A stretch of 30,566 nucleotides of DNA. It comes from a virus (taxonomy: Duplodnaviria > Heunggongvirae > Uroviricota > Caudoviricetes). The position numbers were made by a program, and so were the translations under genes. The stretch is from the IMG/VR virus record IMGVR_UViG_2609459826_000004, positions 1 through 30,566 of that record, one strand, 5' to 3'. The notes below the pieces were generated by a model, which worked only from the letters and a program-made list of their open reading frames with translations, was not told where the DNA came from and searched no databases. Shown one piece after another: positions 1 through 30,566 of the stretch (positions are counted from its first letter, which is position 1; each line of letters opens with the position of its first letter).

Positions 1-1194
1 ATGATCACCGACACAAAGCTCAGGAAGGCGCTCGGCAAGAAAAGAGATGATATCGAGATTATTTCTGATTCGCACGGGCTCAACGCCAGAATCAGCCAGG
101 CCGGAAAAATATCATTTTTCTATCGGTATCGCTGGGCCGGTAAAGCGGTAAAACTCAATGTTGGTGATTATCCTGCAATGAGTATCACCCAGGCAAGAGA
201 GCGTCGCCAACAATTCAGAAACTGGTTAACTGAGGGACTGGATCCGCGAGAGCAGGTGAAGCTGGATAAGCAGACCCGACAGGAAGCGATGTCCGTTGCC
301 GAAGCGTTCAATTACTGGATTGAAAGGCACTGTATCGCTAACGGGCTAGTTAAAGTCGATTACTATCGCCAGGTGTTTGAGAAACATATCGCCGAACCGA
401 TGAAGAATGTCAAAGTCGATAACACAGCGAAAATGCACTGGATCAACGTCTTCGATTCTATAGAAAGCAGGGTGATGGCTCATTACATGCTTTCGCTGTG
501 CAAACGGGCGTTTAGGTTCTGCGTTAACAGAAGTGTGATCGCCTCAAACCCACTCGAGGGATTACTGCCATCTGATGTCGGGCAAAAGCCTAAAAAGAGA
601 ACTCGCAGGATGGACGATGACGATCTGCGCAAAATCTATCAGTGGTTGAAAAGCCATATGTCGATAGAGTCCGTTTTCCTGGTGAAATTTATTATGCTTA
701 CCGGATGCCGTACGGCTGAGATTCGACTTAGTGAGAGATCATGGTTTCGATTGGATGATAATGAGTGGGTCGTGCCTGCGGGCAGTTATAAAACTCGGGT
801 ACATATTAGAAGGGGACTCTCAGACGCCGCCGTTAACCTGGTCAGAAATCACCTCAAGAAAATAAACACCAATCACCTGGTGACTTCACAACGTAAAATT
901 GATGGCGGGATCAAAGATTCGCCCGTTCATTCACCTGTGGCATCCAATTACGCCCGTTCTATTTGGAATGGAACAGGTATGGCAGAGTGGTCGCTTCATG
1001 ATATGAGGCGGACGATAGCCACAAATCTCTCTGAGTTAGGTTGCCCGCCGCACGTAATTGAAAAGCTGCTCGGGCATCAGATGGTGGGGGTTATGGCGCA
1101 TTACAACCTTCATGACTATATCGATGATCAGAAACACTGGCTCCGCGTTTGGCAGAGCCATCTTGAAGAGATCATCGGAGAGCCCTTCAGTTAA
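1..1194 (+). CDS. int: Tyrosine-recombinase integrase, P4-type
   Basis: 397-aa ORF. N-terminal arm-binding signature ([10 protein letters not shown]...[10 protein letters not shown]) typical of P4-family integrases; C-terminal HDMRRT...LLGHQ...MAHY region fits the tyrosine-recombinase catalytic core. Lies at the prophage edge, overlapping the convergent xis-like gene by 4 nt. Confidence 0.85.
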
Positions 1195-1433
1195 TTTATC
1201 TTCTTTTTATCCTCCCACTCTTTGATTGACTCAGAGCGCCAGCGGTTAGGGTTGCCGGGCCAGTCAGGGGGTGGGAACGGGCATACGAAGCCCCGAGGCA
1301 TTGTGTCTGCACTTTGCCATGACCAAAGGGTTTTGCGTGAAATTTTGTAGCGACTGGTCAGGTCTGACGTTACCAAAATATCATCCATAGCTCTCTCCAG
1401 TTGCCCGTTCGGGCCATTCAAAATCTTTTTCAA
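1191..1433 (-). CDS. AlpA/Xis-family excisionase-like HTH protein
   Basis: 80-aa ORF next to int. The pattern ...RKTLWSW...FPPP...NRWR.SEI.EWE resembles AlpA/excisionase-family small DNA-binding proteins. Functional call is from position plus this motif. Confidence 0.55.
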
Positions 1434-1672
1434 CCAATCTGCCCGGGCAGGGAGCGGAGACGGCGCATGCCGGTCATCGCTGTGGCCACGTAGCTCGCCT
1501 TTCGGTTCACCACCTCCACCCAGACTTTCACGCCTTCAACCTTCACCGTATAAGTCTCTTTCATCTTGCTTCGCCCATAGTCGCCATATGTTTGCAAGTG
1601 AGCTGCCAGCGCGATGTCGCATGCTTGGCGAGCTAAAGGTGATTGCTTACTTCCTCGATTGATCAGTCGCAT
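1430..1672 (-). CDS. Hypothetical early-left protein
   Basis: 80-aa ORF, 4-nt overlap with the xis-like gene (translational coupling), same strand as the early-left operon. Confidence 0.4.
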   Translation of the reverse strand: MRLINRGSKQSPLARQACDIALAAHLQTYGDYGRSKMKETYTVKVEGVKVWVEVVNRKASYVATAMTGMRRLRSLPGQIG

Positions 1673-1710
1673 ATAATCTCCTTGAGGGAGGGTTACCCCT
1701 CCCGGTCTCG

Positions 1711-2829
1711 TCAGGCCACGTATTCCGGTTTCATATCCGCCAGGGTGATGCTGAATTGATCGTGCAGTTCATCGCCTAAGTGACGCTTTGAAGATGCAAG
1801 CATGCGCTCGGCTTCAGCGAACCGTTCGGCTGCATGCGGCTCGTCGGGCTGGGGCAGGGATTTAATAGCCTCCTCAACCTTGTTGCGTGCATCCACTAGG
1901 TAATAACGCTTTACGGCTTTGTTTTTCAGCTCGGTGAATAGTGCGGATCCCAGCGTAGCTTTCGCCGTTTCAATGTCGGCACGCAGCGATTTGGCGCTAT
2001 CCACGTCCTGAGCAGATTCGATGCGTTCGCGGAAATCATCGGCAAGAGAGTCGACATTTACCGACGATTCCTGTGCGCTTTGCGTGGTTGTGACGGTGTC
2101 ACCTGAGATATCAGCCAGGCTAACGCGTTGCGGCGTTGGGTTGATCTCTTTTTCTGTGCGCTGTTCAATCTCATCAGGGGTGTACACACCAAGAACAACT
2201 GCAGGGCAATATAGGCGCGCCCAGTATTTGAGTGCCAGATAAGCGATCTGCTGTTTCGGGTTTGATACCCAAAGTGGAGAATTACGTGTGATTACGCTGG
2301 AGAGGAAAACAGGCTCTCCCCAGGTGATATCACTTTCACCGCGAATAACGGCACCTACCCGTACCGACAGTCCTTGTTCATCAGCACTTTCCCAACCGCG
2401 TACCATTTCTTTCTTGTCGTACGTCCCGCCACCTTTCGCAGGCTTTTTAACGGTTATCTCGCGGCTGCTGGCACATTTCGACCAGTCGCCCTCGTACTCA
2501 TAGTGAAAGCGGCCAACGATGGCGTTTGAGCTGGAGATCACCGCATTAACCAGTTGCGCTTCGTATCCCAGGACACCGTTAACCAGGTGCGTCTTTTGCG
2601 CCACGGCGTAAGGGTTCATACCCCACTGCATCGCCTGCATGATGATGGCCATGCAGTCTGCCGGATTGCCGCGGAGGTGCTCAGGCACCGTTACGGCTGC
2701 CTGTGCCATCAACCCGGCGACAGACTGAAGCTGGGTTAAAGCCTGCACGTTGAAAATGGCATTGCTGGCTGAGATCGTGTTTGGAGTCTGCTGTTCAGCG
2801 GTTACGATATTCGTGTTTTCCATCATCAT
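1711..2829 (-). CDS. Single-strand annealing recombinase, RecT/Redbeta superfamily
   Basis: 372-aa ORF directly downstream of recE (recE stop 2835, SD-like AAGGGGA, then three consecutive ATGs at 2821-2829). Contains AMQWGMNPY and NPKQQIAYLALKYWARL segments resembling lambda Bet (ANQYGLNPW / HPKRMLRHKAMIQCARL) as I recall it. The exact start among the three ATGs is uncertain. Confidence 0.7.
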   Translation of the reverse strand: MMMENTNIVTAEQQTPNTISASNAIFNVQALTQLQSVAGLMAQAAVTVPEHLRGNPADCMAIIMQAMQWGMNPYAVAQKTHLVNGVLGYEAQLVNAVISSSNAIVGRFHYEYEGDWSKCASSREITVKKPAKGGGTYDKKEMVRGWESADEQGLSVRVGAVIRGESDITWGEPVFLSSVITRNSPLWVSNPKQQIAYLALKYWARLYCPAVVLGVYTPDEIEQRTEKEINPTPQRVSLADISGDTVTTTQSAQESSVNVDSLADDFRERIESAQDVDSAKSLRADIETAKATLGSALFTELKNKAVKRYYLVDARNKVEEAIKSLPQPDEPHAAERFAEAERMLASSKRHLGDELHDQFSITLADMKPEYVA

Positions 2830-2834
2830 TCCCC

Positions 2835-5732
2835 TTATGCCTGAGTACGCAGCGCTTCAAGGCGGCGCAGGTCGAAGTCGTTCAGTTCGTCGGTGTAGTC
2901 AGCAGTGATTGGCGCTGGCCATTCACCTGTGTCGAATCCGGTTGCGATATTGCGCATCGCTTTGCGGTACTCGAGCATACCCAGCTCCAGTAGTTCAGCG
3001 GATGCCTCGATGATGGCGATCCAGTGGTAGTTCTCGTCTTTGTTGACGAAAATCCAGAAGAACTGATCCAGCGCTGCGGTTTCGCAGTACATAGCCGCGC
3101 TCAGGTGATAATCACGTTCAATAATTTCCCGGTGTAGCCTGGCGCGCAGGCTTTCCTGCTTAACATTCCACATGCTGATGGTTTTCAGGTCTGCACCTAT
3201 ACGCACGCCATCCAGGTCGATCTCAAGGTCAGGGCGCACACGAACTTCCAAGCCCGTCTCCTCGTCAAAACCAAAGTAGCTCACCTCAACGGCTCGGCTA
3301 GGGGGGGTCAGCAGCATGCCGGCGGTCGGGTGTGCCAGAAGCGCTTTTTGAATATTCAGCGCGGTGCTCAGCTGCTGGCGGGTGACCAGCACTTTTCCTT
3401 CCGGGTTATCGCGCCAGGCATCCAGCAGTTCGTCGGCAAATACGGCATCTGGTTTGACTGCCTTCACGGCCTGGATCATGTCTGCTTTGGTACCGGACAC
3501 TTTCAGTGGTGCCGGTTTCTGTGCTTCCTGAGCCACAAGGTCAGGGTTGATGATTGCCAACTGCTCCAGCAGCGCGTCACGGCTGCCGCTGGTTTTAACC
3601 GGCGGCGGCAGGGTGGCGTTGTACTCTTTAATGCATGCCTTCATTGCCGTCGCCGTCTGCTTCTGGTCACCATCAATACGCTGGAAGTCAGCTGGCAGCG
3701 CCATATAGTTCTGTGCCGTTTCTTCCAGGTTAGCGCCAAGCGGAACCTGCGGCGGCAGGGTGGCGTTGTACTCTTCCAGTAACACCTTGATGTCGTCGGC
3801 AGACAGCAGCGCCGGCAGGCTGGCATTGTGCTCATCGATAAAGGCGCGCAGGGTCGCGGCCGTTGTGAATGCGCCTTCAGGGATCACCGGTTCAACGCTG
3901 AATTCTGCGTCCAGTAGTTCAGGCTGCAACGCCAGCGCATGCACCAAGTTGCCCATGTCCAGCACCGCTGAGCGCTCTTTGACGATGGTTTTCTCTACGT
4001 GGCGCGCATTGAAGTACATCAGCGAAACGCGCGCATCTTTCACCTGGGTTGAGCTGATGCCGTTGGCGGCGTGGTAAACCTCGTTTGGCAGCCCTTCATA
4101 GCGGCCTGGCTCGAAATAAGCGGGATAAACAACAGCTGGTTCGTCAGATTGCGCTTCTGGCTCGGTTTGTGCTGCAACTGGTTCGGTTTGGCTTACAGAA
4201 TCGCTATTTTTGGCGACAGAATCCGTATTCTGGTCTACATCGTCCTTCTGGCTGGTATCTGACTCTTCACCAGACTCCAGACTGCTTTCGCCTGGCTGTA
4301 CTTCATCACCAGCTTGTTTTTCATCACTGACAGTTTCTTGAACCTGCACATTGCTGGTGGTCTCCGTAGCCTTTTTCGTGCCATGAGTTGCTGAGTTCTG
4401 CAGCAAAGCCGTAACGTCGAATATTCCGTTGCCGACATTTTTAACCAGTTCTTGTTCGACTTTCTGCGGTTGTGCTGCCGCTTCCTCTGCGCGGCGGCGT
4501 GCTCCTTCTTCACGCACGCGTTGCAGGTTCTCTTCGTGAGTGCAGAAGGATTTGCGCGGAGACTCCTTACCTTCAGGTTGGGGAATTTCCTGTGCTGCGG
4601 GTTCAGCCTCATGCAACGGCAATAACTCGACCGCGGAATTGAACGCGGCTGTCATGGTCTGGTTAACAAATTCCAGGTGAGCGACAGGAGTTAAATGAAT
4701 ATTTTCCGGTGCGATACGTACCAGGTTAAAAATAGCCGTGCGGTTAACACCCAGAACGCCTGGCTGATTGCGCAGGATGTTGCTCCATGATTTCCATGGT
4801 TCTTCTTTTTTGGTCACGATTTCTTTAGCGCGACGAAGAATGCTGCCCGGGATCTCGAAGTGGTTGAAGTCCATAGGCAGAAGGGCACACGCAATCTCTA
4901 AATCGAGAGTGTCCAGTGTGTGGTGTGCGTCAGGTCCACGGTCAGTGACGTAACCGCCGTCGGCATTAGTGCCGGAATCAGTACGCTGCACACTACTGAT
5001 GCGATTACCGGCGGCCCATTCGCGAACGAGGATACCGCGGTCGATGTGATCTGTAGCGAACCACAATTTCAAAAACTGGATTAAGGTTGCGAGTTCAGGG
5101 ATTTTTCCATCGACAGGGAAGACTTTCTTAACGGCATTCACGACTTTATGAATATCGTGCTCAATGGCTTTTTTGAATGCTTCCACATTCTCAGCTGCCA
5201 GCAGCAGGTTCTGGACGTAGCTGTTATCCACATCCAGCTCGAGTCCCTGAATAATTTTCTTTTGCTCAGAATCGATGTGATAAACGTATTCATCAGAGAT
5301 GAACTGAGCCAAGATACGCTGGCGCAAGGATAGGGTGGCGACAGTGATCAACTGCGGCTGTTCTGCCTGCTGGGATTCGTCTGCATGGCCGGTTTCACCA
5401 TCAACGACATTGTCATCAGCCTGGTGGTTTTCTTCCTGCGCCGCGTTATCAGCTTTCAATTTCACATTCCAGGTGCGCTGGTCTTCGGCCAGTTCGTAAC
5501 GATCACACCAGGTGAAATCAACTTCACCTTCTTCTGGCAGGTCATCAACAACCGGGAAGTCAGTGCGAATTGGTTTGGCGTAGTCCTTGCCGCGGCCGGT
5601 TTCGATGCCAGCATCTTCCAGCGCAACGTCCAGCATCAGGTTGGCGCGAGCCTCGGTTTTAGCAGTGAACCAGACCACTGCATCTTGCTTTCCGGATTTC
5701 TGAGTGGCTTTAACCACATTAAAGAATTCCAT
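2835..5732 (-). CDS. recE: Exodeoxyribonuclease VIII (RecE-like) 5'-3' dsDNA exonuclease
   Basis: 965-aa ORF. N-terminal segment IRTDFPVVDDLPEEGEVDFTWCDRYEL closely matches the E. coli Rac RecE N-terminus as I recall it ([26 protein letters not shown]). Acidic low-complexity linker, C-terminal nuclease-sized domain, GAGGA RBS 6 nt before the ATG. Confidence 0.8.
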   Translation of the reverse strand: MEFFNVVKATQKSGKQDAVVWFTAKTEARANLMLDVALEDAGIETGRGKDYAKPIRTDFPVVDDLPEEGEVDFTWCDRYELAEDQRTWNVKLKADNAAQEENHQADDNVVDGETGHADESQQAEQPQLITVATLSLRQRILAQFISDEYVYHIDSEQKKIIQGLELDVDNSYVQNLLLAAENVEAFKKAIEHDIHKVVNAVKKVFPVDGKIPELATLIQFLKLWFATDHIDRGILVREWAAGNRISSVQRTDSGTNADGGYVTDRGPDAHHTLDTLDLEIACALLPMDFNHFEIPGSILRRAKEIVTKKEEPWKSWSNILRNQPGVLGVNRTAIFNLVRIAPENIHLTPVAHLEFVNQTMTAAFNSAVELLPLHEAEPAAQEIPQPEGKESPRKSFCTHEENLQRVREEGARRRAEEAAAQPQKVEQELVKNVGNGIFDVTALLQNSATHGTKKATETTSNVQVQETVSDEKQAGDEVQPGESSLESGEESDTSQKDDVDQNTDSVAKNSDSVSQTEPVAAQTEPEAQSDEPAVVYPAYFEPGRYEGLPNEVYHAANGISSTQVKDARVSLMYFNARHVEKTIVKERSAVLDMGNLVHALALQPELLDAEFSVEPVIPEGAFTTAATLRAFIDEHNASLPALLSADDIKVLLEEYNATLPPQVPLGANLEETAQNYMALPADFQRIDGDQKQTATAMKACIKEYNATLPPPVKTSGSRDALLEQLAIINPDLVAQEAQKPAPLKVSGTKADMIQAVKAVKPDAVFADELLDAWRDNPEGKVLVTRQQLSTALNIQKALLAHPTAGMLLTPPSRAVEVSYFGFDEETGLEVRVRPDLEIDLDGVRIGADLKTISMWNVKQESLRARLHREIIERDYHLSAAMYCETAALDQFFWIFVNKDENYHWIAIIEASAELLELGMLEYRKAMRNIATGFDTGEWPAPITADYTDELNDFDLRRLEALRTQA
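3597..3775. repeat. Intragenic 32-bp direct repeat (2 copies, 1 mismatch) inside recE
   Basis: aacc[g/t]gcggcggcagggtggcgttgtactctt at 3597-3628 and 3744-3775, 147 bp apart (in frame), with a degenerate third copy near 3811-3833. Encodes repeated E(E/K)YNATLPP peptide units. Confidence 0.6.
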
Positions 5733-5872
5733 GTGAGATCCTCATTTTTGGGTGTTAGAATCCCCGGACCATTGATAGCGCCCATTGGGTTAACTTTGGT
5801 TTTAATGTTGTTTCCGGTGTAACTTTGGTCGGTGAGGCCGGACATGGCGGGCCCACTTCGGTGGGCTTTCGC

Positions 5873-6160
5873 TTAACTGACGGCTACGATCGCCTCATTC
5901 ATAAAATCTTGCTTGTATGTACGGTAGGTTCCCCAGCCGGCGTAATCGCTATCGCTGATTTTGAGTACCAGCAAGCTGATCTCCTCAATGGCGCAGTGCG
6001 GGCAATCAAACTTGCCAAGCACATAGCCACCGTCGAGAATGACTGTTGTTTCACCGTTTGTAGTTGAGTGAATAACGCCTGATACTTTCTTCTCGCAGTT
6101 GAATGCAGCCACTTCTTTATTCACTGCTTTCAGGTTCATTTCGATTTTTACGATTTCCAT
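5873..6160 (-). CDS. Hypothetical early-left protein
   Basis: 95-aa ORF upstream of recE on the same strand; GGAG RBS 6 nt before the ATG. Confidence 0.5.
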   Translation of the reverse strand: MEIVKIEMNLKAVNKEVAAFNCEKKVSGVIHSTTNGETTVILDGGYVLGKFDCPHCAIEEISLLVLKISDSDYAGWGTYRTYKQDFMNEAIVAVS

Positions 6161-6245
6161 AAAATCTCCAGTTGTTAAATTAAGGGTGTAAGAAGCCGCG
6201 CCAAATTAATGGCGAATTTTTCATTTCATATTTCAGGACTGCTAT

Positions 6246-6404
6246 TTAACTTTCGTGCGCCATCTGGTCGTATTCAGCGCATTGCTTAGAGCAATATTCT
6301 TTTTCTTTCTGTGCCAGTTGCGAACCGTTGAGATAGAGCAAGGTGCTCTTTACTTCTGCGCCTTCTTCAACAGGCTTGTGGCAATAACCACATTCTTTTT
6401 TCAT
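6246..6404 (-). CDS. Small Cys-rich protein (putative zinc-binding), 52 aa
   Basis: Below the 60-aa cutoff of the ORF track. ATG at 6402-6404 (minus) preceded by AAGGA at 6-nt spacing. Translation MKKECGYCHKPVEEGAEVKSTLLYLNGSQLAQKEKEYCSKQCAEYDQMAHES has CxxC and CxxxC pairs. Confidence 0.35.
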   Translation of the reverse strand: MKKECGYCHKPVEEGAEVKSTLLYLNGSQLAQKEKEYCSKQCAEYDQMAHES

Positions 6405-6437
6405 CACCTGTCCTTAAAGTGTTTTGGCAACTCTCCG

Positions 6438-6644
6438 TTAATGGCTGAGGCCATTCCCCAGACCGTTCAGATAAACTTCAACCAGCAAATCCTTGGTGTA
6501 AGTCATTTCTACGCCGCGATGCAGATACAAACGTCCGCGAGCGTTAGCTGATGCCGTCCAGGTTGAGTCTTTGTGTTTGACGAGCATCCCCGGCTGAACT
6601 GCGCCGCGGTTTACTGTCTGTGTACCGTAGTGCTGGTTTACCAT
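6438..6644 (-). CDS. Hypothetical early-left protein
   Basis: 68-aa ORF; GAGGA RBS 5 nt upstream of the ATG; in the leftward operon. Confidence 0.45.
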   Translation of the reverse strand: MVNQHYGTQTVNRGAVQPGMLVKHKDSTWTASANARGRLYLHRGVEMTYTKDLLVEVYLNGLGNGLSH

Positions 6645-6778
6645 GATTTCCTCTTGGCCTTATCGCGGCGAACGGAACGGTTAATACAAGACTTCAACGC
6701 ATTTATTCAGTGTTTCAATGGGCGGTGGATGGCCGCCGGTTGTCATAACTTGAGCCACTCGTAAATGACTCCAGGTAT

Positions 6779-6802
6779 GAAAAAGCCGCTGGTTAGGCGG
6801 CT
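6779..6802 (-). terminator. Intrinsic terminator after the first leftward gene
   Basis: On the minus strand, hairpin AGCCGC / GCGGCT (6784-6802, 7-nt loop) followed by a U-run (complement of A6779-A6784). Overlaps the stop codon of the 6801-7097 gene. Confidence 0.5.
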
Positions 6803-7097
6803 ATTGAGGTTCGCGCGGCTTGTGGTCGAATCGGTGCCACCCGTCAGTTAATTCAAATGGAGCATAACTTTCCCGGCGCTCAGCGAACCCAAGCTCAACA
6901 GACAGAGCGTGCAGCTCATGCCGACGCTTAATCTGTTCCATCGCAATCCAGTCAGCATCGGCATTGCGCTTTTGAGCTTGCTTCGGCGACAGGTCTAAAC
7001 TGTTTATTTCACTTAGTTTCTGCTGACGCTTGATGTCCTGTTTCATATTGCGAAGCGCATTTATCATTGAGTCGATGCGCTTGATGTCGTCGATCAT
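6801..7097 (-). CDS. Hypothetical protein, first gene of the leftward early operon
   Basis: Track ORF extends to 7193, but the internal ATG at 7095-7097 has a GAGGG RBS; gives a 98-aa charged, coiled-coil-like protein (MIDDIKRIDSMINALRNMKQ...). Followed by an intrinsic terminator. Confidence 0.5.
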   Translation of the reverse strand: MIDDIKRIDSMINALRNMKQDIKRQQKLSEINSLDLSPKQAQKRNADADWIAMEQIKRRHELHALSVELGFAERRESYAPFELTDGWHRFDHKPREPQ

Positions 7098-7325
7098 CCC
7101 CTTACCCTCTGTCGTTACCCGCTGATGCGGGAGAAATGCTTTGTGGTGCAGCGCCGGGTGCTTATCTTCCGGTTGCCGTCGATGCAGCTGCAATTCACTG
7201 CACTACAAAACATTCCAGTTATTGCCGGGGTATTTATCCGCGCCCGGCGCGCGCTTTCCCGCTATTCCCCAACAGCAAGAAATCGCTTACTCTTTAAGCT
7301 CCCCAACAGTAGAAAGGATATGTTC

Positions 7326-7547
7326 ATGCAAACCATGCGGACCGTGTGCCCTGACTGCGGAAGTGAGATGTTCAACCAGCCCGATGATTTTGACTTTGAG
7401 ACAAATTTCACCGGCGTCAGTTGTGCTGACTGTGGTCGCGAAATCACTAAGGACGATGTTGTCAATCAGGCCACGGACACGGTCAAAAAACAGATCGACG
7501 ACATGCTCAGGAATTCCCTGAAAGGAGCTGGCTGGAAGTTCAAGTAA
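7326..7547 (+). CDS. Small zinc-ribbon protein (two CxxC pairs)
   Basis: MQTMRTVCPDCGSEMF...VSCADCGREIT has two CxxC motifs about 20 residues apart. AAGGA lies 7 nt upstream of the ATG at 7326. Hand-counted third-position GC is about 47/73 in this frame versus about 36/73 for the antisense ORF 7287-7634. Coding strand still ambiguous. Confidence 0.45.
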   Translation: MQTMRTVCPDCGSEMFNQPDDFDFETNFTGVSCADCGREITKDDVVNQATDTVKKQIDDMLRNSLKGAGWKFK

Positions 7548-7825
7548 CTTTAAAAGCTCCCCGGTCTGGGTAAGCACTTCGCTGGCGTCTACATTGAGCA
7601 GTAGTGGCGCCATTTTTTTATCTGACATATACACCCCTCTGATTGTTTACCGTCAGCCCCTCGCAAAGAGCTGCTGGTAAATCGTTTAGCCATAATTGCC
7701 GCTCTTCCTGAGCCCGCCTATGGTCCGACGCATGGTTTACTGTCGCGCCGTTCGACTGACCGAATCTCCACTTCGCCGCTGGCTAACTTCGCTCAGCTGT
7801 CGATGTTTCGTTTCGATGGGGTAAA

Positions 7826-7900
7826 TTTAGCGTTATGCTAAATTATGCGCAATAGCAAAATGCTAAATTGTTGAATGGTTTTATTTAGCGTATTGATTAA
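7826..7900. promoter_or_regulatory. Left operator region (OL-like), 2-3 repressor-binding palindromes
   Basis: TTTAGCGTTATGCTAAA (7826-7842), AATAGCAAAATGCTAAA (7851-7867), weaker TTTAGCGTATTGATTAA (7884-7900). The first is the exact reverse complement of the OR site at 8729-8745. Confidence 0.6.
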
Positions 7901-7937
7901 TAAGCGATTAAAAATTTACAGCGAAGGAATTCGGGAC

Positions 7938-7965
7938 GTAAAAAAGCCCGCGCGATGGCGGGCTT
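7938..7965 (-). terminator. Intrinsic terminator downstream of the repressor gene
   Basis: Hairpin AAGCCCGC / GCGGGCTT (7944-7965, loop GCGATG) followed on the minus strand by a U-run (complement of A7941-A7945), just after the cI-like stop at 7984. Confidence 0.5.
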
Positions 7966-7983
7966 GAGGGGTTTTGCGTGAGG

Positions 7984-8661
7984 TTATGGGATGTTTAGTA
8001 TTTTGGCATCAACCACAACGCCGATGATTTTGCAGTTTCCATTAATTTCTAGCATTGGATATGCGGGGTTAAGGGGCTTTAGGAAGCGTCTGCCGGCATC
8101 GATTACAAGCTTCTTAAAGGTCGCTTCGTTATCGCCTTCTAGCTTCGCGACAACCAGCTTTCCGTTGCGCGGCTCGACTTCAGGATCAACAAGTATCGCT
8201 GCTCCCTCGGGTATGCTCAGTCCAGCCGGGGAGGTCATAGAATCCCCTTTAACGTCCAGCCAGAATGAATCTTCTGAGCAGTCAACAGTCGTGTCATACC
8301 AGCGATCTATCGCTCTTCGGTGATAAGGTTCTACAGCTTCCATCCATTGCCCCGCGCTTACCCAGCTGATTACAGGATAACTTCCTTTTGTCTCGTTCAG
8401 TCCTCGAAATGCAACGTTCGAAGGTTCTTCACTGGCGTGTAAAACATCCATCCAGCCAAAAGGCAGATCAAGCGCAGTTTCAATTTTGCGAGCCATCTTA
8501 TCGCCGATATTGCGATGAGGGTTTGGTCCCAGTAGCTGGCTAAGCGCAGCCGGACTTGTCTCGATGAGCTCGGCAAACTGCGCTTTGGTCATTCCAGACT
8601 CGTGCTGACGCTTCTCGTACAGCGCTTCCAGGTTGGCTTTTCTGATTTCTTTATTTTCCAT
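7984..8661 (-). CDS. cI: cI-like phage repressor (N-terminal HTH, C-terminal LexA/S24 peptidase domain)
   Basis: Start placed at the internal ATG 8659-8661 (MENKEIRK...), since the longer track ORF reads through the operator region. N-terminal HTH-like segment (MTKAQFAELIETSPAALSQL), C-terminal S24 signature with GDSM serine and downstream lysine (VVAKLEGD). Divergent from the Cro-like gene across OR. Confidence 0.85.
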   Translation of the reverse strand: MENKEIRKANLEALYEKRQHESGMTKAQFAELIETSPAALSQLLGPNPHRNIGDKMARKIETALDLPFGWMDVLHASEEPSNVAFRGLNETKGSYPVISWVSAGQWMEAVEPYHRRAIDRWYDTTVDCSEDSFWLDVKGDSMTSPAGLSIPEGAAILVDPEVEPRNGKLVVAKLEGDNEATFKKLVIDAGRRFLKPLNPAYPMLEINGNCKIIGVVVDAKILNIP

Positions 8662-8679
8662 ACCTGCATTGTTACTGCT

Positions 8680-8745
8680 TTTAGCAAAATGATAAATGTG
8701 CAAATTGCTAAATGATGCTTGCGTAGTATTTAGCATAACGCTAAA
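8680..8745. promoter_or_regulatory. Right operator region (OR-like) with divergent PR/PRM
   Basis: TTTAGCAAAATGATAAA (8680-8696) and TTTAGCATAACGCTAAA (8729-8745; perfect TTTAGC/GCTAAA arms). Candidate PR -35 TTGCGT (8718-8723) and -10 TAAACT (8742-8747) overlap the second site. 116-bp gap between the cI start and the cro start. Confidence 0.6.
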
Positions 8746-8777
8746 CTCCAAATCAAACGACTCACCCGGAGACACCA

Positions 8778-9011
8778 ATGAGCACTGAACTACACCGCTG
8801 GCGCAAGGCCGCCACTACCGACGAATGGGCGCAGCTCGCAAAGTTGGCTAACACGACGCCAGGTTACCTGGACCAGATCGCCTACGGAAATCGCCGGGCA
8901 TCTCCAGAAATGGCATCTGCTATCGAGAAAGGCACGAAGAATTTTCACCGCCAGGCTCCGGTCCTAAAAGAAAGCCTGGTATTCGCATCGCCGCGTGATA
9001 CTGCGGCCTAA
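8778..9011 (+). CDS. cro: Cro-like small HTH regulator
   Basis: 77-aa ORF divergent from the repressor; GGAG RBS 6 nt upstream. HTH-like segment DEWAQLAKLANTTPGYLDQIAYGNRRAS. Confidence 0.65.
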   Translation: MSTELHRWRKAATTDEWAQLAKLANTTPGYLDQIAYGNRRASPEMASAIEKGTKNFHRQAPVLKESLVFASPRDTAA

Positions 9012-9028
9012 CCACGAAAGGGAAAGCA

Positions 9029-9598
9029 ATGCATTCACTTACGTATCACGAGAATAACGGATTCAATGCGAATCCGATGATTTCGATAAATCAAAGCGTT
9101 CCGCGCAATAACAGTAAGCTGACCAGGATCCGCGAAGCTGTTCGCGCCTGGCAGAAGGCAACGCCCGGACAGGCTCAGGTTCACATTTCGCAACTGGTAG
9201 CAAAGGAGTGGCTGGCGCGCGGCGGTCGTGGATTGCTGCTGGCCGGTTCTGAGCACAACACCAAGCAGAACTTCTTCCGGATGATTAAAGACCCGGGACC
9301 TAAGAACGATAAAGGCCTGGTGCTACTGATCCCCGTCATTGTTGATGTGATGGCTCGGGATAACGAGCAGGTGGCCCGTCAGTTCGGTCTGGTGAAAGGC
9401 AAGACGAAAGAGGAGTTGATTGCGGAGGCCATGAAAGAGTGCACTGAAGCGCATCAGGCGAAGTTACTTGGTCAGCCGATACAACGCCTTGAGAAAGAGG
9501 TGAGAGAAGCTGCTGAAGCACTGCTGCGCTTCCTGCCAACTGAATCAATCGCTGCGGTGGTGACAAGTCTGGCCGCCATGGCGCCGGGAGTTATGTGA
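9029..9598 (+). CDS. Hypothetical protein in the cII position (possibly CII/YdaT-like regulator)
   Basis: 189-aa ORF immediately after cro. Function inferred from position only. Confidence 0.45.
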   Translation: MHSLTYHENNGFNANPMISINQSVPRNNSKLTRIREAVRAWQKATPGQAQVHISQLVAKEWLARGGRGLLLAGSEHNTKQNFFRMIKDPGPKNDKGLVLLIPVIVDVMARDNEQVARQFGLVKGKTKEELIAEAMKECTEAHQAKLLGQPIQRLEKEVREAAEALLRFLPTESIAAVVTSLAAMAPGVM

Positions 9599-9839
9599 TG
9601 GGAAGTATCAAAAAGGCGAAAGCCCCTCTGCGCGAACAGAAAGGGCTCTCAGGTGTAAAAGCGGATAGCAATTACGAGGTCAATTCTAATGGCAAAGCGT
9701 AAGAAGTACCAGGAAAAAGAGGAGCGCCGCCACCCGGACTCTCCTGATGGGATTGTGGTTGCAGCATCAAAGAACAGGTCATTTGCCGAACGTTTCGTCG
9801 GCGTGGCTCGTCTCGCACTAATCGCAGCAGGAGTGAAGC

Positions 9840-11000
9840 ATGGGCGTCGTTAGGTTAGCAGATCGGAACGGAGGCGCGTATTCCTCCAGGAGCTCTCGCG
9901 TGGATAACAGGAAGCAGGGCCACTTTGCCTTGTTCAGAAGCGCTCTCACGGCACCGTGGTCAAAGGATACGGCTAAGTTAGCCCTGTGGGTGCGCCTGCT
10001 TGGTGAAGCTCGCTTTAAGCCGGGCAGCGTTGAATTTGCTGGCCGAGAATGGATGCTTGGAGCGGGGCAGTTAGTCACCACCACCGCCATCATGGCAAGA
10101 AAACTTCGCGATCAGGACGGCAATGAGAAGAGTGCAAAAGCCGTTGAGCGAATGCTGAATTTCTTCTGCCGGGAAGGGATGTTAAGCACCAAAGGAACAC
10201 CATTCGGAACCGTGATTACCATCACAAATTACTGTGAATATCAGGGCATTTCAGGCGTCGAAGGTAATGACGAACCACCCGTCGAGCCTAAACCCAGTGC
10301 TGGCGCGGTCTTGAAGCTTGTGCACGTCGAGGGGGGTGACGAACCACCCGTCGAACAGAACAAGAATGGAGTTAACAAGAATAATAAACCCCCCCTTACC
10401 CCCCAGGGGGAAAAATCGCTCGCTCAGGATGTGATGGATTACTTCAACGAGCTGACAGGAAGCCGCTGCGCTGCCTTAGCGCCTTTCGAAAAAGCGCTTA
10501 CCACCGTGAAGAGCAAAGACCAGTGCTACACCGCTGAAGAGCTGAAACTCGTTATCCGCTGGGCCCATGTGAACTGGGGTCACAGCTTCAAGCCAGAGAA
10601 CCTGTGCCGTATGACCCGCTTTGATGGATACCTGTCAGACGCCCTGATATGGGCAGATGGTCATGGCAGCAACCCGAAAGCCTGTCTGCACGAAGAGATC
10701 ATCAAGCTCTGGAATGAAAAATTCCCTTCGAAGGCCGTTTCGCTGCATGAGTGGAACCGCCGCCGTCCGGCCTATCGAGACCTGGAAGCTGTGTGGAACG
10801 GCAAAACCACCCAGGGCAACTGGCGAGAACTGAAGCACATGGGAATGGCCTTCGAGCTGATTAGCAAGTCTTCCCTGTTCGCCACCAGAGGCGATCAGCC
10901 ATGGCTGACACTCGACTGGATCCTGAATCCGAAGAACTGGGGATCTGTCTACGAGCAGGCCATCAACGAGCACCGTGAGCGCAAGGGAGTCAAAGCATGA
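9840..11000 (+). CDS. Replication initiation / replisome-organizer protein (lambda O-like role)
   Basis: 386-aa ORF with AGGAG RBS 9 nt upstream, followed with a 4-nt overlap by the DnaB-like helicase. Contains in-frame iteron-like repeats plus an AT-rich stretch (origin-within-gene arrangement); C-terminal region resembles the conserved phage replication-protein C-terminus. Confidence 0.7.
   Translation: MGVVRLADRNGGAYSSRSSRVDNRKQGHFALFRSALTAPWSKDTAKLALWVRLLGEARFKPGSVEFAGREWMLGAGQLVTTTAIMARKLRDQDGNEKSAKAVERMLNFFCREGMLSTKGTPFGTVITITNYCEYQGISGVEGNDEPPVEPKPSAGAVLKLVHVEGGDEPPVEQNKNGVNKNNKPPLTPQGEKSLAQDVMDYFNELTGSRCAALAPFEKALTTVKSKDQCYTAEELKLVIRWAHVNWGHSFKPENLCRMTRFDGYLSDALIWADGHGSNPKACLHEEIIKLWNEKFPSKAVSLHEWNRRRPAYRDLEAVWNGKTTQGNWRELKHMGMAFELISKSSLFATRGDQPWLTLDWILNPKNWGSVYEQAINEHRERKGVKA
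10256..10354. repeat. Iteron-like direct repeats (candidate replication origin) inside the initiator gene
   Basis: 30-bp units cgtcgaNNNNNNtgacgaaccacccgtcga at 10256-10285 and 10325-10354, with an 18-bp perfect core and 69-bp period. Followed by the AT-rich run 10355-10390. Confidence 0.5.
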
Positions 11001-12370
11001 GCCGTTTTATCGATTTGTACGTTGAGCAGGCCGTCATCGGCGGGATCATGCTCGCAGCGGGCCGCACAGACGGCGTTGACATGGCGACTGACGCGATTGA
11101 GGGGCTGACTGAGGACCACTTCACAGCAACGCCTCACAAGGTGGCTCTGCGGTCCTACAAACGCCTCAACGAGTCCGGGGAGAAGATAGACCTGCTGACG
11201 TTGACCAGCGACCTTGAACGGCTTGGCGCGCTGGAAAGTGCCGGGGGATTCGCTTACCTGGCTGAATGCAGCAAAAACACACCGTCGTTCGCGAACCTTG
11301 CCTCGTACTGCGAAAAGTTGCGGGAAATGCATCTCGGCCGCCGGATGACCCTGGCGCTACAGGTAGGGATCCAGAAGCTGTCCGAACCATCCAGTGAGGG
11401 TATCGCTGACATCATCGGCAACATACAGGCGGATATCTCTGGCATCGAGCACAACACCGACTACGGCACCGAGCACATCACCACCGGGATCGACATGTCC
11501 CTCGAGACTATCCAGTCGATTATCAGCGGCGATATCTGGAAGCACAAAACCGAGCTGGGCATGGCAACCATCGACAGCGCATTCGGCGGGTTCAACAACA
11601 CCGATTTCATCGTTGTCGGCGGGCGCCCTGGCATGGGGAAAACTATGTTCAGCACCACCGTGACCGAGACAGTCGGCCTGAAAAACAAAAAGCCGGTGCT
11701 GTTCTTCAGTCTCGAGATGCCAGTGGAACAAATCTCTGAGCGAGTCGCGTTCCACCGGGCCCGGGTGAGCAAAGAGGATTTACTCAGCAAGCAGAGCGGC
11801 GTGATGGATGGTGCCTGGGGAAAGGTCGGCCACTGCATGAAGGATTTCATCGAAGCCCCGATCTATATCAACGACAAGCCATCCCTCAGCGTTCATCAGG
11901 TGCGAGCGGAAGCCAGGCGAATGAGCAAGAAACTGGGTGGACTTGGTGTGGTCATTGTCGATTACCTCCAGAAGATGCGCATGTCTGACCCTGAGAACAT
12001 GAACCGCAGCGTAGGGGAGATCGCAACCGGCCTGAAAAACCTGGCGAAAGAGTTGCGTTGCCCGGTCATCGCACTGGCTCAGCTTAACCGTAAGGTCGAA
12101 GAACGTGCTAATAAGCGCCCGGTCGCAGCTGACCTCCGCGAGTCCGGTGTTATCGAGCAGGAAGCCGATGTGATTTTCATGATCTACCGGGATGAGAAAT
12201 ACAACCCGAACACAGAACTGAAAGGCATCACCGAAATCATCTGTGTGAAGTCCCGCCATGCGCCGGGGGCAGAAAAGACCTACCACTTCAGCAGCCGCTA
12301 CTCAGGCCTGGACCCGGTAGATTTCACCTACAGCGGCCAGATGCAACAGGAGGCTGACTATGAGTGCTAA
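10997..12370 (+). CDS. dnaB: Replicative DNA helicase, DnaB family (phage-encoded)
   Basis: 457-aa ORF. Walker A GGRPGMGKT, then LFFSLEM, VIVDYLQKM and LAQLNRKVEER...ESGVIEQEADVIFMIYRDE motifs, characteristic of DnaB-type hexameric helicases. ATGA overlap with the upstream initiator gene. Confidence 0.9.
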   Translation: MSRFIDLYVEQAVIGGIMLAAGRTDGVDMATDAIEGLTEDHFTATPHKVALRSYKRLNESGEKIDLLTLTSDLERLGALESAGGFAYLAECSKNTPSFANLASYCEKLREMHLGRRMTLALQVGIQKLSEPSSEGIADIIGNIQADISGIEHNTDYGTEHITTGIDMSLETIQSIISGDIWKHKTELGMATIDSAFGGFNNTDFIVVGGRPGMGKTMFSTTVTETVGLKNKKPVLFFSLEMPVEQISERVAFHRARVSKEDLLSKQSGVMDGAWGKVGHCMKDFIEAPIYINDKPSLSVHQVRAEARRMSKKLGGLGVVIVDYLQKMRMSDPENMNRSVGEIATGLKNLAKELRCPVIALAQLNRKVEERANKRPVAADLRESGVIEQEADVIFMIYRDEKYNPNTELKGITEIICVKSRHAPGAEKTYHFSSRYSGLDPVDFTYSGQMQQEADYEC

Positions 12371-12674
12371 GACGATGAAAGGCAAACAGGCAATTCTGCG
12401 TTATCTCGAAACGCACCGGACCTTCACCGCGAAGGATGTGGCCACAGAGTGCGGCATGACCATCAACTGCATCACGAAGAACGCTATCGATCTGGAGCGG
12501 GCCCGCAAGATTGTCCGGGTGAGCAAGGTCTGGCGAACGGTGACTTATCGCCTGGCTACGCCGGAAGAGCAGGCTGGTACCGCGCGCAGCTGTACCAATG
12601 GAATATTTCAGGAGTGCCGCAACAGTCCGGCGATGAAGCGAGTATTGATGGTTTGGGGGAGGGTAGGGGTATGA
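12360..12674 (+). CDS. Hypothetical protein
   Basis: 104-aa ORF; AGGAGG RBS 7 nt upstream of the ATG; overlaps the dnaB stop. Confidence 0.4.
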   Translation: MSAKTMKGKQAILRYLETHRTFTAKDVATECGMTINCITKNAIDLERARKIVRVSKVWRTVTYRLATPEEQAGTARSCTNGIFQECRNSPAMKRVLMVWGRVGV

Positions 12675-13174
12675 AACAGAAATTTATCGAGTGGTTTACC
12701 AAGAACAACAACGGCTGCTCGCCAGCGATGGAAGACGACAGAAGCTTTGTGTACGAGATGACGCAGCACATGTTCGAAGCGTACCAGGCTGGCGTGGCTG
12801 AAGGTGAAGCCAGATGCGCGGCGCTGGCTGCGGAGAATGCGGGGCTGAAGTCGGTGTGTGAAGACCGTCGCACGTTCATCATGAATGGGGTGCAGCTGGG
12901 TTATATCCAGGTTCCGACAGTGGAAACAGACCCGGCACTTGAAACCATTCGCGTTGCTGTGTCACCACAAGAACCAACCCCTGCTACAGATGCTTTCCTG
13001 GCTGAAGTGCGTGCGCAGGGCCTCAACGCTTTCATCCAGCATCGCAGTGCAGAACTGGATGCGCATATTAAAAACGGTGGTGAGCAGTTCGACGAAAAAT
13101 CAGTACGCATCAGAGACATCATCGTCTCAGCCCGCTTGTTCAGGGAGCAGATTCGCAAGGAGGCCGCCCAATGA
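12671..13174 (+). CDS. Hypothetical phage protein
   Basis: Start taken at the internal ATG 12671 (MKQKFIEWF...), ATGA-coupled to the upstream ORF; 167 aa. Confidence 0.5.
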   Translation: MKQKFIEWFTKNNNGCSPAMEDDRSFVYEMTQHMFEAYQAGVAEGEARCAALAAENAGLKSVCEDRRTFIMNGVQLGYIQVPTVETDPALETIRVAVSPQEPTPATDAFLAEVRAQGLNAFIQHRSAELDAHIKNGGEQFDEKSVRIRDIIVSARLFREQIRKEAAQ

Positions 13175-13533
13175 CCAACATCGACAAATTGAAAGCAGCC
13201 GCGGCTAAAGCGGTCGATAACTTCGACCCGAATATGTTCGTGGAAACTCGCGACGTGCTGGCGCTGCTGGATGAGCTGGAAGCCAAAGACAGAAAAATTC
13301 TCAAGCTGGAAAAGCTGGCAGAGGCTGAATCTGTAGGCGCAGATAAAGCTGCGGCATCTGGTGTTGAATGGATGAAACGATGCCTGGCCGCAGAGAAGCG
13401 CATAGCAGAGCAAAACAAAACTCTTATGGCGTCGCGCAGTTACGTTAAATCACACGCTGCTGGTGATGGTCATGCGTTTGGGGTGCTTCAGGCAATCGAC
13501 CGCGCAGCTGGCATTGGCGTGAAGGGGGAGTGA
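13171..13533 (+). CDS. Hypothetical phage protein (coiled-coil, Ea22-like flavour)
   Basis: 120-aa ORF, ATGA-coupled to the upstream gene. Family name is a tentative recollection. Confidence 0.5.
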   Translation: MTNIDKLKAAAAKAVDNFDPNMFVETRDVLALLDELEAKDRKILKLEKLAEAESVGADKAAASGVEWMKRCLAAEKRIAEQNKTLMASRSYVKSHAAGDGHAFGVLQAIDRAAGIGVKGE

Positions 13534-13534
13534 G

Positions 13535-13753
13535 ATGACAAAAATATTCCGGAAGAATTACCCGCGCCAAAGCCGGGTTAAAGAGGCTCTATTTTTCCTT
13601 CTCTTTCTTATTTTAATGATTCCAATATCACCGATAGTCCTCATCTGGTTAGCAGGAGAACAGGCAGAAAAGATAGCTGAGTGGTATAGCTCCATCGTAT
13701 GGGGGCCATTTAACAAACTGCACAACAAATTAAATCCGTACAGGGAGGACTAA
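13535..13753 (+). CDS. Small membrane protein (one predicted TM helix)
   Basis: 72-aa ORF with hydrophobic stretch LFFLLFLILMIPISPIVLIWLAG; GGGGGAG RBS. Confidence 0.5.
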   Translation: MTKIFRKNYPRQSRVKEALFFLLFLILMIPISPIVLIWLAGEQAEKIAEWYSSIVWGPFNKLHNKLNPYRED

Positions 13754-13756
13754 CCC

Positions 13757-14515
13757 ATGAGCCCTATTACCAAAGAATTCACCAAAGAGCAGTTACAGCA
13801 AATTATCGAAACTGACCACGTTCAATGCGGTGAGGCTTCTTCGCTGGCGCGTATCGCGCTGGCATCGCTCGAAGCGGAGCCTGTGTGCGTAATCGACCAG
13901 TCCAATCTTGATTATCTCAAATCTGGCTCTGATGCAGACGTATGGCCTGCGTTCAGAGTAGAGATGGGTGATGTTCTTCTGTATCGCTCTGCCACGCCAG
14001 CGCCGGTATCTGTGCCCGCTGCGATGGAAATGGATGATGACTTTGACAGCGCGTTTGAACACGGAAAAGCTGTCGGCTGGAACGCCTATCGCGCCGCCAT
14101 GCTTCAGGCCGAACCTGTAAGTAATAGTGATGAGTTACCGCTGGACTATCTGCAAGGACACAAAGACGGCCTGGAGTGGGCTGCACAATTGGCAGAAGCC
14201 AATCATCCGCAAACAGGTGACTGGTTGTACGATGACCCAATCGATCTTGCCAGGGCGATTCGCAAAGGTCCGGATATGCCTACTGTTCAGGGTGGCAACT
14301 CTCCGGTGATTCCTGATGACGTACGCCGCATGGACTGGCTGGTATCGAAAACCGTTGATGTTCGTGAGCCTATGGTTTACGGAAGCCATAGCCTTTTCTG
14401 GTCGCAGACCATCACGGATGAAGAGGATGATTATCACGCGACTAAATTACGCGAGCAAATCGATGCGGCTATGGCAGCTGAGCAGGCAGCAGCACCGCAG
14501 CAGGAGGCCGAATGA
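13757..14515 (+). CDS. Hypothetical phage protein (acidic)
   Basis: 252-aa ORF, tight spacing with flanking genes. Confidence 0.55.
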   Translation: MSPITKEFTKEQLQQIIETDHVQCGEASSLARIALASLEAEPVCVIDQSNLDYLKSGSDADVWPAFRVEMGDVLLYRSATPAPVSVPAAMEMDDDFDSAFEHGKAVGWNAYRAAMLQAEPVSNSDELPLDYLQGHKDGLEWAAQLAEANHPQTGDWLYDDPIDLARAIRKGPDMPTVQGGNSPVIPDDVRRMDWLVSKTVDVREPMVYGSHSLFWSQTITDEEDDYHATKLREQIDAAMAAEQAAAPQQEAE

Positions 14516-14847
14516 ACGATTTCGTTAAGCGAATTCAGCGTCTTGAGGCGGAGCGTGGTAAGACCATCACCACTGAGGTGGAGCTTGTCTCTTACGTCAA
14601 AGAGCGCAGCACTGGAAGCTCTGAGGCTCGTTACTACGTTAAGCACAGCAACCAACAGACGGTGCTTGAGCAGGGAATGGTGATAAACAGAGATGGGTTT
14701 GGTAATCATCAAGCCAGCATCATCATCACTGATTTTCCGGGGCAGAAAACTCCGGAAGACGCGGCGCTCAAACTGGCTGATTGGTTAAAGCGCCTAGGAG
14801 AGTCCATCGAGGCTAATTTCAAAAAGCCAGAGGTGGATGATGCCTAA
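14512..14847 (+). CDS. Hypothetical phage protein
   Basis: 111-aa ORF, ATGA overlap with the upstream gene. Confidence 0.5.
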   Translation: MNDFVKRIQRLEAERGKTITTEVELVSYVKERSTGSSEARYYVKHSNQQTVLEQGMVINRDGFGNHQASIIITDFPGQKTPEDAALKLADWLKRLGESIEANFKKPEVDDA

Positions 14848-15060
14848 CCCATTCGACGCATAACTAAACGTCAAGCAACGTTTGATAAAACACTATCAAC
14901 GAGCCATAATAAATCTGCCAGCGGCCTGAACAACCCTGGCAGACTTCTTCGCATTTAAGGGGACTTAAATGCGACCACAATATGAACTTCTCACCTTGTC
15001 ACAGATGCAGAAATGCACCTGCGATTTTCTGTATTCTGCGTTACCTCTCGGAGGTGGCGT

Positions 15061-15498
15061 ATGAAACAGCCTGTTTTCTACCTCCGCGACGAACGCGTTC
15101 GCGATAACCTCATCGACTACATCAGGAAGCTGCCCGTTAACGACGCTCTGCCGCTCGTGGTGAAGTTTTCTGAGGCTGACCGCACTCTCGCCCAAAACGA
15201 CCTCTTCCACGCTCTCTGTGGCGATACAGCGAAGCAATTGCAATGGGCTGGCAAGTCGCGCGACCTCGCTTCATGGAAAGTCCTGTATGTCTCAGGCCAT
15301 GCCATTGCCACCGGTAAGCCTGGTGAAGTGGTGCCGGGTCTGGAAGGGGAGTTCTGCGCCATCCGGGAAAGCACTGCGAAGATGGGCATCCGTCGCATGA
15401 CCAGTCTCATCGAATACAGCCAGGCATTTGCTGTGCAAAACGGCGTGCAACTCCGTGAAGTTCGCTACTCAGGTGATTACTTCGGGAGGGTTGCGTAA
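15061..15498 (+). CDS. ninB: NinB (Orf-family recombination protein)
   Basis: Start at internal ATG 15061 with GGAGG 6 nt upstream. The segment LAQNDLFHALCGDTAKQLQWAGKSRDLASWKVL parallels lambda NinB (LDQNRKLWACLGDVSRQVEWHGRWLDAESWKCV) as I recall it. Confidence 0.8.
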   Translation: MKQPVFYLRDERVRDNLIDYIRKLPVNDALPLVVKFSEADRTLAQNDLFHALCGDTAKQLQWAGKSRDLASWKVLYVSGHAIATGKPGEVVPGLEGEFCAIRESTAKMGIRRMTSLIEYSQAFAVQNGVQLREVRYSGDYFGRVA

Positions 15499-15668
15499 TG
15501 GCTAGCCCTCTCGCTCGCGTCATCACAAACGAAATCTTCCGCGTTCCGGTGCGCCGCAAGCGTAAGCCAGCGATTAAGCCGTCCGACATTCCGACCCTGA
15601 AAGATTACACCGCCCGCCTGGTGGATCAGAAATGGCTGCGTCTCGCGGCTCGGAGGAATCATGCGTAA
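15498..15668 (+). CDS. Small basic hypothetical protein, 56 aa
   Basis: Below the track cutoff. ATG overlaps the ninB stop (TAATG); GGGAGGG RBS 7 nt upstream; overlaps the ninG start by 8 nt. Confidence 0.4.
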   Translation: MASPLARVITNEIFRVPVRRKRKPAIKPSDIPTLKDYTARLVDQKWLRLAARRNHA

Positions 15669-16299
15669 ACCAACCCGTCGAACCTGCAAGGTCTGCAAAG
15701 AGAAATTCACCGCTACCTTCGACAACGTCTGGTGGTGCTGTCCTGAGCATGGCGCCATCTACGCGCTGGATTTGAGGGCAAAGCAGAAGGTGAAAGAGGC
15801 CGCTAAGCGTATCAGTGAACAGAAAGAGGCAGAGAAGGCAGGGCGAAAACGCCGACAAGAAAAGCGCGAGTCACTAAAGTCTAAATCCCAGTGGGATAAG
15901 GAGGCTCAATCGGCCTTCAACCGCTACATCCGGATCCGGGACGAGGGGAAAGAATGCGTCAGCTGCGGCAATCCGCTCCTCGGCAAATGCAATTACCTCA
16001 CTGGTAGCGCCATTGATGCCAGTCATTACCGTTCGCGCGGAGCTGCATCACACCTCAAATTCAACGTGTTTAACGTCCACTCAGCCTGCACCCGCTGCAA
16101 CCGCCAGTTGAGCGGCAATGCCGTTGAATACCGCATTCACCTGATTGAACGCATTGGCCAGGATCGCGTAGAGCGCCTTGAGGCTGATAACGAGCCGCGC
16201 CGGTTCGATATTCCCTACCTGCAGCGCATCAAATCCATATTCACCCGCAGAGCCCGCGCGCTGGAGAAGCGCCGTGCTCGCCATCAGGAGGCCGCATGA
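15661..16299 (+). CDS. ninG: NinG / Rap (Holliday-junction resolvase-like)
   Basis: 212 aa. N-terminus MRKPTRRTCKVCKEKFTATFDNVWWCCPEHG parallels lambda NinG ([31 protein letters not shown]) as I recall it; also the Cys-rich motif CVSCGNP...HY...CTRCN. Confidence 0.85.
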   Translation: MRKPTRRTCKVCKEKFTATFDNVWWCCPEHGAIYALDLRAKQKVKEAAKRISEQKEAEKAGRKRRQEKRESLKSKSQWDKEAQSAFNRYIRIRDEGKECVSCGNPLLGKCNYLTGSAIDASHYRSRGAASHLKFNVFNVHSACTRCNRQLSGNAVEYRIHLIERIGQDRVERLEADNEPRRFDIPYLQRIKSIFTRRARALEKRRARHQEAA

Positions 16300-16496
16300 A
16301 ATTATTTACTCCAGTTGAGGCGAGAAGATTTGTTGCCAGTACCTGGTACGAAACTACGGATCTTTCAAAAAGAGAAAAGCTTTATGCGAAAGCGCGTGAG
16401 CTGATAAGCGGCGATCGTGCGGAGATTATCTGTCAAACAAATAACCCAGAGTACCGAAAGTCAGCACGTGAATGGTGGAAATATGACCATGGCTGA
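16296..16496 (+). CDS. Hypothetical nin-region protein
   Basis: 66-aa ORF, ATGA-coupled to ninG; AGGAGG RBS. Confidence 0.5.
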   Translation: MKLFTPVEARRFVASTWYETTDLSKREKLYAKARELISGDRAEIICQTNNPEYRKSAREWWKYDHG

Positions 16497-16598
16497 TTTT
16501 GAGCGATACCAAGCAGAAAGCGTTAAGCGCGCCAGCATGCCGCCAATAGTAAAGCACAGCCAGACCAAAACCCACCAGCCACAGAAGGAAGCCGCATA

Positions 16599-17096
16599 AT
16601 GAAACTGGAATTAACCAACGACCAGCATCAATGGGTAGACCAGTGGCTCCAGTTGTGGGGCGCATGGTGCCAGACCGGCAAGATTGATAAAGCGATGATC
16701 AACATGATTGCCAGATTCATGGCTACCGTCGAGCCCCAGCAAGCATCACGGCCGGTATGTAGTGATGATGACGGAATGCTCATTGATGCTGTCATTCGCC
16801 ACTACCTGAAGAATGTGGATGAAAATGCCTGGCGGGTTATCTTCGCCTACTATGTCTGCAACTCCAGCGAGATCCGAATTGCATCATGGCAGCATGCAGT
16901 AAGTAAGCCTCGCCTTATGAAGACGCGTGGCGGCAATCAGTACAAACACCCAAGCATCTCGACAATCCGTAGAGAGGTGAAGCAAATCATCAATGCTTCA
17001 TTGTTCTGTTTATACCAACCGCTTCAAAATGCGTTTAACGATCGCGAAAATGTGAGGAAAATTGCAAATAAATCACACAACGTGCTTGCAATTTAA
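16599..17096 (+). CDS. Q: Late-gene antiterminator Q (Q-type family)
   Basis: 165 aa. Motifs WLQLWGAW...SRPVCSDDDGMLID...FAYYV resemble Q-type antiterminators of lambdoid prophages. Sits immediately upstream of a terminator/tRNA/lysis cluster. Confidence 0.75.
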   Translation: MKLELTNDQHQWVDQWLQLWGAWCQTGKIDKAMINMIARFMATVEPQQASRPVCSDDDGMLIDAVIRHYLKNVDENAWRVIFAYYVCNSSEIRIASWQHAVSKPRLMKTRGGNQYKHPSISTIRREVKQIINASLFCLYQPLQNAFNDRENVRKIANKSHNVLAI

Positions 17097-17161
17097 TGAA
17101 CAAATGAGCAAACTAATTCGTATATGTTGCCATTGTTGTGTGTGACATGAATGAATACCAA

Positions 17162-17190
17162 GCCTCGCCATCGTGCGGGGCTTTTTATTT
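17162..17190 (+). terminator. Intrinsic terminator downstream of Q (tR'-like)
   Basis: Hairpin GCCTCGC / GCGGGGC (7 bp, one G-U pair, loop CATCGT) followed by TTTTTATTT. Confidence 0.55.
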
Positions 17191-17264
17191 GCCTGTAGCT
17201 CAGAGGAAAGAGCAACCGCCTTCTAAGCGGTTGGTCGCTGGTTCGAATCCAGCCAGGCGAGCCA
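17189..17264 (+). tRNA. tRNA-Arg (anticodon UCU)
   Basis: Hand-folded cloverleaf: acceptor TTGCCTG/CAGGCGA, D-arm GCTC/GAGC, anticodon stem ACCGC/GCGGT with loop CTTCTAA (anticodon TCT), 5-nt variable loop, T-arm GCTGG-TTCGAAT-CCAGC, discriminator G and encoded CCA. Closely parallels E. coli argU architecture. Confidence 0.8.
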
Positions 17265-17318
17265 AACCCAGCCAGGGTATTTACGGCCAGAGAGCCGACA
17301 TTGCCTTACCCTCACATT

Positions 17319-17346
17319 GCCAGCCTGTCGCTGGCTTCTTTATTTT
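17319..17346 (+). terminator. Intrinsic terminator downstream of the tRNA
   Basis: Hairpin GCCAGC / GCTGGC (loop CTGTC) followed by TTCTTTATTTT. Confidence 0.5.
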
Positions 17347-17425
17347 CAGGCTCCGGGAACCATCATCGACATGCCTTCTTGTTAAATCGTCCCGAGGGCC
17401 TGAACCAACTACACACGGAATAAAT

Positions 17426-17827
17426 ATGTCTGAGACCTTCACTATCGTAGGCGTTGGTCTTACATCGTCATCAGTCGGTGTAACCTTTGCCACGCTGTTT
17501 CCGGAGGCGACTCCAGCAGTGATGCTCGGTTCACTCGCCGGAACGGCGCTATACGTTCTGACCTCAGATCCCCATCAACTCTGGAAGCAGGCTATCTTTG
17601 CGCTGATATCGTTTATCAGTGGCGTGTTCTTCTCCGTCCCCATGGCGAAAATCATGGCCGGAATCATCAACACGCCGTTAAGCCTGATGAAGCCACCGGC
17701 CAGCATTGAGGTATCGCCCGCTGTCGGTGCAATTGTCACTGCTTCCATTTCCGTGGCAGTCCTGCTGCGTATTCTCCGCAAATCCAAAAGCGGGAAGATG
17801 CCGGGGCTGGGGGAGGAAGATAAATGA
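17426..17827 (+). CDS. Putative holin (multi-TM membrane protein)
   Basis: Start at internal ATG 17426, because the longer track ORF runs through the tRNA. 133 aa with several hydrophobic segments and a charged C-terminal tail (RKSKSGKMPGLGEEDK). First gene of the lysis cassette. Confidence 0.6.
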   Translation: MSETFTIVGVGLTSSSVGVTFATLFPEATPAVMLGSLAGTALYVLTSDPHQLWKQAIFALISFISGVFFSVPMAKIMAGIINTPLSLMKPPASIEVSPAVGAIVTASISVAVLLRILRKSKSGKMPGLGEEDK

Positions 17828-18099
17828 CATGGCAGCTTCTTCTGATGGATGCAAACGCCATAGTTTGCCTTTTAATCATGGTCAGGCTGATGTTTTTCCG
17901 GAAAGAGGGAAAGCGTCATCGCCTGAGTGTCGCGGTGCTGGCCTATCTGGTCATTCTTGCCGCCGGATTCAACGCCTTCAACATTCTGCTCGGCCACTAC
18001 GTACAGGTTAACCTCGGCGATCTGCTGCTTAACTCCGTCATCTGCATGGCGGTGTGGCTGGCGCGCGGAAACCTGGCGAAGGTCGTCATTACGGAATAG
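17824..18099 (+). CDS. Second holin/antiholin-like membrane protein
   Basis: 91 aa with 2-3 predicted TM helices; ATGA overlap with the upstream holin; directly precedes the endolysin. Confidence 0.5.
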   Translation: MTWQLLLMDANAIVCLLIMVRLMFFRKEGKRHRLSVAVLAYLVILAAGFNAFNILLGHYVQVNLGDLLLNSVICMAVWLARGNLAKVVITE

Positions 18100-18101
18100 C
18101 C

Positions 18102-18644
18102 ATGACCAAAGACGATATCTTTAACACCATTCTCGGCAAAGAGGGTGGTTATGTTGATCACCCGAACGATAAGGGCGGCCCAACGAACTGGGGAATTACT
18201 CAGGCAACTGCCCGCGCGCATGGTTATACCGGTGATATGCGAAACCTTACACGTGAGCAGGCTCTGGCGATCCTTGAGTCTGATTACTGGTATGGCCCGC
18301 GCTTTGACCAGGTGGCGGAAGTATCACCTTCCATTGCCGCCGAGCTTTGTGATACCGGTGTGAACATGGGGCCATCGGTGCAGGTTAAATGGTTCCAGCG
18401 CTGGCTGAACGTTTTCAATAACCAGCAGCAGTTCTATCCAGATCTGATCACCGACGGGCAAATCGGCCCACGTAGTATCAGCGCGCTAAAGTCCTACCTA
18501 GCGAAACGCGGAGCCGAAGGCGAAGGCGTATTGCTCCGAGCCCTGAACTGCAGCCAGGGCCAGCGATACCTCGAGCTGGCAGAGCAGCGCCCGGCTAACG
18601 AGTCATTCGCGTATGGCTGGATCCGGGAACGCGTAAGCCTATGA
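18102..18644 (+). CDS. Endolysin, GH108-type N-acetylmuramidase with C-terminal peptidoglycan-binding region
   Basis: Start at internal ATG 18102. N-terminal motif IFNTILGKEGGYVDHPNDKGGPTNWGIT is characteristic of glycoside hydrolase family 108 phage lysins. Lies between the holins and the spanins. Confidence 0.8.
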   Translation: MTKDDIFNTILGKEGGYVDHPNDKGGPTNWGITQATARAHGYTGDMRNLTREQALAILESDYWYGPRFDQVAEVSPSIAAELCDTGVNMGPSVQVKWFQRWLNVFNNQQQFYPDLITDGQIGPRSISALKSYLAKRGAEGEGVLLRALNCSQGQRYLELAEQRPANESFAYGWIRERVSL

Positions 18645-18913
18645 CCAAACTGAAAGCCATCCTGGCGTTTATCATCACTGCTGTGTTGGTGGTTCTGGGC
18701 GCTTTTGGCCTCGGCAGCATGCGTGGACGGGAGAAGGCCGAAACCAAAGCCGATAAGCAGCGAACCGACGAGAACGCCGCAGCCACCAAAGCAGCTGCAG
18801 AACGACGCGTTGAAGTAACCAAGGAGGCCAGCAATGTTCAGCAGACAGTTAGCCATATGCCTGATGACGATGTTGATCGTGAGCTGCGCGCAAACTGGAC
18901 CCGCAAAGGTTGA
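18641..18913 (+). CDS. Rz: i-spanin (Rz-like)
   Basis: 90 aa with N-terminal TM helix (LKAILAFIITAVLVVLGAFGL) and charged coiled-coil remainder; ATGA-coupled to the endolysin. Confidence 0.7.
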   Translation: MTKLKAILAFIITAVLVVLGAFGLGSMRGREKAETKADKQRTDENAAATKAAAERRVEVTKEASNVQQTVSHMPDDDVDRELRANWTRKG

Positions 18914-19079
18914 GGTAATCGACACCGGCTGCGACTGGGTCAACGTCATTCGCCTCACTGAGCACGACATCGAAGTGATGGATCGCCAGACGAAGAAAGA
19001 TGTGCTGGCACATAACAAATCGGTGCAGGCGAACTGCCAACCGAGTGAATACCGGGCCTTACAAACGCGGCCTGAGTGA
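18834..19079 (+). CDS. Rz1: o-spanin (Rz1-like lipoprotein)
   Basis: 81 aa. Lipoprotein signal with lipobox IVSC; starts within the 3' end of Rz in another frame (overlapped architecture). Confidence 0.7.
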   Translation: MFSRQLAICLMTMLIVSCAQTGPAKVEVIDTGCDWVNVIRLTEHDIEVMDRQTKKDVLAHNKSVQANCQPSEYRALQTRPE

Positions 19080-19110
19080 AACAGAAACAATAAAGCGAGG
19101 TGCTTTCCCC

Positions 19111-19290
19111 ATGAAAAAAGAAGACCGTGGTTTTATCTCGGTTACTAACTCAATCAGCGAAGTAAAAAACCTCTTCCTGGGAAATGAAATCCCGCAAGAA
19201 GGTGAGGTGCTTGAACTGGTGGTTGTCAAAAGCGAAACCACCGATGACTCATGTGCATTGGTGCTTAAGCTGCGTTCAGTTCAAAAATAA
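19111..19290 (+). CDS. Small hypothetical protein (59 aa), first ORF of the cargo island
   Basis: Start at internal ATG 19111 with GAGG upstream; no signal peptide; lies in the AT-richer segment. Confidence 0.35.
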   Translation: MKKEDRGFISVTNSISEVKNLFLGNEIPQEGEVLELVVVKSETTDDSCALVLKLRSVQK

Positions 19291-19402
19291 GACGAACTGA
19301 TTGACAAATTGAGTATTTCACGTGTGAATTGATGTAACTCATCGATTACTCTGGTGTATGAATTCATTATGAATTTCCACTCATCAGTATCGGAGAATAT
19401 CG

Positions 19403-20143
19403 ATGCATCAACACATAGCAAACGCCACGTTTCAGGTCATCGCAGGTGACTCAAGTGGCAGTGGTTTTAGCTTCATCCGTGAAGATTTAGTTGTCACTAA
19501 TTACCATGTTATAGAGTCATGCTTTAATCTAGAAACCAGAAGTCAAACCCATAGCATCATCCTGAAAACGGAAGCTAATGAGCAAATTGCAGCTGGGATT
19601 GTCTACTTTGACCACGGTAATGATTTTGTCATCATGAAACTGCTTTCAGCACTGCCCACAGGTAGAGTTGTTCTTCAGCCTTCCGTTGGTTTTTCACCCA
19701 CCAGAGGCAAAAAAATTATCTTTGCCGGTTATCCACACGGAATACCGCAGTTGCTGACAAATGAAGCAATTATCTCAGCACCTATGGAGTTAGGCAGATT
19801 CGCAATTGATGGTATGGTCAATGGTGGTAATTCTGGCGGGCCAATTATAGATCGAGCCTCTGGCGAACTGGTGGGTGTCGTCACTCGGCGTAGATATCTT
19901 ATGGGCGATCAAGCTGATGCTTTCAGTGAGGAGATTGAAAATTTGCGCCAATATCTTGCTGCAGCAAGCCAACATGGAAGTGTAGCAATAATGGGTGTCA
20001 ATTTCGGCCAGATGGCAGATATGTTCGGTAGATCGCTACAGATAGTTTCAGATATGATGTTGCTTAACGCTAATTCTGGCATCGGAATAGGATTCTCAAT
20101 GCAGCCTATCATTGACGCCCTTAGCACCATCCCAACAGAATAA
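19403..20143 (+). CDS. Trypsin/HtrA-like (S1 family) serine protease, predicted cytoplasmic, no PDZ domain
   Basis: 246 aa. Catalytic triad in canonical order and spacing: His35 (TNYHV), Asp74 (NDFVIMKL), Ser144 (GNSGGP). No N-terminal signal peptide or TM segment; C-terminal extension of about 95 aa of unknown function. GGAGA RBS 6 nt upstream. Lower GC than the flanking phage genes by eye. Confidence 0.8.
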   Translation: MHQHIANATFQVIAGDSSGSGFSFIREDLVVTNYHVIESCFNLETRSQTHSIILKTEANEQIAAGIVYFDHGNDFVIMKLLSALPTGRVVLQPSVGFSPTRGKKIIFAGYPHGIPQLLTNEAIISAPMELGRFAIDGMVNGGNSGGPIIDRASGELVGVVTRRRYLMGDQADAFSEEIENLRQYLAAASQHGSVAIMGVNFGQMADMFGRSLQIVSDMMLLNANSGIGIGFSMQPIIDALSTIPTE

Positions 20144-20171
20144 ACGTTCATCATGTGAGCGGTCACAAGAT

Positions 20172-20195
20172 AAAGCCTCGCATCAACGAGGCTTT
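20172..20195. terminator. Hairpin between convergent genes (candidate bidirectional terminator)
   Basis: Perfect 9-bp stem AAAGCCTCG / CGAGGCTTT with loop CATCAA, between the protease stop and the stop of the convergent minus-strand ORF. Confidence 0.45.
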
Positions 20196-20222
20196 AGGAC
20201 AAATTCAGGGGAATTCATATCC

Positions 20223-20657
20223 TTAATCTTTTATTACTTCAAATTCTATCGTATCCCCCAAGGACTCCGTCATTACAGCGCACTTTATGACTGTAGTGCG
20301 CGAATTGGCTTCATTATCTACGAGTGCCTTTCGGAATATCGCTGAAAACTTGCTGATCACGTCATTTCTTTGATCTCTAAAATTCGATCCTTCAATACGG
20401 ATCAAGCCTTTGATGGCCGTTTCTAAGTCTTCTAGCTTTTGCCAATAAGTGAATGGTCTTGCTGCATTCTCGCTAAAAGTCTCCAGTTCACTCAATTTCT
20501 TAAGCTTGCCGATGTCGACGCGAACAGCATCGGATATTTCTTTCGCTCTATGAGTATTCCCAACTTTGTTTACAGAGTATGTAAGTAAAAAGTATTCATG
20601 CAGCATCATTTGTTCCATTAATGAGATTGATACTAAAAAATTGGGACAAAAAGTCAT
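20223..20657 (-). CDS. Hypothetical protein convergent with the protease gene
   Basis: 144-aa ORF in AT-rich DNA, where long chance ORFs are unlikely. No clear SD; alternative starts at Met14 or Met17. No domain recognised. Confidence 0.5.
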   Translation of the reverse strand: MTFCPNFLVSISLMEQMMLHEYFLLTYSVNKVGNTHRAKEISDAVRVDIGKLKKLSELETFSENAARPFTYWQKLEDLETAIKGLIRIEGSNFRDQRNDVISKFSAIFRKALVDNEANSRTTVIKCAVMTESLGDTIEFEVIKD

Positions 20658-20735
20658 TATTCAATAGTAAGTTAAAAATTTTTCCAGCCATTTAAATCGG
20701 CGGATCGCTAAAGTCTTATCTATAGGAGCAGTATC

Positions 20736-21338
20736 ATGAGCAAACCGGACTGGGAGGCTATTGAATCGGCTTACCGGGCCGGAGTGATGTCCCTTCGCGA
20801 AATAGCATCGCAGCATGGCATCAGCGAAGGTGCTATCCGTAAGCGTGCCAAGCGTGATGAATGGTCACGTGACCTCAACGCGAAGGTGAAAGAGCGCGCT
20901 GACGATCTGGTACGCAAAGCCGAGGTACGCAAGCAGGTACGCAGCGAAACGGTACTTTCTGAGCGCGTACTAATCGAGGCCACTGCCGAGGTAATTGCCA
21001 CAGTACGCATGGAGCACCGCGGCGACATCCGCCGGGCGAGGACTCTTGCGAACGCACTGTTTGATGAGCTCGAGGCTGAGTGCGCAGACGTTGAGGCGCT
21101 GCGTACCTTGGGCCAAATGATGCTGTGTCCAGATGAGAACGGGCGTGACCGGCTGAACGAGCTTTACCATGCCATCATCAGCATGCCCGAGCGCGTGAAG
21201 TCGATGAAAGCGCTGAGCGAGACGTTGAAGAATCTGATTGGCCTCGAGCGGCAGGCCTACAGCATGGACGAAGGCGAAAAAGATAAGGTCGTTGACGCGC
21301 TGTCTGACCTGATGGATTCGCTCTCTCAGGGGGCGTAA
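20736..21338 (+). CDS. terS: Terminase small subunit
   Basis: 200 aa. N-terminal HTH-like segment (MSLREIASQHGISEGAIRKRAKRDEW), acidic C-terminus; immediately precedes and overlaps terL by 1 nt; GGAG RBS. Confidence 0.65.
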   Translation: MSKPDWEAIESAYRAGVMSLREIASQHGISEGAIRKRAKRDEWSRDLNAKVKERADDLVRKAEVRKQVRSETVLSERVLIEATAEVIATVRMEHRGDIRRARTLANALFDELEAECADVEALRTLGQMMLCPDENGRDRLNELYHAIISMPERVKSMKALSETLKNLIGLERQAYSMDEGEKDKVVDALSDLMDSLSQGA

Positions 21339-22810
21339 TGAAACCTGAGCACCTCAAGCTTCTGGCTGATAAAGACTGGCGGCTGAACAATCTCTACTGG
21401 ATCACTGACAAAGAGGGTAAGCCCACGCGCTTCAGGATGACGCCTGAGCAGCGGGAATATTTCGAGGGGATCCATACCCGCAACATCATCCTGAAAGCCC
21501 GGCAGCTCGGTTTCACCACCGAGGTGTGCATCATCCAGCTGGACGCGGCGCTGTTCGAGTCGGCGAAGTGCGCGCTGATTGCCCACACCCTGAACGACGC
21601 CAAGCGCCTGTTCCGTGAAAAGGTGAAGTACGCCTACGACAAGCTGCCCAAAGAAATCAGGGCTGCGAACCCGGCAAGTAACGACTCTTCTGGTGAGCTG
21701 GTGTTTAAAAAGGGCGGATCGCTCTACGTCAGCACCTCATTTCGTGGTGGTACGCTGCGTTACCTGCATGTTTCCGAGTTCGGCAAGATATGCGCCAAGT
21801 ATCCGGACAAAGCTCGTGAGATCGTCACTGGTGCGTTTGAAGCGGTGTCGACAGGATGCTTCGCCACTATTGAGAGTACGGCGGAGGGCCGGGCGGGATA
21901 CTTCTTCGATTACTGCCAGACCGCCGAGAGAGCATTGCTTCAGGGCAAACCGCTATCCGCGCTGGACTGGAAGTTTTTCTTCTTCTCATGGTGGAAGAAT
22001 CCGCAGTACGCAATCGACCCGTTAGAGCCGCTACCGCAGCGTCTGGTTGATTACTTCGCCGAGATGAAGGCTAAGCACGGAGTTGTCGTAAACAACCGCC
22101 AGAAGGCCTGGTACTACGCCAAAGAGAAAACGCTCGGCGACGACATGAAGCGCGAGTACCCGACCATCCCGGCCGAGGCATTCCAGCAGTCGGTCGAAGG
22201 CGCGTACTACGCCAAGCAGTTCCGCTGGCTCTACACCAATAAGCGGATCGGCCAGATTCCGGATAACTCACACCTCCCGGTTCACACGTTCTGGGATATC
22301 GGCGTGGGCGACTCCACGGCTATCTGGTTCGTTCGTGAGGTTGGCGAAGAGTTCCACATCATCGACTACTACGAAAACTCAGGCGAGGGCCTGCGGCACT
22401 ACATGAAGGTGCTGAAAGACCGCGGGTATACCTACGGTGAGCACTGGGGGCCGCACGATATCGAGAACCGCGAGTTTGCCGCTGATGCGAAATCCCGCAA
22501 AGAGCTGGCGCGCGAAGGTTACGAAATCGATGGTCAGATGTACTCGCTGAATTTCAAAGTGGTGCCGAAAGCCGGCATCGATACCGGCATCGAGTCGGCG
22601 CGTGAAATCCTCCCGAAATGCGTATTCGACGAGGAGAAATGCTCGGAAGGCATCTCTCACCTTGAGGGCTACCGGAAAGAGTGGGACGACAAACGCGGCT
22701 GCTGGAAAGACAAACCTCTCCATGACGCCACCTCACACGGTGCTGACGGCTTCCGTTACTTCGCAGTGACGAAGAACAACCGCAAGCAGGTCGGCGCAGT
22801 ATTCTTCTAA
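21338..22810 (+). CDS. terL: Terminase large subunit
   Basis: 490-aa ORF in canonical position (terS - terL - portal); size and composition fit an ATPase + nuclease two-domain terminase. Confidence 0.85.
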   Translation: MKPEHLKLLADKDWRLNNLYWITDKEGKPTRFRMTPEQREYFEGIHTRNIILKARQLGFTTEVCIIQLDAALFESAKCALIAHTLNDAKRLFREKVKYAYDKLPKEIRAANPASNDSSGELVFKKGGSLYVSTSFRGGTLRYLHVSEFGKICAKYPDKAREIVTGAFEAVSTGCFATIESTAEGRAGYFFDYCQTAERALLQGKPLSALDWKFFFFSWWKNPQYAIDPLEPLPQRLVDYFAEMKAKHGVVVNNRQKAWYYAKEKTLGDDMKREYPTIPAEAFQQSVEGAYYAKQFRWLYTNKRIGQIPDNSHLPVHTFWDIGVGDSTAIWFVREVGEEFHIIDYYENSGEGLRHYMKVLKDRGYTYGEHWGPHDIENREFAADAKSRKELAREGYEIDGQMYSLNFKVVPKAGIDTGIESAREILPKCVFDEEKCSEGISHLEGYRKEWDDKRGCWKDKPLHDATSHGADGFRYFAVTKNNRKQVGAVFF

Positions 22811-22822
22811 GGAGCATCGCCA

Positions 22823-24292
22823 GTGAGCGAACAAGATAACGGCCTCAAACTGGCTGTGAACAACCTCGCCACTGAAATGAGGCGAGCGAATTACCTGAAT
22901 GCCATCGGCATTGGGGGCGGCAACACGAAGCGCCCGACGCTCTATCAGGAGTTTGGCTACCCGCGCACGATCACGTTCAACGACTTCTACAACATGTACC
23001 GCCGCAATGCCGCCGGGTTCGCTGTGGTGCACCGCCTGCTGGATGGGTGCTGGCAGGATTACCCGGTCATCATCGACGGTGACGAGACGGAAGAAGCGAA
23101 AGAGACCAATCAGTGGGAAAAGAAAGTCACCCGCTTCATGAAAAAGCTGTGGTCGAAGGTTAAAGACGCCGATCGCCGCAATATGGTTGGACGTTACTCC
23201 GCTCTGTTGTTGCAGGTGAAAGACAATAACCCCTGGAGCGAGCCAGTCGACATCAAGCTGGTGAAATCCCTCGGTGAGTCTGCGCTGGTGAAGCTGATCC
23301 CGGTATGGGAGCCGCAACTAACCGTCGCTGACTGGGATAACGACCGCCTCTCGTCCACCTTCGGCCAGCCGTTGATGTTCAACTTCAACGAACAGCCGGT
23401 GGGCGATGACCAATTTGTCGGGCCGATGCGAGGTGAGCCTGTGCACCCAAGCCGGGTGATCCTTTTCTGTGAAGGTTCAGAGGATGAAAATGTCCTGTCT
23501 GGCATCCCGCTGCTTGAGGCCGGCTATAACAAAGGACTGGACCTCGAAAAAGTATCAGGTGGCGGAGCCGAGGGTTTCCTGAAGAACGCCAGCCGCCAGA
23601 TCGCGGTTGAGTTCAGCAAAGATACGGACATGGCCACACTTGCCAGCCAGGCAAAGGCAGCTGGTTATGACGATCTCGGCCAGGCGATGGGCGACAAGGT
23701 CAACAAACTGAACCGCGGGACCGACGCCGCCGCTGTCATGCAGGCCGGGCAGATGCGGGTGCTCAGCGTGACGCCGGGTGACCCGGGGCCGACGTGGGAG
23801 GTTACTGCGAACGAACTGGCCGCCTCCGTGCAGATCCCATTCACCATCCTGTTTGGGCAACAGACCGGACGCCTGGCGAGCGACGAGGACAAAACCGACT
23901 GGGCCATTCGGCGCAACACGCGACGTAACACTTTCCTGACCGACCGAATCACCGCGCTACTCGAGCGCTTCTGGACGCTGGGCATCATTGACCCGCCAAC
24001 AAATGGCGAAGTCACTATCCAGTGGAGCGATCTGCTGGCGCCCGGCGAGAAAGAGAAAATCGAGAACATGTCCAAGCTGGCTGATGTCGTCCAGAAAACA
24101 ACTGGCATGTATGGCGGTGAAGCGCCGTTGACTATCAACGAACTGCGACAGGTAATCGGGCTTGAGCCATTACCTGAGCCCAAAGAACCGCCGAACCCGG
24201 ACGATAAGGTGACAACCGATGATCCACTGGCCGATGACACCCGAACAGAAGGAGAAGGTGGGCCTGCCGATAGTTCCGCGCAGCAAGGTTGA
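22823..24292 (+). CDS. Portal protein
   Basis: 489-aa ORF with GTG start and AAGGAG RBS, directly after terL; acidic C-terminal tail. Confidence 0.75.
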   Translation: MSEQDNGLKLAVNNLATEMRRANYLNAIGIGGGNTKRPTLYQEFGYPRTITFNDFYNMYRRNAAGFAVVHRLLDGCWQDYPVIIDGDETEEAKETNQWEKKVTRFMKKLWSKVKDADRRNMVGRYSALLLQVKDNNPWSEPVDIKLVKSLGESALVKLIPVWEPQLTVADWDNDRLSSTFGQPLMFNFNEQPVGDDQFVGPMRGEPVHPSRVILFCEGSEDENVLSGIPLLEAGYNKGLDLEKVSGGGAEGFLKNASRQIAVEFSKDTDMATLASQAKAAGYDDLGQAMGDKVNKLNRGTDAAAVMQAGQMRVLSVTPGDPGPTWEVTANELAASVQIPFTILFGQQTGRLASDEDKTDWAIRRNTRRNTFLTDRITALLERFWTLGIIDPPTNGEVTIQWSDLLAPGEKEKIENMSKLADVVQKTTGMYGGEAPLTINELRQVIGLEPLPEPKEPPNPDDKVTTDDPLADDTRTEGEGGPADSSAQQG

Positions 24293-25217
24293 CCCGACGC
24301 GATCGGCAAAACAGGTCAGCGCGATGTTCCGGGATATCGAAGAGCGTTATCTCGGCATTAAGCGCGCCATTAAAGTCCTGTTCGACCAGCGCCTGACCGG
24401 GCGAGAGCGAGATGTTAACAGCCACAACTGGCACTTCCTGTGTCACGTCAACGGTGAAGATCAGAGGCTCTACCAGGTCAACGCTGGGAAGTTCATCTAC
24501 GACATGACGCCGCAGGAACTGGCGGAGCTGCTGGAGGCTGTGCAGGGCATCCTGGATGACTATCTGCTGGACGGTGGGGAGAACAATCAGTGGGCGATGG
24601 ATTACATCGTCGCTGAGGCGCAGCGCGGCACGCTGGAGGCGTTTAACAACCTATCGCAGCAGTCGCAGGTATACGCCAACCAGACGACGCTACAGCAGCT
24701 TTTAAGCAGCCCCGGTTATCAAAACCAGATTGCCTCCGCCAGGCTGACAACGTTCAGCGACTGGAAGGCTATTAGCGATGCCGCCCGGGCAGACCTGACA
24801 GGCATTATCGCCGACGCGGTGGCACGTGGGGTTAACCCGAGGGAAACGGCCAGCGTTATCAGTAAGCGCCTTGACGTGTCGATGAGCCGGGCAAAGTCGA
24901 TTGCCCAGACCGAACAGGTCGGCGCGCTGCGGCGGGCGCAATGGAACGAAACGGACTGGGCAGCTGACCGGCTGGGGCTGAATACCGGTCTTCTGTGGCT
25001 GTCAGCGCTCAAGCCAACGACGCGCAGCTGGCACGCCAGCCGTCATGGCAAGGTTTACACAACCGAAGAGGTGCGAGACTTCTACGCTGTAAACGGGAAC
25101 CGGTACAACTGCTACTGCAGCCAGATCCCAGTGCTGCTCAGTGACGACGGCAGCATTTTCAATGAAGGGCTGGGAGATAAGCTGGCGAAAGAACGCAAGC
25201 AGTGGCAATCTGGATGA
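24219..25217 (+). CDS. Head morphogenesis protein (Mu F-like minor head protein)
   Basis: 332 aa. C-terminal motif ...SWHASRHGKVYTTEEV...YNCYCS typical of Mu-F/SPP1-gp7-like proteins. Start uncertain: the first in-frame ATG overlaps the portal by 74 nt; an internal ATG near 24324 is an alternative. Confidence 0.7.
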   Translation: MIHWPMTPEQKEKVGLPIVPRSKVDPTRSAKQVSAMFRDIEERYLGIKRAIKVLFDQRLTGRERDVNSHNWHFLCHVNGEDQRLYQVNAGKFIYDMTPQELAELLEAVQGILDDYLLDGGENNQWAMDYIVAEAQRGTLEAFNNLSQQSQVYANQTTLQQLLSSPGYQNQIASARLTTFSDWKAISDAARADLTGIIADAVARGVNPRETASVISKRLDVSMSRAKSIAQTEQVGALRRAQWNETDWAADRLGLNTGLLWLSALKPTTRSWHASRHGKVYTTEEVRDFYAVNGNRYNCYCSQIPVLLSDDGSIFNEGLGDKLAKERKQWQSG

Positions 25218-25242
25218 GGAGTACACATAACGGAGTAACCTC

Positions 25243-25668
25243 ATGGAAAATCAAGTAGAAAAAGAAATTTCAGAAGCTCAATCACATGGTCTTGTTGATG
25301 CGTCAATCTTGCACTTAGTTCTCTGCGCAAATTGCGGTTTGGGGGTTGATGTTACGATCGTTACTGGGGGGCAAGTTATTGCCGGAGAGTTAGTCTCGGG
25401 TAAGATTTTCGCTGAGACAACCGCAGCTAACTATCGTAATGCTAATGCTGCAGAAGAGTACCGAGAGTTGCTTGCGAAATTCTTCGACGATTTAGCCCTT
25501 GATTACAACACAGAGAATGGCAATAAAATCCCGCTAAATTATTTACATATCAAAAACCCGGCATATCTAAAAGGTGATGGTAGCTGGTTTACAATTACTG
25601 ACTCAATCATCAGAGTTGACATAAGCAAGGTTGACGGATTTTCCCCTGGGAAGACCAAGACGATTTAA
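25243..25668 (+). CDS. Hypothetical moron protein inserted in the head module
   Basis: 141-aa ORF with GGAG RBS in an AT-richer segment between the MuF-like gene and the scaffold-like gene; followed by its own intrinsic terminator. No domain recognised. Confidence 0.6.
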   Translation: MENQVEKEISEAQSHGLVDASILHLVLCANCGLGVDVTIVTGGQVIAGELVSGKIFAETTAANYRNANAAEEYRELLAKFFDDLALDYNTENGNKIPLNYLHIKNPAYLKGDGSWFTITDSIIRVDISKVDGFSPGKTKTI

Positions 25669-25676
25669 ATTAACAA

Positions 25677-25698
25677 GGTCGCTTCAGCGGCCTTTTTT
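25677..25698 (+). terminator. Intrinsic terminator after the head-module moron
   Basis: Hairpin GGTCGC / GCGGCC (one G-U pair, loop TTCA) followed by a T-run of 6. Confidence 0.55.
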
Positions 25699-25729
25699 AT
25701 TGCCTGAAATCTACAAATGAGGACGCAAC

Positions 25730-27091
25730 GTGAAGCTATCCAGCATCCACGTTAAATCCCTCGCCATCAACGCCTCCAACATCTCAACGACAACCATCAA
25801 CGGGCAAGAACACTACGTCATTCGTGGTGCGGTTCCGATCGTCGATGACATCGTAATGAACGGTGGGCTCTATCCGGCTGAGGAGATTAACAACAGCTAC
25901 CAGACGATGGAAGGCAAGCTGATGCCGCTGCCGCACCCGATGGTAGATGGCAAGTATGTCAGCGCCAACGATCCGCGCGCTATCAACGCTTATCACGTTG
26001 GAGCCTGGGCTCAGAACGTCAGCAAATCCGGCGATCAGGTCGTCATGGACGTTTACATCAACAAGGCTGTTGCTGAGACGAAACCTGATGGCAAGCGCCT
26101 GATTAACCGCCTCGACGAGATGATCGCCGGCACCAACACCGACCCGATTCACCTCTCTACCGGCCTTCTCACCAACAAAGAGAAGAAGTCGGGCGAGTCG
26201 AAGGAGAAAAAGTACACCTGGATCGCCCGCAACATGCAGTTCGACCACATTGCCATCCTGCTGGATGAACCGGGAGCCGGAACGCCGGAAGAGGGCGTCG
26301 GCATGTTCGTGAACGCTGACGGTCAGGAAGGTGAGGTCGAAACTGCCAGCCTCATCGACGCGGCAAACAGCCTCAAAGACGGGCTGGTGAATAAGGTGAA
26401 GTTCTTCCTCACCCACAACTCCGACGCCTCCTTCGACGAAATCTACCAGATGCTGCGAGAGGCCATCCGCGCGCCGTCCGGCAGTGATGTTTATCGCTAT
26501 GTGGTGACCGTCTGGCCGGACAAATTCATTTACGAAGAGGGGTCGAAACTCTTCCAGCAAAAATACCTCATCGACGACAGCACAGTGACGCTGGTCGGCG
26601 ATGCAGTCGAAGTCGTGCGCAAACCCACTGAGTACGAAGTCAAAACCAACGGAGAACAAAACCCGATGAAACAGAAGATGATCGCCGCGCTCAATGCCGC
26701 AGGCGTAACAACCGAGGGGCTGACCGACGATCAGGTCTGGGATGCCTACAACCAGCAGATGCAGAAGAAAGCCGGTGGCGGCGATCCGGCTGGCGCTCAG
26801 GTGAATACTGATGCCATTACCGCAGCGGTAAACGCTGCTCTCACTCCGCTGACCGACAAAATCAGCCACCTGGAAACGCAGCTGCAGGCCAATGCGGAAA
26901 AAGATATCACCGCGAAGCGCCAGGCGGTGAAAGCCAAGTTCCCGTTCATGACCGAAGCGGCGATCAACTCGCTGGCTGGCGACGCGCTGAACGATATGTT
27001 CTCGCAGTGCCAGACCAGCACCGGGCTGAACCCTGCATTCCAGGGTAACGGCGCACAAAGCGAAATCCTTACCATGGAGGCACCTGAATAA
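25730..27091 (+). CDS. Putative head scaffolding / prohead maturation protein
   Basis: 453 aa, GTG start with TGAGGA RBS; C-terminal half coiled-coil-like (scaffold-like). Positioned between the MuF-like and capsid genes. Family assignment (DUF2213-like) is a recollection only. Confidence 0.5.
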   Translation: MKLSSIHVKSLAINASNISTTTINGQEHYVIRGAVPIVDDIVMNGGLYPAEEINNSYQTMEGKLMPLPHPMVDGKYVSANDPRAINAYHVGAWAQNVSKSGDQVVMDVYINKAVAETKPDGKRLINRLDEMIAGTNTDPIHLSTGLLTNKEKKSGESKEKKYTWIARNMQFDHIAILLDEPGAGTPEEGVGMFVNADGQEGEVETASLIDAANSLKDGLVNKVKFFLTHNSDASFDEIYQMLREAIRAPSGSDVYRYVVTVWPDKFIYEEGSKLFQQKYLIDDSTVTLVGDAVEVVRKPTEYEVKTNGEQNPMKQKMIAALNAAGVTTEGLTDDQVWDAYNQQMQKKAGGGDPAGAQVNTDAITAAVNAALTPLTDKISHLETQLQANAEKDITAKRQAVKAKFPFMTEAAINSLAGDALNDMFSQCQTSTGLNPAFQGNGAQSEILTMEAPE

Positions 27092-27552
27092 TGGCACTCG
27101 TTCCTCGTTTCCATACCGTAATCGCGGGCCCGGCCCGCAAGAATGACCCGCAGGTCATCGAGGCCCTCATGGCCGCCTCTATTAAGCCAGGCTCACTGGT
27201 CATGCTGGACAGCGCCGGGAAACTGGCTGTTCACAACGTGGCTGGCGGTGCTGGCGTAGCACTGGCACTACAGCACAACTATATCGGTGGCGGAGATATC
27301 CGGGATTCTGTCCCTGCCGGGGATACCGGCGCAGCCATCATGTGCGAAGACGATGTCGATTATCACATGCTGGTTAAGGCCGGTGAGGTGCTGCTGGAAA
27401 ACGAAGGCTTGGTTTCTGCCGGTGACGGTACGCTCGCCAAGTCAACCACTCCAGCAACAGACAAAGTCCTCTTCTACTCACGCGAGAAAATCACTGTCGG
27501 CGCTGAAGCGCAGCTTGTGAAAGTTCGCAAATCAGGGAAAGCAACCGCATGA
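27091..27552 (+). CDS. Hypothetical head protein (possible decoration/cement protein)
   Basis: 153-aa ORF between the scaffold-like and major capsid genes; GGAGG RBS; overlapping stop/start. Confidence 0.5.
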   Translation: MALVPRFHTVIAGPARKNDPQVIEALMAASIKPGSLVMLDSAGKLAVHNVAGGAGVALALQHNYIGGGDIRDSVPAGDTGAAIMCEDDVDYHMLVKAGEVLLENEGLVSAGDGTLAKSTTPATDKVLFYSREKITVGAEAQLVKVRKSGKATA

Positions 27553-28604
27553 GCATGATCGTTTTCAACAAAAAGCTGGTTACCGAACATAACCAGATTA
27601 AGCAGGCGTGGAATCAGCTGCTGATGCAGCGTGAAGCGTTCAACATCAACCAGAACACCATCACCGCCCAGTACAACGGCGCGCTGGAAGTTAACCAGGC
27701 CGCGCTGATTTCCAAAGACTACTGGCGCGAAGTGGACAACATCACCACCCGCGTTTTCCGCAATGACGAAGGCAACGGTCTGCTGGATGACCTGCTTGGG
27801 CTCGGTACGCCGATCTCTATCGGCAAAACCGCCGCTCTGTACCGCGTTTCCAGCGACGCCGGCAAGGTACATCGCACCCTGACTGGCCATGTGCCGGAAG
27901 AGCTGGATAAAGTCATCTACGACGAAGCAGGCGACCCGATCCCAATCTTCAACACCGGCTACAGCCGTGAATGGCGTGAATGGAACGGCATGCAGTCGGA
28001 AAACCTCGACGCGATGGCCGACGACCAGGAAGCGCACGTTGCAGCCATCCGTGAAGACATGGCTGACTACATGCTGTCTGGTGACGCGAAGGTGAAGGTG
28101 AAAGGCTACGTCGGCGCAGGTATCACCAACCACGCCAACACCAATCAGGTGGATCTGAGCGCGTCCGGTCTGAACATCGACCTGACCACCGCCAACCCTG
28201 ACGAGATGGTCGCGTTCTTCACTGGCCCGTTCGCTAAGCTCCTGGACGATAACTACGTGCAGGAGAAGGTGAAGGTGTGGGTGTCGCCTGACATCATGCG
28301 CAACATGAGCAAACCGTATTCCTCCGCTGCCGGCTTCAAAGAAGGTACAGTGCTGGAGTACATCCTGCGCTACGGCCGCATCGAGTCTGTTAACCAGACC
28401 TTTAAGCTGACCGGTAACCACTTCATCGCGTACGTGCGCAACTCGCAGTACATCAAGACGCGTATCGCCGCGCCGGTGGGTACCTTCATGATCCCGCGCC
28501 AGAATCCGTTCGACAACTACAACACTCTGGTATGGAGTGCGGTAGGTCTGCAGATCAAACGCGATTTCAACGGTCGCTCGAAAGTGTTCAACGCACAGGG
28601 TTAA
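27549..28604 (+). CDS. Major capsid protein
   Basis: 351-aa ORF after scaffold-like genes, followed by a strong intrinsic terminator, as is common after major capsid genes. No motif-level match claimed. Confidence 0.7.
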   Translation: MSMIVFNKKLVTEHNQIKQAWNQLLMQREAFNINQNTITAQYNGALEVNQAALISKDYWREVDNITTRVFRNDEGNGLLDDLLGLGTPISIGKTAALYRVSSDAGKVHRTLTGHVPEELDKVIYDEAGDPIPIFNTGYSREWREWNGMQSENLDAMADDQEAHVAAIREDMADYMLSGDAKVKVKGYVGAGITNHANTNQVDLSASGLNIDLTTANPDEMVAFFTGPFAKLLDDNYVQEKVKVWVSPDIMRNMSKPYSSAAGFKEGTVLEYILRYGRIESVNQTFKLTGNHFIAYVRNSQYIKTRIAAPVGTFMIPRQNPFDNYNTLVWSAVGLQIKRDFNGRSKVFNAQG

Positions 28605-28625
28605 GGGGCTTCGGCCCCTTTTCTT
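28603..28625 (+). terminator. Intrinsic terminator after the major capsid gene
   Basis: GGGGC-TTCG-GCCCC hairpin (extended by flanking A/T pairs) followed by TTTTCTT. Confidence 0.65.
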
Positions 28626-28636
28626 CAGGAGAGAAC

Positions 28637-28900
28637 ATGCAAAAGTTAAGAATCGAAAAATCGGGCTGCTGGGGCACGATTGATGGTGTATTCCAGCAAC
28701 TGCCTGTAGGTCATGAGTTCATTGCGGAATCCGTTCCGCCAGCGTTCGCAGGCCGGGTATCAGTCGTCGGTGAAGTCGGTGAGCAGGAGCTTGAGGTCGC
28801 CACGCCGGGCGATACTCCTGCAGAGCAGGCAGAGCAGGCAGAGCAGGCAGAGCAGGCAGAGCAGGCAGAAACCTCCTCTAAATCGAAGAAGGCGAAATAA
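28637..28900 (+). CDS. Hypothetical head-associated protein with (AEQ)5 repeat
   Basis: Start at internal ATG 28637 with AGGAGA RBS; 87 aa; C-terminus has PAEQAEQAEQAEQAEQAETSSKSKKAK encoded by a perfect 9-bp tandem repeat. Confidence 0.55.
   Translation: MQKLRIEKSGCWGTIDGVFQQLPVGHEFIAESVPPAFAGRVSVVGEVGEQELEVATPGDTPAEQAEQAEQAEQAEQAETSSKSKKAK
28820..28870. repeat. Perfect 9-bp tandem repeat (GCAGAGCAG) x5 plus partial copy, in frame
   Basis: gcagagcag repeated five times from 28820 to 28864, then gcagaa; encodes (AEQ)n. Confidence 0.8.
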
Positions 28901-28902
28901 CC

Positions 28903-29286
28903 ATGGCTGTAGTGCAGATAACGGCGGCGCAGGTTAAACAGCAGTTGGCTGCGCTTGGCTATACCACCGTTCCTGACTTCATGATCGACGCCTACCTGTG
29001 CAAGCTGGCGAAGATAGAACCCTGCCTGATTGCCGCCGGTTACGACGATTGCGATCTGATGCTCATCCAAGTGTACGCAGTCACCTTGATGGCTCTGACG
29101 GCGTACACGCAGCGGATTAAGTCGCAGGGTGCTCCGTCCGGTGCGTCCCGGTCGTTCGACTACAGCGACAGCGTGCTCAACATGCGTGACGCTCTGCTGG
29201 CGCTGGATACCTCCGGTTGCACGTCAGAGCTGCCCATCGATGTCGGGCAGAAGGTTGGGATGTTCCTCGTTGTTGGGGGCTGCTGA
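28903..29286 (+). CDS. Hypothetical head-tail connector / head completion protein
   Basis: 127-aa ORF in the head-tail joining region; call is positional. Confidence 0.5.
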   Translation: MAVVQITAAQVKQQLAALGYTTVPDFMIDAYLCKLAKIEPCLIAAGYDDCDLMLIQVYAVTLMALTAYTQRIKSQGAPSGASRSFDYSDSVLNMRDALLALDTSGCTSELPIDVGQKVGMFLVVGGC

Positions 29287-29459
29287 TGACCTGGACACCC
29301 GTAAGCGTCCGGCTGCCGCGCTCATTCACTCGCATCTGGGTGCTGACCGACACCGGTCGGGAGACTACCGGCTACGTCAAATCGGATGGGGAGTGGTTCA
29401 TTAACTGTGATCGCATCCGGGCTACTGGCGCGGTGGTGCTGCGCTGGAGGGAGGACTGA
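29286..29459 (+). CDS. Small hypothetical protein (57 aa)
   Basis: In-frame ATG within the track ORF 29217-29459, coupled to flanking genes. Confidence 0.35.
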   Translation: MTWTPVSVRLPRSFTRIWVLTDTGRETTGYVKSDGEWFINCDRIRATGAVVLRWRED

Positions 29460-29815
29460 TGTCGGCAACCGCGAATTGGAGTTACACCGCCAAAGCCACC
29501 ATCTGGCGCAAGGGCGCAGGCGGCAGGGATGAGAACGGCGACCCCATAAACGGCTATGACGCGCCGGTAGTCATCATGGTCGATTATGAGGGCGGGCTGT
29601 CAAAGCGCATCGGCAACCTGGGCACTGAAATCGTAGTGAAAAATACCGTCTGGACGGAATACGCGCTGGCCGACGCCGGTGATTACCTGCTGATTGGTGA
29701 ATCTACCGATGCCGATCCGGTTGCTGCTGGCGCTGACGAGGTGCGGCAGGTTATCCGCTACGCCGATACGTTCGAGCGAGTGGCGGATGATTTCGCCATC
29801 CTGACGGGAGTGTAG
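29459..29815 (+). CDS. Hypothetical head-tail joining protein
   Basis: 118-aa ORF, ATGA-type coupling; call is positional. Confidence 0.5.
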   Translation: MSATANWSYTAKATIWRKGAGGRDENGDPINGYDAPVVIMVDYEGGLSKRIGNLGTEIVVKNTVWTEYALADAGDYLLIGESTDADPVAAGADEVRQVIRYADTFERVADDFAILTGV

Positions 29816-29817
29816 CT

Positions 29818-30186
29818 ATGGGCATCAAAGTTAAGGGCATCAGTCAGGCGCGTAAAAACCTCAATGCCCTAGTCGGCGACATCCAGGGCCGTAAGACCAT
29901 CAGGGCCATGCAGTCGGCGCTGATTATCGGGGGCTCGCAGGCTGCGCTCTATACGCCGATCGACACGTCCACGCTGCTGAATAGTCAGTTTCGCGACATA
30001 ACCGTGAACGGCAATCGCGTAACGGGCCGTGTGGGATACTCTGCTAATTACGCGGTGTATGTTCACGACCCGAACGTACCTCAGACCTTCCGACGAGCTA
30101 CAGCACGGAAAGAATTCCTCACGAAAGGCTTTGAGGATACGCGAAGACAAATCGATGCGGTGATCGCCAAGGAGATGTCGCTATGA
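29818..30186 (+). CDS. HK97 gp10-like phage protein (tail-proximal)
   Basis: 122-aa ORF; size, position and the MGIKVKGISQARKNLNAL N-terminus resemble the HK97 gp10 family as I recall it. Confidence 0.55.
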   Translation: MGIKVKGISQARKNLNALVGDIQGRKTIRAMQSALIIGGSQAALYTPIDTSTLLNSQFRDITVNGNRVTGRVGYSANYAVYVHDPNVPQTFRRATARKEFLTKGFEDTRRQIDAVIAKEMSL

Positions 30187-30566
30187 CGCCCATGATGCAT
30201 GAGCGGGTGCGCAACATGTTCGGTGATGCTGGCCTCACGGCCGGGTTCACGGTGCAGAAGTTGATGTATGACGACCCGGAGGATCTGACGCAGGCCGTGA
30301 TGGTGTTCAGGCCAAACGGTGGTACCGACGTACGAAACGATCTTGGTTCTGAGCATTACGTCCTGGTCGATGTCATTGCTGCGAAGGACAGGCGCGGCGA
30401 CGCCGCTAATGCTGTTCAGCGTATTGTCGATTATGTTCAGGCAAACCCTATGGCTGATGAGTGCGTCGGCTATATCCAGAATATGGGCGCAATCCCCGCC
30501 CCGGTGTTAACAGAAGAGGGGCGAATGACCTTCCGGCTCCAGTTCGCCTGCACCTACGGCGAATAG
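30183..30566 (+). CDS. Hypothetical tail completion / tail-terminator-like protein
   Basis: 127-aa ORF, ATGA overlap with the upstream gene, ends at the window edge with a stop codon; call is positional. Confidence 0.5.
   Translation: MTPMMHERVRNMFGDAGLTAGFTVQKLMYDDPEDLTQAVMVFRPNGGTDVRNDLGSEHYVLVDVIAAKDRRGDAANAVQRIVDYVQANPMADECVGYIQNMGAIPAPVLTEEGRMTFRLQFACTYGE

Follow-up and report, generated by a model that had tools for sequence, protein, structure and literature searches.

What kind of recombination module is formed when a RecE-like exonuclease gene with internal repeats stands directly beside an annealase gene that resembles neither standard model closely, and are the two genes regular partners? 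We addressed this question in a stretch of viral DNA of 30,566 nt (IMG/VR record IMGVR_UViG_2609459826_000004), hereafter the window. From the sequence comparisons we estimate, with a probability of about 0.8, that we are dealing with the recombination module in the early left operon of a lambdoid E. coli prophage (HK225/mEp237/Gifsy type), combining a RecE-family exonuclease, whose rim loop bears repeats with core conversion, and a coupled annealase of a third branch. The two-gene module is already known. What is new is modest: the RecE repeat maps to a presumed DNA-capturing rim loop, this loop appears to have grown by unit duplications, and natural alleles with one, two and three units occur. 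The genes are arranged as follows.

2835..5732, minus strand: recE-like exonuclease gene, 965 aa (ORF, Pfam and phrog_607)
2830..2834, minus strand: recE-annealase junction, 5 nt (read from the sequence)
1711..2829, minus strand: annealase gene, 372 aa, assigned to the enterohemolysin/Gifsy-RecT branch of the RecT/Redbeta superfamily (Pfam RecT and phrog_561)

The GGGGA ribosome-binding site of the annealase gene overlaps the recE stop codon, which suggests translational coupling of the annealase to recE. A scan for promoter- and terminator-like sites between the two genes found none above shuffled expectation. The module was 99.5% identical in nucleotide sequence to phage mEp237 over its first 3341 nt (window 1711-5051) and 94% identical to phage HK225 over 98% of the region; the records of both phages annotate the homologous genes as RecE/RecT.

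The exonuclease could be divided into three parts.

4641..5732, minus strand: N-terminal RecE-homology region, aa 1-364 (BLASTP to Rac RecE aa 6-351, E 8e-49)
4128..4640, minus strand: acidic low-complexity linker, aa 365-535 (composition)
2838..4127, minus strand: C-terminal PD-(D/E)XK nuclease domain, aa 536-965 (alignment to Rac RecE 595-850 and PDB 3H4R)

The protein matched Pfam Exonuc_VIII (PF06630) at aa 4-176 with 112.3 bits against a cut-off of 25, Rac RecE itself scoring 327 bits, and DUF3799 PD-(D/E)XK (PF12684) at aa 788-940 with 39.8-43.1 bits against a cut-off of 26. For the Rac RecE equivalog NCBIfam NF007259 it scored 490 bits and did not reach the cut-off of 1269. Judged by these profiles, it is a member of the RecE family and not an equivalog of Rac RecE. 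The initial annotation had described an N-terminus closely matching Rac RecE; homology is borne out (31% identity over 364 aa, E 8e-49 by BLASTP), but the closeness was overstated, the nuclease domain being 22-29% identical. Among relatives the N-terminal region is swapped and duplicated. The linker, with 36 D+E, 16 S and 16 Q in 171 aa, gave no family match in a Pfam search and holds a 21-nt tandem repeat at 4187-4229. In the nuclease domain, the alignment pairs H598, D835, D848 and K850 with H652 and the PD...DxK motif of RecE, active-site residues whose roles in RecE have been described (PMC11611040), and the motifs GNLVH, RPD and DLK are invariant among close relatives. We therefore predict a 5'-3' dsDNA exonuclease of the RecE family, which, by analogy with the orthologous Gifsy recET, should carry out single-strand annealing recombination jointly with the annealase.

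The repeats lie within a long loop of this nuclease domain.

3381..3902, minus strand: loop that appears to be built from repeats, 174 aa, aa 611-784 (multiple alignment including Rac RecE plus short and long relatives)
3804..3835, minus strand: degenerate third copy, encoding EHNASLPAL, aa 634-642 (24/32 identity to the reference copy)
3744..3775, minus strand: gene-proximal 32-nt core, encoding EYNATLPPQV, aa 654-663
3597..3628, minus strand: gene-distal 32-nt core, encoding EYNATLPPPV, aa 703-712

The two main cores are identical at 31 of 32 positions and lie 147 nt apart, with the third copy 60 nt further on; EYNATLP begins at aa 654 and 703, and EHNASLP at aa 634. No shuffled sequence out of 200 reproduced the repeat pair, for which the analytic expectation was 4e-11. 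The description of a 32-bp repeat with one mismatch, 147 bp apart, plus a degenerate third copy was thus confirmed as far beyond chance. Its assignment to the linker was wrong, as the linker spans aa 365-535 and the repeats fall inside the C-terminal nuclease domain. Outside the 32-nt core, no DNA similarity between the repeats was found, and Tandem Repeats Finder did not report the 147-nt period because similarity is restricted to the core. Two explanations of the repeat were rejected: that a 147-nt segment of the window was recently duplicated in tandem, since the flanks of the cores are unrelated as DNA, and that the identity reflects a nucleotide-level signal such as an RNA structure or recoding site, since other lineages keep the peptide with only 27/32 nt.

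Residues 611-784 align between anchors flanking the 34-aa loop of Rac RecE (665-698). In RecE, these loops jut out at the channel rim, where they presumably capture dsDNA, and the Rac loop has been reported as partly ordered with DNA (PMC11611040). The repeats accordingly placed would be part of a 174-aa expansion of the RecE channel-rim loop, a position that we took from the Rac RecE alignment and the review's loop description because the single-sequence AF2 model of the nuclease domain (pLDDT 35) was unusable. Searching the loop of the window protein against Pfam gave SAP (PF02037) at 14 bits, below the cut-off of 23.9. SAP was also the commonest weak match among homologues (11/17, best E 0.0018, all below the Pfam cut-off), and FANC_SAP, SAP_new25, Ish1 and Thymopoietin were the other weak matches. 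The expansion may consist of modular helix-loop-helix units weakly resembling SAP motifs, probably forming a longer arm that captures the dsDNA end.

The alternative that survives best, although we consider it rather unlikely, is that the expansion is a tolerated neutral insertion and that the SAP likeness arises by chance from short amphipathic helices. It would fit the sub-threshold level of every SAP match, the short forms without both 49-aa units in Buttiauxella and Providencia, and the fact that the one-unit allele is still an intact ORF. However, unit architecture and length are kept in ~30 genera although the neighbouring gene diverges (45-95%), the matches fall mainly within a single clan of DNA-binding helix-extended-helix motifs, and the homologous Rac loop shows the partial order with DNA mentioned above (PMC11611040). 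These observations favor the view of the loop as a longer end-capturing arm. A more ambitious version of this view, which we regard as doubtful, has SAP-like end-capturing arms on the ring rim that change in 49-aa steps via core recombination, altering end capture or processivity, and has the nuclease and annealase C-terminal domains forming a third orthogonal docking pair, besides Rac RecE-RecT and lambda Exo-Bet, that could serve in recombineering.

We then compared repeat number among related prophages. Genome assemblies contained E. coli alleles with one, two and three units: 730V1 carries one core and CUWW10 three at 147-nt spacing, and the flanks of these two alleles are 99.8-99.9% identical. 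All observed changes in unit number were in frame. Two of the 58 E. coli genomes carried an altered unit number, and the length of the region stayed within 1 aa in 54/58 E. coli genomes and in 53/58 genomes of different species. Among the latter, species-level relatives, 53 of 58 retained the 236-238-aa spacing. Conservation of the two-unit form crosses genus boundaries, and spacings across species fell into unit-size classes of 138/139, 186, 236-238 and 288 aa. The region is therefore neither invariant nor often variable. The suggestion of a recombination-prone, length-variable region holds insofar as one-, two- and three-unit alleles exist, but the length is mostly conserved.

The two cores were more alike within a genome than between genomes, both overall (0.673 v 0.634) and at third codon positions (0.597 v 0.522); the observed within-genome value was reached in 0/2000 permutations. 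Gene conversion probably keeps the near-identical 32-nt cores alike, and genome-specific codon bias could partly explain their likeness. On occasion the cores probably also mediate the addition or removal, in frame, of a single unit (147 nt, 49 aa). There is a slim chance that the array is instead a hypervariable locus of the contingency type, which would tune or switch RecE function by changing length often. Such a locus would be expected to yield alleles of one, two and three units among near-identical E. coli prophages, in-frame changes and signs of conversion between copies, all of which were seen. Yet the rarity of length differences (2/58 E. coli genomes), the spacing held by most species-level relatives, the presence of two copies of a 32-nt core rather than a long tandem array, and the limited likeness of the cores in other lineages (just 27/32) argue against it. 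The alleles with one, two and three units offer a ready-made series for probing the role of the loop.

Turning to the annealase, two domains were distinguished.

2134..2772, minus strand: N-terminal DNA-annealing domain, aa 20-232
1714..2076, minus strand: C-terminal helical domain, aa 252-372 (confident five-helix model; proposed partner-docking module)

The annealase matched Pfam RecT (PF03837) at aa 39-228 with E 2.5e-36 and 125.5 bits. This family was also matched by Rac RecT (189 bits) and lambda Bet (116 bits), and the match of Bet means that PF03837 defines the superfamily, not RecT proper. At E<=10, the annealase matched neither NCBIfam TIGR00616 'rect', for which Rac RecT scores 416 bits, nor TIGR01913 bet_lambda, for which lambda Bet scores 169.5 bits. 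Pairwise similarity to Rac RecT was not detectable by BLASTP (E 22). With hhalign, run on single Bet and RecT sequences and not on profiles, the annealase gave E 3.3e-5 for Bet and 0.58 for RecT; identity to Bet was ~26% over 107 aa. The annealase, Rac RecT and Bet belong to separate PHROGs (561, 148 and 252, respectively), and phmmer and profile searches against PDB sequences gave no match to the annealase. Its N-terminal domain combines a Redbeta-like fold with weak sequence similarity, and the whole protein is 100 aa longer than Rac RecT, with a distinct C-terminal domain. The initial annotation's view that the annealase resembles Bet more than RecT is supported by the hhalign values, but the protein is not a Bet, as it leaves TIGR01913 unmatched and lacks a lambda-Exo partner.

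Members of its cluster, 72-88% identical to the annealase, go by the names enterohemolysin or Gifsy-2 prophage RecT. Iyer et al. (2002) reportedly link the name 'enterohemolysin' with EHAP1, and we take these relatives to be the EHAP1-like group. Within the RecT/Redbeta superfamily, a subgroup of EHAP1-like proteins is on record in E. coli and Salmonella (PMC8093625, citing Iyer et al. 2002). By its sequence, the annealase is a member of the RecT/Redbeta superfamily that is neither a RecT proper nor a Bet and falls within the enterohemolysin/EHAP1-like/Gifsy RecT branch, somewhat nearer to Redbeta. It is improbable that it is a canonical RecT, as pipelines name it, and that the pair is no different from Rac RecET. 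The strong PF03837 match, the PGAP name 'RecT family recombinase' and the phage records that say RecT would favor this, but PF03837 extends to lambda Bet, and the missing BLASTP and profile similarity to Rac RecT, the unmatched TIGR00616, the different PHROG, the greater length and the distinct C-terminal domain all speak against it. Annotation pipelines lump the third RecT/Redbeta branch under 'RecT'.

Placement of the annealase in a third branch leaves the question of its partner. In 77 of 80 related loci from ~30 genera, a RecE nuclease ORF of the window type ended just upstream of the annealase, with a gap of 5-15 nt (in a few cases up to ~80 nt); an upstream partner of the lambda-Exo type was found in 0/80. 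Annealase identity across the paired loci varied between 45 and 95%, which makes the pair an old one that is inherited jointly; the Gifsy-type RecE subtype regularly has this annealase branch as its co-inherited partner. Every locus with a Gifsy-type nuclease domain also keeps the annealase C-terminal domain. At the Pseudomonas locus L081 the nuclease is Rac-type and that C-terminal domain is replaced, the two changing together. This helical domain probably provides partner-specific docking, and the joint change of nuclease type and annealase C-terminal domain helps in choosing matched recombineering pairs. A recent mosaic of a Rac-type recE joined to a lambda-type bet is very improbable: similarity of the annealase can be detected to Bet but not to Rac RecT, and module shuffling is real in this gene region (L081 and a second locus, L087), but synteny is conserved in 77/80 genomes of ~30 genera, the annealase fails TIGR01913 and shares just the low identity to Bet given above, and the nuclease domain, at 22-29% identity to Rac RecE, forms a subtype of its own. 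The proposed mosaic exonuclease/annealase pair is contradicted by the conserved synteny; these are regular partners, including in the genetically characterised Gifsy recET, and RecE beside a 'Bet-like' annealase is the standard Gifsy-type module rather than a fresh mosaic.

The closest characterised relatives are Gifsy-1 and Gifsy-2 recET of Salmonella Typhimurium, which share the gene order int, xis, DUF4060, annealase, recE. Once derepressed, Gifsy recET suppresses recombination defects, as shown genetically (PMC3121763). Gifsy-2 RecT and RecE are 71% and 66% identical to the window proteins, respectively, are collinear with them and share the EYNATLP repeat architecture. The window module differs in its E. 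coli host and in the N-terminal and linker parts of RecE (48 gap positions). The second core of Gifsy-2 reads EYNVTLPAP, so its cores are less alike than those of the window. Phages mEp237 and HK225 share the genes flanking the module; the first ~230 aa of mEp237 RecE differ from window RecE, and HK225 RecE has an extra 164-aa duplicated segment in its mosaic N-terminal part and cores that are 27/32 alike.

Rac RecE shares the domain plan of an N-terminal region, a linker and a C-terminal PD-DxK nuclease with the H, D, D and K residues, and Rac also has the annealase gene immediately downstream and the operon neighbours xis, ydaE-like and kil. It differs in its rim loop (34 aa vs 174 aa in the window), in its nuclease domain (22-29% identical) and in an annealase of another branch. 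Lambda Red shares the logic of an exonuclease (Exo) with an annealase (Bet), whereas the window exonuclease is RecE-type and not YqaJ/lambda-Exo type. No gam homologue was recognised among the scanned ORFs upstream of recE. Lambda Bet and the annealase share recognisable motifs (QWGMNPY/QYGLNPW and GVYTPDE/GIYDKDE). The annealase C-terminal domain comprises ~120 aa in five helices, whereas the Redbeta C-terminal domain spans residues 194-261 (PMC11611040).

Window positions 1-9000 constitute the left arm of a lambdoid prophage, with genes arranged as follows:
1-1194, plus strand, integrase
1191-1433, minus strand, excisionase
1430-1672, minus strand, DUF4060 protein
1711-2829, minus strand, annealase, 372 aa
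2835-5732, minus strand, RecE-like exonuclease, 965 aa
5873-6644, minus strand, three small genes, a YdaE-like gene and Kil among them
7984-8778, minus strand, putative cI-like (repressor-like) ORF

The exonuclease stop codon lies 5 nt from the annealase start, with a GGGGA ribosome-binding site overlapping the stop, and a scan between the two genes found no prominent promoter-like or terminator-like sites. The annealase ORF opens with three successive ATG codons (2821-2829); the annotated gene is 1113 nt (370 aa) in phage and RefSeq records and 1116 nt in HK225, versus 372 aa here, which implies a later start codon in those annotations. The same prophage carries a DnaB-like helicase (10997-12370) and a Q antiterminator (16599-17096). 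As it also encodes NinB, a lambda Orf-like recombination mediator (15013-15498), and NinG, a Rap-like nuclease (15661-16299), it has accessory recombination genes besides the recE-annealase pair. Megablast of window 5733-30566 against phage records has 64 Synechococcus phage records among the matches listed, unexpected for an enterobacterial prophage.

The module is the known Gifsy/HK225-type recET, and both genes are real. Its first 3341 nt (window 1711-5051) share 99.5% identity with phage mEp237, and its identity to HK225 is 94%. The module is carried by 112 of 5426 complete E. coli genomes and is collinear with Gifsy-2 (RecT 71%, RecE 66% identity). Gifsy recET orthologues suppress recombination defects once derepressed by mutation (PMC3121763). 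We regard four points as modestly new: the position of the repeats is in the RecE rim loop; this loop is modular, with weakly SAP-like units; natural alleles carry one, two or three units; and the nuclease domain co-varies with the C-terminal domain of the annealase.

The initial annotation described a RecE whose N-terminus closely matches that of the E. coli Rac prophage, and suggested that it forms a mosaic pair with a Bet-like annealase. The exonuclease has an N-terminal Exonuc_VIII region (112 bits) and a C-terminal PD-(D/E)XK domain (DUF3799) in Pfam. Its N-terminal 364 aa are 31% identical to Rac RecE (E 8e-49) and its nuclease domain 22-29% identical, so a close match was overstated; its score of 490 bits misses the NCBIfam RecE equivalog cut-off of 1269 bits. 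Residues H598, D835, D848 and K850 correspond in the alignment to H652 and the PD...DxK motif of RecE, whose catalytic roles have been described (PMC11611040). An acidic low-complexity linker spans aa 365-535 and contains a 21-nt tandem repeat (window 4187-4229; two copies, 81% matches) encoding N(T/S)DSV(A/S)(K/Q) twice.

The annealase matches Pfam RecT (PF03837, E 2.5e-36), but Rac RecT and lambda Bet match it too, so PF03837 is diagnostic of the superfamily, not of RecT proper. The annealase gave no hit to the NCBIfam models "rect" and "bet_lambda" even at E<=10, and the three proteins fall in separate PHROGs (561 for the annealase, 148 for Rac RecT, 252 for Bet). Both results indicate that the annealase is neither RecT proper nor Bet. 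In BLASTP, Rac RecT gave no match (E 22), and Bet matched weakly (E 2e-4; 26% identity across 107 aa). A 126-member family profile aligned 150 columns with Bet (E 3.3e-5, probability 72%) and gave no alignment with RecT (E 0.58), and the family HMM picked out the Bet motifs QYGLNPW and GIYDKDE. The annealase is therefore nearer Bet than RecT, as had been proposed, and no clustering with Rac RecT was seen, yet it is not itself a Bet. In a confident AlphaFold model built from the family alignment (pLDDT 90.3), the N-domain (aa 20-215) is alpha/beta, a disordered linker follows, and the C-terminal domain (aa 252-371) consists of five helices; a Foldseek search found no match. The family numbers 5246 representative clusters at E<=0.001, with members named "RecT family recombinase", "Gifsy-2 prophage RecT" and "enterohemolysin", the last of which we take to be EHAP1. 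For E. coli and Salmonella, an EHAP1-like subgroup of the RecT/Redbeta superfamily has been documented (PMC8093625, citing Iyer et al. 2002).

The pairing was surveyed across about 30 genera, in 80 genome loci whose annealases show 45-95% identity. An upstream ORF matching the window nuclease domain was present in 77 of these, ending 5-15 nt before the annealase in most, and a lambda Exo-like upstream ORF in none. Neither outcome that would have refuted the initial annotation, clustering of the annealase with Rac RecT or an invariant repeat region, was observed. Its central inference of a mosaic pair is nonetheless wrong, since the RecE subtype of the window has this branch of annealases as its canonical partner.

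Inside recE, two 32-nt cores (3597-3628 and 3744-3775) differ by one base and lie 147 nt apart, with a third copy at 3804-3835 (24/32 identity). This confirms the repeat as annotated; no such pair arose in 200 shuffles (analytic expectation 4e-11). DNA similarity between copies ends at the core boundaries. The cores encode EYNATLPPPV (aa 703-712), EYNATLPPQV (aa 654-663) and, in the third copy, EHNASLPAL; these peptides had been placed in the linker, but they lie downstream of it, within the nuclease domain. Paired cores of one genome share lineage-specific changes (LPPQV/LPPPV in the window, LPAL/LPAQ in HK225). Core similarity is higher within than between genomes (0.673 vs 0.634 at all positions; 0.597 vs 0.522 at third codon positions), the within-genome value being reached in 0 of 2000 permutations. 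This points to gene conversion, with a possible contribution to the similarity from genome-specific codon bias.

When the window RecE is aligned with Rac RecE and with relatives both short and long, the anchors FxVxP and GKxxxT flank 174 aa of the window RecE (aa 611-784; window 3381-3902) and 34 aa of Rac RecE (residues 665-698). These Rac RecE loops presumably capture the dsDNA substrate, being disordered without DNA and partly visible with it (PMC11611040). The shortest loops (Buttiauxella, Providencia) hold a single "xLKxFIxEYN" helix and a single "LKxTGxKxxLxxAIK" helix; in the window the loop holds three of the former, two of the latter and a 49-aa spacer unit, and in other genomes it is longer or shorter by one unit. 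Pfam SAP was the most frequent weak match in these loops, occurring in 11 of 17 homologues of diverse origin with a best E of 0.0018, and FANC_SAP, SAP_new25, Ish1 and Thymopoietin also matched; all scored below threshold. Our proposal, held with moderate confidence, is that SAP-like units make the loop an enlarged arm for capturing DNA.

The suspected recombination-prone length variation is real but rare. Among 58 complete E. coli genomes holding window 3350-4050, 54 were collinear without length change and two matched partially; strain CUWW10 had gained 147 nt (three cores at 147-nt spacing) and the O19:H7 strain 730V1 had lost 147 nt (one core), with intact ORFs in both. Across species, the GNLVH-to-RVRPD distance in 58 genomes was 236-238 aa in 53, 186 aa in two, 288 aa in one, and 138 or 139 aa in two; the repeat region is therefore not invariant among relatives. 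Older loop variants include P0135, with three diverged 49-aa units, and P0133, with a duplicated "VKTSGSRDALLEQL" unit. Both E. coli copy-number alleles belong to the lineage with the 31/32 core, which fits unequal recombination or slippage between cores.

RecE also varies in length at a second place: HK225 (locus L003, 4125-7514) and CUWW10 (locus L005, 1986-5522) have a 164-aa insertion following about aa 88 (window ~5340-5470). The insertion duplicates, in diverged form, the helical region downstream of it (29% identity, E 6e-15) and explains most size differences among relatives, whose RecE-like ORFs are 484 to 1340 aa long. Among the matches listed, Salmonella homologues of the nuclease domain (P0144-P0240) are nearly all "partial", of steadily varying length and at contig ends, suggesting that short-read assemblies break within recE, probably because the Gifsy-1 and Gifsy-2 copies are near-identical.

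True mosaics occur at the domain level. In Pseudomonas lundensis (locus L081, 5150-6924), a 273-aa Rac-type nuclease-only RecE gene is followed by an annealase that shares 73% identity with the window annealase in its N-domain but has an unrelated C-terminal domain. In a Salmonella enterica locus (s1; L087, 3092-7020), the N-terminal region of RecE is Rac-like (E 5e-120 to Rac) and its nuclease domain Gifsy-type, which shows recombination between these parts, and the annealase C-terminus is Gifsy-type. Nuclease domain and annealase C-terminal domain thus move as a unit, and the RecE N-terminal part is exchanged freely. Since the C-terminal domain of Redbeta binds lambda Exo (PMC11611040), that of the annealase is by analogy a candidate partner-docking module.

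In the phrog_561 profile (633 positions), the Rac RecE nuclease domain matches positions 3-266 and the annealase positions 273-618, and the C-terminal half of the annealase forms the C-terminus of some 456-756-aa database proteins (P0242, P0246, P0255). Fused or mis-called nuclease-annealase ORFs probably exist.

What the first reader, a model, noticed from the sequence alone, without database searches (positions are those of the whole stretch)
7287..7634. Ambiguous coding strand downstream of OL: zinc-ribbon ORF (+) versus antisense ORF (-)
Two fully overlapping ORFs both have plausible ribosome-binding sites. The plus-strand ORF (7326-7547) encodes a protein with two CxxC pairs and has the higher third-position GC by hand count (about 47/73 versus about 36/73). 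The minus-strand ORF (7287-7628/7634) sits where a leftward first gene would be expected but has no Arg-rich N-like motif. A CGCTCTT boxA-like heptamer at 7710-7716 is on the plus strand. Either a rightward gene is embedded between OL and the left operon, or a leftward gene of unusual composition is present; both are unusual.
Basis: partly seen in the sequence, partly recalled or inferred. Interest (0 to 1): 0.4.

Follow-up and report, generated by a model that had tools for sequence, protein, structure and literature searches.

The report
Two real genes on opposite strands
The ambiguous stretch is probably not an either/or case: a small zinc-ribbon gene on the plus strand lies entirely inside a leftward gene on the minus strand, both keep gene-like signatures across many prophages, and that makes this a rare candidate for a conserved antisense overlapping gene pair.

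Summary
Both ORFs exist as described. The plus ORF (7326-7547) is certainly a gene. It scores 83 bits against NCBIfam NF047912, "ECs_2282 family putative zinc-binding protein" (cut-off 37). Across 12-17 diverged lineages its pN/pS is 0.20, and its third codon positions vary most. It has its own Shine-Dalgarno site and its own intrinsic terminator (7583-7621) with compensatory changes.

The minus ORF (7628→7287, 113 aa) is not just a shadow. Its SD+ATG is kept in every lineage although the upstream leaders are unrelated. Its 27 codons outside the plus gene contain no stop in 286 codons, against 7-36 in the other five frames, and they show third-position periodicity. The antisense frame is stop-free in 134 of 136 unique homologues. 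The pair also recurs at 41-46% identity in a different setting, beside tail genes.

Inside the overlap, the minus protein shows no constraint beyond what the plus gene imposes (simulation p≈0.05).

The minus ORF lacks an N-like motif because antitermination here is RNA-based: a putL element lies at about 7625-7757. The next gene is phi80 N. The "boxA" heptamer is a chance match inside putL, at 7700-7706.

Functions are unknown. I infer alternate expression of the two strands in lysogenic and lytic states.

The parts
7326..7547 (+). Zinc-ribbon gene, 73 aa, CPxCG...CxxCG, NCBIfam ECs_2282 family. Coordinates include the stop codon.
   Evidence: NF047912 scores 83.3 bits against a cut-off of 37. 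PGAP annotates this strand in a 100%-identical E. coli chromosome. In the overlap pN/pS is 0.20, median dN/dS 0.10, and variability at positions 1/2/3 is 0.18/0.12/0.45. In the close clade there are 18 synonymous and 12 non-synonymous variants. Homologues reach down to 30% identity.
7314..7318 (+). Shine-Dalgarno site (AAGGA) of the plus gene, 7 nt before ATG 7326.
   Evidence: Read from the sequence. AAGGA/AGGA and the aligned ATG are kept in diverged lineages. In HK639 the alternative ATG at 7320 is ATA.
7583..7621 (+). Intrinsic terminator of the plus gene: GGCGUCUAC-loop-GUAGUGGCGCC followed by U7.
   Evidence: Folding. The hairpin is present in the 13 of 14 lineage representatives whose folds show it. 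85% of cells are paired, against 27-50% when the 3' partners are slid. Two pairs show compensatory changes. An invariant U.G pair exists only on the plus strand; on the minus strand it would be a C.A mismatch.
7287..7628 (-). Leftward ORF of 113 aa, first cistron after putL. ATG at 7628-7626, stop at 7289-7287. It fully contains the plus gene in the same codon register.
   Evidence: The ATG lies 25-28 codons beyond the plus stop in nearly all lineages. There are 0 stops in 286 codons of the unique part, against 7-36 in the other frames, and position variability is 0.42/0.32/0.59. Within the close clade, 13 of 25 variants there are synonymous. The frame is stop-free over the plus core in 134 of 136 unique sequences. 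An HMM search finds 35 clusters at 50% identity, 91-158 aa among the near-full-length hits. HK639_45 is annotated on this strand.
7635..7640 (-). Shine-Dalgarno site (GAGGGG) of the minus ORF, 6 nt before ATG 7628.
   Evidence: Read from the sequence. A GAGG/GGGG/GGAG motif sits at the same distance in most of the 12+ lineages, whose upstream leaders are unrelated. The same holds in the tail-gene clade.
7548..7625 (-). The 26 codons of the minus ORF that lie outside the plus gene (MSDKKMAPLLLNVDASEVLTQTGELLK). They also carry the plus-gene terminator.
   Evidence: pN/pS is 0.63 in the minus frame against 0.94-1.39 in four of the other five frames; the fifth, which shares the same third positions, scores 0.63 too but has 7 stops. 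The motif L-x-[IV]-D-[AT]-S is kept in the tail-gene clade, where the GC hairpin is absent. L232 versus L234: 6 of 7 changes fall on third positions. Asp14 is at least 90% conserved over 23 clusters.
7265..7317 (+). Control region of the plus gene. Two ~10-bp direct repeats, TCCCCAACAG (cores 7267-7275 and 7301-7309), bracket a predicted weak sigma-70 promoter (-35 TTCCCC 7265-7270; -10 TACTCT 7288-7293).
   Evidence: Repeat positions. Both copies are conserved in about 13 of 17 lineages, and both change together to TTCCACAG in L008 and L011. The promoter hexamers are my reading of that alignment. The consensus scan found no promoter, so this is inferred.
7224..7254 (.). Two interleaved GC-rich stems, A-B-A'-B' (GCCGGG / CCGCG / CCCGGC / GCGCG), at the left edge of the conserved cassette.
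   Evidence: Both stems keep complementarity through different sequences in about 12 lineages. Strand and function are undetermined.
7625..7757 (-). putL-type antiterminator RNA in the PL leader. The HK022-like core is 7695-7757.
   Evidence: 97.4% identity to the annotated 'putL-like antiterminator RNA' of HK639, and 79% over 63 nt to putL of HK022, HK75 and O276. Rfam has no matching family.
7700..7706 (+). A chance match.
   Evidence: Position and six copies in the window. It lies inside putL on the opposite strand.
6801..7097 (-). Next leftward gene, a 98-aa protein 100% identical to phi80 N.

Best explanation
The interval holds a compact cassette of about 400 bp (roughly 7224-7640) that encodes two proteins on opposite strands in the same codon register.

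(1) The plus strand is a self-contained, moron-like transcription unit. It has a weak promoter flanked by two direct repeats, an SD site, a 73-aa CPxCG zinc-ribbon protein of the ECs_2282 family, and its own intrinsic terminator. It points against the early-left operon, as sieB does in Rac.

(2) The minus strand carries the first cistron of the PL transcript. It starts at a strong SD+ATG just after the putL antiterminator RNA and reads through the antisense of the terminator and of the whole zinc-ribbon gene.

Shown:
- The plus frame is under strong purifying selection.
- The minus ORF's start and its unique 27 codons evolve as coding sequence.
- Stops are avoided across the overlap.
- The pair travels together into two unrelated prophage contexts.

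Inferred:
- In the lysogen, cI shuts PL, so only the plus gene is expressed. It is probably an accessory, exclusion or defence-type protein, possibly regulated through the repeats.
- After induction, put-modified polymerase from PL crosses the cassette. The hairpin does not terminate in that orientation. The minus protein is made, and convergent transcription plus antisense RNA silence the plus gene.
- The two products therefore mark alternate states.
For: Plus gene:
- It scores above the NCBIfam cut-off.
- pN/pS is 0.20 and third-position variability is 0.45 against 0.18 at position 1 and 0.12 at position 2.
- Close-clade polymorphism is 18 synonymous to 12 non-synonymous.
- The terminator shows covariation and a plus-strand-only G.U pair.

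Minus ORF:
- The SD+ATG is kept behind unrelated leaders, and the mosaic junction with Rac lies exactly at the SD.
- The unique part has 0 stops in 286 codons against 7-36 in the other frames, with 3-nt periodicity and pN/pS 0.63.
- 13 of 25 close-clade variants there are synonymous.
- TTA/CTA/TCA occur 0 times in 47 at-risk codons, against 45 A-ending codons in 375 at other four-fold sites (Fisher p=0.0036).
- A phylogeny-aware null gives P=0.04 that all 17 lineages stay open.
- 134 of 136 unique homologues are stop-free over the core.
- In a second context, beside baseplate genes at 41-46% identity, there is again an in-register antisense ORF of 87-97 aa. It has its own SD+ATG after a terminator and the shared N-terminal motif. 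There, 6 of 7 substitutions between close relatives fall on its third positions.
- The three most distant plus homologues lack the minus ORF. This shows the antisense frame is not automatically open.
- The minus family has 35 clusters at 50% identity.

Context:
- sieB is a precedent for a rightward gene in this slot.
- putL identity is supported.
Against: - Inside the overlap the minus protein is no more conserved than the plus gene alone predicts. BLOSUM is 2.46 against a null of 2.33±0.08 (p=0.054), identity is not significant, and minus-frame pN/pS is 1.1.
- Radical changes such as K/E and P/K are tolerated there.
- Its C-terminus varies from 98 to 125 aa.
- Stop avoidance is only p≈0.04 under the conservative null.
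- Part of the conservation in the unique N-terminal region could come from the plus terminator hairpin that it overlaps.
- AlphaFold was inconclusive for the minus protein. One model reached pLDDT 84 and the other four 41-48. No fold match was found.
- There are no expression data.
- The consensus scan found no promoter for the plus gene.
- Neither protein has a known function. The only functional hint is a weak PADLOC hit, PDC-M14A, E=7e-6.
Confidence: 0.62

Rival explanations
1. Only the plus zinc-ribbon gene is functional. The minus ORF is a shadow ORF. It stays open because the in-register antisense frame can be closed only by TTA, CTA or TCA codons, which are few and disfavoured here. Its apparent N-terminal conservation reflects the plus-gene terminator and 3' UTR.
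For: Per-lineage probability of an open overlap is 0.1-0.5. The conservative null still gives P=0.04. There is no excess conservation of the minus protein in the overlap, and minus pN/pS is 1.1. The hairpin overlaps the conserved AP...DA codons. PGAP annotates only the plus strand.
Against: It does not explain the SD+ATG kept at a fixed distance behind unrelated leaders. It does not explain 0 stops in 286 codons, or the third-position periodicity, in the part outside the plus gene, including the 11 codons outside the hairpin (pN/pS 0.63). It does not explain why the same N-terminal motif, SD and ATG recur in the tail-gene clade, where the GC hairpin is absent and 6 of 7 changes are synonymous.
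Confidence: 0.2
2. The minus ORF is translated, but only the act of translation matters. Ribosomes cover the roughly 340 nt of antisense RNA at the head of the leftward operon. This prevents Rho-dependent polarity or duplex formation with the plus mRNA. The peptide itself has no function.
For: The SD+ATG and the open frame are conserved, but amino-acid constraint in the overlap is absent and the C-terminal end is variable. In both contexts the ORF is the first cistron after a regulatory boundary: the PL leader, or a terminator before the baseplate genes.
Against: The unique N-terminal part shows amino-acid-level constraint (pN/pS 0.14-0.63). It also has a motif with a near-invariant Asp across clusters that share less than 50% identity. 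In this window putL should already make polymerase resistant to Rho.
Confidence: 0.14
3. Only the minus ORF is a gene, as annotated in phage HK639 (HK639_45). The plus zinc-ribbon ORF is the shadow.
For: The HK639 record annotates the minus strand only. The minus ORF sits where a first leftward gene is expected and has a strong SD.
Against: In the overlap the positions that are synonymous for the plus frame vary most (0.45 against 0.18). Plus pN/pS is 0.20 against 1.1 for the minus frame. Four Cys in two CPxCG-type motifs are invariant in 16 of the 17 lineage representatives. The plus ORF scores above the cut-off of a curated family. It has its own SD and a covarying terminator. Distant plus homologues exist without any minus ORF.
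Confidence: 0.02

Closest known systems
ECs_2282 family putative zinc-binding protein (NCBIfam NF047912)
   Same: The plus ORF scores 83 bits against a cut-off of 37. It has the two CxxC pairs, the same length, and lies in a prophage.
   Different: Nothing differs; it is a member. The family has no known function. Its entry, as far as the tools show, says nothing about an ORF on the opposite strand.
sieB of Rac, lambda and P22: a rightward, self-contained accessory gene inside the early-left operon
   Same: Same slot, between kil and the repressor, and same orientation against PL. In Rac-like prophages the zinc-ribbon cassette and sieB-ydaF-ydaG are alternative occupants with shared flanks.
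   Different: There is no sequence similarity to SieB. The product is a 73-aa soluble zinc ribbon, not a membrane protein. sieB is not nested inside a gene on the other strand.
Antisense overlapping protein-coding genes of E. coli (e.g. the oloz genes of EHEC EDL933, PMC9927249)
   Same: Two long ORFs lie on opposite strands of one locus, each with its own translation signals. One of the EHEC cases is also in frame -1.
   Different: The EHEC cases rest on RNA-seq, ribosome profiling and mutants, are not in phage regions, and are mostly young and narrowly distributed. The present pair has no expression data. It is, however, conserved across several enterobacterial genera, in two genomic contexts, and down to about 41-46% identity.
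HK022/HK639 put antiterminator RNA followed by the first PL gene (nun in HK022)
   Same: PL is followed by putL and then by a first cistron with no need for a nut site or for N (the HK022 layout is from my own knowledge and PMC9378689).
   Different: The first cistron here is unrelated to Nun and has no Arg-rich motif. The phi80 N gene follows, although phi80's nutL is absent.

Membership tests
NCBIfam NF047912 ECs_2282_CxxC | Whole-protein HMM score above the curated cut-off (37 bits) | tested here: met
   83.3 bits, E=7.9e-24, profile positions 4-60 of 60.
NCBIfam NF047912 ECs_2282_CxxC | Two CxxC pairs forming a zinc ribbon | tested here: met
   CPDC and CADC. All four Cys are invariant in 16 of the 17 lineage representatives. 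The AlphaFold model shows two beta-hairpins followed by a helix, but pLDDT is only 64. Zinc binding itself was not testable.
put-type antiterminator RNA (HK022 putL) | Sequence similarity to an experimentally defined put site | tested here: met
   79.4% over 63 nt to HK022, HK75 and O276 putL, and 97.4% to the HK639 putL-like RNA.
put-type antiterminator RNA (HK022 putL) | Located just downstream of PL on the transcribed strand | tested here: met
   It lies at 7625-7757(-), directly after the transcript-start block 7770-7825 shared with phi80 and HK639.
put-type antiterminator RNA (HK022 putL) | Two-stem structure that binds the RNA polymerase beta' zinc-binding domain and confers terminator read-through | tested here: inconclusive
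   A single-sequence fold gives several stems. No covariation analysis was done. Rfam has no put family. Activity is not testable with these tools.
Lambda N / nut antitermination, for the minus ORF and the heptamer | Arg-rich motif at the N-terminus of the first leftward protein | tested here: not met
   The N-terminus is MSDKKMAPLLLNVD.
Lambda N / nut antitermination, for the minus ORF and the heptamer | boxA on the transcribed (minus) strand followed by a boxB hairpin | tested here: not met
   CGCTCTT at 7700-7706 is on the plus strand inside putL and has 6 copies in the window. phi80's nutL boxA and core are absent from the window.
Functional antisense overlapping gene pair | Both frames open with their own start signals across homologues | tested here: met
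   134 of 136 unique homologues are stop-free over the core. SD+ATG is kept on both strands.
Functional antisense overlapping gene pair | Purifying selection detectable in each frame | tested here: inconclusive
   Plus frame: clear (pN/pS 0.20). Minus frame: clear only in its non-overlapping 27 codons (0.14-0.63). Within the overlap there is no excess constraint (p=0.054) and only stop avoidance (p=0.004-0.04).
Functional antisense overlapping gene pair | Transcription and translation of both strands, and a phenotype for each | not testable with these tools
   No expression data are available. No paper mentions ECs2282.
SieB superinfection-exclusion family | Sequence homology to SieB | tested here: not met
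   No SieB model is among the listed Pfam, NCBIfam or PHROG hits for the plus protein. Only position and orientation are shared.

The most novel reading that the evidence does not exclude
The cassette is a mobile 'strand toggle'. One 400-bp DNA segment encodes two functional proteins on opposite strands, and convergent transcription makes their expression mutually exclusive. The zinc-ribbon protein is made in the lysogen, for example as an exclusion or defence factor that binds its own direct repeats. The antisense protein is made only when early-left or late transcription sweeps through, and it counteracts or replaces the zinc-ribbon protein. The pair has been kept together across enterobacterial genera and has moved between two prophage cargo slots.
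Probability: 0.2. Interest if true: 0.8.

Novelty: new member of a known kind. Interest (0 to 1): 0.55.

Why it matters
Long antisense overlapping protein genes in bacteria and phages are few and contested. Most proposed cases are young and restricted to one species, so evolutionary support is weak. Here one partner is a curated family under strong selection. The other keeps its start signals, open frame and N-terminal motif across genera, in two genomic contexts, and down to about 41-46% identity of the embedded gene. If expression is confirmed, this would be an unusually well conserved test case. It could show how two proteins share one DNA segment, and how convergent transcription couples their expression to the lysogeny-lysis decision.

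There is also a practical point. Annotation pipelines currently pick one strand or the other: PGAP the plus strand, the HK639 record the minus strand. PGAP's over-extended plus call in one E. coli genome also hides the phi80 N gene.

Tried and rejected
- **Rfam:** no family covers the region. There is no put model, so putL identity rests on BLAST against annotated phages.
- **Minus protein, database searches:** Pfam, NCBIfam and PADLOC gave nothing. There was one weak PHROG hit of unknown function.
- **Structure of the plus protein:** pLDDT 64, with only generic zinc-ribbon matches.
- **Test for extra amino-acid constraint on the minus protein inside the overlap:** I simulated neutral third positions on an NJ tree of 17 lineages. 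The result was not significant (p=0.054 for BLOSUM, 0.41 for identity, 0.13 for invariant third positions). I therefore do not claim protein-level selection there. The first version of this simulation timed out.
- **ydaG and ydaF of Rac as homologues of the minus ORF:** rejected. The sequences are unrelated; only the slot is shared.
- **Consensus promoter and terminator scan:** it found no promoter, and it missed the plus terminator because of a 2-nt bulge.
- **A second put copy (putR) in the window:** none found by short-word BLAST.
- **King et al. 2011 on HK639:** could not be read.
- **Literature:** nothing found on ECs2282 or PDC-M14.
- **AFDB fold library:** unavailable.

Full report
**Setting.** The window is a lambdoid prophage.
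- A LexA/S24-type repressor lies at 7984-8700(-) and a cro-like gene at 8778-9011(+). The operator/PL region is around 7800-7900.
- Window 7103-7820 is 93% identical to phage HK639. That record annotates a "putL-like antiterminator RNA", and a hypothetical CDS (HK639_45) on the minus strand.
- The transcript-start block 7770-7825 is shared with phi80 and HK639.
- The next leftward gene, 6801-7097(-), is 100% identical to phi80 N.
- A 100%-identical copy of 7100-7830 lies in the chromosome of E. coli EF7-18-51. There PGAP annotates the plus strand as "ECs_2282 family putative zinc-binding protein".

**The observation.**
- Both ORFs, both ribosome-binding sites, the two CxxC pairs and the GC3 hand counts (47/73 and 36/74) are correct.
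- The frames are in exact codon register. The minus frame can therefore be closed only by plus codons TTA, CTA or TCA. With 2-5 Leu and 1-5 Ser per homologue, a single open antisense frame is unremarkable (P 0.1-0.5).
- The heptamer CGCTCTT is at 7700-7706, not 7710-7716. It occurs six times in the window and lies inside putL on the non-transcribed sense.

**The plus ORF is a gene.**
- It scores 83.3 bits on NCBIfam NF047912 against a cut-off of 37. It has homologues in Escherichia, Enterobacter, Klebsiella, Citrobacter, Hafnia, Kluyvera, Yersinia, Serratia, Pantoea and others, down to about 30% identity.
- I collected about 235 loci and built codon alignments. Over the overlap in 11-12 deep lineages, the plus frame has pN/pS 0.20 (median pairwise dN/dS 0.10). 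The minus frame has 1.1. Mean pairwise differences at plus positions 1/2/3 are 0.18/0.12/0.45.
- Among 45 close relatives, 18 of 30 variants are synonymous for the plus frame and only 7 for the minus frame.
- AAGGA and the ATG aligned with 7326 are conserved.
- Thirty-five nucleotides after the stop, a hairpin GGCGUCUAC...GUAGUGGCGCC is followed by U7. It recurs in the lineages examined. 85% of cells are paired against 27-50% for slid controls. Two pairs show compensatory changes. One U.G pair is invariant and would be a C.A mismatch on the other strand. I read this as the plus gene's intrinsic terminator.
- Upstream, two copies of TCCCCAACAG (7267-7275 and 7301-7309) are conserved, and they change together in two lineages. 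They bracket what I read as a weak -35/-10 pair. The consensus scan did not call a promoter, so the promoter is inferred.
- A rightward, self-contained gene in this slot has a precedent. In K-12 Rac, sieB sits between kilR and ydaF-ydaG-racR in the same orientation. Rac-like prophages carry either sieB or this cassette between the same flanks.

**The minus ORF is not merely a shadow.**
- *Start signals.* An ATG lies 25-28 codons beyond the plus stop, preceded in most lineages by GAGG/GGGG/GGAG. It is present in virtually every lineage, although the leaders upstream are unrelated: putL here, a phi80-type nutL region in L008, and Rac-type leaders elsewhere. The mosaic junction with K-12 Rac falls exactly at this SD.
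- *The 27 codons outside the plus gene.* In an ungapped comparison of 11 lineages, the minus frame has 0 stops in 286 codons, against 7-36 in the other five frames. Position variability is 0.42/0.32/0.59 and pN/pS is 0.63. It is 0.63 also for the 11 codons outside the hairpin. In the close clade, 13 of 25 variants there are synonymous.
- *Stop avoidance in the overlap.* TTA/CTA/TCA occur 0 times in 47 CTN/TCN codons, while 45 of 375 other four-fold codons end in A (Fisher p=0.0036). I ran a conservative phylogeny-aware simulation in which third positions drift neutrally under the plus protein's constraint, with rate and composition taken from the gene itself. It gives P=0.04 that none of 17 lineages acquires a stop, and expects about 4. 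Over all data, 134 of 136 unique homologues are stop-free from the first Cys to the plus stop.
- *A second genomic context.* Plus homologues at 41-46% identity lie between baseplate genes and Bro-N, YafO or other cargo genes, often on the minus strand. They again carry an in-register antisense ORF of 87-97 aa. It starts at an SD+ATG just after an intrinsic terminator and shares the N-terminal motif L-x-[IV]-D-[AT]-S, although the GC hairpin is absent there. Between two close members, 6 of 7 substitutions in the unique part fall on minus third positions (pS 0.29, pN 0.04).
- *A negative control from nature.* The three most distant plus homologues (30-45% identity, other contexts) have an interrupted or start-less minus frame. 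This shows what chance gives.
- *Family breadth.* A profile of the minus protein finds 35 clusters at 50% identity, 91-158 aa among the near-full-length hits. Asp14, which lies outside the overlap, is among the three nearly invariant (at least 90% conserved) residues after the start Met.

**Limits of the case for the minus ORF.**
- Inside the overlap, its protein is no more conserved than the plus gene alone predicts. BLOSUM is 2.46 against 2.33±0.08 (p=0.054) and identity gives p=0.41.
- Radical K/E and P/K exchanges occur.
- The C-terminus varies in length.
- AlphaFold gave one confident model and four poor ones, with no fold match.
- Some of the N-terminal nucleotide conservation is shared with the plus terminator.
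- I therefore rate "translated, with a selected N-terminal part" at about 0.75. I rate the full two-protein reading at about 0.6.

**How it probably works (inferred).**
- In the lysogen, the repressor closes PL. The plus unit is transcribed from its own promoter and stops at its own terminator.
- On induction, polymerase modified by putL (mechanism from PMC9378689) runs leftward. The hairpin lacks a U-tract and has a mismatch in that orientation. The minus ORF is translated as the first cistron.
- Convergent transcription and RNA duplex formation should then shut off the plus gene. The tail-gene context would give the same logic with late transcription.
- What either protein does is unknown. 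The slot, and a weak PADLOC hit (PDC-M14A, E=7e-6), point loosely to an exclusion or defence-type accessory function for the zinc ribbon. The paired repeats suggest that it, or its partner, binds them.

**Comparison with known systems.**
- The plus gene is a member of a named but uncharacterised family.
- The architecture resembles sieB-type morons.
- The overlap belongs with the small set of proposed antisense overlapping genes in E. coli (PMC9927249). It differs in having deep conservation and no expression data.
- N/nut membership fails on both defining features tested.

**Verdict.** The either/or interpretation is replaced by "both", with the plus gene certain and the minus gene probable. 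Interest is moderate to high (0.55). I class it as a new member of a known kind.

Noticed in passing
window 6801-7097(-) and 7625-7757(-): The prophage carries a gene 100% identical to phi80 N. phi80's putative nutL (boxA TGCTTTTTA, core CACGTAAACGTG) is absent from the window, and an HK639-type putL sits in the leader instead. An N protein without its left nut site, next to an RNA antiterminator, is an odd mosaic.
   Followed up: partly
window 7224-7254: Two interleaved GC-rich stems (A-B-A'-B') lie at the left edge of the conserved cassette. Both keep complementarity through different sequences in about 12 lineages. The loop lengths would fit an H-type pseudoknot on the minus-strand RNA, or two alternative hairpins. 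In several lineages the stem-B region reads like a DnaA box (TTATCCACA).
   Followed up: partly
window 7267-7275 and 7301-7309: Direct repeats TCCCCAACAG lie 34 bp apart upstream of the zinc-ribbon gene. Both copies change together to TTCCACAG in L008 and L011, as expected for a pair of operator sites for a cassette-encoded binding protein.
   Followed up: partly
window 7100-7145 (hairpin CCCGCTGATGCGGG at 7118-7131): The leader upstream of the N-like gene is conserved in phi80, HK639 and this window. The adjoining stretch, about 7133-7211, matches several hundred E. coli genomes at 80-88% identity.
   Followed up: no
L003 2893-3447 (E. coli EF7-18-51, identical to window ~6993-7547): PGAP extends the zinc-ribbon CDS to 184 aa from a far-upstream start. 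The extended CDS runs antisense across the phi80 N gene, which is left unannotated there.
   Followed up: no
proteins P0014, P0016-P0018 (Klebsiella): Some homologues of the zinc-ribbon protein have a frame-shifted C-terminus (…VVKSRLTTSSG…). P0014 returns to frame. They may be pseudogenes or sequencing errors.
   Followed up: no
window 5774-5871(+): Rfam match to the isrB Hfq-binding sRNA (38.2 bits, gathering score 35). It starts about 40 nt beyond the 5' end (5732) of the 965-aa RecE-like gene on the minus strand.
   Followed up: no
window 17189-17261(+): A tRNA gene (66 bits) lies inside the prophage window.
   Followed up: no
L232, L234, L235, L238: In the tail-gene context the cassette sits directly after a strong bidirectional-looking terminator and upstream of the sheath-initiator and Baseplate_J genes. 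The neighbouring cargo includes Bro-N, a P22 antirepressor C-terminal domain and a YafO toxin.
   Followed up: partly

Follow-up and report, generated by a model that had tools for sequence, protein, structure and literature searches.

We analysed a 30,566-nucleotide stretch of caudoviricete DNA (IMG/VR record IMGVR_UViG_2609459826_000004), here called the window. A gene predicted to encode a two-domain repressor of the lambda cI type lies between two clusters of short palindromes. Three related dyad-symmetric sites are found on each side, one set between the divergent cI and cro genes and the other beyond the 3′ end of cI. The genes and the terminator of the locus are as follows.

7984–8661, minus strand: cI-type repressor (225 aa), with an N-terminal helix-turn-helix, an Ala103-Gly104 cleavage site and an S24 domain (Ser141, Lys183/184)
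7944–7965, minus strand: intrinsic terminator ending the cI transcript, AAGCCCGCCATCGCGCGGGCTT plus a TTTTTT run, conserved in phage KO-TP1
8778–9011, plus strand: Cro homologue (77 aa), homologous to the Cro of phage H-19B, with an almost invariant helix GYLDQIAYG
9029–9598, plus strand: gene in the cII position (189 aa), matching phrog_163 ('CII-like transcriptional activator') and, weakly, YdaT

A preliminary description of this DNA had placed a cI-like repressor between a left and a right operator, and the gene bears this out. The protein scores 102.2 bits against Peptidase_S24 (cut-off 23.3) and 22.9 bits against the Pfam HTH_3 family, just below the cut-off of 23. In a phmmer search it aligned to intact lambda cI (3bdn) over residues 10–218, including the helix-turn-helix, with E = 5e-32. 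Residues 1–83 match phrog_5736 and phrog_12107, and the protein also matches phrog_4 ('transcriptional repressor'). Its GDSM (Ser141) and FKKL (Lys183/184) segments align with GNSM and FKKL of lambda cI, and its VSAGQW with lambda VQAGMF, Gly104 being invariant in the four-sequence alignment. A search of a 5.8-billion-protein set with the 90-aa DNA-binding domain returned truncated fragments alone. The OL and OR labels fit, because cI is divergent from the Cro homologue and is separated from the left cluster by its own terminator. The cI start at 8661 is backed by the cI of H-19B, which begins with MENKDIRK, and by in-frame stop codons 0–5 codons upstream in distant relatives. Public gene models, including those of KO-TP1/Chronis-type relatives, take an ATG within OR1 as the cI start, a recurrent annotation error that is corrected here.

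The palindromes, named as putative operators, are located as follows; mismatches are counted against TTTAGC-N5-GCTAAA.

7826–7842, unstranded: OL1, TTTAGCGTTATGCTAAA, half-sites perfectly palindromic, nearest of the sites to the leftward early transcript
7851–7867, unstranded: OL2, AATAGCAAAATGCTAAA (TTTAGCATTTTGCTATT on the minus strand), 2 mismatches, 25 bp centre-to-centre from OL1
7884–7900, unstranded: OL3, TTTAGCGTATTGATTAA, 2 mismatches, 33 bp centre-to-centre from OL2
8680–8696, unstranded: OR3, TTTAGCAAAATGATAAA, 1 mismatch
8696–8712, unstranded: OR2, ATGTGCAAATTGCTAAA, 3 mismatches, centred 33 bp from OR1, with one base common to OR3
8729–8745, unstranded: OR1, TTTAGCATAACGCTAAA, within the spacer and −10 element of candidate PR

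Five of these sites had been listed before, and on re-reading the window their sequences and coordinates proved exact, as did the relation of 8729–8745 to 7826–7842 as exact reverse complements. The imperfect copies at 8680–8696 (one mismatch), 7851–7867 and 7884–7900 (two each) are likewise real, but the list was incomplete and missed OR2. On both strands of the whole 30.5-kb window, the 17-bp palindrome has exactly five matches with at most two mismatches. By chance 0.96 were expected, and none of 100 dinucleotide-preserving shuffles reached five, the maximum being four. All five are confined to the two non-coding stretches beside the repressor gene, about 170 bp in total. At three mismatches the window holds 26 matches against 10.9 expected, so the motif match of OR2 (9 of the 12 specified positions) is uninformative by itself, such matches arising by chance elsewhere in the window. 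OR2 is backed by its fixed position and by near-zero variability among relatives.

We then compared the window with 95 related loci, 45 non-redundant OR regions and 13 divergent representatives. In the 95 loci the same sites recur at constant distances from the cI ATG, with offsets of −84 for OR1, −51 for OR2 and −35 for OR3, and the 25-bp and 33-bp spacings within OL are constant too. The loci with these offsets span Escherichia, Klebsiella, Enterobacter, Citrobacter, Atlantibacter, Phytobacter, Biostraticola and Pantoea. The Klebsiella phages KO-TP1 and vB_Kpn_Chronis and prophages of E. coli, Enterobacter and Citrobacter share the recognition helix, the six operators and their positions with the window. 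In the 45 non-redundant relatives, the non-coding DNA around the near-invariant half-sites is scrambled; across their OR regions, the mean entropy per column rises from 0.06 bits for half-sites through 0.28 for the central spacers to 0.84 for the remaining non-coding positions. Among the 13 divergent representatives, 5 of 35 half-site columns are variable, against 42 of 50 in the neighbouring non-coding DNA (Fisher p = 9e-11). In the comparison with KO-TP1 (91% identical), all OL substitutions lie outside the half-sites. Together with the H-19B-like layout described below, the near-invariant half-sites and fixed offsets from the cI start support the operator role given to the palindromes in the preliminary description.

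Individual sites differ in how they are conserved. OL1 is present as TTTAGC-N5-GCTAAA at the matching relative position in nearly all related loci. OL3 keeps its offset of −58 from OL1 in most of the close relatives and is weaker or diverged in distant ones. Relatives also keep the deviating half-sites of OR2, OR3 and OL2, the last with its outer half GCTATT. OR3 reads TTTATC-N5-GCTAAA in every examined member of the operator class, except for a few with a further one-base change (GCTATA in loci L006, L079 and L080). The centre of OL1 is ATAAC in the window and ATCAC in most close relatives. Thus, the 17/17 identity of OL1 and OR1 is lineage-specific and no requirement of the system. For the operators of KO-TP1, Chronis and mEp506, our literature search found only genome announcements and catalogues.

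The candidate promoter elements are listed below.

7824–7829, minus strand: candidate PL −10, TAAATT, read from the sequence, overlapping the promoter-proximal half of OL1
7847–7852, minus strand: candidate PL −35, TTGCGC, 17 bp from the −10, with a 2-bp overlap with OL2
8668–8673, minus strand: candidate PRM −10, AACAAT, 6 nt upstream of the cI ATG
8719–8724, plus strand: candidate PR −35, TTGCGT, its TTG conserved in at least 90% of the 45 OR regions
8742–8747, plus strand: candidate PR −10, TAAACT, overlapping the right half of OR1

A consensus promoter scanner found no sigma-70-like site at its threshold between 7600 and 8850, and the promoter assignments therefore rest on conservation; proposed PR and PL each match 7 of 12 consensus positions. 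PR is likely TTGCGT-17-TAAACT wrapped around OR1, with a predicted start near 8754–8755. Its −10 is TAAACT in 13/13 divergent representatives and TAAAGT in H-19B. The earlier suggestion that PR elements overlap 8729–8745 holds at the consensus level, since a conserved TAAACT lies on the right half-site and a conserved TTG 17 bp upstream. In the same way, PL is likely TTGCGC-17-TAAATT wrapped around OL1, with a predicted start near 7817. The candidate PL −10, which is under the threshold of the scanner, is conserved among relatives and has the same layout as in PR. The TT of the PL −35 is also the last two bases of OL2, and relatives keep its TTG while the other three bases vary. The PL leader (7630–7817, minus strand) gave an unremarkable folding z-score of −1.2. 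Two other −10 candidates, TAGTAT (8724–8729) and CATAAT on the PL side, were rejected, as neither has a TTG-type −35 16–18 bp upstream and the nearest TTG is at 12 bp.

For PRM, nAnnAT occurs at the exact −10 offset in 15/15 representatives including H-19B, the other positions being variable. The half of OR3 farther from cI (8691–8696; TTTATC in minus-strand reading) falls where a PRM −35 would lie. The short distance between the conserved candidate −10 and the cI ATG suggests that the cI mRNA from PRM is leaderless, in which case OR2, centred at −43 from the ATG, is positioned as in lambda.

Our main reading, to which we assign a probability of about 0.87, is that the locus serves a lambda-like prophage as its immunity switch, in which six cI/Cro operators control PL, PR and PRM. 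The repeated palindromes are almost certainly the sites where the cI repressor and Cro bind to switch the early promoters. Dimers of cI, and later Cro, would bind the 17-bp operators through the half-sites TTTAGC and GCTAAA with five bases between them; the operators follow in the order OL1, OL2 and OL3 (starting at 7826, 7851 and 7884) and OR3, OR2 and OR1 (starting at 8680, 8696 and 8729). OR1 would fill the PR spacer and part of the −10, and OL1 would do likewise for PL. Because the O1 sites would occupy the promoter spacer and −10, bound repressor would block RNA polymerase at PR and PL and keep the prophage silent. cI is probably transcribed from a weak PRM, which OR2 appears to be placed to activate in the style of lambda. 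OR3 would cover the −35 and spacer of PRM, leading to its shut-off at high repressor levels. OR2 and OR3 share one base and lie only 16 bp apart centre-to-centre (23 bp in lambda), so their simultaneous occupancy, and with it a lambda-style logic, is not assured. Upon induction, the repressor would cut itself at Ala103-Gly104 through its Ser141/Lys dyad, stimulated by RecA, and so lose its activity.

Lambda has three partially symmetric 17-bp operators on each side, with O1 overlapping the early promoters and with divergent cI and cro genes. Its OR2 is centred near −42/−43 of the maintenance promoter, and its cI mRNA is leaderless. The window shares the three 17-bp operators per side and the divergent genes and, probably, the overlap of O1 with the early promoters, the position of OR2 near −42/−43 and the leaderless mRNA. 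The two repressors belong to the same family in both domains and have the Ala-Gly cleavage site and the Ser/Lys dyad in common. On the other hand, the lambda operator TATCACCGCCAGAGGTA is unrelated in sequence to that of the window. Measured between centres, the OR sites of the window lie 33 and 16 bp apart and the OL sites 25 and 33 bp, against 24 and 23 bp in lambda, and OR2 and OR3 abut in the window, unlike in lambda. The window also has no rexAB between cI and OL, and no N-like gene was seen downstream of PL.

The closest counterpart is the Shiga-toxin-1 phage H-19B. Two papers (PMC1151598; PMC8065619), which draw on Neely & Friedman 1998 and Shi & Friedman 2001, describe its operator region as characterised experimentally and its operators as binding sites for the cI homologue; the site comparisons that follow were read from the H-19B sequence itself. 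The cI proteins of H-19B and the window are homologous and have a common MENK(E/D)IRK start, with 51% identity in the DNA-binding domain (residues 1–75) and 34% overall; the C-terminal domain of the window protein resembles those of P22 c2 and lambda cI, not that of H-19B. The Cro proteins are also homologous, both having 77 residues and the GYLDQIAYG helix. Operators in both phages are 17 bp in a 6-N5-6 arrangement. OR1, OR2 and OR3 of H-19B have the same offsets from the cI ATG as those in the window, with a gap of 19 nt between OR3 and the ATG. The OL1–OL2 spacing of 25 bp, including the GCTATT-TTG overlap, and the OR3 form TTTATC-N5-GCTAAA are likewise the same. The layout is closely related to that of H-19B and is a textbook arrangement. 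The switch of the window is an ordinary system and reveals no new mechanism.

H-19B and the window also differ in several respects. The half-site consensus is TTTATC/GATAAA in H-19B and TTTAGC/GCTAAA in the window, a difference of one base per half-site. H-19B has TTTACC...GATAAA in OR1 and TTTATC...GATAAA in OL1, whereas OR1 and OL1 of the window are both TTTAGC-N5-GCTAAA and thus depart from the H-19B consensus. Five of the nine residues differ between the recognition helices, VSPSQLTQV in H-19B and TSPAALSQL in the window. Some 1.7 kb of additional genes separate cI from OL in H-19B, which also has an N gene; the window has neither. Four OR sites are reported for H-19B (PMC8065619), and TTTATCACACAGAACAA at −102 is a candidate for the fourth. 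Between OR1 and cro of the window, no fourth site was found with up to three mismatches, leaving three OR sites against the four reported.

The preliminary description had gone on to claim that the palindrome defines the immunity specificity of this prophage. This step from the operator consensus is not established, as H-19B-type operators are only one position per half-site away and no clear specificity residue was found. It is possible, if rather unlikely, that the sites are genuine cI/Cro operators at which G and T are both tolerated at half-site position 5, making the prophage homoimmune or partly cross-immune with H-19B-type Stx phages. This would fit the single-base difference between TTTAGC and TTTATC and the presence of the other type's half-site within each region (GATAAA in OR3 of the window, GCTAAA in OR3 and OL2 of H-19B). 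The canonical base-contacting residues S36, Q42, R50 and N51 are invariant in both classes. Moreover, Pantoea repressors with an H-19B-like helix (SASQFSQL) adjoin TTTAGC operators, one of them with a hybrid OR1. However, in nearly every examined locus of the TTTAGC class, both halves of OR1 and OL1 are G-type; the Pantoea locus L013 has a hybrid OR1. OR1 and OL1 of the TTTATC class have no G at position 5: both halves carry T in the two Pantoea loci, and one half of OR1 in H-19B has C. The foreign base is confined to the sites expected to be weak, a pattern that suggests discrimination at position 5. In addition, the two DNA-binding domains share just 51% identity. Residues at HTH positions 32 and 35 are the only ones that track the operator class, in a sample containing two independent TTTATC lineages.

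More speculatively, one specificity might have split naturally and very recently into the TTTAGC and TTTATC operator classes, the split turning on the single base pair at half-site position 5. Residues beyond the canonical recognition positions would then set the difference, and the conserved hybrid OR3, with a half of either type, would be read sub-optimally by both repressors. We consider this unlikely. If it were true, incoming H-19B-type Stx1 phages could be partly repressed by the repressors of these common non-toxigenic prophages, or could titrate them, and lysogeny and induction of the Stx phage might be affected in E. coli strains that harbour the two.

It is far less probable that the palindromes are read mainly by Cro or another small regulator, or that they are AT-rich promoter elements without a dedicated binding protein. 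Cro alone could in principle drive the conservation, since its putative recognition helix is almost invariant, and the sites do overlap promoter elements that are themselves under selection. To our knowledge, however, cI and Cro use common operators in every characterised lambdoid phage (lambda, 434 and P22), and the repressor here is a dimeric helix-turn-helix protein of the lambda cI family. A role as promoter elements is countered by the dyad-symmetric conservation, which includes halves lying off any promoter hexamer (both halves of OL3 and the left half of OR1). Against Cro as the main reader, the H-19B operators are cited as binding the cI homologue (PMC1151598). Chance repeats, which AT-rich intergenic phage DNA and the commonness of the motif at three mismatches might suggest, are effectively refuted by the shuffles, by the clustering of the five sites around cI and by the fixed-offset conservation in dozens of diverged loci.

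With the locus read as a cI/Cro immunity switch, the sites provide a sequence-level definition of one lambdoid immunity group in Escherichia, Klebsiella, Enterobacter, Citrobacter and Pantoea, and immunity typing may become possible from sequence alone. The close match with H-19B, at one base per half-site, offers a model pair for the origin of new immunity specificities, and the same pair will be useful for asking whether non-toxigenic prophages interact with Stx phages. The module of the window is found in 27 of 5,426 complete E. coli genomes. The H-19B type is found in 216 E. coli genomes (60 of the 216 among the matches listed), against these 27 with the window's type.

The palindromes with the consensus TTTAGC-N5-GCTAAA (17 bp; the half-sites are the outer 6 bp) lie on either side of a cI-type repressor gene, in a module that is the immunity region of a lambdoid prophage:

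7944-7965, intrinsic terminator 3' of the repressor gene
7984-8661, minus strand, cI-type repressor of 225 aa, between the two site clusters
8778-9011, divergent from the repressor gene, Cro homologue (77-aa HTH protein, homologous to Cro of the Shiga-toxin-1 phage H-19B)
Downstream of the Cro gene, a gene in the cII position (phrog_163), then an O-like initiator and a DnaB-type helicase

The repressor matches Peptidase_S24 with 102 bits, and its HTH_3 match is borderline (22.9 against a cut-off of 23). Residues 10-218 align with the intact lambda repressor 3bdn (phmmer, E = 5e-32), and the aligned stretch takes in the Ala-Gly site of cleavage (VSAGQW) and both catalytic dyad residues, Ser and Lys. 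We found near-identical modules in 27 of 5,426 complete E. coli genomes, and the module is 91% identical in Klebsiella phage KO-TP1. E. coli NCTC9040 (NZ_LR134247.1) carries two copies on one chromosome, and in E. coli MB20 (NZ_CP073976.1) the match to window positions 7600-9100 falls into two pieces, and the annotation has an HNH endonuclease gene inside it.

The left (OL) and right (OR) sites are as follows; OR offsets are counted from the A of the cI ATG and are fixed in every Enterobacterales locus:

7826-7842, OL1, TTTAGCGTTATGCTAAA, read from the sequence
7851-7867, OL2, two mismatches to the consensus
7884-7900, OL3, two mismatches
8680-8696, OR3, one mismatch, offset -35 to -19
8696-8712, OR2, ATGTGCAAATTGCTAAA, three mismatches, offset -51 to -35
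8729-8745, OR1, TTTAGCATAACGCTAAA, read from the sequence, offset -84 to -68

As the preliminary description had it, OR1 is the exact reverse complement of OL1, with sequences and coordinates in agreement, and its three additional sites (OR3, OL2 and OL3) are all present; OR2, the sixth site, was absent from it. When the 30,566-bp window was scanned on both strands, only the other five sites had at most two mismatches (0.96 expected), and none of 100 shuffles gave five such matches. All five are inside two short non-coding stretches flanking the repressor gene. At three mismatches the scan gave 26 matches against 10.9 expected, so OR2 is unremarkable as a bare motif match; it is near-invariant among relatives and has an H-19B counterpart at an equal offset. 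Measured centre to centre, the OR sites are 33 and 16 bp apart and the OL sites 25 and 33 bp, and one base is common to OR2 and OR3.

We gathered 95 loci with a gene for the DNA-binding domain, of which IMG/VR supplied 80 and species genomes 15, and sought 6-N5-6 inverted repeats upstream of cI with no motif assumed. For 45 non-redundant OR regions of the TTTAGC operator class, column entropy averages 0.06 bits over the half-sites; the average is 0.28 bits for the central five bases and 0.84 bits for the other non-coding positions. Variable columns number 5 of 35 in half-sites and 42 of 50 elsewhere (Fisher p = 9e-11) among 13 divergent representatives, whose median identity over residues 1-75 is 73%. 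OL is conserved likewise, OL2 lying 25 bp and OL3 58 bp from OL1; compared with KO-TP1, all OL substitutions fall in central spacers or between sites and none in half-sites. OR3 is TTTATC-N5-GCTAAA throughout the class, with one further base changed in a few loci (e.g. GCTATA in L079), and the outer half of OR2 is nearly always GCA(C/T)AT or GCGCAT. The OL2 end is always GCTATT, which is simply explained if its final TT is that of a conserved TTG, the likely -35 of the leftward early promoter PL. The OL1 centre is ATCAC, not ATAAC, in most close relatives; judged from these alignments, that OL1 and OR1 agree at 17/17 bases is a lineage-specific trait. The fixed offsets, half-site conservation and cI/Cro context support the predicted operator function of the palindromes. 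The system is best read as conventional lambdoid cI/Cro operators with a layout homologous to that of H-19B and a half-site one base different. It is useful mainly for immunity typing, for annotation correction and, with H-19B as its matched partner, for studies of specificity change.

We then considered the promoters, of which the rightward (PR) and leftward early promoters are predicted as follows:

8719-8724 (TTGCGT), 17 bp, 8742-8747 (TAAACT), candidate PR
7852-7847 (TTGCGC), 17 bp, 7829-7824 (TAAATT), minus strand, candidate PL

In both, O1 covers the spacer and extends four bases into the -10, and TTG and TAAACT are kept across the family. The PR elements earlier proposed to overlap 8729-8745 are supported at consensus level in that the candidate -10, TAAACT, overlaps OR1 and is conserved. 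The hexamers agree with the consensus at only 7 of 12 positions, and a generic promoter scanner reported neither proposed promoter. For the maintenance promoter PRM, a candidate nAnnAT hexamer lies exactly 6 nt before the cI ATG in 15 of 15 representatives (AACAAT here, GAAAAT in H-19B, GAGAAT in Pantoea), its remaining positions varying. No Shine-Dalgarno sequence is found at usable spacing before this ATG, which, with the hexamer position, fits a leaderless cI transcript; the lambda PRM transcript is leaderless. Given such a start, the OR3 outer half would lie at -35 to -30 and the OR2 centre at -43 (-42 for the lambda counterpart), suggesting that OR3 represses and OR2 activates PRM. Since the site spacings differ from those of lambda and OR2 and OR3 share a base, cooperative pairing may be unlike that of lambda.

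Public models begin the repressor further upstream. PGAP ('LexA family protein') and phage records (KO-TP1 gp27) start 25 codons earlier, giving 250 aa, and gp42 of Klebsiella phage Chronis (264 aa) starts still further upstream:

8661-8736, minus strand, extended repressor start in public models (also 9385-10137 in L099 and 4210-4962 in L001, two related loci)

The upstream ATG of the PGAP and KO-TP1 model is that within the OR1 centre (GTTATGCTAAA), which would place OR2 and OR3 inside coding sequence. In H-19B, Biostraticola and two Pantoea loci, an in-frame stop lies 0-5 codons before the MENK start, and the curated cI of H-19B starts MENKDIRK; the 225-aa model is therefore evidently right, and the 250-aa and 264-aa models over-long.

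In the DNA-binding domain, identity is 93% with KO-TP1, 73% with Chronis and 51% with the cI found in H-19B and many Stx phages. Chronis shares the recognition helix TSPAALSQL and the six sites, whereas H-19B has the helix VSPSQLTQV and, at equal offsets and spacings, the half-site TTTATC/GATAAA:

H-19B OR1, TTTACCATTTTGATAAA
H-19B OR2, TTTATCATATTGCGTAT
H-19B OR3, TTTATCCATTTGCTAAA
H-19B OL2, TTTATCATTTTGCTATT
H-19B OL1, TTTATCATTCCGATAAA

The H-19B operators are given as repressor-binding sequences in the passage of PMC1151598 citing Neely & Friedman 1998, and four sites in H-19B OR in that of PMC8065619 citing Shi & Friedman 2001. A candidate fourth OR site lies at -102 in H-19B; in the window, a motif scan at up to three mismatches found none between OR1 and cro. 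TTTATC/GATAAA also occurs in two Pantoea prophages with the helix NPAQLSQV. Within Pantoea, OR1 is TTTAGC-type, hybrid (TTTAGCTTTATGATAAA; L013, Pantoea rodasii) or TTTATC-type, further loci being L014 and L015 (Pantoea latae and Ca. P. alvi); this series possibly represents natural intermediates between the two classes.

That the motif defines the immunity specificity of the prophage was the weakest step of the preliminary description; the own-class base at OR1 and OL1 speaks for it, and the one-base class difference against it. We predict heteroimmunity with the H-19B type, with a probability of about three in four. Position 5 of OR1 and OL1 (G here) is the class's own base in both halves at nearly every locus examined, the exceptions being the hybrid Pantoea OR1 and H-19B OR1 (C in one half), and the other class's base is restricted to sites expected to be weak. 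This distribution argues against cross-immunity with the H-19B type, which we consider rather unlikely even though the classes are one base apart per half-site, the positions that usually contact bases do not vary between them, only positions 32 and 35 tell them apart (on two independent lineages), and Pantoea repressors with an H-19B-like helix adjoin TTTAGC operators, one with the hybrid OR1.

Several neighbouring features were also observed. OL1 lies about 819 nt past the cI ATG here, against 1,628 and 1,503 nt in two relatives (L047 and L077) and 2,422 nt in H-19B (L003), corresponding to cI-OL insertions of about 0.7-0.8 kb in some relatives and about 1.7 kb in H-19B. In lambda, rexAB occupies this slot, apparently a hot spot for cargo genes. 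Just left of OL, a candidate plus-strand ORF (7125-7547) would encode a CPDCG...CADCG zinc ribbon, and its equivalent in a near-identical E. coli prophage is annotated by PGAP as 'ECs_2282 family putative zinc-binding protein'. It runs against PL transcription, overlaps a minus-strand ORF, likewise a candidate (7287-7634, 113-115 aa), with no informative match, and may be a lysogeny-expressed moron. Downstream of PL (7287-7817, minus strand) we see no evident N-like (arginine-rich) antiterminator gene, which H-19B does have. KO-TP1 and many relatives keep roughly the first 45 nt of the predicted PL leader (7775-7817), and the whole leader of 188 nt does not fold better than shuffled sequence (z = -1.2). 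A tRNA-Arg gene (anticodon TCT) lies inside the prophage at 17189-17264 (plus strand). An Rfam match to the Hfq-binding sRNA isrB (5774-5871, plus strand; 38.2 against a gathering score of 35 bits) is in the gap between a RecE-like exonuclease gene and the next ORF. This RecE-like protein (2835-5732, minus strand, 965 aa, phrog_607/412, exonuclease VIII family) is acidic and of low complexity over a long middle stretch. Other prophages sharing this immunity module have lambda exo/bet/gam in its slot (L099), and thus mosaic exchange has occurred around a constant immunity cassette.

Follow-up and report, generated by a model that had tools for sequence, protein, structure and literature searches.

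The window analysed here, a DNA stretch of 30,566 nt, probably carries the replication origin of a lambdoid (pro)phage at positions 10254-10410, in the linker-coding part of the initiator gene, where a group of short repeats would form the initiator-binding array. The complete element consists, in this order, of a first repeat cluster, a 33-nt spacer, a second repeat cluster, an AT-rich and purine-rich tract and an inverted repeat. In the proposed mechanism, the N-terminal winged-helix domain of the initiator would bind six 12-nt sites, arranged as two clusters of three that flank the spacer, and the nucleoprotein complex would destabilise the adjoining AT-rich, purine-rich tract at 10355-10390. 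The C-terminal domain of the initiator may then bring in the DnaB-type helicase of the phage (10997-12370), as in P22-type modules. The binding of the initiator to the sites, the unwinding in the AT-rich tract and the recruitment of the helicase by the C-terminal domain are steps that we infer from positional homology and from the pattern of selection.

The repeats are contained in a gene for an initiator of 386 amino acids (9840-11000, plus strand), which was taken from the list of open reading frames and matched O-like and 'DnaD-like' PHROG families. The N-terminal 137 residues (9840-10250, plus strand) matched phrog_27581 and phrog_2514, and the C-terminal 200 residues (10398-10997, plus strand) matched phrog_277, 'replication initiation O-like', with an E value of 3e-23. 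The C-terminal domain is presumed to be the helicase-recruiting module. The gene for the DnaB-family replicative helicase (10997-12370, plus strand; Pfam DnaB_C, E 2e-76; DnaB N-terminal domain, E 1.4e-17) overlaps the stop codon of the initiator gene (ATGA). On the other side, the initiator gene is preceded by genes for a cI-like repressor with an S24 peptidase domain (7984-8778, minus strand), a cro-like HTH protein (8778-9011) and a cII-like protein (9029-9598) and by a small open reading frame resembling HK97 gp53 (9689-9853). The region is a lambdoid early-right operon, and the window is a mosaic akin to HK225/mEp237 and the Enterobacter phages ENT1/BHUENT. No sigma-70-like promoter was found in 8700-11100.

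The fold of the N-terminal domain was modelled as a winged helix at residues about 30-135, with a predicted recognition helix at residues 99-111. A PDB sequence search with the profile of this domain returned chance-level matches only, and the comparison with lambda O was not significant either by pairwise BLASTP or by hhalign of the profiles. With the Pfam family Phage_rep_O (PF04492), the N-domain of the window scored 18.3 bits and that of the Salmonella clade 23 bits, at a cut-off of 28.7 bits. The homologues in CUS-3 (56.9 bits) and in the Yersinia phage vB_YenM_29.18 (40.9 bits), which are 45-49% identical to the window, scored above this cut-off. Because of these intermediate homologues, the N-domain can be assigned, by sequence, to what appears to be a divergent branch of the lambda-O N-domain superfamily.

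The initial annotation had described two 30-nt repeat units in the initiator gene, and both were found, at 10256-10285 (CGTCGAAGGTAATGACGAACCACCCGTCGA) and at 10325-10354 (CGTCGAGGGGGGTGACGAACCACCCGTCGA), with 26 of 30 positions identical. They share a perfect 18-nt core, TGACGAACCACCCGTCGA, at 10268-10285 and 10337-10354, have CGTCGA at the start and at the end of each unit, and encode the peptide DEPPVE, which occurs twice in the initiator translation. Since the starts of the units are 69 nt apart, corresponding to 23 codons, both are read in the same frame of the initiator. No exact direct repeat in the gene is longer than the 18-nt core. When the codons of the initiator gene were shuffled 1000 times, the longest repeat had a mean length of 9.7 nt and never exceeded 16 nt, so that the 18-nt repeat is beyond chance. 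Tandem Repeats Finder reported nothing at the repeats, as the copies are short and interrupted, and a k-mer and register analysis was used in its place.

The annotated units hold as repeats at these positions, but the elementary repeat is a 12-nt site present as 3 + 3 copies and not a 30-nt unit present twice, when the site register is set from the loci of the relatives. On the plus strand, GWCGAR occurs six times in this region, at 10257, 10269, 10281, 10326, 10338 and 10350, with spacings of 12, 12, 45, 12 and 12 nt. The 30-nt unit is a triplet of 12-nt sites and the distance of 69 nt is therefore 24 + 45. Cluster 1 (10254-10289, plus strand) comprises the three in-frame sites GGCGTCGAAGGT, AATGACGAACCA and CCCGTCGAGCCT, starting at 10254, 10266 and 10278, with the first three GWCGAR positions as their cores. 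Cluster 2 (10323-10358, plus strand) comprises CACGTCGAGGGG, GGTGACGAACCA and CCCGTCGAACAG, starting at 10323, 10335 and 10347, with the other three as cores. The site consensus is xCC-GWCGAR-nnn, a 12-nt direct repeat that has no dyad symmetry and whose core, of about 8 nt, is asymmetric. The first site of both clusters in the window (GTCGAAGGTAAT and GTCGAGGGGGGT) is degenerate outside GTCGAR; relatives with 81-82% identity have CCGTCGAACC at all six sites. Window-wide, GWCGAR was not enriched (76 found, 65 expected), and a second cluster of this kind was not present anywhere in the 30.5 kb.

For the comparison with relatives, about 135 loci that encode relatives of the N-domain were collected from annotated phages, GTDB genomes and IMG/VR, including 80 of the 365 relatives on viral contigs, and the DNA following the domain was aligned. 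Among the 125 distinct sequences obtained, nearly all had short direct repeats after the N-domain, in two clusters and with a strict period of 12 nt. The spacings in the family are 12, 12, 45, 12, 12 (3 + 3 sites) or 12, 12, 12, 45, 12, 12, 12 (4 + 4 sites); in each case the last site of cluster 1 and the first site of cluster 2 are 45 nt apart from start to start. The comparison of repeat number among relatives, which the initial annotation had proposed as a check, showed between one cluster (locus L054) and four clusters (L095 and L007), each step adding one cluster plus spacer. Among the phages with distant homologues of the N-domain, the Lactobacillus phage phiAT3 carries four to five copies of GTCAATCAA at a distance of 12 nt, followed by a purine-rich AT tract and a long palindrome, and a Vibrio phage has a similar layout.

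The core of the 12-nt site differs between groups of relatives. The GTCGAA core, that of the window's own group, was found in 16 loci, whose N-domains are 81-100% identical to that of the window. Further main types are GATRAA (27 loci), GGTAACA (25 loci), CCGCACAT (24 loci) and CCGCGCAT or CCGAGCAT (21 loci). In each site, positions 2-8 are conserved and positions 11-12 are free, and the encoded peptide is wholly different between the groups (VEPP, DEPS, AHEA and others). At the four-fold-degenerate third positions of core codons 1 and 2, the entropy was 0-0.2 bit in four of the five groups, compared with 1.0-1.5 bit when the N-domain of these loci was examined at its four-fold sites. Weaker cases within the core were codon 1 in the window's group (0.69 bit) and the GGTAACA group (0.6-0.77 bit). 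At codon 4 of each site, which lies outside the core, the entropy was 0.9-1.65 bit. The near-invariance of the core four-fold sites relative to those of the N-domain shows that the purifying selection on the site cores acts on the DNA and not on the peptide. In the ENT1-type relatives, the identical synonymous changes from GAACCACC to GAGCCTCC were found in both clusters, and the copies therefore evolve in concert.

The 33-nt spacer (10290-10322, plus strand) is also conserved. Its core in the window is CCAGTGCTGGCGCGGTCT at 10294-10311, and the family consensus CCAGTAATGGCGCGGCTT was recognisable in 118 of the 125 distinct loci, in every iteron group, when up to 6 mismatches in 18 were allowed. 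In the spacer the third codon positions are more conserved than the second, and for the Ala codon GCG is used in 90 of 97 cases. A hairpin AAGCC...GGCTT in the spacer was considered and rejected; 46 of 104 variants have C-C as the central pair, and a compensatory pattern is absent.

The repeats are followed by an AT-rich tract at 10355-10390 (plus strand), as had been annotated, with 30.6% GC compared with 54.8% in the gene and 53.2% in the window. The tract is purine-rich, has a strong positive AT skew and is the candidate DNA-unwinding element. Only five 36-nt windows in the initiator gene have a GC content of 11/36 or less, and all of them start at 10351-10355. In 115 relatives the homologous 36 nt had a mean AT content of 75%, and the purine content of their top strand averaged 70%.

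At the end of the tract lies a C7-TTA-C6-A-G5 element (10389-10410), which contains the inverted repeat CCCCCCAGGGGG at 10399-10410. After the AT tract, 98 of the 115 relatives have an inverted repeat whose stem is 5 or longer, compared with 119 of 345 N-domain windows used as controls, and stems of at least 9 were found in 19 relatives and in none of the controls. The sequences of these inverted repeats are mutually unrelated among the relatives (C5/G5, ATTAAATACTAACGTATTTAAT, TCTAATAATAAATTATTAGA, CTCTTACTGAAGTAAGAG and others). Folded as single-stranded DNA, the C7/C6/G5 element had an energy of -5.3 kcal/mol and a z score of -0.48, which is no better than shuffled sequences. Read on the minus strand, the element also resembles a terminator hairpin with a T-run. 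A minus-strand terminator was rejected as the conserved feature, because other relatives have AT-rich palindromes at this place.

The relation of the site sequence to the two domains of the initiator was then compared across the family. Each of the five main core types corresponds to one clade of N-domains, and the core sequence co-varies with the N-domain clade independently of the C-terminal domain. When C-terminal type was tabulated against iteron group, C-terminal types proved to be common to several iteron groups, and the C-terminal type of the window is also fused to lambda-type PF04492 N-domains, with up to 97% identity. As iteron groups and N-domain clades coincide, common ancestry confounds this co-variation. 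Residues 100 and 103, which lie where the predicted recognition helix begins, were among those marked as group-specific by the mutual information between the columns of the N-domain and the iteron group. This signal is fully confounded by phylogeny. Since groups and clades are confounded in this way, these two residues are only suggested as specificity determinants.

An exchange of the N-terminal module is seen in the Klebsiella phage RCIP0114. Its DNA is homologous to the window from 10391 onwards, with 93% identity that extends into the helicase gene, and upstream of this junction it encodes a lambda-type N-domain with 133 bits to PF04492. At the identical position RCIP0114 has four TTAGC-N7-GCTAA iterons, an AT tract and a C5/G5 element. 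The phage is a natural module swap. In family members with a lambda-type C-terminal domain, the lambda right-hand sequence TCGTCCGAGAATTCTGACGAATCC follows the 12-nt sites. The N-domain is therefore accompanied by the left arm of the origin and the C-domain by the right arm.

The constraint on the DNA of the cores and their co-variation with the N-domain are what is expected of a binding site, and do not by themselves indicate the firing of an origin. The sites could thus serve regulation only, in the autoregulation of the initiator, as a roadblock to the transcription of the initiator-helicase operon, or in titration or handcuffing, with strand opening taking place elsewhere. The location of the sites within the transcription unit leaves it open to such control. 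However, the AT-rich, purine-rich tract and the inverted repeat always follow the sites, as in ori-lambda, lambda-type iterons occupy the identical position in RCIP0114, and the window has no second site cluster, so that we consider a purely regulatory function unlikely.

The junction in RCIP0114 at 10391, directly after the AT tract, speaks for another explanation, in which the conserved sequences are mainly patches of homology for recombination between initiator modules at mosaic boundaries. Modules of different N- and C-terminal types also have the AT tract and the right-hand inverted repeat in common. Such patches would leave unexplained the clade-specific cores at a strict 12-nt period, the synonymous conservation and the fixed step of 45 nt; this explanation is very improbable, and recombination at this place is more likely an expected by-product of a shared origin core. 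Still less probable, and already disfavoured, is that the repeats arose by slippage and merely encode a flexible Pro/Glu-rich linker without a role as DNA: they are in frame, encode DEPPVE twice between two folded domains and vary in cluster number by whole units, but conservation between the groups is seen in the 12-nt period, the 45-nt step and the spacer and not in the peptide, the synonymous sites of the core are near-invariant across genera with the fourth codon free, and the spacer is more constrained at third than at second codon positions.

We therefore return to the replication origin as the preferred interpretation of the repeats and compare it with known origins. The initial annotation had seen in the repeats a mirror of the lambda arrangement, and the sequence comparison bears this out for the position of the repeats at the boundary of the N- and C-domains and for the AT tract and inverted repeat that come next. 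About 125 relatives keep this layout, their repeats co-vary with the N-domain clade, and RCIP0114 places lambda-type iterons at the same position. The likeness does not extend to the form of the sites, which in the window are direct 12-nt repeats without a dyad. Ori-lambda consists of four 18-bp iterons and a 38-bp AT-rich region inside gene O (PMC3349717). In the lambda record NC_001416 we located four palindromic 18-bp iterons, an AT-rich and purine-rich tract and a palindrome around the EcoRI site, all within gene O. Both origins thus lie inside the initiator gene at the domain boundary and have the same order of iterons, AT-rich purine-rich tract and palindrome. Also alike are the gene order cI-cro-cII-O-helicase/loader and the division of labour, with the iteron specificity in the N-domain and the presumed specificity for the helicase partner in the C-domain. 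Unlike lambda, with one array of four palindromic 18-bp iterons, the window has six 12-nt direct repeats in two triplets with a 33-nt spacer, and a lambda-type array of at least four iterons of 18-19 bp with internal dyad, as formed by the lambda sites ATCCCTCAAAACGAGGGA, is not what the window contains. The partner also differs, which is a phage DnaB-type helicase in the window and the P loader in lambda. As the sites of the window have no dyad symmetry, the stoichiometry and geometry of binding are not transferable from lambda.

With respect to the helicase, the window resembles the P22-type module, which consists of initiator gene 18 and helicase gene 12. In both, a gene for a phage DnaB-family helicase directly follows the initiator gene, and the origin is expected inside the initiator gene. 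The N-domain of P22 gp18 is of the lambda O type, whereas the N-domain of the window comes from a divergent clade with 12-nt sites. P22 was absent among the tblastn matches listed, which were most of the 82 matching records.

With respect to the sites, a likeness is found in phage SPP1, where gp38 binds direct repeats beside an AT-rich unwinding element in oriL, within gene 38 (PMC6316719). [quoted passage not shown] SPP1 differs by its separate loader gp39 and by a second origin, oriR, of which the window has no counterpart as a second copy. Pfam scans of the window initiator detected no family of the replisome-organiser or SPP1 gp38 type, and a relationship to SPP1 was not detectable by sequence. 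The window does not fit the iteron origins of plasmids with winged-helix Rep proteins, such as the multiresistance-plasmid initiator 4pta, which have iterons of about 17-22 bp outside rep and a Rep protein with tandem winged-helix domains.

Taken together, these features might describe an origin with a geometry of its own. Single winged-helix domains would be placed head-to-tail on the 12-nt direct repeats in two arrays, and the 33-nt spacer, conserved throughout the family, with its core GGCGCGG would hold the register, being read by a partner that all specificity groups share, either a host factor or the invariant basic N-terminal arm of the initiator (RSSRMENQKQG). We put this joint reading forward as a tentative one, and it is rather doubtful in its entirety.

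Origins embedded in initiator genes are textbook knowledge for lambda and SPP1. The element of the window, most likely an origin of this kind, belongs in this respect to a known type, and its layout of six short 12-nt sites was not found described. In the literature searched, neither the 12-nt architecture of two clusters plus spacer nor its five or more specificities were encountered. A search for the motif CCGCACAT returned unrelated primer sequences only, the literature on iterons in lambdoid and Stx phages treated the lambda-type O only, and the paper on the 'Eru' replication types had no origin analysis. A description of the origin was likewise not found for the initiator lineage of the CUS-3/Kapi1/Stx2a type.

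This initiator lineage is widespread and occurs in CUS-3, Kapi1, many Stx2a-converting phages and prophages of Salmonella, Klebsiella, Enterobacter, Yersinia and Xenorhabdus. A defined origin would allow the annotation of origins and of replication-compatibility types in these phages, and its sequences would be candidates for use in plasmid vectors or in origin-based interference. The conserved spacer and the inverted repeat beside the AT tract, the latter also present in lambda, are concrete and testable features. The family has at least five natural site specificities, which go along with small changes in a single recognition helix, and this makes it suited for studying how the specificity between initiator and origin evolves. 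If the joint reading of the geometry were true, the five or more naturally swapped cores would constitute a ready-made recognition code for the DNA specificity of winged-helix initiators.

The two site clusters of the candidate origin are separated by a 33-nt spacer (10290-10322, core 10294-10311) with the consensus CCAGTAATGGCGCGGCTT, which was kept throughout all iteron-specificity groups, that is, the groups that differ in the core sequence of the 12-nt sites. Because the third codon positions of the spacer were more conserved than the second positions, this shows that the spacer is under constraint at the DNA level. No covarying hairpin was formed in the spacer.

The number of site clusters differed among the loci that encode relatives of the winged-helix N-terminal domain of the initiator. 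L095 (1857-2200) had 4 clusters of 3 sites each, in which the 69-nt unit was perfect, and its C-run carried a frameshift; L007 (1854-2200) had 4 clusters of 4 sites each. A single cluster without the spacer was found in L054, and L033 was truncated past the spacer. An initiator of this enterobacterial type was also present on the 2.7-kb record OR850084.1, titled 'Staphylococcus phage SA 1298 Kay' (matches H5 and H44), and on the contig NZ_SZPQ01000041.1 (L007), which is assigned to Martelella alba, an alphaproteobacterium. Contamination or a wrong label is the probable reason in both cases. Many of the database homologs of the N-terminal domain (P0121-P0211) were 'partial' proteins on short contigs. 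The repeat region is possibly prone to break short-read assemblies.

Directly 5' of the initiator gene, and overlapping its start, lies a 54-aa ORF (9689-9853, phrog_1331). Its DNA was about 75% identical to counterparts in dozens of lambdoid phages, including HK97 gp53, Sf6 gene 42 and the Stx phages, and despite this identity the initiators that follow the counterparts differed. Further upstream, a cII-like protein is encoded at 9029-9598 (phrog_163, E 4e-39), with a near-threshold match to Pfam YdaT_toxin (20.7 bits versus 21). Elsewhere in the window were a tRNA-Arg with the anticodon TCT on the plus strand within the phage region (17189-17264), and an Rfam match to the Hfq-binding sRNA family isrB (5774-5871), which barely exceeded the gathering score (38.2 bits versus 35).

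The C7-TTA-C6-A-G5 element that follows the AT-rich tract, taken together with the complement of the tract, scored like an intrinsic terminator for leftward transcription, with a hairpin and a T-run on the minus strand (10412-10389). Since the palindromes of the relatives at this position were non-GC, termination is probably not its conserved role.

Homologs of the N-terminal domain with about 30% identity, annotated as 'DnaD-like helicase loader', were found in Lactobacillus phage phiAT3 (L137) and in a Vibrio phage (L138). In both, repeats with an 11-12 nt period and then a purine-rich AT tract were located downstream of the homolog (L137, 1490-1620; L138, 1520-1605), and in phiAT3 these were followed by a long palindrome. 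From its occurrence in these two phages it follows that the layout long predates the enterobacterial family.

Follow-up and report, generated by a model that had tools for sequence, protein, structure and literature searches.

Rather than plain intergenic DNA, the gap in front of ninB in this lambdoid prophage is a full regulatory cassette that includes a small gene of its own. Its first inverted repeat (IR1, positions 14914-14943) is very probably a selected RNA structure of the + strand. We tentatively read this hairpin as a weak, non-canonical transcript boundary, i.e. as the functional counterpart of the lambda terminator tR2. In the following, the window means the whole stretch of viral DNA that was analysed (30,566 nt, IMG/VR record IMGVR_UViG_2609459826_000004).

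In the window, RecE and Kil are encoded on the minus strand, followed by genes for CI-like repressor, Cro-like, CII-like, O-like, DnaB and Ren-like proteins, several unknowns and the gap. On the 3' side of the gap lie NinB, a NinE-like gene, NinG, Q and tRNA-Arg. The upstream ORF ends at position 14847 and has the same direction as the leader. The start codon of ninB is located at 15061, in an ATGA overlap with the stop codon of the small ORF and one base earlier than the preliminary description suggests; the gap therefore comprises positions 14848-15060 (213 bp). That this gap is unusually long for a tightly packed operon is borne out by these coordinates and by the close packing of the neighbouring genes. 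It is not empty, as the preliminary description overlooked, and harbours a promoter-like site, a second perfect inverted repeat and a 31-codon ORF. The features referred to below are as follows.

12360-12674, Ren-like gene
14882-14910, + strand, sigma-70-type promoter-like site (-35 TTGATA 14882-14887, 17-bp spacer, -10 CATAAT 14905-14910)
14914-14943, + strand, IR1 RNA stem-loop (5' arm 14914-14921 plus G14923-G14924; loop 14925-14933; 3' arm 14934-14943)
14944-14949, + strand, tail or linker CUUCUU between IR1 and IR2 (UUCUG in most homologues)
14949-14974, + strand, IR2, a perfect 11-bp hairpin with loop GGGA (-14.6 kcal/mol, z = -5.8)
14969-15064, + strand, 31-codon ORF MRPQYELLTLSQMQKCTCDFLYSALPLGGGV, homologue of E. 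coli K-12 ylcH and phage 82 orf33
15002-15031, + strand, HP3 (hairpin 15002-15021), CAG-A-UGCA GAAA UGCA-C-CUG followed by CGAUUUUCUG, inside the small ORF
15037-15061, + strand, HP4, in which UGCGUUACCUC pairs with GAGGUGGCGUA (-17.8 kcal/mol, z = -4.4)
15061-15498, + strand, ninB, Orf-family recombination mediator and first large gene served by the leader (phrog_72, E = 1e-38)
16599-17096, Q

The repeat reported in the preliminary description is found where it had been placed, with the arms TCTGCCAG (14914-14921) and CTGGCAGA (14936-14943) separated by 14 nt. Refinement of the fold adds two G-C pairs (G14923 and G14924 with C14935 and C14934) and leaves C14922 bulged, which yields a 10-bp stem with the 9-nt loop CCUGAACAA. 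The folding energy amounts to -15.1 kcal/mol (z = -4.54); an equally good fold did not occur among 200 dinucleotide shuffles. The wording of a T-rich stretch behind the repeat was generous, as the tail CTTCTTCG has only four T in eight positions. The linker GACTTCTGCGC is almost invariant (alignment A2), and the spacing between IR1 and IR2 is fixed at 4-5 nt.

For the comparative analysis, 119 IMG/VR loci were gathered using HP3 as anchor, i.e. independently of IR1, and gave 102 distinct sequences with 46 distinct versions of IR1. All 46 versions fold into a hairpin of 8-14 bp with a loop of 7-9 nt. The stem sequence is wholly different among them, as exemplified by TCTGCCAG-GG, GTCACCGGAG, GCTGACGG, GTCGCAGTCGG and GCCGCCGG. 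RNAalifold on a plain MAFFT alignment returned IR1 pair types such as AU73/GU20/GC9, CG73/UG12/AU11/UA6 and GC62/UG14/AU11/GU5/CG5/UA4. Because this alignment placed a gap in the stem, we counted the pairs with our own script in a loop-anchored, ungapped registry, which was used instead of a covariance model and covers pairs 1-10 of 57 distinct sequences (570 cells). Standard pairs occupy 546 of the 570 cells (95.8%). When the 3' partner was slid by one to three positions as a control, only 27-51% remained paired; column shuffles reached a mean of 373/570, and not one in 1000 attained the observed pairing. Each of the stem positions 2-10 shows between two and six pair types. Judged by sequence comparison, the conservation and covariation of IR1 in more than 100 homologues are far beyond chance.

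The same registry contains 72 G.U cells versus nine A.C cells. This asymmetry argues for pairing in + strand RNA, since it would be meaningless for a protein site on duplex DNA. It is important to note that the strand call rests on the variant population, because in this particular window the minus-strand fold of IR1 is more stable than that of the + strand.

The -35 hexamer of the promoter-like site marks the left edge of the conserved cassette and forms the left arm of a palindrome, TTGATA-N6-TATCAA (14882-14899). An FNR site was considered for this palindrome and rejected, as the half-sites match TTGAT/ATCAA but are spaced by N8 and not by N4. The site scores 10/12, yet one promoter-like match in 1.3 kb equals the chance expectation in the window alone, and the case for a promoter rests on the comparison. 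A match of at least 9/12 is present in 90 of the 102 distinct homologues, 98 of which have the 17-bp spacer. The -10 element ends 3 nt before the IR1 stem in the window and 3-4 nt before it in nearly all variants, and its distance to the loop UGAAC is 15-16 nt across homologues. Three unrelated upstream contexts each supply a -10 element (CATAAT, TGTTATAAT or TACAAT) at this same distance. In roughly 97 of 120 loci, the end of an ORF of the same direction lies no more than about 75 nt from the -35 hexamer, and in the window the stop codon is situated about 65 nt before IR1. In phage Lambda_4C10, a divergent gene is found upstream of the cassette instead. A transcript starting about 7 nt after the -10 element would begin at approximately the fourth base of the IR1 stem. 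The outer stem pairs, which lie upstream of this expected start, are still maintained, and therefore the full hairpin probably matters in RNA that arrives from upstream. Neither the Cappable-seq nor the SMRT-Cappable-seq supplements list a start site here, in either coordinate system. A 9-codon mini-ORF across the commonest IR1 variant is absent from the window and from many variants, and was judged incidental.

Downstream of IR1, the leader remains strongly structured. The 171-nt leader folds with -60.2 kcal/mol (z = -5.15), and among its individual hairpins z ranges from -4.4 to -5.8, with HP3 (z = -2.5) as the exception. IR2, which the preliminary description had overlooked and which corresponds to 'IR4' of the phi80 record, presents in its loop and adjacent bases the Shine-Dalgarno sequence AAGGGGA, and the AUG of the small ORF (14969-14971) is part of its 3' arm. 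IR2 occurs in 15 sequence variants with compensatory changes, 14 of which fold better on the + strand. The arms vary widely (CATTTAAG/CTTAAATG, CTAAACG/CGTTTATG, CTTTGAG/CTCAAAG, CATATGATT/AATTATATG), and every version has GGGA in its loop and carries the start codon within the 3' arm.

The small ORF yielded no family in Pfam, NCBIfam or PHROGs; its identity rests on synteny and on a BLASTP match to YlcH with 13/20 identical residues. It is intact in 130 of 132 distinct homologues, where it comprises 29-34 codons (46 in two cases), with in-frame indels. In the window its TGA (15062-15064) overlaps the ATG of ninB (15061-15063), and such an overlap of the stop with the next start codon (ATGA or GTGA) recurs in 127 of the 130. 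Within the ORF, HP3 is terminator-like but weak, has an alternative pairing (AUGCAGAAA/UUUCUGUAU) and is nearly invariant, even in loci collected via IR1 alone. In two loci (L208 and L212) the hairpin is kept as UGCC UAUC GGCA whereas the peptide changes from QKC to PIG. It is the RNA and not the peptide that is preserved there. HP4 is predicted to bury the ninB Shine-Dalgarno sequence GGAGGUGG, which pairs with UUACCUC(U), and to reach the ninB start codon. Equivalent HP4 folds are found in homologues sampled from all three C-terminal/SD sequence types, with a mean of -16 kcal/mol over 130 loci.

These elements travel together. From its sequence relationships, the gap segment is a portable conserved cassette of about 185 bp that comprises the promoter, IR1, IR2, the ORF, HP3 and HP4, and homology extends from the -35 hexamer to the start codon of the next gene. 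In blastn searches, positions ~14895-15056 match HK225, phi80, HK639, phage 82 and Klebsiella and Enterobacter phages, and the layout is the same in phage 82, phi80, K-12 and more than 130 distinct loci. The 181-nt cassette matches 3025 of 5426 complete E. coli genomes (56%), in 1685 of these with at least 80% coverage. When one genome per species was scanned with a pattern, true copies were confined to Enterobacteriaceae (Escherichia, Enterobacter, Citrobacter, Lelliottia, Trabulsiella and Huaxiibacter). The matches outside this family, about half of all, were chance hits according to their flanking sequence and were dropped. The type of the downstream gene varies: some phages have NinB, others YbcN, which also belongs to the Orf family (PMC4118853).

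The closest described relatives are the leaders of phage 82 and of the E. coli K-12 prophage DLP12, where the whole cassette is located upstream of ylcH-ybcN. In the phage 82 record of 1996 (X92588), a putative -35/-10, a 'possible regulator-binding site', a ribosome-binding site and orf33 are annotated, and the putative regulator-binding site (82-110) is IR1. Both leaders are the same element as that of the window, homologous over about 185 bp with -35, -10, IR1, IR2, ORF and stop/start overlap. Their IR1 stem, GTCACCGGAG/CTCCGGTGAC, however, is entirely different from TCTGCCAG-GG/CC-CTGGCAGA in the window, with compensated changes, and their downstream gene is ybcN instead of ninB. Since all parts of the ylcH/orf33 leader cassette are present in the window (promoter, IR1, IR2, a 29-34-codon ORF and the stop/start overlap with an Orf-family gene), the element is the uncharacterised orf33/ylcH leader, which has been in GenBank since 1996 and has an RNA 3' end in a supplement of 2021. 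We found no functional study of this leader in the literature and no Rfam family for it.

This 3' end stems from the curated Term-seq data of Adams et al. (eLife 2021, PMC7815308), which place RNA 3' ends at MG1655 positions 572349 (+) and 572350 (+), in the sequence ..GGTGACTTCTG|CGC (as listed, CAACACGGCATAATTATGTCACCGGAGCCTGAACAACTCCGGTGACTTCTG|CGC). The ends fall 5-6 nt past the DLP12 homologue of IR1, equivalent to ~14949-14950 in the window. They were detected in two of three growth conditions, probably LB at OD 2.0 and M63 to judge from their position in the file, with low scores of ~1.6-1.9 thousand, and no other 3' end is listed in MG1655 572,200-572,599 (PMC7815308). The site was retained in Supplementary file 3, for which the stated filter is a mapped transcription start 21-200 nt upstream (PMC7815308); this is consistent with the cassette promoter but no proof of it. 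The TERMITe supplement has no entry here. For adequate expression, the DLP12 gene rusA, which lies behind the same cassette, requires an inserted promoter (PMC4118853); this is compatible with a block in the leader. As to the origin of the 3' end, an exonuclease would have to pass IR2, which is of about the same stability, and then stop at IR1, and therefore trimming is a less parsimonious explanation than termination or cleavage in the linker. We infer that termination, rather than processing, generates the end.

IR1 differs from a canonical intrinsic terminator. It is a GC-containing + strand stem-loop but lacks a U-tract, the tail being CUUCUUCG in the window and UUCUGCGC in most homologues, and it went unlisted in a simple terminator scan. 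With Turner energies, a d'Aubenton-Carafa-type score of -41 was obtained for IR1 of the window, -20 for K-12 DLP12 and phage 82 and -28 for the commonest variant; by comparison, lambda tR2 scored +16 and the window's own terminator behind cI +14. In vivo 3' ends shortly after the stem are on record for the K-12 DLP12 homologue only, as a weak signal from either termination or processing. The preliminary notion of a weak terminator at a transcriptional boundary is thus strengthened by the + strand RNA covariation, by the map position shared with tR2 and by the DLP12 3' ends 5-6 nt after the hairpin (PMC7815308), but does not hold for the canonical intrinsic type, given the missing U-tract, the 9-nt loop and the negative score.

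The comparison with lambda is instructive in this respect. Like IR1, tR2 follows the replication/ren genes and precedes ninB and Q. It forms a hairpin in + strand RNA a short way before the ninB ribosome-binding site and is expected to hold unmodified polymerase back from nin-Q. There is no sequence similarity between IR1 and tR2 (lambda 40571-40643), and lambda is absent from the blastn matches. Whereas tR2 (CAGGCCTGC..GCAGGCCTTTTTATTT, in the ren-ninB gap) is a canonical terminator in which an 8-bp GC stem precedes UUUUUAUUU, IR1 is without a U-tract and has an invariant 9-nt loop. Moreover, the ren-ninB gap of lambda spans 73 bp without promoter, small ORF or further hairpins, in contrast to the 213 bp in the window with all three. 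In kind, the leader is a phage leader/terminator region, a positional analogue of tR2 that is unrelated in sequence and more elaborate, with a promoter, four hairpins and a leader ORF.

From these findings a tentative model can be drawn. IR1 would be the first stem-loop of a structured leader that heads the nin unit (the ylcH-like ORF, ninB, ninE, ninG and Q). At the hairpin and the following CUUCUU, a fraction of the RNA polymerases would stop, or a stable RNA 3' end would form, about 5-6 nt downstream. IR1 would thereby limit unregulated transcription into the nin-Q region, which in lambda is the job of tR2 at the same map position, and antiterminated polymerases would read through. Transcripts that extend past IR1 would meet a second level of control, with IR2 hiding both the AUG of the small ORF and its ribosome-binding site. 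HP4 would likewise hide the ribosome-binding site of ninB, until it is opened by ribosomes at work on the small ORF, which would then re-initiate at the ATGA. Since IR2 and HP4 bury the ribosome-binding sites, ninB would be translated only by way of small-ORF translation.

A short ORF in front of the structural gene is typical of leader-ORF attenuators and translationally coupled leaders, e.g. those of pyrBI and trp. The leader of the window resembles such attenuator-type leaders in its terminator-like HP3 inside the ORF, its masked ribosome-binding sites and its stop/start overlap. Unlike them, its ORF has no evident run of regulatory codons, and its initiation region appears locked in a perfect hairpin.

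Some observations run against reading IR1 as a boundary. For an intrinsic terminator, a loop of 9 nt is large; the weak Term-seq peak comes from a homologue and could be a processing product; and RNA starting about 7 nt after the -10 element would lack the outer three stem pairs. Furthermore, the loop core UGA(A/G)C, which a plain terminator does not need, is present in 102 of 102 variants of the HP3-anchored set while stem positions 2-10 all vary. A freely varying stem under an invariant 9-nt loop goes beyond what plain termination requires. This combination is the one unusual feature of the leader, and it leaves some limited room for recognition by a factor.

It is conceivable, although rather doubtful, that IR1 is a recognition hairpin on whose invariant loop an RNA-binding protein of the phage or the host, or else an antisense or small RNA, docks. 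The stem would then merely present the loop, and binding would control read-through or the translation of ylcH and ninB. Apart from its invariance, the loop is large and single-stranded, IR1 keeps its fixed distance of 4-5 nt from IR2, which would control translation initiation, and the weak U-tract speaks against plain termination. The loop also contains a YUNR-type CUGA turn. Turns of this type are typical of loops that nucleate RNA-RNA contacts, and for IR1 this is a lead only. On the other hand, no partner was found: a complement of the loop is not conserved in the leader, and GTTGTTCAGG, the loop complement, is neither meaningfully enriched nor informative within the window. Because the type of the downstream gene varies (NinB or YbcN), there is no obvious cis-encoded partner except the tiny YlcH peptide, which is itself altered in some variants. 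No second IR1-like hairpin exists elsewhere in 1.1 Mb of related phage DNA, i.e. the element is present in a single copy per phage. An Rfam scan of the window at gathering threshold returned only tRNA and isrB, both elsewhere in the window, and a scan of 14780-15160 at E<=10 returned two chance-level matches and no family.

The precedents for such recognition are nut boxB (lambda and P22) and, by description, HK022 put, which like IR1 are RNA stem-loops of lambdoid early operons, promoter-distal or promoter-proximal, in which the loop matters more than the stem sequence. However, boxB has a 5-bp stem with a GNRA-like pentaloop and IR1 a 10-bp stem with a 9-nt loop and no boxA. Nut sites occur once in each early operon, IR1 once per genome; and, in contrast to nut and put, IR1 is common to phages with different immunity and antitermination genes. 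A nut-type site consisting of boxA and boxB was rejected on the grounds of stem and loop size and single copy per locus, and of the missing companions: no boxA (CGCTCTTA-like) is found near IR1, the sole match in the window lying at 6344 on the wrong strand, and the window yielded no lambda-type N or N-like arginine-rich protein and no lambda-type boxA.

It is unlikely that IR1 has no stopping role and acts as a 5'-terminal mRNA stem-loop that shields the ylcH-ninB message from decay by RppH and RNase E. The constant 3-4 nt between -10 and stem in nearly all variants, including the three unrelated promoter contexts, would fit such a function: with the -10 element so close to the stem and the start about 7 nt downstream, the first nucleotide of the RNA would therefore already be paired. 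The filter of Adams et al. also implies a K-12 start site within 200 nt upstream (PMC7815308), although that site is absent from both Cappable-seq-type supplements. Yet pairs 8-10 (in some variants also 11-13) lie upstream of the expected start and are nonetheless paired and covarying, and neither the RNA 3' end right after the hairpin nor the invariant loop would be explained.

Even less probable is that promoter and IR1 constitute a tiny hairpin RNA acting in trans through its loop. The predicted start at about MG1655 572319-572320 and the 3' end at 572349/50 would define an RNA of ~30 nt, the promoter is conserved, and the invariant loop with its YUNR turn would suit this role. But such an RNA would have no U-rich tail at its 3' end for Hfq, Term-seq shows only a very low signal, no target came to light, and the outer stem pairs are maintained though they would not be transcribed. 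The known prophage small RNAs (AgvB/AsxR and the Pas sRNAs) were dismissed as relatives, for they are located downstream of pR' and not at the leader.

Finally, a double-stranded DNA operator on whose arms a dimeric regulator would repress the overlapping promoter, as the protein-binding site of the preliminary description and the annotation of X92588 would have it, is highly improbable: although an overlap with the expected start site, as this palindrome shows, is classical for operators, and although its arms differ among phages like immunity-specific operators, the substitutions keep pairing and not sequence, G.T is tolerated eight times more often than A.C (72 vs 9), the invariant part is the spacer instead of the arms, the hairpin is kept despite differing stem lengths and bulges, and phages whose immunity regions are unrelated share the cassette.

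The delayed-early to late switch of lambdoid phages depends on the amount of transcription that reaches Q, and in lambda the nin terminators set this level. In many phages and prophages, including relatives of the Stx type and DLP12 of K-12, the cassette takes the place of tR2. Terminators and leaders are abundant in phage operons, so that the element is no surprise in kind. It does have clear covariation support, is absent from Rfam and carries a small gene that is usually overlooked in genome annotation. A doubtful but more far-reaching proposal is that the invariant UGAAC loop is the docking site of a protein or RNA and the cassette an unrecognised nut/put-like or riboregulatory switch. If true, this switch would decide on transcription and translation from the replication module into the genes for recombination (ninB) and late activation (Q), and more than half of the sequenced E. 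coli would have it at work in their lambdoid prophages, K-12 with DLP12 among them. A block in the leader would also account for the silent DLP12 genes downstream of the cassette, from ybcN to rusA.

The gap upstream of ninB contains a small open reading frame (ORF), a hairpin within it (HP3) and, at the -35 region of the cassette's promoter, a palindrome:

14882-14899, plus strand, palindrome TTGATA-N6-TATCAA at the -35 region, as it reads in the window
14969-15064, plus strand, 31-codon ORF, homologue of ylcH/orf33
15002-15034, plus strand, hairpin HP3, UGCA GAAA UGCA, with a weak U-run, within the small ORF

A perfect hairpin holds the start of the 31-codon ORF, whose TGA overlaps the ATG of ninB; the ORF is left uncalled in the RefSeq annotation of near-identical E. 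coli prophages (H31-H33). HP3 is nearly invariant in nucleotide sequence across the homologues, and two loci (L208 and L212) carry compensatory changes in the hairpin, with an altered peptide. An alternative pairing, AUGCAGAAA/UUUCUGUAU, is available to the same region.

Another reading frame coincides with IR1, the inverted repeat of the preliminary description. A 9-codon mini-ORF, AUG UCA UCG/CCG GAG CCU GAA CAA CUC CGG UGA, spans exactly the extent of the hairpin in the commonest variants of IR1, those of E. coli K-12 (L219, 5815-5844) and most IMG/VR loci. Since it is absent from the window and from several IR1 variant classes, the mini-ORF is probably incidental.

In most homologues the -35 palindrome takes the form TTGAT-N8-ATCAA. 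FNR sites have an N4 spacing; the palindrome was considered as such a site and rejected, as its half-sites match but their spacing is wrong. Under microaerobic growth, K-12 ylcH RNA is reported to be 2-fold up (PMC8910356).

Elsewhere in the window, three further elements were recognised:

5774-5871, plus strand, match to isrB, an Hfq-binding sRNA (Rfam RF01386; 38.2 bits, gathering score 35)
about 7820-7975, in minus-strand reading, strong terminator AAGCCCGCC..GCGGGCTTTTTTT after the CI-like repressor gene, with palindromes beyond it
17189-17264, plus strand, tRNA-Arg, anticodon TCT

The isrB match is flanked by two features of the minus strand, a recE-like gene (2835-5732) and a small ORF. 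The tRNA gene directly follows the Q antiterminator gene (16599-17096), the usual moron/tRNA position in lambdoid prophages. Beyond the terminator, on the same reading, are repeated AATTTAGCATAACGCTAAATT-type palindromes, which are probably operators. Neither an N-like arginine-rich protein nor a lambda-type boxA was detected in the window.

In phage Lambda_4C10 (L220, 1-1360), the cassette has no co-directional gene ahead of it; an alpha/beta-hydrolase moron in divergent orientation and a non-coding stretch of about 270 nt precede it instead. Transcription of the nin genes there may come mainly from the promoter within the cassette.

Follow-up and report, generated by a model that had tools for sequence, protein, structure and literature searches.

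Introduction

Classical lambdoid morons include lambda bor and lom and HK97 gp15; prophages also carry exclusion or abortive-infection (Abi) genes. The Abi protein Lit of the e14 prophage is a zinc metalloprotease that cleaves EF-Tu. Protease-triggered immunity has become a fast-growing theme, comprising gasdermin proteases, trypsin-MBL pairs, Avs1, CalpL and Lit. To our knowledge, the known bacterial trypsin-like immune proteases are all coupled to a separate sensor or effector. In HtrA enzymes, loop L2 shapes the S1 pocket. Members of this family carry one or two PDZ domains at the C-terminus and an export signal or membrane anchor, and they form trimer-based oligomers that are activated allosterically through loops. 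Trypsin-MBL protease-nuclease effector modules serve Hachiman, AVAST and Argonaute systems (bioRxiv 10.1101/2025.09.03.673762; Tuck et al. 2026, cited in PMC13069673).

The window is the whole stretch of viral DNA that was analysed, 30,566 nt in length. Its segment 19080-20735 is concluded with high confidence to consist of two unrelated morons, both inserted where an integrated lambdoid prophage has its lysis-packaging hotspot. With the same high confidence, the main moron is a mobile two-gene cassette (approximately 18990-20150) comprising a small gene, a fixed spacer and a protease gene. A literature search covering sources other than the prophage-defence screen of Brenes & Laub (2025) returned no publication on this protease family.

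Results

Position and composition of the segment

The flanking genes were assigned with PHROGs as holin, endolysin, i-spanin and o-spanin (ending at 19079), followed after the segment by terS (starting at 20736) and terL. The GC content of 19080-20735 was 0.416, compared with 0.532 for the whole window and 0.53 to 0.57 for the flanks. The standard deviation of GC in the window was 0.034, computed over 1656-nt windows, and the segment was the GC minimum among all such windows of the sequence. The AT-richness between Rz1 and terS, noted by eye in the initial annotation, was thereby borne out. The three open reading frames of the segment, of 59 and 246 aa on the forward strand and of 144 aa on the reverse strand (20223-20657), were likewise recovered (Table 1).

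The segment is foreign cargo at a variable hotspot, as close relatives have other genes at the spanin-terS junction; this agrees with the earlier view of it as an inserted cargo island. Phages KO-TP1 and 2b LV-2017 have terS, terL and portal in common with this phage and do not carry the protease. The two marks of a moron, variable presence between conserved genes among relatives and deviant composition, were thus both observed.

Table 1. Coordinates of the features of the segment, with strand and basis or character
Feature	Position	Strand	Basis or character
Left edge of mobile module	18990..19110	+	o-spanin 3' end and Shine-Dalgarno of small gene
59-aa partner protein	19111..19290	+	67 homologs, dN/dS, AF2
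112-nt spacer	19291..19402	+	length fixed across loci; conserved motifs
246-aa protease	19403..20143	+	predicted cytoplasmic PDZ-less HtrA-type (S1C-like) serine protease
Catalytic codons of protease	H35 19505-19507; D74 19622-19624; S144 19832-19834	+	triad conservation
Two-helix hairpin insertion, ~56 aa (residues 166-221)	19898..20065	+	AF2, in-silico deletion, entropy
Hairpin	20172..20195	.	perfect 9-bp stem, 6-nt loop, between convergent stops
ORF144 (from probable start Met17, 128 aa)	20223..20609	-	independent antisense moron gene, near-orphan

Sequence and predicted fold of the protease

The 246-aa protein matched Pfam Trypsin_2 (E 1.4e-17). Among 43 homologs, D74 and S144 (within GNSGGP) were invariant and H35 was at least 90% conserved. 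The best Foldseek matches were HtrA1, DegS-deltaPDZ, MucD and DegQ (E approximately 1e-11), and profile comparison with the PDB returned Deg1/HtrA1 (E approximately 1e-13). A BFVD fold search returned generic trypsin-fold matches only. The AF2 model had a pLDDT of 84.6. The Pfam match, the residue conservation and the Foldseek result together uphold the intact trypsin/HtrA triad of the initial annotation.

In alignment with the HtrA protease domain, the N-terminus fell on its first helix and strand and was not hydrophobic. No transmembrane or signal-like segment was found in the protein (Kyte-Doolittle maximum over 19 residues, 1.15), as expected of the soluble intracellular enzyme that had been proposed. 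A search for a PDZ domain gave no match, and the chain ends approximately 15 residues past the last protease-domain strand. Purifying selection was seen in every region (dN/dS 0.09-0.23), which indicates a functional protein. Calculated by region, dN/dS gave no signal of positive selection in the variable regions.

What had been described as a C-terminal extension of about 95 aa was found to be an internal insertion before the last strand. Helices were predicted by AF2 at residues 168-190 and 201-222, followed by a strand at 227-232. The insertion sits in the loop that joins the strand following the catalytic Ser to the final beta-strand, in the region of HtrA loop L2. When residues 166-221 were deleted in silico, the alignment with Deg1/Deg5/HtrA continued via NANSGIGIGFSMQ to the C-terminus. 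Sequence entropy was 1.27 in the insertion vs 0.4-0.6 in the catalytic core, the insertion and one other part being the most variable in the protein. Diversifying selection was considered for the insertion and rejected, its dN/dS of 0.23 being the same as that of the other variable regions.

The 59-aa partner protein

The small protein is predicted to be acidic and soluble, with a short helix and a long beta-hairpin (AF2: H15-19, E34-56; pLDDT 83.6). It matched nothing in Pfam, PADLOC, PHROG or NCBIfam, and its fold gave no PDB match with E below 1 in Foldseek. The homologs were 60-98% identical and were seen in enterobacterial prophages only; among 1.8 billion representative proteins they formed only 9 clusters at 50% identity. 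In one locus (L045), a P0193-like homolog of about half identity was still paired with the protease. A 74-aa ORF upstream of the protease in another locus (L041) was tried as a remote homolog and rejected (hhalign probability 0.2%; Pfam was also against it).

Measured against diverged copies, dN/dS of the small gene was approximately 0.12, and its variable sites were biased to the third codon position (7/3/12). GAGG before the ATG was conserved in an alignment of 22 distinct heads. Non-coding conserved DNA was rejected as an explanation on the dN/dS value, the codon-position bias, the conserved Shine-Dalgarno and the diverged homolog still paired in L045. The initial annotation had missed this gene as a conserved partner of the protease.

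Module head and spacer

Identity to other loci climbs from approximately 0.3-0.6 to 0.83-0.95 at about position 18990. The stretch from there to the small gene moves with the pair even in E. coli loci that have no spanin gene directly upstream, where it sits in a gap of approximately 340 nt between a Rha-family gene and the small gene. A conserved 5' head of this kind can act as a recombination handle for the swapping of divergent alleles.

The spacer was 112 nt in 16/16 genome loci and 112-113 nt in viral loci. It carries TTGACA (19301-19306), the palindrome ATGAATTCAT (19358-19367), three copies of TGAATT, an invariant CATTAT, and GGAG as the protease Shine-Dalgarno. Its inverted repeat, AATTGATG-N5-CATCAATT, is imperfect in this window (CATCGATT). 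The motifs named in the initial annotation were thus all present, and three TGAATT per 112 nt exceeded chance (shuffle mean 0.19, P = 0.0005), whereas the single 10-bp palindrome was within chance (P = 0.2) and TTGACA, found in 1 of 15 distinct spacers, was not conserved. An RNA element in the spacer was rejected (fold z +0.45; 1 of 20 pairs compensatory; covariation term -0.29). Rfam gave no significant match to the spacer, the sole hit being Leu_leader (E 0.075, far under the gathering score).

The suggestion that the protease has its own regulatory signals gained no firm support: other spacer motifs are conserved, but the hexamer is not, and a scan found no canonical sigma-70 promoter for the small gene or the protease and neither a promoter nor a terminator from the spanins to the pair. 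The pair lies in late-operon orientation, with the small gene beginning 31 nt past the o-spanin. Since neither a sigma-70 promoter nor an upstream terminator is detectable, we only infer that the pair would be expressed in a lysogen.

Distribution and mosaicism of the pair

The small gene and the protease were found together in 16 genome loci and in 24 of 32 viral contigs. The pair came after the lysis cassette throughout, and its phages represent at least five packaging types; the adjoining modules were Nu1/GpA, P22 GP3/Terminase_6, Terminase_4 with TerL/HNH, Terminase_3 and DUF2280. The lysis-packaging junction of lambdoid prophages is a cargo slot common to these different types. Among complete E. 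coli genomes, 29 of 5426 carried the pair; E. coli EC11 and B7A are examples of its natural lysogens. It gave no match by DNA or tblastn in 50,697 phage records, an absence that is statistically uninformative given a prevalence of approximately 0.5% of E. coli genomes. Three visibly degraded prophages (L008, L013 and L018) retained the pair intact, and one of these, L008, is a remnant that has lost Q and the lysis genes.

At the core of the module stands the protease. In several phyla it is found as a lone gene, frequently within mobile islands, and some phages have it alone. The small gene was missing beside the protease in 7 of 32 viral loci (L041, L050, L059-L063) and in all non-enterobacterial loci examined. 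In one further locus (L039), a small gene with a premature stop lies next to an intact protease. Divergence of the two proteins was nearly uncoupled (Spearman 0.27), and identical small proteins were found with proteases of only 40-55% identity.

Genomic contexts of stand-alone homologs

One homolog (L026) lies between hsdM and hsdS/hsdR of a type I restriction-modification (R-M) operon, together with a PDC-M14B-like gene. Another (L024) lies 58 nt downstream of a ThsB-like TIR protein, near a D12 methylase, and a third (L065) is directly upstream of a PADLOC candidate gene, PDC-S31 (E 8e-56). The homolog adjoins an HNH_5 gene in two contigs. Other homologs adjoin integrases, which mark some of the islands, a serine recombinase or a Gp49/HTH toxin-antitoxin pair. 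Two contexts (L005 and L069) contained no known defence gene. The association with defence genes comes from a by-hand inspection of approximately 10 non-phage loci, as distinct from an enrichment statistic. Among defence proteases, the protease domain matched RT-Protease_XI (E 3e-14) and Avs1b (E 6e-6).

The convergent gene and the hairpin

The reverse-strand gene ORF144 probably starts at Met17 (20609), giving a protein of 128 aa in place of the annotated 144 aa. A search of 5.8 billion proteins found only two clusters, one of 128 aa and one of 126 aa, with starts MMLHEY and MLDYF. ORF144 matched phrog_36011, of unknown function (E 6.6e-7). In one locus (L032), an ORF144 homolog lies antisense at the same lysis-terminase hotspot with no protease pair present.

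The hairpin described in the initial annotation was confirmed, stem included. Relative to shuffled sequences its folding z was -4.7 on the plus strand and -5.2 on the minus strand, and 0 of 200 shuffles folded equally well. It is situated 27 nt past the ORF144 stop, with a partial U-tract on the minus strand. Homology of the pair to other loci stops at approximately 20125-20150, near the protease stop, and the hairpin was therefore assigned to the ORF144 unit. Most simply, it is the terminator of that antisense unit and lies outside the pair.

Discussion

Proposed function

The presence of homologs beside immunity genes in distant bacteria, and at the same spot in unrelated prophages, makes the protease a plausible phage-conflict gene. 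The family is tentatively read as a new module of conflict or defence, built on a protease and working through regulated proteolysis, at somewhat short of an even chance. A role of this kind had been suggested in the initial annotation and is the one best supported here, from the contexts of the distant homologs.

For activity, regulation, trigger and targets we infer, with moderate confidence, the following scheme. The protease would be held inactive, and the L2 helical hairpin is the obvious candidate for an intrinsic element of regulation or sensing. The enzyme would be activated by a signal from a phage that infects or competes. The active protease would then cleave host or phage proteins, and phage production would be blocked by abortive infection or exclusion. 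The small protein may be a lineage-specific accessory (a regulator, adaptor or substrate) that acts via conserved surfaces of the protease and not as an allele-matched antitoxin.

A more specific form of this scheme is possible but rather unlikely. The protease, a bare cytoplasmic HtrA domain, would be a new anti-phage immune protein encoded by a single gene and spread widely across the phylogeny, and its L2 hairpin would directly sense a component of the phage and release the active site. Enterobacterial prophages would have gained the 59-aa adaptor and a conserved regulatory head, and recombination at the head would swap specificity alleles among unrelated phages. If this is true, a chain of 246 aa combines sensor, switch and effector, which would be the most minimal version yet and an easy experimental system.

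Alternative explanations

The gene may instead encode a late-expressed accessory protease that serves the lytic cycle of the phage itself, co-transcribed with the lysis and packaging genes and directed at host defence proteins (counter-defence) or at factors of lysis timing or virion yield. The late-operon strand, the close spacing to the o-spanin (31 nt here, 64 nt from o-spanin to protease in L059-L061), the lack of a detected promoter or terminator in between and the constant position right after the lysis cassette over phage types all fit such a role. We nevertheless regard it as unlikely. Full-length homologs exist outside phages, where an R-M operon encloses one and TIR or PDC genes adjoin others; a lytic-cycle function makes little sense in such places. 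The pair is kept intact in the L008 remnant, and its absence from close relatives and from all 50,697 deposited phage genomes indicates that it is dispensable in lytic growth. Should the protease serve the phage late in infection, phages would be seen to encode a new kind of protease for host shutoff or counter-defence; in either case a function would be given to a family so far annotated just as 'S1 family peptidase'. Both a core protease of structural maturation and a periplasmic HtrA paralog whose signal peptide is cryptic are very improbable; the generic trypsin/HtrA fold alone speaks for them. The gene is outside the head module, upstream of terS; relatives that share terS, terL and portal with this phage lack it; and E. 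coli hosts carrying the pair encode their own S49 head protease. The protein has neither a hydrophobic N-terminus nor a PDZ domain, and its beginning coincides exactly with the opening helix and strand of the HtrA domain. Neither of these two identities, which the initial annotation had named as refuting its view, fits the gene.

The arrangement of a small gene upstream of a larger enzyme gene, the strict co-occurrence in 16 genome loci and the conserved spacer, with its inverted repeat and TGAATT repeats as candidate operators, resemble a toxin-antitoxin or addiction pair, in which the protease would be the toxin and the 59-aa protein an antitoxin autoregulating via the spacer repeats, so that the prophage is stabilised. 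That such a pair is present is nonetheless improbable. Proteases occur with no small gene in viral and in all non-enterobacterial loci, or beside one interrupted by a nonsense codon, and the free recombination of the small protein with divergent protease alleles, evident from the uncoupled divergence, argues against a toxin with its antitoxin. The spacer length is atypical of type II toxin-antitoxin operons, and the small protein matches no DNA-binding or antitoxin family. The grouping of all three genes as a trio was not sustained either, and a three-gene system with ORF144 and the hairpin as functional partners of the protease is hardly credible. ORF144 adjoins the pair here and in a near-identical relative (L047), but elsewhere the protease is followed by other genes (DUF1398, DUF2560, HNH, PhageMetallopep and unknowns). 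Its only other homolog cluster, a diverged one, is at the same hotspot away from the pair, and the pair is homologous to other loci only as far as the protease stop.

Comparison with known systems

In common with classical morons and exclusion genes, the segment places extra genes of deviant composition between conserved modules, variably among relatives. ORF144 resembles classical morons in being an antisense unit with a probable terminator hairpin of its own. The pair differs from them in its sense orientation with no detected promoter or terminator, and in encoding a protease from a family with no studied member. Neither gene of the pair fits any PADLOC system model as a whole, and the earlier statement that no named defence system could be recognised stands in the comparison with PADLOC and NCBIfam.

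HtrA/DegP/DegS (MEROPS S1C) gave the best structural and sequence matches. The protease has their chymotrypsin fold, His-Asp-Ser order and GNSGGP motif, and its final GIGIGF strand aligns to the HtrA G(V/I)GF(A/S)IP strand. Unlike these enzymes, it lacks a PDZ domain, a membrane anchor and a signal peptide, has a predicted cytoplasmic location and contains the helical-hairpin insertion in the L2 loop region. Its score is far below all NCBIfam HtrA cut-offs (43 bits vs 416). It is encoded on prophages and mobile islands, unlike the housekeeping quality-control HtrA genes.

Trypsin-MBL modules share with this locus a Trypsin_2-type protease of bacterial immunity, and the logic is likely to be similar, the protease possibly remaining inactive until infection. 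In those modules the protease cleaves an MBL-fold nuclease that is its neighbour and co-evolves with it, and a sensor system is linked; here, none of the 16 genome loci has an MBL-fold partner, and neither the window nor the related loci contain a HamAB, STAND or Ago sensor. The partner here is the 59-aa protein or nothing, and the HNH_5 neighbour of distant homologs is an analogy only.

AVAST type 1 Avs1b and RT-Protease class XI show weak to moderate similarity, which is confined to the protease domain. The Avs1b match covered model positions 4-107 of 1924 at 21.9 bits, against an NCBIfam cut-off of 1500. Avs1b fuses the protease to a STAND NTPase and a C-terminal sensor (approximately 1900 aa in all), whereas the present protein, at 246 aa, has no other domain. 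The RT-Protease class XI match was confined to the protease part of the model (positions 339-503 of 506); that protein fuses its protease to an N-terminal reverse transcriptase (approximately 500 aa), and no RT domain is present here. Lit, a cytoplasmic abortive-infection protease encoded by a prophage, offers a functional analogy for the mechanism proposed here. The two folds are unrelated, Lit being a zinc metalloprotease and the present enzyme a predicted serine protease.

The cargo segment and its surroundings

PHROGs searches confirmed the holin, endolysin, i-spanin, o-spanin, terS and terL assignments around the cargo segment. The window is an integrated lambdoid prophage, ordered as integrase, RecT and a RecE-like gene, S24-type repressor, DnaB, NinG, Q, tRNA-Arg, lysis genes, cargo, and packaging and head genes. 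The three cargo ORFs of the initial annotation were recovered (table below), and the AT-richness it had noted by eye was borne out: GC was 0.416 for the segment, against 0.532 for the whole window and 0.53-0.57 for the flanks. This is the lowest-GC 1656-nt stretch of the 30.6-kb sequence, approximately 3.4 sd below the mean. The junction is variable: in the closely related Klebsiella phages KO-TP1 and 2b LV-2017 it holds different small genes or has no gene annotated.

Lambdoid phages also take up cargo in the Q-holin interval, which here holds the tRNA-Arg. The region around the tRNA forms a second, milder AT-rich dip, and a 229-aa ORF overlapping the tRNA is probably spurious. At an E threshold of 1e-5, Pfam assigned no family to three sizeable early-region ORFs, of which the 386-aa one directly precedes DnaB, the expected place of a replication initiator. 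The RecE-like gene and RecT constitute a Rac-type recombination module.

Coordinates and contexts of features in the window and in comparison loci
Feature	Sequence	Position (strand)	Remarks
RecE-like gene	window	2835-5732 (-)	965 aa, beside RecT; Exonuc_VIII N-terminal region, PDDEXK DUF3799 C-terminus
Early-region ORF	window	9029-9598	189 aa
Early-region ORF	window	9840-11000	386 aa
Early-region ORF	window	13757-14515	252 aa
AT-rich dip	window	16800-17400	GC 0.44-0.47
ORF overlapping tRNA	window	17138-17827	229 aa
tRNA-Arg	window	17189-17264	anticodon TCT; between Q and holin
Conserved o-spanin 3' end	window; L001	18990-19079; ~7910-8000	last ~90 nt
o-spanin	window	ends 19079	left flank of cargo (PHROGs)
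Cargo segment	window	19080-20735	
Small gene	window	19111-19290 (+)	59 aa
Protease gene	window	19403-20143 (+)	246 aa
Hairpin	window	20172-20195	9-bp stem
ORF144	window	20223-20657 (-)	144 aa as annotated
terS	window	starts 20736	right flank of cargo (PHROGs)
SDH-family Clp-fold protease	L001	4245-5240 (antisense)	
SDH-family Clp-fold protease	L006, L007, L009, L010, L012	~1195-2212 (antisense)	
Interrupted small gene	L039	~4709-4888	in-frame stop at codon 4
Near-identical segment	L047 (IMGVR_UViG_2740892487_000005)	4587-6260	
SEC-C-bearing homologs (P0080, P0106, P0118)	L005; L065	6001-6825; 8001-8819	
Protease and HNH_5 gene	L067 (Salinisphaera); L068	8001-9753; 94-1846	118 nt apart; HNH_5 protein 299 aa
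Protease homolog	L026		between hsdM and hsdS/hsdR of type I R-M operon, also with PDC-M14B-like gene
Protease homolog	L024		58 nt 3' of ThsB-like TIR protein; D12 methylase nearby
Protease homolog	L065		immediately 5' of PADLOC PDC-S31 gene (E 8e-56)
Protease homolog	L067, L068		5' of HNH_5 gene on two contigs
Protease homolog	L020		adjoins Gp49/HTH toxin-antitoxin pair
Protease homolog	L021, L025, L069		adjoins integrases or large serine recombinase

A conserved pair and an independent convergent ORF

The initial annotation had grouped the three ORFs as a trio. The comparison loci reduce the conserved unit to the small gene and the protease gene, and in the genome loci the genes that follow are not ORF144. 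In E. coli EC11, whose prophage is a different lambdoid one, the 59-aa gene and a gene for an 'S1 family peptidase' lie between lysis/Rha genes and nohD, and DUF1398 and YlcI come next. Spacing between the paired genes was exactly 112 nt in EC11 and in 15/15 further genome loci (E. coli, Klebsiella and a metagenome); the small gene lay 292-293 nt upstream of the protease ATG in 24 of 32 IMG/VR loci. In the genome loci the pair is positioned directly 3' of the lysis cassette, at times after a Rha gene. The next gene is a different one each time (DUF1398, DUF2560, HNH, PhageMetallopep or unknowns), and at least five kinds of packaging module were found 3' of the pair (Nu1/GpA, P22 GP3/Terminase_6, Terminase_4 plus TerL with HNH, Terminase_3, DUF2280). 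Its presence in 29 of 5426 complete E. coli genomes represents an accessory distribution, and degraded prophages (L008, L013, L018) still retain it.

Between the window and other loci, homology over the pair runs from ~18990, inside the o-spanin gene 3' end, to ~20125-20150. Because it ends there, the hairpin, which was present as described (z -4.7 and -5.2 on the two strands versus shuffles) and lies 27 nt past the ORF144 stop, is assigned by position to ORF144 and not to the pair. Searching 5.8 billion proteins gave only two clusters of ORF144 homologs, both approximately 127 aa and starting at the equivalent of Met17/18. The diverged one of the two comes from another phage, which lacks the pair; it occupies this lysis-terminase hotspot there, also in antisense orientation. 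A three-gene system was rejected, ORF144 being absent from the other genome loci with the pair. From these homology limits, the separate ORF144 and hairpin, and the differing junction content of close relatives, the segment is read as a shared slot for cargo that here holds two morons independent of each other.

Even E. coli loci keep the o-spanin 3' end, in frame, ahead of the pair; there the spanin-derived stretch occupies the gap after a Rha-family gene, with no spanin gene immediately before it. Phages with the window-type spanin seem to be the source from which the cassette spread, the remnant marking its left edge. L047 is near-identical to the window (99.8% in the head defined below), with the same ORF144 and terS; frameshifts in both its small gene and its protease represent pair decay or sequencing errors. 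Pair-bearing E. coli prophages have a second protease moron in the same late region, which lies between Q and holin and encodes a Clp-fold serine protease of the SDH family.

Small protein and spacer

For the 59-aa protein, 67 homologs were found (60-98% identity). The gene is judged to be coding from a dN/dS of ~0.12, a third-codon-position bias of its variable sites, a retained Shine-Dalgarno sequence and diverged homologs still paired with the protease. The protein is restricted to the prophage niche of the pair, because profile searching of the full set of 1.8 billion representative proteins returned only 9 clusters. Its model comprises a short helix and a long beta-hairpin, with no fold match and no family match in the family databases searched.

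Spacer length is conserved, and so is most of the sequence. Among 15 distinct spacers, CATTAT occurred in all, the ATGAATTCAT palindrome in 10 and the inverted repeat AATTGATG-N5-CATCAATT in 7 (imperfect in the window). The TTGACA hexamer, the palindrome and three TGAATT copies reported initially were all located. A count of three TGAATT within 112 nt is above chance expectation (P = 0.0005), unlike that of a single 10-bp palindrome (P = 0.2). As to the proposed regulatory signals of the protease, the DNA-level conservation of the spacer points to a putative regulatory site; TTGACA was confined to the window and the scan found no sigma-70-like promoter. No RNA-structure signal was detected in the spacer.

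Fold and catalytic site of the protease

The protease matched Pfam Trypsin_2 (E 1.4e-17); its NCBIfam matches were HtrA, DegS and MarP only, all sub-threshold. The proposed catalytic triad was supported in a 43-sequence alignment, where D74 and S144 (GNSGGP) were invariant and H35 was at least 90% conserved, alongside an N-terminal MHQ.LA.ATF stretch and a NANSGIGIGF motif at 222-231. The best Foldseek PDB matches were HtrA1, DegS-deltaPDZ, MucD and DegQ (E ~1e-11). Two long helices in the AlphaFold model (pLDDT 84.6) span 168-190 and 201-222; the last strand (227-232) comes after them, and then a short helix. When residues 166-221 were removed in silico, alignment to plant Deg1/Deg5 and mycobacterial HtrA1 was continuous through NANSGIGIGFSMQ, opposite PSGASSGVGFSIP, to the C-terminus. 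The supposed unassigned C-terminal extension is therefore an internal insertion of ~56 aa, a helical hairpin located in the loop that leads into the last strand. In HtrA enzymes this is the L2 loop, which lines the S1 pocket.

The absence of a signal peptide or TM segment was corroborated by a maximum hydropathy of 1.15 and an N-terminus coinciding with the start of the protease domain; the domain search found no PDZ domain. The protein is predicted to be cytoplasmic and to consist of an HtrA-type domain alone, with the insertion built into it. Variability was highest at residues 41-70 and in the insertion, and all regions were under purifying selection (dN/dS 0.09-0.23).

Mosaicism and stand-alone homologs

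Loci with protease bodies of only 50-75% identity, at saturated synonymous sites, share a 5' head (o-spanin remnant, small gene, spacer and ~25 protease codons) at 80-97% identity. L004 is 100% identical to the window up to ~19743, a breakpoint within the protease gene, and beyond it ranges from 47% to 87% (60-nt windows). Divergence of the two proteins is nearly uncoupled (Spearman 0.27), identical small proteins being found with proteases only 40-55% identical. The pattern reflects recombinational shuffling of old alleles without detectable positive selection, and argues against an allele-matched toxin-antitoxin interface.

The protease is the core unit. Phage loci L041, L050 and L059-L063 carry it without the small gene, in L059-L061 directly 3' of o-spanin. 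In L039, a natural case of protease without partner, the small gene is interrupted (ATGAAAAAATAAGG) and the adjacent 246-aa protease is intact. Full-length homologs (33-45% identity) without the small gene occur in Limnohabitans, Acidithiobacillus, Deferribacteraceae, Defluviitaleaceae, Lysinibacillus, Pirellulales, Deltaproteobacteria and Anaerolineae. Two homolog loci inspected had nothing recognisable nearby. Marine Gammaproteobacteria also carry homologs, some with a C-terminal zinc-binding SEC-C motif (PF02810). The SEC-C motif of SecA binds SecB and the ribosome, and its presence may hint at the localisation or targets of the marine proteins. The stand-alone protease and HNH_5 protein of L067/L068 may form a protease-nuclease pair, recalling trypsin-MBL logic; Arg replaces the catalytic His in this homolog (P0120).

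Function and comparison with known systems

The anatomy of the segment is secure. For function, which we infer, the best-supported reading, held tentatively at slightly under even odds, is that the pair is a conflict or immunity module acting via regulated proteolysis. Accessory distribution, foreign composition, hotspot location and retention in degraded prophages point this way, as do an intact, constrained enzyme and stand-alone homologs repeatedly beside restriction, TIR and candidate defence genes. The L2-loop insertion would be a natural candidate for its switch or sensor. The main rival, a late-expressed protease serving the phage in counter-defence or as a lysis accessory, is favoured by the sense orientation of the pair, by its start 31 nt after o-spanin and by the absence of any promoter in the scan; we nevertheless consider it rather unlikely. 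A toxin-antitoxin pair is highly improbable given the uncoupled divergence and the loci with protease alone. A head protease was rejected, as was a periplasmic HtrA, given the domain-start N-terminus and the lack of a hydrophobic segment or PDZ domain. As protease-based prophage or defence-island cargo, the module is a well-defined, widespread and experimentally tractable candidate.

Protease and partner match no PADLOC system, in line with the initial annotation. The literature search returned no paper on the protease family. Trypsin-MBL modules (bioRxiv 10.1101/2025.09.03.673762; PMC13069673) have an MBL partner and sensors, whereas neither is present here. The fold is that of an HtrA-type S1 protease, but the PDZ domains and export that define canonical HtrAs are both missing. 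Similarity to Avs1b and RT-Protease XI is at the domain level only, namely to the protease portion of each.

What the first reader, a model, noticed from the sequence alone, without database searches (positions are those of the whole stretch)
25218..25705. Single-gene moron with its own terminator inserted inside the head-morphogenesis operon
A 141-aa ORF (25243-25668) sits between the MuF-like gene and the scaffold-like gene. It has a GGAG RBS, lower GC than its neighbours by eye, and is followed by an intrinsic terminator (GGTCGC-TTCA-GCGGCC plus T6, 25677-25698). The protein has no signal peptide and no domain I recognise. Small cargo genes embedded in the structural operon are where phages often carry anti-defence or host-modulating factors, so this is a candidate accessory or anti-defence gene.
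Basis: partly seen in the sequence, partly recalled or inferred. Interest (0 to 1): 0.6.

Follow-up and report, generated by a model that had tools for sequence, protein, structure and literature searches.

The report
GvpU-like cargo gene in prophage head operon
A small, AT-rich gene wedged between two head-assembly genes of an E. coli-type prophage is a real, dispensable cargo gene: it encodes a relative of the gas-vesicle clustering protein GvpU and sits in a slot where related phages carry dozens of other cargo genes, but nothing yet shows it blocks bacterial defences.

Summary
ORF 25243-25668, its GGAG ribosome-binding site, the GC dip (0.42 against 0.56-0.59; GC3 0.39 against about 0.73) and the hairpin plus T6 are all present.

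The gene is functional (dN/dS 0.07-0.19). It encodes a GvpU-like protein (Pfam PF28078; NCBIfam GvpU at 32.5 bits, below the cut-off). A confident model (pLDDT 90) shows an Sm/LSm beta-barrel interrupted by a helical hairpin.

It is not head machinery:
- Of 78 related MuF-to-DUF2213 junctions, 6 are empty, 72 hold at least 30 unrelated AT-rich cargo families, and only 2 hold a GvpU-like gene.
- Identifiable cargo in this slot includes Lit, Rap1a/Tai immunity and HNH genes.
- More distant GvpU-like genes sit in the lysis-to-terminase slot of unrelated prophages, and beside chromosomal mfd.

The terminator is real but not private to this gene. The same hairpin follows other forward-facing cargo genes in the slot and more than 60 unrelated ORF families in at least 120 viral contigs.

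The window copy has no promoter, so it should be made with the Q-antiterminated late transcript.

The "moron" reading is supported. The "anti-defence" reading is untested and unsupported by any homology. The context leans slightly towards lysogen-protective cargo. This is a new member of a known kind, of moderate interest.

The parts
16599..17096 (+). Q-like late antiterminator gene of the prophage. Context: it explains how a strong terminator can be tolerated inside the late operon.
   Evidence: phrog_943 'anti-termination protein Q-like', E 4.5e-70. It is followed by holins, endolysin, an Rz-like spanin, TerS, TerL, portal and MuF, all on the + strand.
24219..25217 (+). MuF-like minor head / head-morphogenesis gene. 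This is the conserved left flank of the cargo slot.
   Evidence: Pfam Phage_Mu_F 2.8e-10 and phrog_758 1e-142. It is 76-98% identical in all related loci, whatever the cargo.
25218..25729 (.). 512-nt AT-rich cargo slot between the MuF stop codon and the DUF2213 start codon.
   Evidence: GC 0.422 against 0.595 (left) and 0.557 (right). In relatives the same interval is 15-17 nt when empty and up to about 1300 nt when filled with unrelated cargo.
25232..25235 (+). Shine-Dalgarno GGAG, 7 nt upstream of the ATG.
   Evidence: Read directly from the sequence. The block ACGGAGTAACCTCATG is conserved in L004 and L006, with variants in L007 and L008.
25243..25668 (+). Gene for a 141-aa, acidic (pI 4.8), cytoplasmic GvpU-like protein with an Sm fold.
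25675..25700 (+). Intrinsic terminator: an 8-bp stem (one G-U pair), a 4-nt loop and TTTTTTAT. It is a portable element shared by the forward-facing cargo genes.
   Evidence: dG -11.6. The same hairpin, with different loops, follows unrelated cargo in L002, L003, L018, L021 and L026. Different stem sequences with the same structure occur in L020, L023 and L025. It is absent from the empty site and from reverse-strand cargo. It also follows the GvpU-like gene of a Rahnella prophage in a different slot, and occurs in at least 120 viral contigs.
25719..27091 (+). RBS (GAGGA, 25719-25723) and DUF2213 prohead protease/scaffold-like gene (GTG at 25730). This is the conserved right flank of the slot.
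   Evidence: Pfam DUF2213 5.5e-5 and phrog_760 1e-178. When no second cassette is present, the gene starts exactly 55 nt after the start of the terminator motif in all loci.

Best explanation
SHOWN. The ORF is a real gene under purifying selection. It encodes a small, acidic, cytoplasmic protein of the GvpU-like family (PF28078). Its core is an Sm/LSm-type beta-barrel (helix 20-30, strands 35-51 and 100-135) interrupted by a well-ordered helical hairpin (53-87).

It is not part of the head-assembly machinery. It is one of more than 30 unrelated AT-rich cargo genes that alternately occupy a hypervariable slot between the MuF gene and the DUF2213 gene in a lineage of lambdoid prophages of Enterobacterales. 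More distant family members occupy the lysis-to-terminase slot of unrelated prophages, and a chromosomal spot next to mfd.

INFERRED, expression. The window copy has a ribosome-binding site but only 25 nt of upstream spacer and no sigma-70-like promoter. It is therefore transcribed with the late operon by Q-modified RNA polymerase, which reads through the hairpin-T6 terminator. That terminator otherwise insulates the downstream head genes. Together with the conserved MuF 3' end, it also supplies the homology for swapping cargo cassettes.

INFERRED, mechanism. By analogy with GvpU (which binds the C-terminal tail of a shell protein and self-associates) and with Sm proteins (oligomeric rings that bind RNA or peptides), the protein most likely acts without catalysis, as a self-associating binder or sequestering factor for a protein tail or a nucleic-acid or nucleotide ligand.

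INFERRED, role. Its role is most likely in conflict between phage, host and competitors. Which side it serves is unresolved, with a slight lean towards protecting the cell that carries it.
For: Gene reality: dN/dS is 0.07-0.19 among 9 homologues.

Family and fold:
- PF28078 is precomputed on homologues 66-94% identical.
- The NCBIfam GvpU match covers profile positions 14-116 of 117.
- All 81 sampled relatives match the GvpU model, and 314 50%-identity clusters were found by exhaustive profile search.

Dispensable cargo:
- KO-TP1 and Kp4856-1 share 92-95% identical DUF2213, decoration and capsid proteins but lack the gene.
- E. coli strain 53 has an empty 17-nt junction.
- Of 78 junctions, 6 are empty, 72 hold at least 30 cargo families and 2 hold a GvpU-like gene.
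- Every slot insert of more than 250 nt has GC 0.36-0.47, against 0.55-0.61 for the flanks.
- The gene occurs with two different capsid modules (capsid protein 95% or about 25% identical), and its own divergence is uncoupled from that of MuF.

Second slot: the upstream neighbours of the second clade are mostly Rz spanins or endolysins, and the downstream neighbours are TerS, HNH or glycosyltransferase genes. Chromosomal copies lie next to mfd.

Identifiable cargo in the slot: Lit (PADLOC 7.5e-42), Rap1a immunity (Pfam 4e-18; 14 of 78 loci) and HNH_3.

Expression: no promoter-like site lies upstream, and a Q antiterminator is present in the window.

Shared terminator.

GvpU biology: bioRxiv 10.1101/2023.06.01.543273.
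Against: There are no functional data of any kind.

Similarity to bona fide GvpU is weak: 32.5 bits against a 70-bit cut-off. The segment that is an intrinsically disordered, phase-separating linker in GvpU is predicted here to be an ordered helical hairpin, so the GvpU analogy may not carry over.

Inference from location is weak, because most cargo families in the slot are themselves uncharacterised.

The missing promoter departs from the classical moron definition, and it makes expression in the lysogen, which a protective role needs, uncertain for this copy.

Oligomeric state and ligand could not be examined.
Confidence: 0.6

Rival explanations
1. Lysogen-protective cargo. The protein defends the carrying cell, by superinfection exclusion or abortive infection, or as an orphan immunity protein that neutralises an incoming cytoplasmic toxin by binding it.
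For: The only cargo in the same slot with recognisable function is protective: Lit and Rap1a/Tai immunity, the commonest occupant. Second-clade family members carry a conserved promoter-like motif plus a terminator, i.e. the classical moron layout. Five stand-alone chromosomal copies lie next to mfd, with a conserved promoter-like TGGTCA-16-TAAACT. Precedents for late-operon morons that protect lysogens are JBD26 Tab and HK97 gp15 (PMC10884400).
Against: There is no PADLOC hit. The window copy has no promoter, so expression in the lysogen is doubtful. No toxin or effector partner lies nearby.
Confidence: 0.3
2. Anti-defence factor. The protein is made during lytic growth and blocks a host immune system, for example by sequestering a signalling nucleotide or by masking a late-expressed trigger such as capsid, portal or terminase proteins. 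It could also be packaged into the head.
For: It is co-transcribed with head genes, so it would appear at the same time as the late proteins that trigger Lit-, Avs- or CapRel-type systems (inference). It is small, acidic and probably oligomeric, like known sponge proteins (PMC12265669). The anti-CRISPR genes of Pseudomonas Mu-like phages lie in a low-GC variable region, RGP G, next to the head genes (PMC4378225). From my own knowledge (Bondy-Denomy 2013), that locus lies just upstream of the protease/scaffold gene.
Against: There is no sequence or fold similarity to any solved or viral predicted anti-defence protein. There is no early promoter and no Aca-like regulator. Family members occur outside phages, next to mfd. 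No known sponge has an Sm fold.
Confidence: 0.17
3. Hfq/Sm-like RNA-binding regulator. It forms a ring that binds phage late mRNA or host small RNAs and modulates translation or RNA stability.
For: The best structural matches are all RNA-binding Sm, LSm or Hfq proteins. Polar residues that are near-invariant across the family sit on the barrel strands: H102 and R124, plus K104, which is invariant only among the closer relatives. A Gordonia phage 'RNA binding protein' is a weak BFVD match.
Against: Sequence identity to Sm proteins is only 10-20%. The protein is acidic (pI 4.8). GvpU itself is a protein-binding factor, not an RNA-binding one. Sm motif residues were not mapped.
Confidence: 0.1
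4. Head-assembly accessory or virion protein: a chaperone, decoration protein or internal protein specific to this head module.
For: It lies inside the head operon directly after MuF and is co-transcribed with it. GvpU binds the surface of a protein shell.
Against: It is absent from phages with 92-95% identical head proteins, and empty junctions exist. It occurs with two unrelated capsid modules, and also in phages with HK97-type heads at another locus. Its composition is foreign. Its place in the slot can be taken by Lit or Rap1a.
Confidence: 0.06

Closest known systems
GvpU, gas-vesicle accessory protein of Priestia (Bacillus) megaterium (NCBIfam NF041667; bioRxiv 10.1101/2023.06.01.543273)
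   Same: Detectable homology over almost the whole profile (positions 14-116 of 117, E 8.8e-8). The size is similar, and both have a barrel split by an inserted segment rich in acidic and aromatic residues.
   Different: The score is well below the family cut-off (32.5 against 70 bits). There is no gvp gene cluster and the hosts make no gas vesicles. The insert is predicted to be an ordered helical hairpin, not a disordered linker. The gene is carried by prophages as mobile cargo.
Sm / LSm / Hfq fold proteins
   Different: About 45 residues of helical hairpin are inserted between strands 2 and 3. Identity is only 10-20%. The protein is acidic. Ring formation and RNA binding are untested.
Phage morons in late operons (Juhala et al. 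2000; HK97 gp15; Pseudomonas JBD26 Tab, PMC10884400)
   Same: A single extra gene lies between essential late genes, present in some relatives and absent from others, with atypical GC and followed by a terminator.
   Different: The window copy has no recognisable promoter of its own. Tab and gp15 are unrelated in sequence.
Accessory-gene hot spots: the anti-CRISPR region RGP G of Pseudomonas Mu-like phages (PMC4378225) and the P2/P4 defence hot spots (PMC9122126)
   Same: A fixed genomic position between conserved genes holds low-GC, highly variable cargo linked to phage-host conflict.
   Different: This is a different phage lineage and a different junction (MuF to DUF2213). The cargo identified here is protective or selfish (Lit, Rap1a/Tai, HNH), not anti-CRISPR. 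The slot also has a conserved terminator-RBS block at its right edge, whereas PMC4378225 reports that no common flanking sequence was found for its variable regions.

Membership tests
GvpU (NCBIfam NF041667, equivalog) | Whole-protein HMM score at or above the curated cut-off of 70 bits | tested here: not met
   32.5 bits, E 8.8e-8, profile positions 14-116 of 117.
GvpU (NCBIfam NF041667, equivalog) | Encoded in a gas-vesicle (gvp) gene cluster with a GvpA/GvpB shell protein | tested here: not met
   Most neighbours examined have phage assignments. A tblastn of a GvpA sequence recalled from memory against the window found nothing at E up to 10.
GvpU (NCBIfam NF041667, equivalog) | Intrinsically disordered linker between the structured halves, driving phase separation | tested here: inconclusive
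   The AF2 model built on 81 sequences shows residues 53-87 as two helices with pLDDT 93-98. The composition is acidic plus aromatic (8 D/E and 6 F/Y/W in 47 residues). Phase behaviour cannot be predicted here.
GvpU (NCBIfam NF041667, equivalog) | [quoted passage not shown] | not testable with these tools
   This needs biochemistry. It is known for GvpU only from bioRxiv 10.1101/2023.06.01.543273.
Pfam PF28078 'GvpU-like' | Match to the Pfam model | tested here: met
   The test is indirect. The local Pfam copy lacks this model (no hit), but all 7 homologue clusters at 66-94% identity carry a precomputed PF28078 hit, which is named 'GvpU-like'. The window protein is a member of the cluster whose representative is P0001.
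Sm/LSm fold superfamily | N-terminal helix plus a five-stranded, strongly bent antiparallel sheet | tested here: met
Sm/LSm fold superfamily | Ring-shaped homo-oligomer that binds RNA | not testable with these tools
   Only monomer prediction was available, and no binding assay can be run.
Moron (Juhala et al. 2000) | Present in some phages and absent from otherwise closely related ones | tested here: met
   (2 of 78 junctions carry it; 6 are empty). There is no DNA match in 5,426 complete E. coli genomes.
Moron (Juhala et al. 2000) | Base composition different from the flanking phage genes | tested here: met
   GC 0.418 and GC3 0.394, against about 0.57 and 0.73. The gene is in the lowest 2.4% of windows.
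Moron (Juhala et al. 2000) | Followed by a factor-independent terminator | tested here: met
   The hairpin is conserved with loop variation and alternative stems.
Moron (Juhala et al. 2000) | Own promoter that allows expression from the repressed prophage | tested here: not met
   Only 25 nt separate the MuF stop codon from the ATG. No sigma-70-like site lies upstream in 24900-25242, even at a relaxed threshold. Second-clade relatives do have a conserved promoter-like motif.
Known anti-defence families (Acr, Acb, Tad, Gad, Ocr and similar) | Sequence or fold similarity to a characterised member | tested here: not met
Known anti-phage defence systems (PADLOC-DB v2) | Match to a defence-protein model | tested here: not met
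   No hit at E up to 1.

The most novel reading that the evidence does not exclude
Prophage-borne GvpU-like proteins are an uncharacterised family of conflict proteins that work as GvpU does. They would coat a protein assembly by gripping an exposed tail and, through self-association, cluster or sequester it. The target could be a rival phage's capsids, the phage's own progeny particles, or a filament-forming immune effector. This would be a physical, non-enzymatic mode of defence or counter-defence.
Probability: 0.12. Interest if true: 0.75.

Novelty: new member of a known kind. Interest (0 to 1): 0.42.

Why it matters
If the reading is right, three things follow.

(1) A protein family so far known only from gas-vesicle biology has a second, unexplored life as mobile cargo of enterobacterial prophages. 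Named relatives come from E. coli, Klebsiella, Citrobacter, Salmonella, Enterobacter, Yersinia, Serratia, Rahnella and Cronobacter.

(2) The MuF-to-DUF2213 junction is a compact, easily recognised hot spot. It has conserved flanks and a shared terminator and holds at least 30 cargo families, among them Lit and a T6SS immunity protein. That makes it a practical place to mine for new defence, immunity or anti-defence genes.

(3) The identical terminator behind unrelated cargo genes suggests how such cassettes are exchanged.

None of this changes current concepts. It adds a candidate family and a mining site.

Tried and rejected
- **Family searches.** The local Pfam-A gave no real hit for the protein (only DUF272 at 14.9 bits, rejected). 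PADLOC gave none.
- **GenBank phages.** tblastn of the window protein, the Rahnella homologue and the Cronobacter homologue against 50,697 phage records found no match.
- **E. coli genomes.** blastn of the locus against 5,426 complete E. coli genomes found no match, although the exact protein is deposited from E. coli draft assemblies.
- **Solved structures.** PDB sequence and profile searches returned only chance hits.
- **Fold libraries.** Foldseek against BFVD gave only weak small-barrel hits. afdb50 was not available.
- **Locus retrieval.** The search for related loci failed with the 81-sequence alignment, which was too diverse. It was repeated with narrower alignments.
- **Cluster look-ups.** Ten distant representatives were anonymous metagenome singletons.
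- **Literature.** Searches for PF28078 and for 'GvpU-like' found no papers. A search for Sm-like anti-defence or sponge proteins found none.
- **Promoter.** A promoter for the window copy was sought in the MuF 3' end and the spacer and not found. The one promoter-like site inside the ORF (25502-25529) was dismissed as chance, since fewer sites were found than expected from shuffles.
- **Structural role.** This was considered and rejected on the presence/absence and module-mixing evidence.
- **1147-aa neighbour.** A large neighbour of the chromosomal copies was checked as a possible defence partner. Read by eye, it is Mfd, a housekeeping protein.

Full report
**1. The observation**

The window is a lambdoid prophage. 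On the + strand the order is NinG (15661), a Q-like antiterminator (16599-17096), tRNA-Arg, two holins, endolysin and an Rz-like spanin (18641-18913). Then come an AT-rich island (about 19000-20700), TerS (20736), TerL, portal, MuF (24219-25217), the ORF in question, a DUF2213 protease/scaffold-like gene (25730-27091), a decoration protein and a DUF6260 major capsid protein.

- The ORF at 25243-25668 (141 aa) exists.
- GGAG sits at 25232-25235, 7 nt before the ATG.
- Gene GC is 0.418 and GC3 0.394, against 0.587/0.733 for MuF and 0.562/0.727 for DUF2213. Only 2.4% of same-sized windows are as AT-rich.
- The hairpin AAGGTCGC-TTCA-GCGGCCTT plus T6 (25675-25698) is the best terminator-like site between 19000 and 30566, with dG about -11.6 kcal/mol.
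- No ORF of 40 aa or more lies on the opposite strand inside the gene.

**2. The gene is real and belongs to a recognisable family**

A word-indexed search found only 7 close clusters (66-94% identity), all carrying a precomputed Pfam PF28078 hit. That family is labelled 'GvpU-like'. The local Pfam copy lacks this model. NCBIfam matches the GvpU model over positions 14-116 of 117, at E 8.8e-8 and 32.5 bits, below the 70-bit cut-off. PHROGs gives phrog_14356, of unknown function.

An exhaustive profile search found 314 clusters (at 50% identity) with E up to 1e-3. All 81 that I sampled also match the GvpU model. Named relatives come from E. coli, Klebsiella, Citrobacter, Salmonella, Enterobacter, Rahnella, Yersinia, Serratia and Cronobacter. 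They are annotated 'hypothetical protein', or once 'gas vesicle protein'.

Pairwise dN/dS among nine homologues is 0.07-0.19 wherever dS is not saturated, so the protein is under purifying selection.

**3. Fold**

With an 8-sequence alignment AlphaFold gave pLDDT 72.6. With 81 sequences it gave pLDDT 90.2 and pTM 0.79. The model has these elements:
- a disordered acidic N-terminus (residues 1-19);
- a helix (20-30);
- two strands (35-51);
- a helical hairpin (53-87);
- three more strands (100-135).

The protein is acidic (pI 4.8). Its hydrophobic stretch is modelled as barrel strands, so I see no transmembrane segment.

Columns that are invariant or nearly invariant across the 81-sequence alignment are D19, T38, G43, G48, H102, R124, G132 and G136.

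**4. It is cargo, not head machinery**

tblastn of the window's late proteins against related loci shows that MuF is 76-90% identical everywhere. The downstream head module, by contrast, comes in two types: DUF2213 at 92% or about 50% identity, and the capsid protein at 95% or about 25%.
- Klebsiella phages KO-TP1 and Kp4856-1 share the window's head type but lack the gene. They carry other small ORFs in its place.
- Most loci that do have a GvpU-like gene carry the other head type.
- Divergence of the GvpU-like gene is uncoupled from that of MuF. In L012, for example, MuF is 90% identical but the GvpU-like protein only 54%.

In complete E. coli genomes, 17 prophages have this MuF gene. In the 11 that I inspected, the junction contains one of the following:
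- nothing, a 17-nt gap (strain 53);
- a Lit-family exclusion protease (PADLOC 7.5e-42);
- a reverse-strand Rap1a/Tai immunity gene (Pfam 4e-18);
- hypothetical ORFs of 63 to 237 aa.

An unbiased sample of the 78 closest MuF-to-DUF2213 junctions in IMG/VR gives 6 empty junctions and 72 occupied by at least 30 unrelated families. Rap1a/Tai-like genes are the commonest (14 loci). GvpU-like genes occupy 2. In the loci examined, every slot insert of more than 250 nt has GC 0.36-0.47, against 0.55-0.61 for the flanks.

**5. The family is also cargo elsewhere**

A more distant clade (about 30-35% identical; Yersinia, Citrobacter, Serratia) was recovered in 24 viral and 12 metagenomic loci. Other distant members were found in Rahnella, Cronobacter and a further prophage.
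- Their upstream neighbours are mostly Rz-like spanins or endolysins.
- Their downstream neighbours are terminase small subunits, HNH endonucleases or glycosyltransferase-like morons.
- This is the classical lysis-to-terminase moron slot, here in phages with unrelated head genes (Peptidase_S78 or Clp protease with HK97-type capsids).
- In L162 and L163 the downstream TerS is nearly identical, by eye, to the window's TerS.
- Five loci are chromosomal and lie next to mfd.

**6. The terminator is real but shared**

The same hairpin and tail, AAGGTCGC-N4-GCGGCC-TTTTTTATTG, followed by about 30 nt and the DUF2213 ribosome-binding site, ends unrelated forward-facing cargo genes in L002, L003, L018, L021 and L026. 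Variants with different stem sequences but the same structure occur in L020 and L023 (CCCGC/GCGGG) and in L025 (GGTCGCC/GGCGACC). The empty site and the reverse-strand cargo lack it.

It also follows the GvpU-like gene of the Rahnella prophage in a different slot. An exact-motif scan found it in at least 120 viral contigs, after more than 60 unrelated ORF families. Even the closest MuF relatives (92-98% identical) share only this terminator block with the window's slot.

I infer two things from this. The hairpin is a genuine, selected terminator. And, together with the conserved MuF 3' end, it provides the homology on which cassettes are exchanged.

**7. Expression**

Only 25 nt separate the MuF stop codon from the ATG. 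No sigma-70-like site lies upstream, even at a relaxed threshold.

By contrast, second-clade copies carry a conserved promoter-like motif in their 50-150-nt upstream spacers: TTCACT followed by TATCCT or TATCTT, or TGGTCA-16-TAAACT in the chromosomal copies.

The window copy should therefore be made as part of the late transcript. That transcript is driven by Q-modified polymerase, and the Q gene is present. By established lambdoid biology, Q-modified polymerase reads through intrinsic terminators. This step is inferred, not shown.

**8. What it does**

Nothing here shows a function. [quoted passage not shown] Sm proteins are oligomeric binders of RNA or peptides.

The most economical mechanism is a non-enzymatic, self-associating binder or sequestering factor. 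Three points of context suggest a role in conflict:
- the hot spot also carries Lit, Rap1a/Tai and HNH genes;
- stand-alone chromosomal copies exist;
- the second clade has a promoter-plus-terminator layout.

Together these lean slightly towards protecting the carrying cell (confidence about 0.3). Anti-defence gets about 0.17. It fits the late co-expression with head proteins, and it has a positional precedent in the anti-CRISPR region of Pseudomonas Mu-like phages (PMC4378225). But no homology supports it. RNA regulation (about 0.1) and a structural role (about 0.06) are less likely.

**9. Comparison with known families, and novelty**

The protein fails membership of GvpU proper: its score is below the cut-off, there is no gvp cluster, and no GvpA is present. 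It is a member of the broader PF28078 family and of the Sm-fold superfamily.

As a genetic element it meets three of the four classical moron criteria. The one it lacks is its own promoter.

No paper in the library mentions GvpU-like proteins in phages.

My verdict is a new member of a known kind: phage accessory cargo in a hot spot. It is of moderate interest, mainly as a candidate family and as a convenient, terminator-marked site for mining.

Noticed in passing
window 25675-25700; L002-L148: The terminator AGGTCGC-N4-GCGGCC-T6-AT is a portable element. The exact motif occurs in at least 120 IMG/VR contigs, directly after more than 60 unrelated, mostly small ORF families and in several different genomic contexts (for example 65 nt upstream of a distantly related portal gene). 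It may mark cassette boundaries and serve as a recombination linker.
   Followed up: partly
window 19000-20700: There is a second AT-rich island (GC 0.40-0.46) between the Rz-like spanin and TerS. It holds a 96-aa ORF, a 246-aa trypsin-like serine protease (Pfam Trypsin_2 1.4e-17; PADLOC RT-Protease_XI protease region 3e-14 and a weak Avs1b N-terminal match) and a reverse-strand 144-aa ORF (phrog_36011). This is the slot where the second clade of GvpU-like genes sits in other prophages, so it is a likely defence-type moron island.
   Followed up: partly
L019, L024 and 14 of 78 loci in L185-L264 (MuF-to-DUF2213 slot): The commonest occupant of the slot is a reverse-strand gene of 114-122 aa with a signal peptide, from the Rap1a/Tai (T6SS amidase-effector immunity) family. 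Prophages appear to spread orphan T6SS immunity genes through this head-operon slot.
   Followed up: partly
L020 4060-4914 (E. coli M10 prophage): A Lit-family phage-exclusion protease (PADLOC Lit 7.5e-42, Peptidase_U49) occupies the same slot. It has a TATAAT-containing spacer upstream and a variant of the shared terminator downstream.
   Followed up: partly
L152, L155-L161, L164, L166 (about 35-70 nt upstream of the second-clade GvpU-like genes); L176-L180: A conserved promoter-like motif travels with the gene: TTCACT followed by TATCCT or TATCTT in the prophage copies, and TGGTCA-16-TAAACT in the chromosomal copies next to mfd. It is absent from the window's clade.
   Followed up: partly
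L176-L180 (metagenome contigs): GvpU-like genes occur as stand-alone chromosomal genes convergent with mfd. They sit in a variable spot whose other occupants differ between contigs: a 186-aa ORF, what looks by eye like a SymE-type small ORF, and sensor kinase or GGDEF-type genes.
   Followed up: partly
L004/L005 8485-8667, L008 2729-2902, L025 3996-4178: A second small cassette, an ORF of 57-60 aa with a weak DUF7279 match, can sit between the shared terminator and the DUF2213 gene, after different first cargo genes. The slot can therefore hold tandem cassettes.
   Followed up: no
window 5774-5871 (+): Rfam reports an isrB Hfq-binding small RNA at 38.2 bits (gathering score 35), in the early or left part of the prophage.
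   Followed up: no
window 17189-17264 (+): A tRNA-Arg (anticodon TCT) gene lies just downstream of the Q antiterminator gene and upstream of the holins, inside the 5' part of a mechanically called ORF (17138-17827).
   Followed up: no
window 28532-28900 (+): An ORF overlapping the end of the capsid gene and lying downstream of it encodes a run of five AEQ repeats, (AEQ)5, followed by a lysine-rich tail. It may be a short repeat-containing head-associated protein or a frame artefact.
   Followed up: no
L013 6474-8518; L015 9760-11789; L167/L168: Several GvpU-like genes in the lysis-to-terminase slot are directly followed by a 485-aa glycosyltransferase-like gene (phrog_1579). In L013 and L015 a gene of about 200 aa follows that one (matching the glucosyltransferase family phrog_854 in L013). 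This is a recurring pairing of morons.
   Followed up: no

Follow-up and report, generated by a model that had tools for sequence, protein, structure and literature searches.

A perfect 9-bp tandem repeat, variable in copy number among relatives, in the small gene behind the major capsid gene of an enterobacterial prophage

A small gene behind the major capsid gene of a prophage-like region carries a perfect 9-bp tandem array that gains and loses whole units among relatives. Taken as a whole, the tract is probably best explained as an in-frame coding VNTR, in which slippage-type gain and loss of units varies a loosely constrained spacer in an accessory head protein. The stretch of DNA analysed here, which we call the window, is 30,566 nucleotides long (IMG/VR record IMGVR_UViG_2609459826_000004), with a head module similar to that of Shigella phage Sf11. 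The source phage is an enterobacterial siphophage-type prophage, and the small gene is the last of its head-morphogenesis module, whose genes and signals are arranged as follows.

25730-27091, DUF2213 protease/scaffold-like protein (Pfam and PHROG profile matches)
27091-27552, head decoration protein (PHROG 766; Sf11 gp40, 9OCB_H, E 1.1e-36)
27549-28604, plus strand, major capsid protein gene (Pfam DUF6260, E 2.9e-108; PHROG 771; PDB 9OCB_A, E 8e-118)
28603-28625, plus strand, GC hairpin with a UUCG loop and a U-rich tail, directly 3' of the capsid stop codon (RNA fold, conservation)
28627-28633, plus strand, Shine-Dalgarno-like AGGAGAG of the small gene (read from the sequence)
28637-28900, plus strand, small open reading frame (ORF) of 87 aa, pI 4.6, a member of PHROG 2288 (ORF list, PHROG profile match, homologues, dN/dS)
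28903-29286, plus strand, DUF7370 / PHROG 786 gene, the first of the downstream neck module (Pfam DUF7370, E 7e-41)

Chain A of PDB 9OCB is Sf11 gp39. Downstream of the DUF7370 gene lie a 57-aa ORF, then PHROG 797 and then an HK97 gp10-like protein. The small gene itself is laid out in the following parts.

28637-28789, plus strand, N-terminal domain (residues 1-51), predicted five-strand beta, the conserved family core (AlphaFold2)
28790-28810, plus strand, LEVATPG motif, start of a conserved tail cassette (family alignment)
28820-28869, plus strand, perfect 9-bp tandem repeat, GCAGAGCAG x 5.6 (sequence reading, Tandem Repeats Finder)
28871-28897, plus strand, basic C-terminal tip TSSKSKKAK, net charge +4 (family conservation, computed charge)

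Tandem Repeats Finder reported the period-9 array at 28820-28869 with 5.6 copies, 100% matches and a score of 100, making it the top-scoring tandem array of the window. A scan for the two-unit pattern found it nowhere else in the window, and 100 dinucleotide-preserving shuffles yielded no match. The unit reads GCA-GAG-CAG, or Ala-Glu-Gln, and because the distance from the start of the ORF to the array (28820-28637 = 183) is divisible by three, it lies in frame with the 87-aa ORF; it encodes (AEQ)5-AE, residues 62-78, in a protein end that reads ...LEVATPGDTP-(AEQ)5-AE-TSSKSKKAK. With head-to-tail units of at least 6 bp, high purity and an occurrence beyond chance, the array is a coding VNTR, or minisatellite, and the perfect in-frame 9-bp repeat that a preliminary description had placed in an 87-aa ORF after the capsid gene is thereby confirmed.

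Relatives' loci were located in genome contigs by a scan with an N-domain alignment. Across about 100 related loci, complete genes hold 0 to 14 perfect units, and at least 20 are present in a truncated contig. In the 120 representatives of clusters at 90% identity, (AEQ) runs are at most 0, 1, 2 or 3 units long, and the variant units SEQ, PEQ, AEP and VEP also occur. There are 8, 8 and 12 units in three complete E. coli chromosomes, 7 in Klebsiella phage KO-TP1 and 1-4 in Klebsiella prophages whose N-domain is of a different type, and a Leclercia genome holds 14 perfect copies of CCTGAACAG, i.e. (PEQ)14. For the 80 IMG/VR loci, the count of perfect units in complete genes is spread broadly and flatly over 1-14, with at least 14, at least 15 and at least 20 units in contigs that end inside the array.

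Relatives close to the window, which has 5 units, also differ from it in copy number. The locus whose N-domain is 100% identical to that of the window (L026) has 7 units, and another near relative (L027) has 8; L020 and L021, 98.8% identical over 520 nt upstream, have 3, while 2 units are found both in L016 and L019 (99.6-99.7% identical over the 233-320 nt of upstream flank that they hold) and in L017 and L018 (95.4% over 520 nt). Copy number is therefore polymorphic among close relatives, in whole units, as the definition of a VNTR demands. The preliminary description had proposed that the tract expands and contracts, varying the length of an acidic tail, and had set a comparison of copy number with relatives beforehand as the check; the proposal is strongly supported, with copy numbers that are not identical in all relatives, that run from 0 to at least 20 and that differ at flanks 98.8-100% identical.

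For all locus pairs, we then set protein length against flank identity, the latter measured over 565 nt. Protein length is equal in 78% of pairs at a flank identity of at least 99.5%, in 46% at 98-99.5%, and in 7% at 95-98%. A rough estimate, taken from flank divergence and confounded by recombination, puts the rate of change of the array at about 100 times that of a single nucleotide site. Over short times, however, the tract is stable and not hypermutable, as 2 units are found in each of four samples of one study and one 3-unit Klebsiella allele is present on 340 contigs. No variation is seen within groups with 1-2 units, and groups with at least 4 vary (4 vs 9; 7 vs 8; 5, 6, 6, 9), a length dependence of the kind that slippage predicts.

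Comparison between loci, on the basis of assembled sequences, thus suggests the following mechanism. Perfect direct repeats would misalign in replication or repair, through slipped-strand mispairing or through unequal exchange between sister copies; each event would add or remove 9 bp with the frame kept, and per unit the spacer would change by 3 residues and one negative charge. The spacer may serve as a flexible tether joining the folded N-terminal beta domain to the basic tip SKSKKAK, and its length may be only loosely constrained, so that most variation would be nearly neutral and not a switch. The array is not a phase-variable on/off switch, because its 9-bp unit is in frame and all complete alleles have the same C-terminal tip. 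We also considered instability driven by hairpins and rejected it: the array DNA showed no hairpin tendency, both strands folding more weakly than shuffled sequence (z above +1.5).

The small ORF encodes a real protein, as indicated by its 218 database homologues and by a dN/dS of 0.05-0.20 over the N-terminal 58 codons in comparison with twelve relatives, and its N-domain is under purifying selection. Its Shine-Dalgarno-like site is kept in relatives as GGAGAG or GGAGAA. The protein matches the PHROG 2288 profile over residues 1-77 (E 3.8e-23), relatives of the MALVKV type fall in the same PHROG (E 2.9e-41), and a search of Pfam and NCBIfam profiles gave no match. A minus-strand ORF at 28711-29070 (encoding SACSAC...) shares its DNA with two plus-strand genes, both with homologues and with low dN/dS.

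AlphaFold2 modelled residues 1-48 with a pLDDT of about 88 and predicted strands at residues 2-6, 12-15, 18-21, 27-30 and 41-46. A core of about 48 residues is retained in distant relatives at 34-48% identity. Fold searches with the N-domain model gave no match to known folds among PDB chains, and sequence, profile and fold searches with the small protein found no homologue among characterised proteins. The LEVATPG motif that follows is invariant or nearly so across the family, with counterparts in Sf11 gp38 (FEVATPQ) and in ORF48 of Yersinia phage P400 (LEVATPD). Prohead-protease cleavage at this motif was considered and dropped, since the Sf11 capsid protein lacks the segment with the 'ALEV' string that lies near the expected capsid maturation site here, and yet loses its N-arm. 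Residues 55-80, the repeat spacer, are predicted to be disordered (pLDDT below 50 in AlphaFold2). At the C-terminus, a SKSKKAK or KKKGK tip is conserved across the family, and all complete alleles retain the same tip whatever the copy number. Charge is segregated along the protein, with -3 in the N-domain, -2 in the motif, -6 in the repeat and +4 in the tip, for an overall pI of 4.6. In one distant relative (P0124), a weak SAP-like helix replaces the tail (Pfam SAP, E 0.017, below the cut-off); on this thin evidence, it would fit a nucleic-acid-binding end.

The hairpin between the capsid gene and the small gene reads GGGGC-UUCG-GCCCC followed by UUUUCUU, with a 5-7-bp GC stem and a centroid energy of -12.6 kcal/mol; its energy z-score in context is -1.2. 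It escaped a consensus terminator scan, probably because two T's of the tail are taken up into the maximal stem. The exact 14-nt motif GGGGCTTCGGCCCC is present in 73 of the 80 IMG/VR loci and in 7 of 7 enterobacterial genome loci, with an extra G before the motif in L012. The same hairpin occurs in Sf11 between gp39 and gp38 (z -3.9), where it is conserved even though the capsid protein is only 53% identical. Such strong conservation, Sf11 included, argues that the hairpin is functional; it may be a terminator-like element or an mRNA 3' stabiliser. Where the preliminary description placed the small gene after a capsid terminator, the position stands, with a hairpin directly past the capsid stop, and the word 'terminator' is an interpretation. 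The frame of the small gene is open upstream to 28415, in -1 relative to the capsid gene. A fusion of capsid and small protein by -1 frameshifting is unlikely, as no X XXY YYZ slippery heptamer precedes the hairpin and the frame is shut in Sf11 by a TGA two codons ahead of the start.

Instead of slippage, transfer of the tail cassette by recombination could account for some of the differences between loci. Two further features lie at the boundary between the head and neck modules.

28790-28911, no strand assigned, conserved island of about 110-120 bp comprising the tail cassette, the repeat and the gene boundary (identity bins, aligned loci)
28885-28892, plus strand, GAAGAAGG, Shine-Dalgarno-like site of the next gene, inside the Lys codons of the tip (read from the sequence)

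The ATG of the next gene, DUF7370, is at 28903, and the thirty bases from 28880 to 28909 are 100% identical in the otherwise diverged loci L001, L003, L004 and L014. In 100-nt bins, the head module as far as the end of the small gene is 92-100% identical to L020, L005, L006, L007 and L009, against about 52% from the bin that begins at 28900 onward; read directly, the sequence of L020 diverges right after the array, and those of L005 and L006 at about 28911. DUF7370 has two allele classes, 91-98% versus 57-59% identical, which reassort freely with the N-domain classes of the small gene. L001 and L003 have the same tail DNA, base for base, all the way from LEVATPG to the stop codon except for copy number, despite capsid proteins that belong to types only 26% identical; the L003 N-domain, of the MALVKV type, has a different shape, and a mosaic junction between GCWG-type and MALVKV-type genes lies at LEVATPG. 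The unit GCAGAGCAG is the same in lineages whose N-domains have a dS of 1-2.6. Together, the drop in identity, the reassortment of alleles and the identity of the L001 and L003 tails indicate that 28790-28911 is a conserved cassette bounded by recombination junctions.

These observations, the shared unit among them, lend some support to the idea that the array, the tail and the gene boundary act mainly as a DNA identity island for head/neck module swaps, copy-number changes being by-products of unequal crossovers. However, selection on random illegitimate recombinants also leaves junctions at gene boundaries, and part of the conservation of 28790-28911, that of the last 30 nt in particular, is explained by the basic tip together with the GAAGAAGG ribosome-binding site and the start codon of the next gene. 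We therefore regard a role mainly in module exchange as possible but somewhat doubtful; it is compatible with the explanation of the tract as a VNTR.

A second alternative grants the coding VNTR but not its neutrality. Six 9-nt units have expanded at one position, each in a pure array (GCAGAGCAG, CCTGAACAG, CCAGAGCAG, CCGGAGCAG, CCAGAGCAA and GTAGAGCCT), encoding AEQ, PEQ in four codon versions, and VEP. An acidic low-complexity segment, (EP)n, stands at the repeat position in a more distant relative (P0121). Diversifying or directional selection might accordingly act on copy number as an evolvable length knob, one that tunes tether reach or charge in head assembly or packaging, or that helps to escape host defence. 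Selection rather than neutrality could lie behind the broad, flat distribution, which does not decay from 1 to 14 copies, behind the parallel and independent expansion of six units, and behind the very long alleles, of at least 20 units. Against this, relatives with 0-1 units are common and evidently viable, and Sf11 gp38 and other distant homologues do without the acidic repeat, which argues for a tolerated length; the change is graded and frame-preserving, so no on/off switch results, and a mutation-driven process with weak length constraint yields the same pattern. We consider selection on copy number unlikely, and the nearly neutral VNTR described above remains our preferred account.

As to the protein that carries the spacer, we tentatively suggest that it may be a low-copy or non-structural accessory factor of head assembly or DNA packaging, on the grounds of its linkage to and co-variation with the capsid gene, its position after the hairpin, conserved even in Sf11, the presence of a separate bona fide decoration protein, and the lack of a place for Sf11 gp38 in the capsid model or the virion mass-spectrometry table of that phage. 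Sf11 gp38 resembles the small protein (hhalign probability 83%, E 8.5e-6) in lying directly after the homologous capsid gene (E 8e-118) and the same GGGGCTTCGGCCCC hairpin, and in its layout of a small N-domain, a FEVATP motif and a Lys-rich end (TTKKKKAE). It differs in having 65 aa, in lacking the acidic repeat and in belonging to PHROG 2138 instead of PHROG 2288.

The gpFI protein of phage lambda is not known to be a virion component. Its gene is similarly placed, right after the major capsid gene E and before the head-tail joining gene FII; the order here, of decoration gene, capsid gene, small gene, DUF7370 and later the HK97 gp10-like gene, compares with D, E, FI and FII of lambda. gpFI is likewise a small acidic protein, in which an acidic disordered linker joins a folded domain to a second element, and, as stated in a passage of PMC4493119 that cites Popovic et al. 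2012, it facilitates the interaction of terminase-DNA complexes with procapsids. We rejected homology between the two: hhalign found no sequence relationship (probability 0.1%, E 0.52), and fold searches with the small protein found no gpFI-like fold and no match to any PDB chain. The part order is also reversed, the beta domain being C-terminal in gpFI and N-terminal in the small protein, and gpFI has no tandem repeat. The small protein therefore may work like gpFI, as a positional and architectural analogue, without being a member of the gpFI family. A bolder combination, in which the acidic repeat would be a selected length and charge tuner on a gpFI-like tether bridging the procapsid and the DNA or packaging machinery, or a target of host defence, with any handy 9-nt unit re-expanded and the cassette doubling as the head/neck crossover point, strikes us as quite unlikely.

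The preliminary description had also suggested a head-decoration or head-associated protein, a reading on which an acidic tail of variable length would be displayed on the capsid, and for this we found no support. The gene does sit in the head module and is co-inherited with the capsid and decoration genes, and its N-domain type co-varies with the capsid protein type, relatives with a GCWG-type N-domain having capsid proteins 93-99% identical. The decoration protein, however, is the product of 27091-27552, and neither sequence nor fold searches matched the small protein to the decoration protein of a solved capsid (beta-tulip type, Sf11 gp40 / TW1). The 3.4 A capsid model of Sf11 (PDB 9OCB) holds the capsid protein and gp40 only, and the virion mass-spectrometry table of that phage lists proteins of 13-92 kDa, with gp38 (about 7.4 kDa) not among the masses (PMC12724387). 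In addition, the conserved terminator-like hairpin that precedes the gene fits low rather than capsid-level expression. The absence of gp38 is a weak negative, since gels readily lose a protein of 7 kDa and the gene numbers of that paper partly mismatch GenBank, which leaves virion association unproven rather than excluded. Among the papers searched, none gave virion proteomics for relatives in culture (Yersinia P400, Erwinia 49/59, Cronobacter ENT47670 and others). Display on the capsid is, in our judgement, very unlikely. The peptide SGCWGTIDGVFQQLPVGHEFIAESVPPAFAGR is a diagnostic tryptic peptide of the small protein.

Many draft contigs end precisely at the first unit or within the array, and NCBI holds numerous 'partial' products of the small gene of 61-67 aa. 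As a result, protein databases under-represent long alleles, which explains why cluster representatives peak at 3 units and contig data reach at least 20. Although the same breaks and partial records could be taken to mean that copy number in the window or its relatives reflects repeat mis-assembly, this is scarcely credible, given that the 50-nt array is shorter than any modern read, that complete E. coli chromosomes hold 8, 8 and 12 units, that identical alleles recur in independent samples, and that alleles differ only by whole 9-bp units and never lose the frame.

As a coding VNTR, the tract offers a high-resolution typing and tracking marker for widespread prophages of Klebsiella, Enterobacter, E. 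coli, Citrobacter and Leclercia, and the array is a recurrent source of contig breaks and truncated 'partial' protein records in draft assemblies. The sharp mosaic junction between head and neck could serve to ask if phage modules are exchanged by way of short conserved islands. Both PHROG 2288 and its relative PHROG 2138 accompany the capsid gene in a conserved manner, and the natural series of 0 to at least 20 copies provides a free allelic series with which to probe the roles of spacer and protein.

TonB-type charged proline-rich spacers have the form (Glu-Pro)n-(Lys-Pro)n, and the small protein is like them in placing an acidic repeat before a basic segment, as an extended spacer between functional ends; its relatives, with (PEQ)n, (VEP)n, (AEP)n and (EP)n, recall them further. 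The likeness is one of composition only and implies neither a rigid rod nor a periplasmic role. Among known repeats of variable copy number, some MLVA typing loci lie in prophages. NeuO of prophage CUS-3 contains a heptanucleotide coding VNTR (PMC3046976), and the staphylococcal Ser-Asp repeats are coding-repeat spacers (PMC3324548). The array shares with all of these short perfect units inside an ORF and a copy number that varies among close relatives, and with the known coding VNTRs a presumed origin in slipped-strand mispairing and a repeat that encodes a low-complexity spacer. NeuO differs in that its 7-bp unit turns the gene on and off; the 9-bp unit of the array always preserves the frame. 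The feature is thus of a type already well known, an ordinary coding length polymorphism with no new mechanism, coding VNTRs being familiar from genes of prophages and of surface proteins. The host here is an accessory protein of a phage head module rather than an enzyme or an adhesin, and this protein family, like its position at a module junction, seems not to have been described before.

Three features of the window accompany the small gene (28637–28900), whose 87-aa product carries the 9-bp repeat:

17189–17264, + strand, mid-window: phage-borne tRNA-Arg gene, anticodon TCT
28603–28625, directly 3' of the capsid gene stop codon: hairpin GGGGCTTCGGCCCC with a UUCG loop
29286–29459, + strand, between the DUF7370 gene and PHROG 797: 57-aa ORF, MTWTPVSVRLPRSF...

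The hairpin, which was matched exactly in 73 of 80 relatives, is likely to be a terminator or to stabilise the mRNA, and in this way to set the ratio of capsid to neck expression.

Comparison with the related loci L020, L005, L006, L001 and L003 showed that the head and neck modules meet at a sharp mosaic junction at window 28790–28911, with identity to several relatives dropping from 92–100% to about 52% over ~45 nt around the point where the small gene ends. Between L001 and L003, the tail-coding DNA is identical except for copy number, and the capsid protein types are just 26% identical. In Leclercia and Citrobacter murliniae relatives (L008, 2839–2915; L012, 2725–2800), the small gene and the DUF7370 gene are separated, precisely where they meet, by an inserted 23-codon mini-ORF, M[GA]LREFDNPSKSRDELDEQTKGN, with TAA(C/T)CATG boundary sequences on either side of it.

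Two protein-database entries, P0046 and P0122, are frameshifted variants: they read the repeat in the +1 frame and have Arg-rich tails of the kind (SRQ)n...NRRRRNNHG, which correspond to an open frame of the window at 28713–28937. Either sequencing errors or true frameshift alleles could explain these variants. Upstream, the small-gene frame is open for 73 codons (window 28415–28636, + strand). This stretch lies across the capsid gene's 3' end, in the -1 frame relative to that gene, and would formally allow a frameshift fusion of the capsid and small proteins; no slippery heptamer for such a frameshift was visible before the hairpin, and in Shigella phage Sf11 (L022, GenBank MF158038) the upstream frame is closed.

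Short-read assemblies break at the VNTR of the small gene, and its long alleles are counted too rarely. Draft contigs stop right where the first unit begins or within the array (L023, L024, L025, L010, L039, L043, L045, L057, L079, L097 and L102), and many 'partial' 61–67-aa versions of the protein are found in NCBI.

The W-x-P-V...LP start of the 57-aa ORF appears to resemble DUF551-type small phage proteins. Its counterparts in L002, L004 and L005 (RefSeq/GenBank) are labelled '50S ribosomal protein L13', apparently a wrong annotation copied from record to record.

Proteomic assignments in Sf11 were matched by mass rather than by gene number, because the gene-product numbers in Table 1 of PMC12724387 disagree in part with those of GenBank. 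The 'portal gp42' of that table, at 470 aa, corresponds by size to GenBank gp41, a DUF2213-like gene adjoining the decoration gene, or to gp63, of the DUF1073 portal family. Sf11 carries a tRNA-Arg(TCT) too, and also has the hairpin (26574–26614, minus strand), with a capsid protein only 53% identical.
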